A stretch of 20,000 nt of DNA from an uncultured virus (IMG/VR IMGVR_UViG_3300046557_000419) (taxonomy: Duplodnaviria; Heunggongvirae; Uroviricota; Caudoviricetes). The position numbers and the translations under genes were made by a program. The notes beneath the pieces were generated by a model that ran no database searches, had not been told where the DNA came from, and worked only from the letters and a program-made list of their open reading frames with translations. Below are positions 1-20,000 of this stretch, piece after piece. The stretch lies in IMG/VR virus record IMGVR_UViG_3300046557_000419, positions 52,277 to 72,276 of that record; one strand, given 5' to 3'. The first letter of the stretch is position 1. Every line of letters begins with the position of its first letter.

Positions 1-357
1 ATCAGCCGGCTGCCAGAACTCGGTGCCGTTGCGGTCAGACCAGACGTAGTTGAGGTCTTCGGTCATGAAGCCATCAGAGTGCCAGCCCGGGCGATTGCCG
101 GGGCTCTCCTTGCAGACCCACAGCGTCTTGGCCGTGACGTAGACGTAGCTGTCCAGCCACAGCGAGACGTTGCCAGCAATGTTCTGCAGGTCGCGGAACA
201 CAGCCTCGACAATCGGCTGAAACTGCCGGAGGTTGCTCGGGATCCTCTCTCCGTACTGTCCCGGCTCCTTGATCGGGCAGTACATCCAGAACATCATCTC
301 CTTCGGAGACAGGTCGACGAGTCCGAGATCGACGGGTGGGGTGCCGTAAAGCGTCAT
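1..357 (-). CDS. Phage protein with HxD motif, probable 2OG-Fe(II) oxygenase-like fold (3' truncated by window edge)
   Basis: Not in the ORF track; translated by hand: MTLYGTPPVDLGLVDLSPKEMMFWMYCPIK...SYVYVTAKTLWVCKESPGNRPGWHSDGFMTEDLNYVWSD. The ATG overlaps the upstream stop (ATGA 354-357) and the frame is open to position 1. RPGWHxDG resembles the metal-binding HxD of DSBH dioxygenases. Confidence 0.6.
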   Translation of the reverse strand, partial: MTLYGTPPVDLGLVDLSPKEMMFWMYCPIKEPGQYGERIPSNLRQFQPIVEAVFRDLQNIAGNVSLWLDSYVYVTAKTLWVCKESPGNRPGWHSDGFMTEDLNYVWSDRNGTEFWQPAD

Positions 358-914
358 CGGACGATCTCCTCGAAGATGTAGAGGCCCAGCTCCTGCTGGA
401 CGAACACGGCGCAGAAGCCGACGTACGTGAGGTTCAGGTCGTCGGGAATCTTGCCGCCGCACTTGAAGGCATAGAACTTGCGCTCCTCGTCCGGCACGTC
501 GGTCCGCACCATGGCCCACATCCAGAACATGCCGCCCTGGTCCTGCACGCGGAGGATCTCGGCGCCCTTCGGCAGCTTCATCGTGAAGCTCTCCAGCACC
601 GGCATCTGGTATTTGAAGATCACGCGGCCCGTTGCGTCGGACATCTTCTTGCCGCGGGTCTTTTCGTCCCACTGGTCGACCTGAACGGTCTCGCGTCGGG
701 CCGATCCATCGAGATTTTCGCCGCGCTGTCGCGCCTGAGCGTCCATCGTCAGAAGCTGCTCCTTGCAACGCCGACACTTGCCGCAGCCGCTGCCGATGCT
801 CATGTCGCCCTTGCACATTGCTGTGCCCTCTTCGAGGCTGTCCTTGCGGACTTCCCCGGTCAGCCCGTATCCCGACTTGTCCCGCAGGTCATCGTGATCC
901 CAGCTCGCCATCAT
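354..914 (-). CDS. Hypothetical phage protein; N-terminal CxxCxxC, C-terminal DUF7352-like domain
   Basis: Start moved to ATG 914 (GGAGG upstream, TGATG overlap with the previous stop). C-terminus RVIFKYQMP...LPKGAEILRVQDQ...WAMV resembles a common small phage domain. Confidence 0.6.
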   Translation of the reverse strand: MMASWDHDDLRDKSGYGLTGEVRKDSLEEGTAMCKGDMSIGSGCGKCRRCKEQLLTMDAQARQRGENLDGSARRETVQVDQWDEKTRGKKMSDATGRVIFKYQMPVLESFTMKLPKGAEILRVQDQGGMFWMWAMVRTDVPDEERKFYAFKCGGKIPDDLNLTYVGFCAVFVQQELGLYIFEEIVR

Positions 915-1144
915 CACCCTCCAAATTCGTCTTTGAGTTTCTCTCTGGCCTCGTCCCGGAAAGCCTCTGCTGCCGACAGCGCCTCTCTGCTGGTGCGGTA
1001 GCAGTGCTCTTCTTCTTCCGAGAGTTGGCAGATCATCCCGCCGATCGAGGGCAGGAACTTTGTCCGCCCCTCGAAGCTGCGTGCCACAGAGCGAACTTTG
1101 CCCTGTGACACGATCCGCAAGCGTGCTTCTCGCGAGTCCGTCAC
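914..1144 (-). CDS. Hypothetical protein (76 aa)
   Basis: Overlaps neighbouring genes at both ends (ATGA at 1141-1144, TGATG at 912-916). Confidence 0.65.
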   Translation of the reverse strand: MTDSREARLRIVSQGKVRSVARSFEGRTKFLPSIGGMICQLSEEEEHCYRTSREALSAAEAFRDEAREKLKDEFGG

Positions 1145-1644
1145 GTCGGCGACAGCCAGGCGCGAATGCGGGAGCGCGGATAGACGCTCTCGGCCACACG
1201 GTGACCGTGGTTGCCGCTGATCACGATCGGGTCGCCCTTGGCGGTGAAGCCAGAGACGACGCCGACATGTCCGCCACCGCGACGACCCATGGTCACGACT
1301 GCGCCGACCTGCGGAGCAATGTGCTGATGCTTCTCCCAGGAGAGAGCACGGTCATCGACGTCCTGAGCACCTGTGACCTTGCGCAGGAATGCGGAGCACC
1401 ACAGGGTCGAACGCACACCGACCTGGTGCGCCGACTCTCCAACGAATTGGCGAGCGCGACCGACGACGTCGCTGCTGGCGCTCCGGAAGCTGCCGAAGAA
1501 CGACTGCTCCTGGGGCTCGGTGACGTTGATCTTGGCCACGCGGGCGTGGTGGTGATGATGGTGGTGCCTCGGTCGGGCCTCAGCAGCCGAAAAGGACAAA
1601 GCGAGGATCGCGGCGCCAATGAGCGCCGTGTTCAGGTTCTTCAA
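1141..1644 (-). CDS. Secreted CHAP/NlpC-P60-like (TIGR02594-type) putative peptidoglycan hydrolase
   Basis: TTG start at 1644 after AGGAG. Signal peptide ending AEA, then a His7 run, then WCSAF (catalytic Cys), GHVG and ISGN motifs. Confidence 0.75.
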   Translation of the reverse strand: MKNLNTALIGAAILALSFSAAEARPRHHHHHHHARVAKINVTEPQEQSFFGSFRSASSDVVGRARQFVGESAHQVGVRSTLWCSAFLRKVTGAQDVDDRALSWEKHQHIAPQVGAVVTMGRRGGGHVGVVSGFTAKGDPIVISGNHGHRVAESVYPRSRIRAWLSPT

Positions 1645-1657
1645 GATACTTCTCCTG

Positions 1658-1978
1658 TTATGCGAGGTGGTCGGGCCAGCCGGCCTGCGATGCCGCCTCG
1701 TTGGATTGGCGCCGTGCAGCGACGGCGCGACGATCAGCCTCGACGGCTGCGTAGGTCGGCAGACGGGTCCACTCGTCGTCGTATTCGCGAGCGAGGGTCT
1801 GCTGGACCTGGGAGGCAAAGAAGCGCGCGGCTTCTTCACCCATGTCTGCGAGGACGGTGTCCCCGAAGACCATTCGGAATTTGATGTTGGTCTGCTCGCC
1901 CTCGTTCTCGATCTTCGTGGCGGCGAAGGCGATCGGACCCGCGCGGACGACGGTGAGGTTCGTAATCTTCTGGGTCAT
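1658..1978 (-). CDS. Hypothetical protein (106 aa)
   Basis: ATGA-coupled to the MT-A70 gene stop, with GGAG upstream. Confidence 0.7.
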   Translation of the reverse strand: MTQKITNLTVVRAGPIAFAATKIENEGEQTNIKFRMVFGDTVLADMGEEAARFFASQVQQTLAREYDDEWTRLPTYAAVEADRRAVAARRQSNEAASQAGWPDHLA

Positions 1979-2610
1979 GCTGCGATCTCCGTGGCTTGGA
2001 CGTTGTCGTTGTCGAACTTGCTTATCTCGTTGCCCCAGGCGTCCCAGCCGGGGCGCTGCACGCGGGCGAAGATGTCGGCCTTCGGATATGGCCCAGCCAT
2101 CTTCGCGGCATCGACGTAGCCTTGCTCGGGCTTGCGCGAGTGCTCGCGGCGCGTCTCAAGGATTGCGGAGCGGATGTTGCGAGAGTGAATGCGGGGCTTG
2201 CCGATCTTCCCGATCAGGAAAGGCTCATGGCAGTTGCGCAGGACGTAGCCCGTGCCGAAGGTCGGCCGGCTCATATCCTTGACCATCTTCACCCACACGC
2301 CCTGGGTCACGTAGGTGACGTTCCACTGGCGGAAGCACTCGCGAGCGGCGTCGTACATCGGCGCGGTGGCGTAGAGCCAAACCCACATGCCATCGCGATG
2401 GGCGAGGCGATCAACGTCGAGCGCGAAGATGTCGTCGAGCGTCATGCAGTCGTAGTGCTGCTCAGCCGACTTGCCCTTGCCGGCGTCGGAGTAGGTCTTG
2501 AAGGTCCACGGCGGGTCGATCTTCGCGAGGCCGTAATGGTTCTCCTTCAGCGGAGCGAGATTGAATGTCGGTGCCGGGATGATCGGCATGGGGCTGACGA
2601 GCATTTGCAT
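1975..2610 (-). CDS. MT-A70 family N6-adenine methyltransferase
   Basis: IDPPW catalytic motif; HYDCMTLDDI; WVK; FGTGYVLRNCHE; REHSRKP; IFAR..RPGWDAWGNE. All are hallmark MT-A70 segments. Confidence 0.93.
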   Translation of the reverse strand: MQMLVSPMPIIPAPTFNLAPLKENHYGLAKIDPPWTFKTYSDAGKGKSAEQHYDCMTLDDIFALDVDRLAHRDGMWVWLYATAPMYDAARECFRQWNVTYVTQGVWVKMVKDMSRPTFGTGYVLRNCHEPFLIGKIGKPRIHSRNIRSAILETRREHSRKPEQGYVDAAKMAGPYPKADIFARVQRPGWDAWGNEISKFDNDNVQATEIAA

Positions 2611-2838
2611 TCAAGCAAGCCTCCGGGTACGACTCGACTTCACCTCGTCCTTCGTGGCTTCGAGGTAAGCGGCCATGCCGGACTCGGTGATCTTGAATTG
2701 GTCGCCGTAGGAGGGGTGCTTCTCCTTCACGAAGAGGCCTTGCTCCGCCAGCTTCTCGGTCGTCTTGCGCATGAAGAGGCCCCAACCACCGGGGCGGGTT
2801 GCCGCATCTCTCAGCGCGTCGATCTCTCTCTTCTTCAT
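2611..2838 (-). CDS. Small hypothetical protein, possibly winged-helix-like
   Basis: TGATG-coupled start at 2838. The pattern 'KLAEQGLFVK...FKITESG' is wHTH-like. Confidence 0.55.
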   Translation of the reverse strand: MKKREIDALRDAATRPGGWGLFMRKTTEKLAEQGLFVKEKHPSYGDQFKITESGMAAYLEATKDEVKSSRTRRLA

Positions 2839-3137
2839 CACTTCCCCGATTTCTCTTTCCACTCGCGGGCCTCAGCCAGCAGTCGTTGGTCGATCACCTT
2901 GGTCTCGTCCGTCTCCATGATCGCCTGCACCAGCAGGGCGTCAGGCAGGATGGACATGCACGGCTGCTTCTTGTCCGGCCGCTTGCACGAGGTCTCGGTC
3001 AGCTTCTCGCGGACGACGAACATCTCGCGATCGGCGCCGAAGCGCTCAATCAGGCCGTCGATCTTCAGACGGCCCTCTCGATCACAGTTGCCGCACTTCA
3101 CGCGCACATAGGGCAGGGGCCATTCAGCGAGCCGCAT
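2838..3137 (-). CDS. Hypothetical Cys-containing (putative Zn-binding) protein
   Basis: CGNC...REGR...LIERFGAD...C...C pattern, seen in small rhizobial and phage proteins. Coupled to neighbours at both ends. Confidence 0.65.
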   Translation of the reverse strand: MRLAEWPLPYVRVKCGNCDREGRLKIDGLIERFGADREMFVVREKLTETSCKRPDKKQPCMSILPDALLVQAIMETDETKVIDQRLLAEAREWKEKSGK

Positions 3138-3607
3138 CAGACCTCGGCCGGCTTGGTCGTATCGATCAGGTCGCAGGTCACGCCAACCTCGGCGTAGACA
3201 GCCTGAGCCTCAGCAAGCGAGTCCTTCCATCTCTCCTTCAGCTCCTCGGGCAGCTCCGGCGCGACCACGCGGGTGATGCCGGTCTGGATGACGTGGAGAG
3301 AGCAGCGCTTGCAGGTCAGGAACGGCCAGGTGTAGAGCGTGTAGCCATGCAGGGGCTCGCGAGCGGTCAGGATCGCGTTGATCTCGCCGTGGATCACGAG
3401 GTCGTACTTGATCTCGCGGGTCGTCAGGCGGTGCTCCGTGTCCGCAATGCCGCGGGGAAAGCCGTTGTAGCCGAGCGACGCCACTGTGCGGTCCGGCCGG
3501 GTGATGACGGCGCCGACCTTGGTGCTCGGGTCCTTGGAGGCCGCTGCGGTCGACTTCGCCAGACCCAGGAAATACTGGTCCCACCAGAGCTGAGAACGCT
3601 TCGTCAT
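3137..3607 (-). CDS. dCMP deaminase
   Basis: WDQYFL, SKDPSTKVGAVI, GYNGFPRG, HGEINA (HxE) and CKRC Zn ligands. Start at ATG 3607 is coupled to the upstream stop. Confidence 0.92.
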   Translation of the reverse strand: MTKRSQLWWDQYFLGLAKSTAAASKDPSTKVGAVITRPDRTVASLGYNGFPRGIADTEHRLTTREIKYDLVIHGEINAILTAREPLHGYTLYTWPFLTCKRCSLHVIQTGITRVVAPELPEELKERWKDSLAEAQAVYAEVGVTCDLIDTTKPAEV

Positions 3608-3870
3608 GCGATCACCTTCAGGCTGAGGATGCAGTAGCCGGGCGACAGGACTGCGCTGGAGAACGCGCACGGCACGGTGCGATTGGTGATGTAGGTGACT
3701 TCCACGTTGATCTCCTCGCCCGTGTAGAGGCCGTTGATGTTGTCGTATTCCTGGAGCACCAGGACGTCGCCGATCTGGAAGCCTTCATCCTCGCGCACGT
3801 CGTGGAGCTTGCGGCCGGCCTTGATCGCCTGGAAGAAATGGGTCCAGGACTTCTTGCGGTGGACCGCCAT
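3604..3870 (-). CDS. ASCH/PUA-like (DUF3850) domain protein
   Basis: HRKKSWTHFFQAIKAGRK...R...FQIGDVLVLQEY...YTG...VTYI...GYCILS. Confidence 0.85.
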   Translation of the reverse strand: MAVHRKKSWTHFFQAIKAGRKLHDVREDEGFQIGDVLVLQEYDNINGLYTGEEINVEVTYITNRTVPCAFSSAVLSPGYCILSLKVIA

Positions 3871-4553
3871 TACTTGGCGTCCTCCTGCGTAAAGTGGTTG
3901 AAGCCATCAGCGCCGACGAAGGGCTCGCACTTGGTGACCTTGCCCTCCTTCACCGCGCGCTCGACCAGATCGAGCATCTCGGAGGTGACCACGCCCTGAT
4001 GCCCCTTGGCGCGGTAGCTCGAAACAGCACGAGCCCGGAGCTGGATGCGGGGCGAGAGCGTCTCGATCAGGTTGTCGGTCTTGACGGGCTGAACCTCGAC
4101 CTTGCGCTCGACGTAGATCTTCTTGGGCTGCTGCGGCGCGGAGACTGCGACGCCACGGGCTGCCGCTGCCTGCTCGATGGAGAGACCGGCCTCGATCTCC
4201 GCAGGCGTGCGACGGAACCGCTTCGCCTTAATCTCGACGGGTTTCTCCGCTTTCACGGTCCTCGGCCGACCGCGGGCCTTCTTCACCTTCTGTGGCAAGC
4301 TGGCACGAGCTGCCATGGCCTGCTCGATGGTGAGGCCGAGTTCGATCTCCTGCATGTTCCGCTTGAACCGCTTCGTGGCGGCCTGCGGAGCAATGATCGT
4401 TGCGAGTTCGTTAACAACTTGGGTTGTCACGACCGGGGCCGTCATGGCGATCGGCGCAGCGGTATCCTTTGCCGGAAAAACAGGCAAAACCCTCTTAAAA
4501 AAAGCTCTCAGGCTCGATCCAAGCACGTTCGGAAATCCCTTCATCGTTTGCAT
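3870..4553 (-). CDS. Basic protein with a duplicated 23-aa motif and an AT-hook-like RGRPR; putative DNA-binding protein
   Basis: KRFKRNMQEIELGLTIEQAMAAR and KRFRRTPAEIEAGLSIEQAAAAR lie 50 aa apart with KKARGRPR between them. The start is uncertain (4553 or 4544). Confidence 0.6.
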   Translation of the reverse strand: MQTMKGFPNVLGSSLRAFFKRVLPVFPAKDTAAPIAMTAPVVTTQVVNELATIIAPQAATKRFKRNMQEIELGLTIEQAMAARASLPQKVKKARGRPRTVKAEKPVEIKAKRFRRTPAEIEAGLSIEQAAAARGVAVSAPQQPKKIYVERKVEVQPVKTDNLIETLSPRIQLRARAVSSYRAKGHQGVVTSEMLDLVERAVKEGKVTKCEPFVGADGFNHFTQEDAK

Positions 4554-4793
4554 TCGGCATTTGCATTAAAGCAAATAGAGAGGAAAAGCAAGAAGTAGGA
4601 GGGGAGCCCACTCCGTTCCATTTTGAACGGTTGTTCAGGCGCCAACCCTGCGCGGAATAGAAGGTTTTGCTATCTGGTTAATCCAATTGCCGTATTTCTA
4701 CGGAACCGAAATCAGGCTTGCATTTTGATGCAAATAGCGTTAGCTCACGGTCAAGAGGCGCCTGGCGGCAGGCTGCAGGGAATGAGAACAATA
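4554..4793. promoter_or_regulatory. AT-rich divergent promoter region with palindromic operator-like sites
   Basis: The only divergent intergenic region in the window. Contains ATTTGC-ATTAAA-GCAAAT (4559-4576) and TTGCAT-TTTG-ATGCAA (4718-4733). Possible plus-strand sigma70 promoter TTGCAT-N17-TAGCTC (4718-4746). Confidence 0.55.
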
Positions 4794-5102
4794 ATGAACA
4801 CGTCCTTCGAGTATCGGTCCTATCAAGTCAGCCACGACGGCGTCGCTTTCACCGCCGAACCCCAGGACGGGGAACCCTTCCAGCTCAGATCGAAGAACAT
4901 GCTTCGCGTCACTCGGGCGATCGATACCCTTTGGAATGCCCTCGAAGGAACCGTTGCCGCCCCGGCCTGGCTGTTTGAAGAGACCAGTTCCGTCGATCTC
5001 GATGCGGCCTCGGAGGCTATGCTGATCGTTGACCGTCCGAAGTCGGTGACCTACTTCCCTTTAGGGCCCATGGCTGGGATGCCCGCCCGCGCCGCAGCCT
5101 GA
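4794..5102 (+). CDS. Hypothetical soluble protein, paralog of the N-terminal domain of the next gene
   Basis: ATG 4794 (alternative 4782). Shares YRxYxV...AIDxLWxxLE...PAW...DLD with 5108..5719. Confidence 0.75.
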   Translation: MNTSFEYRSYQVSHDGVAFTAEPQDGEPFQLRSKNMLRVTRAIDTLWNALEGTVAAPAWLFEETSSVDLDAASEAMLIVDRPKSVTYFPLGPMAGMPARAAA

Positions 5103-5107
5103 GGCTC

Positions 5108-5719
5108 GTGATGACGACGATCTACCGGAACTACGTTGTCGCTCGTGTGGGCGACAAGTTTGTTGCTAAGTCGCCGGATGATGAATGCCTGCTGGTGTCA
5201 TCACAGCAGCAACGCCTTCACGCAGCGATCGACGACCTCTGGGATTCTTTGGAGAAGGGGGGCGAGCCTGCGTGGTTCTCCGGCAGCTCTGCCATCGATC
5301 TCGACACATTCGGGCCGGAAGCGGTGCCGTCGAGTTCTGACCCCCCTGAGTCGACGCCGAGGCCGGTTCTGAGGATCAGCTACGTCGCCTTCGTCGCCAC
5401 GGCGGTAGCTGTGTCTGCGCCGGTCTCTTATTTCATGGAGACGATGTGCTGGCCGATGCGGGTCGACGTCCTGTTGACCCTCGGGGTTTGTGCGGTCGCG
5501 GTGGCCTTCGGTAGGCGCTACGCACTGATCGCGGCCGGGATCGCAGCAGTCGTATTCAACTTTTGCGCCGTGGAGCCTCTATTGGCGTTCACGGTTCCTA
5601 CGACGAGTGAGATTGTCCTGATGGCGTTCAATCTCATCGCCGCTCTCGGCATTCCCGAGTTGCTCAAGCTGCGATGTCTTCAGGCCGCACAAGGGAAAGG
5701 CCGAACTCGGCGCATCTGA
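5108..5719 (+). CDS. Membrane protein: unknown N-terminal domain plus DUF4118 (KdpD transmembrane-like) domain
   Basis: About four hydrophobic segments, including LLTLGVCAVAVAFGRRYALIAAGIAAVVFNFCAVEPLLAFTV, which match the KdpD/DUF4118 pattern. GAGG RBS at 5102-5105 region; start GTG 5108 or ATG 5111. Confidence 0.75.
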   Translation: MMTTIYRNYVVARVGDKFVAKSPDDECLLVSSQQQRLHAAIDDLWDSLEKGGEPAWFSGSSAIDLDTFGPEAVPSSSDPPESTPRPVLRISYVAFVATAVAVSAPVSYFMETMCWPMRVDVLLTLGVCAVAVAFGRRYALIAAGIAAVVFNFCAVEPLLAFTVPTTSEIVLMAFNLIAALGIPELLKLRCLQAAQGKGRTRRI

Positions 5720-6317
5720 TCATCATGTCTTGTGTCCCTGTCCCGCCAGGACACGCGACAGCAAGCTGCGGGCGACCTTCGCGCAGCATTTGTTCATTTC
5801 GTACGTGGCCGGCAAGCACATCGTAGAGCTTGCCATATTTGTTCTTTTTCACCACGGCGCCCGGCCGATCGATGTTATCCCAGTCGGCCGGGTAGGGATC
5901 AAACGCGACACCACGATCCTCAGCCCATTTGCGAGCCAGCCTGTCAGCTCCAGACGCCTCCCCCTCAACGATGCATGTGATCCGCCTACGCGCATCGAGC
6001 GCGTCCAGACCGCGATACAGCGTATCTCTGTCGGCGTAGTTGCGGCCACCGAACACGACCACGCGGAAGTTCGCCTTCAGCAGGATCGAGTCACCGTGGC
6101 AGCGGTGCGGCGCGCAGTAGCACTTCAGGTTACTGCCGGTCAGCGCCGAGACATCCATGTCCGGCAGCTGCTCGCAGTCGAACATATTGCAGACCTGGTC
6201 GCGGTCGCCGTGCGCCCCGATGACGAACCGGTTGCCATAGGGCGAGCCGCGGCCGATGTAGACCGCGTCTGCTGGGGCGTCCTGGTGGTGGACGTTGTAG
6301 ACTCGAGGCGCCGGCAT
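5664..6317 (-). CDS. DUF4326 domain fused to a YspA/DUF2493-type SLOG domain
   Basis: N-terminal VYIGRGSPYGNRF...LKCYCAPHRCHGD (DUF4326). C-terminal VVVFGGRNY...VEGEASGADRLA...ADW...AGHVRNEQM...PGGTGTQDM (SLOG). Confidence 0.85.
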   Translation of the reverse strand: MPAPRVYNVHHQDAPADAVYIGRGSPYGNRFVIGAHGDRDQVCNMFDCEQLPDMDVSALTGSNLKCYCAPHRCHGDSILLKANFRVVVFGGRNYADRDTLYRGLDALDARRRITCIVEGEASGADRLARKWAEDRGVAFDPYPADWDNIDRPGAVVKKNKYGKLYDVLAGHVRNEQMLREGRPQLAVACPGGTGTQDMMIRCAEFGLSLVRPEDIAA

Positions 6318-6670
6318 CAGTTCATACCCTTTGGTCCGATCCCGATCGCGGTCAGCCTTGCCTTGAGCTGCTCATCGGTCTCGCCATCCTGCCGCTCCGT
6401 GAGGTAGCACTTCGCGGCATAGTTCAGCTTCTCGTCACGCAACGGTTCGAGCTGCCCCTGAATAGTCTCGGGCTTGATCTGTTGCAAAAGCTGCTCCGCC
6501 GGGATGGTGCGGGTCAGGCTTGCCATGCCTGGATTGGTGCAGACTGCCTTCAGTTGGCCTGGACCTTCGACGGAGGTGATCTTGAAGTACACCCCGTGAG
6601 CAAACCCCACCCCGTTGAACTGGGTCATCGCAATGCCGGCAATCCGGCCGATCAGATCATCATCGTTCAT
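6317..6670 (-). CDS. Hypothetical protein (117 aa)
   Basis: Start at ATG 6670 is ATGA-coupled, with AAAGGAAAG upstream. The stop overlaps the next start (TGATG). Confidence 0.65.
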   Translation of the reverse strand: MNDDDLIGRIAGIAMTQFNGVGFAHGVYFKITSVEGPGQLKAVCTNPGMASLTRTIPAEQLLQQIKPETIQGQLEPLRDEKLNYAAKCYLTERQDGETDEQLKARLTAIGIGPKGMN

Positions 6671-7086
6671 GTCGTCTTTCCTTTCATCCAGCTCAGCTGC
6701 TGGCCCATCATCAGACCTTCCATAGGCACCTCGACATCCCCGAACAAGAGTCTGAAGGTCGGCATCAGGAACTCGCGATAGCTGACGCCTGCGAGCACGA
6801 TCGCCTTCGTGCCCATGATGCGTTGGCGCTCCAGTTGTTCCTGGACCATGGCCGTCCAGTCCTTTCGGAGTTTGACGCCGAGGCCATTGAGCGTGAGATC
6901 GTACGGGTCCGTGACACGGTACGGATGGAGCAGGCCAGCGCTGGCCGACAGGATGAACCACCGGTCGGCGTTGCGGCGGGCGTACTCCTTCGCCATCTGG
7001 AACCACGGGGAGATGTAGAGGTCCTGCGCCGGAAGCGGTCGGTCCGCCTTGGTCTTCACGCAGGATACGAATGCGACTCGGGTCAT
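6667..7086 (-). CDS. DUF6884-like protein
   Basis: VSCVKTK...PAQDLYISPWF...WFILSA..GLL...PYDLTL...LAGVSY...PMEGL..GQQLSW pattern. Start at ATG 7086 is coupled. Confidence 0.8.
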   Translation of the reverse strand: MTRVAFVSCVKTKADRPLPAQDLYISPWFQMAKEYARRNADRWFILSASAGLLHPYRVTDPYDLTLNGLGVKLRKDWTAMVQEQLERQRIMGTKAIVLAGVSYREFLMPTFRLLFGDVEVPMEGLMMGQQLSWMKGKTT

Positions 7087-7469
7087 GATGCCAATCCTGC
7101 CCAGTGAAGTTGATGGGTGTCGTCGAAGATCCAGCCGGAGATGCGGCCGACCTGCGATGGCGACGCGCGGTTCTGACGCATCCAGGCGTAGGCGCCGTTC
7201 TCGGCCGCGTGCGTGACCTTCACATGGTAGCCGCTCGACCTGATCTCGCCCGGCGAGCCCAACATGAACTTCCGCAGAGGCGAGAGCCCGCTCCAGGCGC
7301 CTGCAACACGGCTGCACATCAGGTCGAAGGTTTCGTCGGTCATGAACGACTGGTCGTGGCGATAGTAGAGCAGGGACGCGACGACGATCTGCCGAGCACA
7401 GAGGTCGAGCGATGGCCCAGCCTCCTTCGCGGGCGGCAGGTCGGCAAACAGATCCAGCGTCTCGCTCAT
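7083..7469 (-). CDS. Stand-alone NAD-dependent DNA ligase subdomain Ia-like (Nlig-Ia) protein
   Basis: ASLLYYRHDQSFMTDETFD matches the LigA Ia motif (YYxxDxPxxSDxEYD). No ligase catalytic core follows. Confidence 0.65.
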   Translation of the reverse strand: MSETLDLFADLPPAKEAGPSLDLCARQIVVASLLYYRHDQSFMTDETFDLMCSRVAGAWSGLSPLRKFMLGSPGEIRSSGYHVKVTHAAENGAYAWMRQNRASPSQVGRISGWIFDDTHQLHWAGLAS

Positions 7470-7771
7470 TGTGACCTCTTCGGCGGTGCCGGCCGGCGCA
7501 TCCAGTGCGTCGCCTTAACCTCTGGGGATAGCGCGTAGCCGGGAGGCAGACCTCCGGACGGGTACCAGCCCGGTCGGTTCGGCGGGAAGTGCCGCCACCG
7601 CACGTCTGTCACCCGGCCCTGGAGCATCGGCTGACCACGCTTCACCTGGTAGGCACCGGGGCAGTAGAACTTGACCATGCTGTGGTCGACGTCCGGGCCG
7701 GCGCTCTCGATCCAGAGATCCACCACTGACCCATCTGTCGGCGCGCTGTCGATCGCCTCCCACTCGCTCAT
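7466..7771 (-). CDS. DUF551-like phage protein
   Basis: MSEWEAIDSAPTDGSVVDLW...ATHWMRRPAPP, the typical W.PI..AP.DG / THWM..P..P termini. Confidence 0.75.
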   Translation of the reverse strand: MSEWEAIDSAPTDGSVVDLWIESAGPDVDHSMVKFYCPGAYQVKRGQPMLQGRVTDVRWRHFPPNRPGWYPSGGLPPGYALSPEVKATHWMRRPAPPKRSQ

Positions 7772-8022
7772 CGGAACGCCTTGCATGCGTCGCCGCTCCG
7801 GAAGGTGCCGGAGGGGCAGGCCGTGCCGGGGATGTACGGGTATGCGCGCGGGGTGTCCTTGTGGAGCGCCTCGCACTTGTCGCCGAGTCCGACGTAACCC
7901 GTGGGGCACGTTCCAGTGCGCTGGATGCGCTCCCTGCCATCTGGAGTCGGTGTGGGATATTTGGTCTCGGCGAGCGCAGGGGCTGCCAGGGTAAGCAAGA
8001 CGAGGGCGATGATCTTCTTCAT
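7768..8022 (-). CDS. Small secreted Cys-rich protein
   Basis: Signal peptide MKKIIALVLLTLAAPALA, followed by two CPxG...GDxC repeats. Confidence 0.75.
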   Translation of the reverse strand: MKKIIALVLLTLAAPALAETKYPTPTPDGRERIQRTGTCPTGYVGLGDKCEALHKDTPRAYPYIPGTACPSGTFRSGDACKAFR

Positions 8023-9260
8023 GGCTGATCTCCAATGATCTTTTTCAGTTCCTGACTGAGCAGTATTGAAACCGCCCGCTTCTCGGGCAGCATGTCGTAT
8101 TTGTCGTAGACGGCGGTGACGTCGCCATCGATGTGGTCGAGCATTGCCTTGACGTCCGGTCGCGGGGCGCCGCAGCGCCGGGCAAGAGTGGCCGCGGTGC
8201 GCCGGAGGTCGTGCGGGGTGAAGTGTTCCATCTTGAGGAATGACCGAATGCCGACCCGGTTCGAGCGCTCCTTGTCGTTCAAAGCCTGAGACAAAGAGCT
8301 GCGCTTGATCTCGACCTTCTCCCCGTACTTGGATGGGAAAAGACAGACCTGCTTCTCGTCCTTGATGGCGGCCTTGATGACCTCCGTTGCCAGCGGCGAG
8401 ACAGGCACGATCACCTCGCGCCGGCCCTTCACCCTGATAGGAGGCATCTGGTACTGGGCATGCTCCGTGCCGAGCCCGCTGATCTCCGACAGGAGGGCGC
8501 CGGCCGCCTGGTATGGTCGGACCATGGTGGCCAGAACCATCTTCAGCGCGAGCGCCACCTGGCGATCACAGGGCACGTCCGGATGCTCCAGACCCCACCA
8601 GAGCGTCCTAATCTCGTCGTCGGATAGGACCCTGTTCCGAGCCTTCTCCGATCCGCCGCGGCGCTCCATGCCGGTGATCGGATTGGAGGGCACGTATTTC
8701 CGGCCGGGCTGCCTGGCCCATTCGAACATCTTGTGGATAACCGACTGCGTCCGGTTGGCGCTGATCGGGGCATCCTCGGCGATCTCGTCGAGGACATCGG
8801 CAATGTCGTCGTCCGTCACCGTGTGCGCTGGCATGTGCCCCAGGGCGACCTTGGGGCGTTTCAGGTAGCCCTCGTCGTTCTTCCAGGAGGACTTGTTCGG
8901 CTTTGCGTACTCCTCCATGTAGGCGTCGCAGAGAGCTTCGAACGAGAGATCCTCTGCACGGGCCGCAGCACGCCGCTCGCGCCGCTGTTCGGATCGGGGG
9001 TCCTTGTCGTCGCCGATCTTCTTGCGCTGCTCGGCGGCCTTCTCTCGGGCCAAGGCGAGGGAAATGTCCGGATACCGACCGAGCGATATCCGGACCGCCC
9101 GCGAGAGCAGGGGCGACCAATAGGTGAGCGCGAAGGACTTGGCGCCGGACTTGAACACCCGGACCTTGAGCCCGGGGCAGGCATCGTCCGCGACGTCGAT
9201 CTGCTCTTTTTCTTGGGGGCATTTGAGCCCTGTGATATGCTTGTCAGTGAGCCTTGGCAC
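8019..9260 (-). CDS. int: Tyrosine recombinase/integrase with N-terminal arm-DNA-binding domain
   Basis: N-terminal DDACPGLKVRV..SGAKSF...LGRYPDISLALAR (arm-binding). Catalytic R (MVRP), HDLRRT, LDH and VYDKY. Start is GTG 9260 after GGAG (alternative TTG 9272). Adjacent to attP. Confidence 0.95.
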   Translation of the reverse strand: MPRLTDKHITGLKCPQEKEQIDVADDACPGLKVRVFKSGAKSFALTYWSPLLSRAVRISLGRYPDISLALAREKAAEQRKKIGDDKDPRSEQRRERRAAARAEDLSFEALCDAYMEEYAKPNKSSWKNDEGYLKRPKVALGHMPAHTVTDDDIADVLDEIAEDAPISANRTQSVIHKMFEWARQPGRKYVPSNPITGMERRGGSEKARNRVLSDDEIRTLWWGLEHPDVPCDRQVALALKMVLATMVRPYQAAGALLSEISGLGTEHAQYQMPPIRVKGRREVIVPVSPLATEVIKAAIKDEKQVCLFPSKYGEKVEIKRSSLSQALNDKERSNRVGIRSFLKMEHFTPHDLRRTAATLARRCGAPRPDVKAMLDHIDGDVTAVYDKYDMLPEKRAVSILLSQELKKIIGDQP

Positions 9261-9293
9261 CCTAGTCTCCAACTTCGAAAATCCAGCAGTTTG

Positions 9294-9559
9294 CCTTACC
9301 TACAGTGAAGGAAAGCCTGATGCTTGGTGGACCATATTTGCATCCGTGCAAGCGTGCAAGTAGAAAGATCAATGACTTGACCTCACTCATGCGGTCCACT
9401 TGCACCATAAAGCAAATGCAAATCAGCCTGGGAGACTAGGGGTCGGAGGTTCAAATCCTCTCGCTCCGACCAAAATAACCAAGTAATAACAGATACTTGG
9501 CAACTCGGTCAGAAACCCAATCTTCTCCCAAGCCGATCAAAGGTAAGGTATAGGTAAGG
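9294..9559. repeat. Putative integrase arm-type sites and IHF-like site flanking the att core
   Basis: CCTTACCTA (9294-9302) is inverted relative to tandem AGGTAAGG (9541-9548) and TAGGTAAGG (9551-9559). GATCAATGACTTG (9367-9379) is a near match to the IHF consensus WATCAAN4TTR. Confidence 0.6.
9428..9472 (+). mobile_element. attP core: 3' 45 nt of tRNA-Pro(GGG)
   Basis: CTGGGAG-ACTAG-GGGTC-GGAGG-TTCAAAT-CCTCT-CGCTCCG-A-CCA gives anticodon loop, 3' anticodon stem, T arm, acceptor strand and CCA. No 5' tRNA half lies upstream. Located between int and xis. Confidence 0.9.
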
Positions 9560-9612
9560 AAATCTCAAGACCCAGGTGAGAACGCCTGACATCGTCTGCT
9601 CCTGCCTCAACG

Positions 9613-9640
9613 AAAAATCGCCGGCTCTGAGGCCGACGAT
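9613..9640 (-). terminator. Rho-independent terminator after the excisionase
   Basis: Minus strand ATCGTCGGC-CTCAGA-GCCGGCGAT followed by TTTT, about 10 nt after the stop at 9650. Confidence 0.65.
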
Positions 9641-9649
9641 CCTTCAGTT

Positions 9650-9862
9650 CTAAGCAGCATTACTGAGCTGCTTCTGCCATTCGATCACCTCGTCCAGGTA
9701 CCAGGCGATCCTCCCATCGGTAATCTTCTTGGCCTTGGGGAAGGAGCCGTCGCCCGCCTTACGCAGCAGGGTGGCTTTGCTGAACGGGACCTTCCCCAGC
9801 ACCTCCTTGACGCTGATCATCTGTCTCAGCTCGTTGTCCTGGGTCGTCGTCTCGGTGGTCAT
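9650..9862 (-). CDS. AlpA-family HTH protein, probable excisionase/recombination directionality factor
   Basis: MISVKEVLGKVPFSKATLLRKAGDGSFPKAKKITDGRIAWYLDEVIEW is the AlpA pattern. GAGG RBS; next to attP. Confidence 0.88.
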   Translation of the reverse strand: MTTETTTQDNELRQMISVKEVLGKVPFSKATLLRKAGDGSFPKAKKITDGRIAWYLDEVIEWQKQLSNAA

Positions 9863-10139
9863 TCTGGTCGTCCTCAAAGAGTGGGTCTCGGGTCAGCTTG
9901 CAGGTCCGCCGGACCTCCTCAGCCTCGTCATTTTCGCCATAGTCGCAGTCGCCGCAGCGGGTGCATGTGTTGACCGGGATGGAGCAGCTGCAGAGGCCGC
10001 GCTCGCCATCGCAGCTGGCGCTACACCCGCCGATGGACTTCATGTCGCAGCCCAGCTCTCGGCAGGTAGCGGTGGCCGCGATCCTCTCCAGGTGGGCGAC
10101 ATGCGCCCGGGCTGTCTCCAGTTGATCAGTCAGATTCAC
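9759..10139 (-). CDS. Cys-rich hypothetical phage protein
   Basis: CRELGC...GGCSASC...CSCSIPVNTCTRCGDCDYGEN. The C-terminal tail overlaps the AlpA gene, so the true end may be functionally irrelevant. Confidence 0.6.
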   Translation of the reverse strand: MNLTDQLETARAHVAHLERIAATATCRELGCDMKSIGGCSASCDGERGLCSCSIPVNTCTRCGDCDYGENDEAEEVRRTCKLTRDPLFEDDQNDHRDDDPGQRAETDDQRQGGAGEGPVQQSHPAA

Positions 10140-10512
10140 GGCCGGTCCCCGGGATCATCCAGATGCTGAACGACGGATCGCCGCAGCCGGCGCCCGATCC
10201 ATTCCGTCCATAGATGACGATGTCGCCATCCACGGGATCGCCCAACCTCGGGTGATTGGGATAGAAATCAGTCTTCCAGATATTCGTCCGGTACGGACCG
10301 TTCGGCGGTCGTCCCGGCCTCCAGGCCGCAGTCAGGCCCATCATGCTGAGGGGGCGGTGGCGGTACGAGCTTTCCTTACTCATGTCGCCGCGAACATCCA
10401 GTTCCACATCCCAGCTGTCGTGGACCGTGGTCACGTCGATCCACTCCCTGTCGTCATCGAAGTCTCGACTCGGCGCGGGTCGGCGGAGGATCATCATCGT
10501 GTCCGGTCTCAT
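10126..10512 (-). CDS. Hypothetical protein (128 aa)
   Basis: Start at ATG 10512 is ATGA-coupled, with GGAG upstream. Confidence 0.55.
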   Translation of the reverse strand: MRPDTMMILRRPAPSRDFDDDREWIDVTTVHDSWDVELDVRGDMSKESSYRHRPLSMMGLTAAWRPGRPPNGPYRTNIWKTDFYPNHPRLGDPVDGDIVIYGRNGSGAGCGDPSFSIWMIPGTGRESD

Positions 10513-10691
10513 GCCGCTGCTCCAATCAGGATGCGGCTCTCGTCGCGGGTGTTGCCGATCCAGCAGTTCGTGATGCCGGTGTAGCTCTTGATGTCCTGGT
10601 GATGCAGCTCGGCCTCGGCCTGAGACTGATACGGACCAGCCTGGTAGTCCTTGCCCATGACGGTGTAGTTGACGAAGTGCTGTTTGCTCAT
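10509..10691 (-). CDS. Hypothetical protein (60 aa)
   Basis: ATGA-coupled at both ends. Confidence 0.65.
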   Translation of the reverse strand: MSKQHFVNYTVMGKDYQAGPYQSQAEAELHHQDIKSYTGITNCWIGNTRDESRILIGAAA

Positions 10692-11011
10692 TGCTTTTTC
10701 CCAAAGACGCTGTCGACGGTCGGCGCCCGCTCATCGCTGGGGGCTATCCAGACCCTCGTCTGCCGGTTGCCGTGATTGTTGCCCTTGACGTGAAAGTCCT
10801 GCTCGTGTCGGGCTCGGTTCAGTTTTGAAACCATGACACGGAAGCCGGCGAGCATCGCTTGATCGTGATCTCGAAATGTCTCCGGCTTCCCGTCCTTGCC
10901 ATTCACCCACTCTGGCGAAGATCCCGGGATGCCGTAGGTCGCGTGGTAGAGACCATCGATTTCCTTGTGGGGTACAACTGCCGAATAGTAGGAGTTGGCA
11001 ATCTTGGTCAT
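10688..11011 (-). CDS. Hypothetical protein (107 aa)
   Basis: ATGA-coupled at both ends, with TAAGGA RBS. Confidence 0.7.
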   Translation of the reverse strand: MTKIANSYYSAVVPHKEIDGLYHATYGIPGSSPEWVNGKDGKPETFRDHDQAMLAGFRVMVSKLNRARHEQDFHVKGNNHGNRQTRVWIAPSDERAPTVDSVFGKKQ

Positions 11012-11985
11012 GCAGCTTTCCTTAAGACGTCTAGCTCGATGAATTTGCGGTTCTGGCTCCAGCCGCGGAAATTTCCGTGAAGGTGCGACTGCTGCCAGTA
11101 TCCGACGCGGAACTCGCCATACGGCCCGATCTGACCCGGCACTCGGACGTCTGGCGTGGCCTGATGCTCAGCCGGTGAGGCGTGAAGCGGCCGGGCACCG
11201 ACGAGGTCGTTGAACAGCGCGAGATCCTTGTGGACCTGCGGCTGCTTGCCTTCGTGGGTCAGGTAGGAGGTGCGAGCGCAACGGGCGACGGAGATTTTCT
11301 TCTGCGTATCCAGGTCGAGCCACTCCTGCTCGAACTCCGAGACGAACGGCAAATGCCATTGGCCCGGCTGCAACAGCTGTGGCTTGCTGTCGGCAAACGC
11401 TGCCTTGATCGCGATAGCCAGCGCCTGGATCTCCGGCTGTGCATCCTTGTGGTCACGCAGCTCGAAGAAGTTGTCCCAATCGGTCGCTGTGATCAGGACG
11501 TTGATGTGGGCGTAGGGCTCGAGAATGCGGTTGACGACCTGTTTGTGATAGCCGGCCTGGTCGTAGGCTCGTGCGAATGCGATGGCGTGGTCACGAGCCT
11601 CGCACCACATCTGCTGCGGCGACAGCAGCGATCCCATGAGGACGTTGTCGTTCGCGAAGGGATTCTTGATGTAGTCGGTCAGCTCGATGTCGGCCTGCAT
11701 GCCCTTCTGGTTTTTGCCCCAGTGGATCGGCATGGCCGTGTCGCGGATGATGTCGTCGATCAGACGCTGAACCGGGATCGCGCGGGAACTGGAAGCGTTC
11801 CGAGACAAATTGCGGTCGTACATCAGGCCATCGTTGATCTCGATGATCATGTCGGGCGTCGAGCTGAGGACGCGATGGGTCAGCTCTTCAGCGTGGATGA
11901 ATCGCGGGTAACGCGCGAGCACCGTCTTCAGTTCGATTTGCTGAGGCGAAACCGAATGCAAAACTTTAGTTGCAGAGACCGTCAT
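11008..11985 (-). CDS. thyX: Phage-type FAD-dependent thymidylate synthase (ThyX/Thy1-like)
   Basis: YPRFIHAE..THR, SRNASSSRAIP, HKQVVNRILEP, NFFELR...AQPEI, WHLP, SVARCARTSY and HASPAEHQA are the motifs of the phage Thy1 clade. Confidence 0.85.
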   Translation of the reverse strand: MTVSATKVLHSVSPQQIELKTVLARYPRFIHAEELTHRVLSSTPDMIIEINDGLMYDRNLSRNASSSRAIPVQRLIDDIIRDTAMPIHWGKNQKGMQADIELTDYIKNPFANDNVLMGSLLSPQQMWCEARDHAIAFARAYDQAGYHKQVVNRILEPYAHINVLITATDWDNFFELRDHKDAQPEIQALAIAIKAAFADSKPQLLQPGQWHLPFVSEFEQEWLDLDTQKKISVARCARTSYLTHEGKQPQVHKDLALFNDLVGARPLHASPAEHQATPDVRVPGQIGPYGEFRVGYWQQSHLHGNFRGWSQNRKFIELDVLRKAA

Positions 11986-12191
11986 AGGCTTGCATTCCCT
12001 TCAAGGTTGCGGTTAGCTTCTTCTTTGCTGTCGTATGGGCCAATGGCGTCCCAGCTGTAGCCTTCGCCGTCTGGCCCCATGTCGCCGTCGTCACGCGGCT
12101 CCATGCACAAGATCCACCAGCCAGACTGATCTTCACCGACATCCTCCGGCGGGAGGAACTTCACGATGGTTCTGGATAGCTCTACCGACAT
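11982..12191 (-). CDS. Small acidic hypothetical protein (69 aa)
   Basis: GAGG RBS; its stop overlaps the thyX start. Contains GPYDSKEEA. Confidence 0.65.
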   Translation of the reverse strand: MSVELSRTIVKFLPPEDVGEDQSGWWILCMEPRDDGDMGPDGEGYSWDAIGPYDSKEEANRNLEGNASL

Positions 12192-12192
12192 G

Positions 12193-12681
12193 TCACGAGT
12201 CCTCAGGCGGGATCGGCACTGCCTTCAGGAGCAGATCGACCTGAGCCTTGAGCTGGCGGATCACATCGCGCTGAGCCCGGTTTTCAAAAAGCTTCTCGTT
12301 GTTGGACGCGATCAGCTCCTTGATGCGGTCCTCCGCGAACGCCTCGCGGACGAACGACTCTTCGATCGCTTCGAGCAGGCGCGGCATTGAACGCATCAAC
12401 CCGGTCAGGAAACGGGCGCGCTCGGCCGCATCAGGCGTGTTGCCTGTCATGGCGAGCACAAGGCCGGTCTTGCCGTTACGCACTGAGTGCATGACCGTCT
12501 TCTCGGGAAGCGAGGTCCGATCGCGCGTCTTCGAGAGATGGACCTGCATCTCGCCGATCTGTTCGTCATCGGTCAGCTCGGCTGAACCGACCCACTCCGG
12601 GTCTTCGACGAACCGAAGGAATTTCCTCGCCTCTCGAACGAATGAGAGCAGCTCTTGATCTGTGTTCTGCTTGTCTGACAT
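12193..12681 (-). CDS. Hypothetical protein with C-terminal coiled coil, possibly Ead/Ea22-like
   Basis: ATG 12681 after GGAG. ARFLTGLMRSMPRLLEAIE is followed by a heptad-like tail. Confidence 0.6.
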   Translation of the reverse strand: MSDKQNTDQELLSFVREARKFLRFVEDPEWVGSAELTDDEQIGEMQVHLSKTRDRTSLPEKTVMHSVRNGKTGLVLAMTGNTPDAAERARFLTGLMRSMPRLLEAIEESFVREAFAEDRIKELIASNNEKLFENRAQRDVIRQLKAQVDLLLKAVPIPPEDS

Positions 12682-12803
12682 GCTCACTCCAAAAATTGAC
12701 AAATAGAAAAGACGTCTATCGGAACCGCCCCGGTCACCCAATCGAGTGCCGGGGCTTTGCATGGAGGCAATCCATGCAATCCGTTGTGTTGTCGCGGAGG
12801 TCG

Positions 12804-13691
12804 TTACTTCGGCTGAACGAGCTTCGCGATGTCGGGCTTGGCGTTGGCGAAACCGTCGACGATCTTCTCGAAGTCGTTACTGTGAGCCGAGATCCAGTCG
12901 CGGTTGGCAACGAACACGGCATCGACCTGGATCGTGTCGACCGCCTTCGAACCACCGAACATGCCGGTGGGCTGGATGCCCTTGTAGGTGTTGGCCGGGA
13001 TCTCGCCGTAGGTGTAGACGGGCTGACCGCGGCTATCCTTGGCGTTCTTGGTCATGTCGCGGTCGTCGGTGGCAACCAAGCCAACGCTGTCTGCATACTT
13101 CGGCGCTTCGTTCTTGAGGAACGGGGCGTTCAAAGCCGTGACGATCAGGGCACACTGCACTTCCGAACCGTCGTTGACGGCACTGAGCGCGAGGGTGCCG
13201 GCGAGGTCAGAGGTGCGAACCTTGCCGTAGCGAGCCTTGTCCGCCGCGACGAATGCGGCCCAGGTCGTGTTGGCGCCCGAACCTTCGGGACCGATGGCGA
13301 CCGTGAAGTTGGAGTTCAGGTCGACCATGCGGGCGGAGGTGTATGCCTTGCGGTTGCAGATCAGGTTCGCTTGCTCCTGGTAGAGCACGCCGGCACGCTG
13401 CAGCGCCGAGATCGCCTTGGCGTTGCGACCCGAGTAGACGAGCAGGGCGTCGGACTGAACGAACGCGCCGTCGCATTCGCCCGCCGTGACCTTGTCGAGG
13501 TTGTCCAGCGAACCCTTGGTCTCGATGACCTCGACCGCGGTGGCGTGGCGCTTCAGGTGCTGGCCGGCAGCGAAGTAGTTGAGCTTCTGGTTGCCGGTGC
13601 AAAGGCGGAACTTGGTCGGCGCATCAGCAGCGATGGTGGGTGCGGTCATCGCACCGAGAGCGAGAGCTGCGATCAGGAAAAGCTTCTTCAT
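12804..13691 (-). CDS. TAXI-family (TRAP-type) periplasmic solute-binding protein
   Basis: Signal peptide; TG....NY; ETKGSLDNL; AFVQSDA; LYQE; VAIGPEGSGANTTW; IPANTY; VDAVFVA. AAGGAG RBS. Confidence 0.85.
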   Translation of the reverse strand: MKKLFLIAALALGAMTAPTIAADAPTKFRLCTGNQKLNYFAAGQHLKRHATAVEVIETKGSLDNLDKVTAGECDGAFVQSDALLVYSGRNAKAISALQRAGVLYQEQANLICNRKAYTSARMVDLNSNFTVAIGPEGSGANTTWAAFVAADKARYGKVRTSDLAGTLALSAVNDGSEVQCALIVTALNAPFLKNEAPKYADSVGLVATDDRDMTKNAKDSRGQPVYTYGEIPANTYKGIQPTGMFGGSKAVDTIQVDAVFVANRDWISAHSNDFEKIVDGFANAKPDIAKLVQPK

Positions 13692-13750
13692 GTAGTGCTC
13701 CTTGAAAACCCGTTTGCAGGGTCAGTTGCATTCAAACAAACGCGAGGGGA

Positions 13751-13864
13751 CTAAAAAAACCAGCGGATGAGGGGGTACCTACGGGCCGCCTTGAAGACGA
13801 TGGTGCCGAAGTAGATCACTCCCAGGCCGCCGAGGGCGTGGTTCAAGAGAAGTGCGACGATCAT
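13751..13864 (-). CDS. Putative small membrane peptide (37 aa)
   Basis: Not in the track: MIVALLLNHALGGLGVIYFGTIVFKAARRYPLIRWFF*. It starts 2 nt after the upstream stop and fills the gap. Confidence 0.45.
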   Translation of the reverse strand: MIVALLLNHALGGLGVIYFGTIVFKAARRYPLIRWFF

Positions 13865-13866
13865 GA

Positions 13867-14256
13867 TCAGGACTCGATGGTCTTGGGCAGACCCGTTGCC
13901 TCGTTGTAGGTCTGGTCGGGACGACGCGCGAGGCGGGTCGGGTCCTCACCGTTCATCAGAAGCCGCTTGATCTCCTGGATCAGGAAGGTCACGCCGACAA
14001 CGATGTTGGGGATATCGCCTCCGTAGCTGCGGAAACCGCTCCAGTCCTGCGGATAGCAGTCCGGGACCTCGTTGAAGGCGCCCGGATATTCGAAGCGCCG
14101 ATCGAAGGTGGCTTCGAGCTGTGCGAAACCGCCAGCGAAGAGTTGGCCGTTCTGGATGTCGGTTCTGTTGGAGGCGTCGCCCCACATCCCGTTCTGCAGA
14201 CCCAGCTCACCCATGACGAGTTCGAGGGCCTTCTTCTCAGCTTCATTTGCGTTCAA
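13867..14256 (-). CDS. Hypothetical phage protein (129 aa)
   Basis: TTG start after AAAGGAG. E...Q...WG...L...EIKRL pattern of a common phage helical protein. Confidence 0.7.
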   Translation of the reverse strand: MNANEAEKKALELVMGELGLQNGMWGDASNRTDIQNGQLFAGGFAQLEATFDRRFEYPGAFNEVPDCYPQDWSGFRSYGGDIPNIVVGVTFLIQEIKRLLMNGEDPTRLARRPDQTYNEATGLPKTIES

Positions 14257-14322
14257 AGTCAGTCTCCTTTGCAGTGGTTATTTGCATTCAAGCGCGTAAG
14301 AAAGCAAGCGAAAACTTGCGGC

Positions 14323-14736
14323 TCAGTACTTCTTTCCGCCTTTTTTGACGCGGTTCTCGGCCTTGTGGTCGGGCCGCACCAGGTTGAAGGCAGACTTCTC
14401 ACGGGCTGCGGCGCCGAGACTGAGCGTCAGGGCTCCGCCGAGGTCACCGATCCGGATCAGCGCGTCCGCCAGCTCCACCTCTATCCCCTTGCGGTGGGGC
14501 AGCTTGTCGTCCATCTCGTCCTTGCGGTCGGCTTCCATCGCCTCGCAAAGCTCGCTGACGGTCAGCATCAGCTTGGTCGGAACGATCAGATCCTTGCCGC
14601 GGAGGTCTTCTCCGGTGATCGGGTCGATCCACCAGTGCTTGTTCATCTTGTGGCAGATAGCCACAAGGGCGTTGACCGATCTCTCCAGTTCGATCAGGTC
14701 GGCCTCTGTAAAGTTGTCGTTCGCTACGGTCGTCAT
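14323..14736 (-). CDS. MazG-like all-alpha NTP pyrophosphohydrolase
   Basis: KLMLTVSELCEAMEADRK...EVELADALIRIGDL (ExxE...ExxD). TAAGGAGG RBS. Confidence 0.85.
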   Translation of the reverse strand: MTTVANDNFTEADLIELERSVNALVAICHKMNKHWWIDPITGEDLRGKDLIVPTKLMLTVSELCEAMEADRKDEMDDKLPHRKGIEVELADALIRIGDLGGALTLSLGAAAREKSAFNLVRPDHKAENRVKKGGKKY

Positions 14737-15062
14737 GACGCCTCCTTAAAACGGAACTCGTCAGCAAGGTCCTCGAACATCCGGACGACCTCTTTCTGGT
14801 TGCGCCCGGTCTGATCGTTCCAATCGAATGGGTGCTTGCCCAGCTGACCTTTGATCAGGGGGACGAAGCGCGCATACGCGCCTCGATCTTCTTCGCCAGC
14901 TGCTCTTCTGATGCAGCCCTCGATGTCGAAGGCCTTGGCTTGGCGGCTGAATACCGGGACCGGCTTGCCTTGCCGATCCCTCGCAAGTGTCTTCTGAGTC
15001 CAGCGACCGGGCTTGGAGAACATCAGCAGACAGCGCTCAATGACCTCCAGCTCGGTGAACAT
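14733..15062 (-). CDS. DUF6197-like phage protein
   Basis: WTQKTLARD..G.....A..F...G.I...WND..GR...EVV..F pattern. Start at ATG 15062. Confidence 0.7.
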   Translation of the reverse strand: MFTELEVIERCLLMFSKPGRWTQKTLARDRQGKPVPVFSRQAKAFDIEGCIRRAAGEEDRGAYARFVPLIKGQLGKHPFDWNDQTGRNQKEVVRMFEDLADEFRFKEAS

Positions 15063-15146
15063 CAATGACCTGCCAGACCGCGGGCTATCCCGTAGAAACA
15101 TAGAATCCAAACGAGCAGCACCGCAGTCCATTTCAGTTGATCGGCG

Positions 15147-15806
15147 TCAGGCAGCCGCATCAGCAACTACAGCCTGCTTCCAGCGCCAGAACAGGCCTAC
15201 GAACAGCACCAGCACCATGCCAGCCAGCGATGTCGAGTAGTGGTGACCGAAGGACAACGGGTCCGCGGCGATGATGCCACCAGCAACCCAACCCAGCAGG
15301 GCTGCACCAGCCCAGGTGAGGATCGGGAAGCGGCCGATGACCGTCGAGATGATGGCGCTGCCAGCGATCACAAGCGGGATCGAGAGCAGGACACCGAGGG
15401 CCATCAGGAGCGTCTGGCCGTGAGAGAGCGCGGCGATTGCCATGACGTTGTCGAGGCTCATGCTCGCGTCTGCCACCGAGATGGTCCAGATCGCAGCAGC
15501 GAGGCTGATGACCTTCTTGGCCGGGCCGGCTTCGTCGTCACCGCCCATGAGCAGCTTGGCAGCCACCCAGAGCAGGAAGATGCCGCCCGCGATGCTCAAT
15601 CCCGGAACGCCGAGGAGGAAGGAAGCGAAGAACGACATGATGACGCGCAGGCCAATGGCCGCCGCGGTGCCGCCGATGATGCCCCACTTCCGTTGGTTCT
15701 GCGGAAGCTGGTTACTGACGAGGGCGATGACGACTGCGTTGTCGCCGGAGAGGAGAAGGTCGATCCAAACGATGCCGGCGAGTGCGGCCCAGAAGAGGCT
15801 GTCCAT
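15147..15806 (-). CDS. TerC-family (YjbE-like) integral membrane protein
   Basis: IDLLLSGDNAVVIAL...LP..QR...G...A..LR and ADASMSLDNVMAIA...LSIPL. Multiple transmembrane helices. ATG 15806 after GGAG. Confidence 0.9.
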   Translation of the reverse strand: MDSLFWAALAGIVWIDLLLSGDNAVVIALVSNQLPQNQRKWGIIGGTAAAIGLRVIMSFFASFLLGVPGLSIAGGIFLLWVAAKLLMGGDDEAGPAKKVISLAAAIWTISVADASMSLDNVMAIAALSHGQTLLMALGVLLSIPLVIAGSAIISTVIGRFPILTWAGAALLGWVAGGIIAADPLSFGHHYSTSLAGMVLVLFVGLFWRWKQAVVADAAA

Positions 15807-15831
15807 TGAAAACTCCGAATTGGGAAAGGGG

Positions 15832-15853
15832 CGGGCGGCCCGAAGACCGCCCG
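15832..15853 (-). terminator. GC-rich hairpin with cUUCGg tetraloop between terB and terC-like genes
   Basis: Minus strand CGGGCGGTC-TTCG-GGCCGCCCG, followed by only CCCCTTT. May be a weak terminator or a stabilising hairpin. Confidence 0.5.
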
Positions 15854-15867
15854 TAGTTCTCGTTCGC

Positions 15868-16305
15868 TTAGGCGGCGAGCAGTTTCTCGCTGTCGAGGCT
15901 GAGCAGCTTGCCGATGTCGGCGAGTACGACCTTCTCCTGGTCGCCGATGCCACCCTGATCCGCCGTGTCAGCAGCGATCATGAAGATGTCCTGGCGGACG
16001 GACACGTCGCGGGTCACGAGCGCCTCGATGAAGCGCTTGTTCTCCAGGCGGCCGGCGCGGGTCTTGGCGCGGCTGAGCGCGGCGGTGAGAGCCTCCTCGA
16101 TCTGCGAGGAGTTGTAGGACGCCGAGACAATCGGGTTGGCCTGCATGCCGGACAGAGCGGCATCGATCTCGTTGTCGTCGATCGAGCCATCCGCAGCGGT
16201 CACGTTGGCGGCAGCCGAAGCCACGCCATTGAGGAACGCCTTGTCGCCGGCATAGCTGGTGATGGTCTTCTGCGCGCTCGCCATGAAGTTCTTGAAAAAG
16301 CTCAT
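15868..16305 (-). CDS. TerB-family protein
   Basis: FLNGVASAAANVTAADGSIDDNE...ADQGGIGDQEKVVLADIGKLLSL, the duplicated ADG...E motifs of TerB. ATG 16305 after AAAGGAAA. Confidence 0.85.
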   Translation of the reverse strand: MSFFKNFMASAQKTITSYAGDKAFLNGVASAAANVTAADGSIDDNEIDAALSGMQANPIVSASYNSSQIEEALTAALSRAKTRAGRLENKRFIEALVTRDVSVRQDIFMIAADTADQGGIGDQEKVVLADIGKLLSLDSEKLLAA

Positions 16306-16420
16306 CTGATTTCCTTTCGATTTGCAGGCTTCCGGCCTGCACGGTTTGCATTCATGCGCCGCACAGCGCATGGGTAGTCGGCCGGACCCGTAGATCCGGC
16401 TGTCTCGTTGACTGCGACGA

Positions 16421-16545
16421 TCACATGTCGTGGATGCCGTAGTCGTTCTTGCCGCAACGCGGGCAGGTCCAGCCATACCCGCCCCAGCTGTCGTCGCCGA
16501 TCCGCTTGTGATCAAAGACGATGCAGAGCAAACGCCTGAGCCGCC

Positions 16546-16549
<4 letters not shown>
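16421..16549 (-). CDS. Small Zn-finger-like protein (42 aa; DUF1660-like)
   Basis: Not in the track: [43 protein letters not shown]-x4-H...CxxC; ATGA-coupled to the nrdJ stop. Confidence 0.65.
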
Positions 16550-19977
<3,428 letters not shown>

Positions 19978-20000
19978 TCGTCACTCGTCTTTCGGGAGGA

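Follow-up and report, generated by a model that had tools for sequence, protein, structure and literature searches.

A counter-oriented gene pair of temperate Bradyrhizobium phages encodes a soluble and a predicted membrane-anchored copy of one acidic domain

What might two small phage genes do that run against all of their neighbours and repeat one protein domain, once in a soluble and once in a membrane protein? Here, we describe the computational analysis of such a cassette (genes A and B) in a window of 20,000 nucleotides, the whole stretch of DNA that was analysed (positions 52,277 to 72,276 of the uncultured virus record IMGVR_UViG_3300046557_000419). An earlier note on this DNA had described a counter-oriented two-gene cassette with one soluble and one DUF4118-anchored copy of a single domain, and both the layout and this predicted anatomy hold. 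Genes A and B are the only supported plus-strand genes of the window: all 26 other called genes lie on the minus strand, and PHROG matches were found in 17 of 27 minus-strand ORFs scanned. Five other plus-strand ORFs scanned against PHROGs gave no match and overlap minus-strand genes; three of the five have coding-like GC3. An Rfam scan of 3800-6400 gave no match, and a tRNA search of the window found none. The plus-strand ORF at 9729-10169 is a putative one that may be coding. The features of the cassette are as follows:

4794..5102, plus strand: gene A, from ATG 4794 to TGA 5102, translated as a 102-aa predicted soluble protein with the shared N-terminal domain (aa 1-72; 4794-5009) and a low-confidence tail (aa 73-102)
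5085..5099, plus strand: C-terminal ARAAA of gene A, whose orthologs finish in A-(A/V)-A
5101..5104, plus strand: GAGG Shine-Dalgarno of gene B, read off the sequence, overlapping the gene A stop codon
5111..5719, plus strand: gene B, ending at TGA 5719, a 202-aa predicted inner-membrane protein with the shared N-terminal domain (aa 3-68), a GPE..PS..DPP linker (aa 69-91), DUF4118 (aa 94-182) and a basic C-tail
5381..5698, plus strand: four predicted transmembrane helices of gene B (aa 92-112, 119-134, 136-154 and 166-197; AF2)
5664..5719, no single strand: convergent 56-nt overlap of the 3' end of gene B with the 3' end of the minus-strand gene 5664-6317 (DUF4326 + YAcAr)

Gene B residues are numbered from V1 at 5108, so that the last residue is 203. 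ATG 5111 is a likelier start than GTG 5108, with homologues opening MTTIYRNY and the GAGG lying 6 nt before ATG 5111. Judged from sequence, A and B are real genes and are predicted to be translationally coupled. The TGA+GG junction between them is retained in 9 of 11 other listed loci (exceptions: L001 and L019, the latter with an ATGA overlap), and the genes have 42 (A, ~100 aa each) and 35 (B, ~200 aa) homologous clusters.

The alignment of the two N-termini (~70 residues) drawn in the earlier note is borne out: the aligned strings are present in the translations, BLASTP finds 41% identity over 64 residues (E 7e-11), and a profile-profile alignment of the two ortholog families (hhalign) confirms the paralogy with 98.3% probability (E 1.7e-14, 64 columns). 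The consensus is YRxY...DG(D/E)...R(L/V)xxAIDxLWxxL...PxW...IDLD. AF2 models of A and B have the same beta4-alpha-beta N-domain (pLDDT 83-95); for gene A, residues 1-70 reach pLDDT 83-91, compared with 47-59 in the tail. The domain is acidic, with a net charge of -6 in gene A, a mean of -4.9, and a negative value in 143 of the 157 copies found among the proteins collected in the analysis, which favours protein binding over DNA binding. A DNA-binding output role, raised by AP2/integrase-arm-like rows in the VIA structure search, is unlikely given this acidity, and the AP2, arm-type and WGR-like rows (Z 2.9-3.9) are at noise level. A HicB/UPF0150-like fold was also considered and set aside, with no Pfam match at E<=10 and structural rows at noise level.

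The domain, unrecognised at the outset, stays so after searches of Pfam, PHROGs, NCBIfam, PADLOC and PDB sequences and after fold searches. Gene A has no Pfam (E<=10) or PHROG family, PHROGs returned 0 families for 44 family members, and a PDB sequence profile search gave nothing under E 0.5. Foldseek of the N-domain on the PDB reached E 0.27 at best, and a wide VIA search Z 4.9 (rmsd 3.3 Å over 55 residues, 6d7k_H). The best BFVD match (E 0.024) is to uncharacterised phage proteins of 50-66 aa, and the ESM Atlas holds only near-self viral clusters (0.83). The shared domain is an acidic alpha/beta, phage-associated domain of ~70 residues that has not been described previously.

A profile search with the domain collected 141 proteins at E<=1e-3, and it is N-terminal in every one. 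Outside the pair it stands alone or is joined to PAS (P0186, P0194), to DUF4118 (P0089, P0091, P0101), to a C-terminal hydrophobic helix, or to one helix followed by a DxDxDG segment and a beta-rich C-terminus (at least nine proteins). The form with the C-terminal hydrophobic helix occupies the same slot in the distant relative L045, directly downstream of a co-oriented winged-helix regulator gene (HTH_IclR E 6e-7, TrmB E 1.4e-6). Stand-alone copies in three other prophages follow the tape-measure gene, one of them beside an integrase. A search for longer fused forms found P0186 only, viral scans with P0136, P0194, P0091 and P0089 found no loci, and 50,697 phage records gave no tblastn match to P0153 or P0194. 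Two metagenome scans for the surroundings of the PAS and DxDxDG fusions were likewise negative, and genome samples returned the query's own genome only (class 1/401, order 1/401).

The reading of gene B as about four transmembrane helices resembling DUF4118, with no kinase, also stands. Residues 94-182 match DUF4118 (PF13493; E 4.7e-10, 39.6 bits against a cut-off of 28.4), spanning model positions 6-90 of 107 and scoring 41.5 bits when searched on DNA, and PF13493 is found in 34 of the 35 gene B clusters. No second family was matched by B in the Pfam, PHROG, NCBIfam and PADLOC scans. Neither HisKA nor HATPase matches in Pfam at E<=10, and the protein stops 21 residues beyond the DUF4118 match, in a basic tail of ~18 residues (net charge +6). 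The AF2 model has a mean pLDDT of 79 (71-87 in the helix block), and flanking Arg and Lys suggest an N-in/C-in topology. D120, G135, N151, P157 and P164 are invariant in 34 sequences. Fold searches of B gave helical-bundle noise only (Foldseek best E 0.49, VIA Z<=8.2).

DUF4118 is a 4-helix membrane module found before cytoplasmic signalling domains in histidine kinases and, as reported, in PelD (PMC7890745). Among the papers listed for DUF4118, titles and abstracts hold nothing on short or phage forms, and the main text of PMC10127595 has 0 occurrences each of DUF4118, KdpD and superinfection. The short module is also joined, through a common PSE(T/V)DPP linker, to at least four other, unrelated N-domains. 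Gene B belongs to a clade of ~200-aa proteins composed of a variable N-terminal domain, a PSE(T/V)DPP juxtamembrane motif and DUF4118.

Conserved tandem occurrence of the pair is found throughout: A lies directly upstream of B, in the same slot, in 15 of 15 loci retrieved with B. These loci represent ~10 distinct ones (L007 is the window's own phage; L008=L009, L012~L013, L014=L015, L016~L017). In every case the pair is flanked by the dCMP deaminase side and by the DUF4326/YAcAr gene and is read from the other strand; its neighbours include dCMP deaminase, methyltransferase, thymidylate synthase and ribonucleotide reductase genes. The isolated phage BDU-MI-1, which grows on B. diazoefficiens USDA110, carries both genes, unannotated, at down to 33% identity. 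The suggestion that these are morons is not supported: as all 15 loci have it in one syntenic position, the pair is a core feature of a ~120-kb temperate Bradyrhizobium phage lineage and not a sporadic moron. Provirus G1188 (121,913 bp, 100% complete) ends in an integrase gene, with the pair ~4.5 kb inside that end. A CI-like HTH_3/S24 gene and a Cro-like gene are ~30 kb from the pair in G1187, and CI/Cro-like genes are likewise far from it in G1188 and BDU-MI-1, which places A and B outside the classical immunity region. Sampled genomes of the host's family were positive in 4 of 401 cases, a patchy distribution. A search of sequencing runs listed 15 rhizosphere or root metagenomes, all of DNA.

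The AT-rich upstream region ascribed to the cassette is confirmed, with a GC content of 0.48-0.53 across 4350-4950 compared with 0.60-0.68 around it, and its sequence blocks are conserved across 11 loci even at 33-41% protein identity. The elements in and near this region are:

4547..4576, no single strand: TTTGCAT twice and the palindrome ATTTGCATT/AAAGCAAAT, where the divergent minus-strand gene 3870-4553 begins
4690..4703, plus strand: palindrome CCGTATTTCTACGG (CCGTA-N4-TACGG) upstream of gene A, in single copy in the region
4717..4745, plus strand: block CTTGCAT-N4-ATGCAAAT-N4-TTAGC(T/A), ~75 to 50 nt before the gene A start

Across 11 distinct upstream regions, that of BDU-MI-1 among them, the CCGTATTTCTACGG palindrome aligns and is for the most part conserved. 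The 4717..4745 block has the invariant columns CTTG..T...TGCAAA...TAGC over 11 loci, and no other TTGCAT-N3-5-ATGCAA palindrome occurs in the 72-kb record. We regard the block as a candidate promoter or operator, a role that we infer only, because a sigma-70 consensus scan upstream of gene A found no promoter. The 4547..4576 element is a copy of a phage-wide motif, also present in L045, that shares the half-sites TTGCAT/ATGCAA with the 4717..4745 block; we assign this copy to the leftward genes and not to the A/B cassette. At the other end, all 12 loci compared preserve an overlap of 38-56 nt between B and the opposing gene; between B and gene 5664-6317 there is no terminator-like site. When the 11 upstream regions (from the window and from 10 loci) were folded, each gave a GC-rich hairpin. 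A leader hairpin from the TTAGC block to the ribosome site is not claimed, with z of +0.09 to -2.7 relative to shuffles and no RNAalifold consensus.

Taken together, the reading that we prefer (probability roughly 0.35) takes the shared domain to bind a partner, DUF4118 to be a membrane anchor or sensor, and A to be an anchor-less competitor. Partner binding, expression timing, instability of A and biological output are parts of this reading that we infer, and they would fit together as follows. Judged from its architectures and charge, the shared domain would be a partner-binding output or recognition module. In B, the four-helix DUF4118 would hold the N-domain at the cytoplasmic face of the inner membrane, serving as an anchor or as a sensor of membrane state. 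Being the same module without the anchor, A could compete with or titrate B, either for a common partner or by pairing with the N-domain of B, and A may be short-lived through its ssrA-like, Ala-rich end. A and B would make up one conserved operon with a promoter of its own. It runs against the integrase and nucleotide-metabolism genes around it, one of which it meets in a tail-to-tail overlap, so it is probably on while those genes are silent, i.e. in the lysogen. There it might act as an accessory membrane module, protecting the lysogen or passing a membrane signal into phage decisions. The paralogy, the kept pairing, the fusions to anchors or sensors, the general use of DUF4118 as an anchor, the acidity, the separate upstream blocks, the convergent overlap and the prophage position all support this reading. 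Several points count against it: the position of the pair as a core feature inside a nucleotide-metabolism block, the AA or VA ends of other window proteins, the negative sigma-70 scan, the ~30 kb to the CI/Cro-like genes, and the absence of a match to PADLOC defence models. A prediction of the A-B complex (full-length B with A alignments), scoring 0.00 against a mark of 0.32, weighs neither way.

That core position would fit a role in the lytic cycle too, for example membrane anchoring of a replication or nucleotide-metabolism complex, with the opposite orientation having no regulatory meaning. The pair is present amid nucleotide-metabolism genes in every relative retrieved, including BDU-MI-1; against this, a separate upstream region goes with the pair and is conserved, as is its tail-to-tail overlap with the opposing gene, and the stand-alone domain copies of three other prophages are not among replication genes, so that we rate a lytic role as very unlikely. 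An improbable, though better placed, explanation is control of lysis-lysogeny or induction, in which B senses membrane or ionic state through DUF4118, its N-domain sequesters or releases a phage or host regulator, and A buffers the free pool. The fusions of the domain to sensor-type modules (PAS, periplasmic DxDxDG), the pairing of a winged-helix regulator gene with a tail-anchored N-domain gene in the L045 slot, the place of the pair as a core syntenic feature of the lineage, and the half-sites of the phage-wide motif in the upstream block (TTGCAT/ATGCAA) are in its favour, but the CI/Cro-like genes are ~30 kb away and nothing indicates sensing by DUF4118 itself. The proposal that B is a decoy or modulator of host KdpD-type sensor kinases, acting through mixed membrane-domain oligomers, has become extremely unlikely. 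Although B has the Pfam domain that forms the KdpD membrane region, and some sources label its homologues 'K+-sensing histidine kinase KdpD', its membrane domain shares only 27.7% identity (E 4e-4) with the KdpD-like protein of a lysogen's genome as opposed to 45% (E 6e-15) with other short DUF4118 proteins. Furthermore, the KdpD equivalog model NF007793 scores 16.7 bits on B against a cut-off of 1123, and DUF4118 is present in other kinases and PelD too.

An abortive-infection or toxin-antitoxin-like system would make the DUF4118 bundle of B a membrane-damaging effector that is inactivated by A, a labile truncated paralog; once A synthesis stops, because the prophage is lost or an invading phage shuts the host off, A would be degraded and B would act. 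The order of a small upstream and a larger downstream gene with coupled translation fits this scheme, as do the patchy distribution noted above and the diversification of short DUF4118 proteins over at least four unrelated N-domains, which is typical of conflict systems. The end of A also fits: among 41 gene A sequences A102 never varies and A100 is at least 90% conserved, the three Ala codons all vary synonymously over 11 loci, so that A-(A/V)-A is held at the protein level, and it resembles the end of the tmRNA tag in a lysogen's genome (AQAA). However, AA or VA ends are common in this phage (6 of 26 other window proteins), so the ssrA-like end of A is not distinctive. One short DUF4118 gene adjoins the repressor and integrase of prophage ppBdUSDA122-1, but it has no soluble partner upstream. 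No toxin or antitoxin family of PADLOC, Pfam or PHROGs matches, A is acidic and lacks a DNA-binding domain for autoregulation, and to our knowledge DUF4118 is not known as a toxin. On balance we regard such a system as unlikely. A bolder formulation, a conflict module in which a truncated paralog of the effector's cytoplasmic domain is the antidote to a DUF4118 membrane effector and is short-lived through its tmRNA-tag-like tail, is decidedly unlikely; if true, the clade of variable N-domain, PSExDPP and DUF4118 would be a modular sensor-plus-membrane-effector family of prophages.

These results define an undescribed phage-associated domain that is repeatedly tethered to the membrane by different predicted anchors. 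They also show DUF4118, known from the membrane part of kinases and PelD only, as a short stand-alone prophage module with swappable N-domains. The A/B system is directly testable, as BDU-MI-1 carries the pair, and if the pair controls exclusion or induction it would have a bearing on phage-rhizobium ecology in soybean inoculant strains.

Compared with known systems, gene B is like KdpD, other histidine kinases and PelD in having DUF4118 above the cut-off and four predicted helices, but it has no kinase, GAF or GGDEF domain, and its DUF4118 is C-terminal and followed by the basic tail only. A similar layout is that of WAX24305.1 (ppBdUSDA122-1, OP596612), a short, counter-oriented DUF4118 protein of a Bradyrhizobium prophage that is encoded near an integrase and an HTH regulator and shares 34-35% identity with B over the membrane part; unlike B, it starts with an unrelated helical domain (TDxxRRxALxLAIQLPEDV type) and is missing the soluble paralog gene upstream. 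A search under this prophage name found no literature. Phage lambda RexA and RexB are a prophage-encoded soluble protein followed by a four-helix inner-membrane protein, and their likeness to A and B is one of layout on paper: there is no sequence or family match (Pfam E<=10, PHROGs, PADLOC), RexA and RexB are not paralogs of each other, and where the Rex genes are co-transcribed with the repressor in the immunity region, A and B lie ~30 kb from the CI-like gene. PADLOC-DB 2.0 defence models gave 0 families for A and B at E<=0.1. Type II toxin-antitoxin systems differ from the pair in that A and B match no such family (Pfam, PHROG, NCBIfam, PADLOC) and the DNA-binding antitoxin domain is missing. 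Dual-start holin/antiholin pairs are truncated-paralog inhibitors. With both type II toxin-antitoxin and holin/antiholin pairs, the A/B cassette has in common a small upstream gene coupled to a larger one, and a smaller product that carries the interaction domain of the larger and, possibly, a degradation tail.

Genes A and B encode a soluble copy (A) and a DUF4118 membrane copy (B) of one shared N-terminal domain, and the family-supported genes around them all lie on the minus strand.

Genes A and B and their neighbours in the window (neighbours family-supported except for the 227-aa gene)
1975-2610, minus strand, methyltransferase
3137-3670, minus strand, dCMP deaminase
3604-3870, minus strand, DUF3850 protein
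3870-4553, minus strand, unknown gene of 227 aa, divergent from A/B
4794-5102, plus strand, gene A, 102 aa
ATG 5111 (most likely start), plus strand, gene B
5664-6317, minus strand, DUF4326+YAcAr protein
8019-9272, minus strand, integrase
9650-9877, minus strand, AlpA-type excisionase
11008-11985, minus strand, thymidylate synthase
16546-19977, minus strand, ribonucleotide reductase

The B start is placed at ATG 5111 because homologues begin MTTIYRNY and a GAGG site (5101-5104, overlapping the A stop codon) lies 6 nt upstream. In line with the earlier note, A and B are the only plus-strand genes of the window with support: none of five other scanned plus-strand ORFs (coding-like GC3 in three) has a PHROG match, and all five overlap minus-strand genes. 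Pfam, PHROGs, NCBIfam and PADLOC gave no family match for the 227-aa product, and its gene is far less conserved than its neighbours (50-63% identity) and missing in about half of the relatives. The window makes up the final 20 kb of an IMG/VR virus record of 72,276 bp, with completeness estimated at 60%, and the same region is found in a 119,289-bp record (98% complete) with compared proteins 97-100% identical. No tRNA was found within the window.

Tandem co-occurrence elsewhere, a check proposed in the earlier note, was found in each of the 15 loci that B retrieved (1 GenBank phage, 1 Bradyrhizobium genome and 13 IMG/VR records; ~10 distinct), with an A ortholog directly upstream on the same strand and a junction of -4 to +35 nt. 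In every locus the slot has the dCMP deaminase side on one flank and a DUF4326/YAcAr gene on the other, both on the opposite strand, and the 3' ends of B and the DUF4326/YAcAr gene overlap by 38-56 nt (12/12 loci). With slot and order constant, A/B is a conserved core feature and not a sporadic moron. Homologous clusters (35 for B, ~200 aa; 42 for A, ~100 aa) come largely from Bradyrhizobium genomes and soil/rhizosphere metagenomes, and at least 15 A/B clusters have a longest contig of equal size. BDU-MI-1 (KY940711), an isolated phage with B. diazoefficiens USDA110 as host, has A/B at 33-41% identity (L001 5598-5948 and 5983-6642, equal to KY940711.1 ~40987-41971, minus strand); its record annotates neither gene, leaving a gap of 1.4 kb from ARQ95299 (dCMP deaminase) to ARQ95298. 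Four provirus-type records end directly after the integrase gene, which puts A/B within a few kb of the end of the prophage and makes the integrase-excisionase gap (9273-9649, 377 bp) the likely attP region. A CI-like gene (HTH_3 plus weak S24) and a Cro-like gene lie ~30 kb from A/B.

The N-terminal paralogy of A and B is confirmed (64 aligned residues with 41% identity, E 7e-11; profile-profile comparison of the ortholog families, 98.3% probability, E 1.7e-14), with R8, Y10, R38, D44, W47, P57 and W59 (A numbering) invariant across both families. AF2 predicts alike, compact N-domains (four strands, then a helix of 16 residues and one short strand; pLDDT 83-95), followed in A by a low-confidence tail and in B by a conserved GPE..PS..DPP linker that leads into four helices. 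The shared domain, as the earlier note had it, is unrecognised: it has no match in Pfam (E<=10), PHROGs, NCBIfam, PADLOC or PDB sequences, and fold searches gave best values of E 0.27 (Foldseek, PDB), Z 4.9 (VIA) and E 0.024 (BFVD, tiny uncharacterised phage proteins). It thus makes up a phage-associated family without earlier description. Searching 1.84 billion representatives with a profile of the A and B families gave 141 proteins at E<=1e-3, with the domain N-terminal in all: standalone (75-150 aa), ahead of DUF4118, ahead of PAS (P0186, P0194), or ahead of a single hydrophobic helix that is followed by a DxDxDG motif and a beta-rich end (at least 9 proteins). Only one protein with the domain reaches 231 aa or more. 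The domain is rare (4/401 sampled genomes of the host's family; 1/401 of the class, the starting genome itself). Three new genomic copies, from other prophages within the bacterial family of the host, are standalone genes (80-93 aa; L025 9126-9470, L026 8738-9085, L027 9021-9302) directly downstream of a PhageMin_Tail tape-measure gene (1047-1290 aa), and the L025 copy adjoins an integrase. A more distant relative (L045, a 100,992-bp IMG/VR record) has two counter-oriented genes in the A/B slot between a DUF4326/YAcAr-like gene and dCMP deaminase (1526-2488), encoding first a 132-aa winged-helix regulator (HTH_IclR/TrmB) and then an N-domain protein of 171 aa whose C-terminus is a hydrophobic helix. 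In a quick tree of 158 N-domain segments (weakly supported: 80 columns, SH-aLRT mostly <95), A-type and B-type domains fall in separate halves, and the BDU-MI-1 B domain, with P0084 and P0081, falls inside the A-type half, so repeated fusion or gene conversion may have occurred.

The AT-rich stretch reported upstream of A was confirmed (GC down to 0.48-0.53 over 4350-4950). Upstream of A, three blocks, CCGTA-N4-TACGG, CTTGCAT-N4-ATGCAAAT and TTAGC(A/T), are kept across 11 distinct loci despite protein divergence to 33-41% identity. The half-site TTTGCAT has 24 copies on both strands of the 72-kb record (3.2 expected from base composition), often as part of the near-palindrome TTTGCATTCAAGCAAA, ~0-40 nt from gene starts and in opposite orientation to the gene, sometimes including the start codon (ATGCAAA). 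Sites in the window are 2604-2610, 4547-4576, 9337-9343, 9416-9422, 12756-12762, 13726-13741, 14281-14287 and 16345-16351, with more elsewhere in the record; the two in the integrase-excisionase gap are inverted. The palindrome of the A/B cassette is a unique, N4-spaced variant. The phage-wide TTTGCAT motif may be an operator, promoter element or RNA hairpin. No sigma-70-type promoter was detected upstream of A/B, and no terminator between B and the opposing gene. Given the tail-to-tail overlap, transcription of A/B and the opposing operon must collide, and we infer that they would be active at different times. Between the TTAGC block and ribosome site, the window (4746-4780) and 10 loci each have a GC-rich hairpin of locus-specific sequence; these hairpins do not differ significantly from shuffled sequences (z +0.09 to -2.7), and no consensus fold emerged.

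Architecture and charge suggest, tentatively (probability about 0.35), that the shared domain would bind a partner, with DUF4118 as its anchor or sensor in the membrane and A as a competitor without the anchor, possibly short-lived. In this reading the operon would be on when the opposing genes are off. The domain is acidic (mean net charge -4.9; negative in 143/157 copies), which argues against DNA binding. ClpXP recognises Ala-rich ends of the type found in A and the tmRNA tag. A orthologs end in Ala in 41/41 cases (A100 >=90% conserved), the last three codons change synonymously across 11 loci with A-(A/V)-A retained, and the tmRNA gene in the genome of a lysogen gives the tag ANDNFAPVAQAA, with A of the same lysogen's prophage ending SVQAAA. 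This hint of a degradation tail is weakened because, among proteins of the 26 called minus-strand genes of the window, 6 end in AA or VA (8 in Ala). Such endings are far above expectation from alanine frequency alone. The biological output of the pair may be protection of the lysogen, toxin-antidote logic included, a signal into the choice between lysis and lysogeny, or a part in the lytic cycle.

DUF4118 was confirmed in B (residues 94-182, above the Pfam cut-off), and the kinase domain is absent. The idea that B is a decoy of host sensor kinases gained no specific support and is very improbable: its membrane part is 27.7% identical (E 4e-4) to a KdpD-like protein of a lysogen genome but 45% identical (E 6e-15) to short DUF4118 proteins, and B falls far short of the KdpD equivalog cut-off. 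DUF4118 also heads other kinases and, according to PMC7890745, PelD, which makes it an anchor or sensor module of general use and no KdpD signature. The profile of the A and B families also found many ~200-aa proteins (among P0118-P0216) matching in the membrane part alone. This short DUF4118 clade carries N-terminal domains of at least four further kinds, unrelated and unannotated, often with PSE(T/V)DPP before helix 1, and the DUF4118 part of B is a member of this modular clade. The DUF4118 protein of prophage ppBdUSDA122-1 (L002 3680-4315), whose gene adjoins an HTH regulator/repressor and integrase, is also a clade member but, unlike B, has an unrelated N-terminal type.
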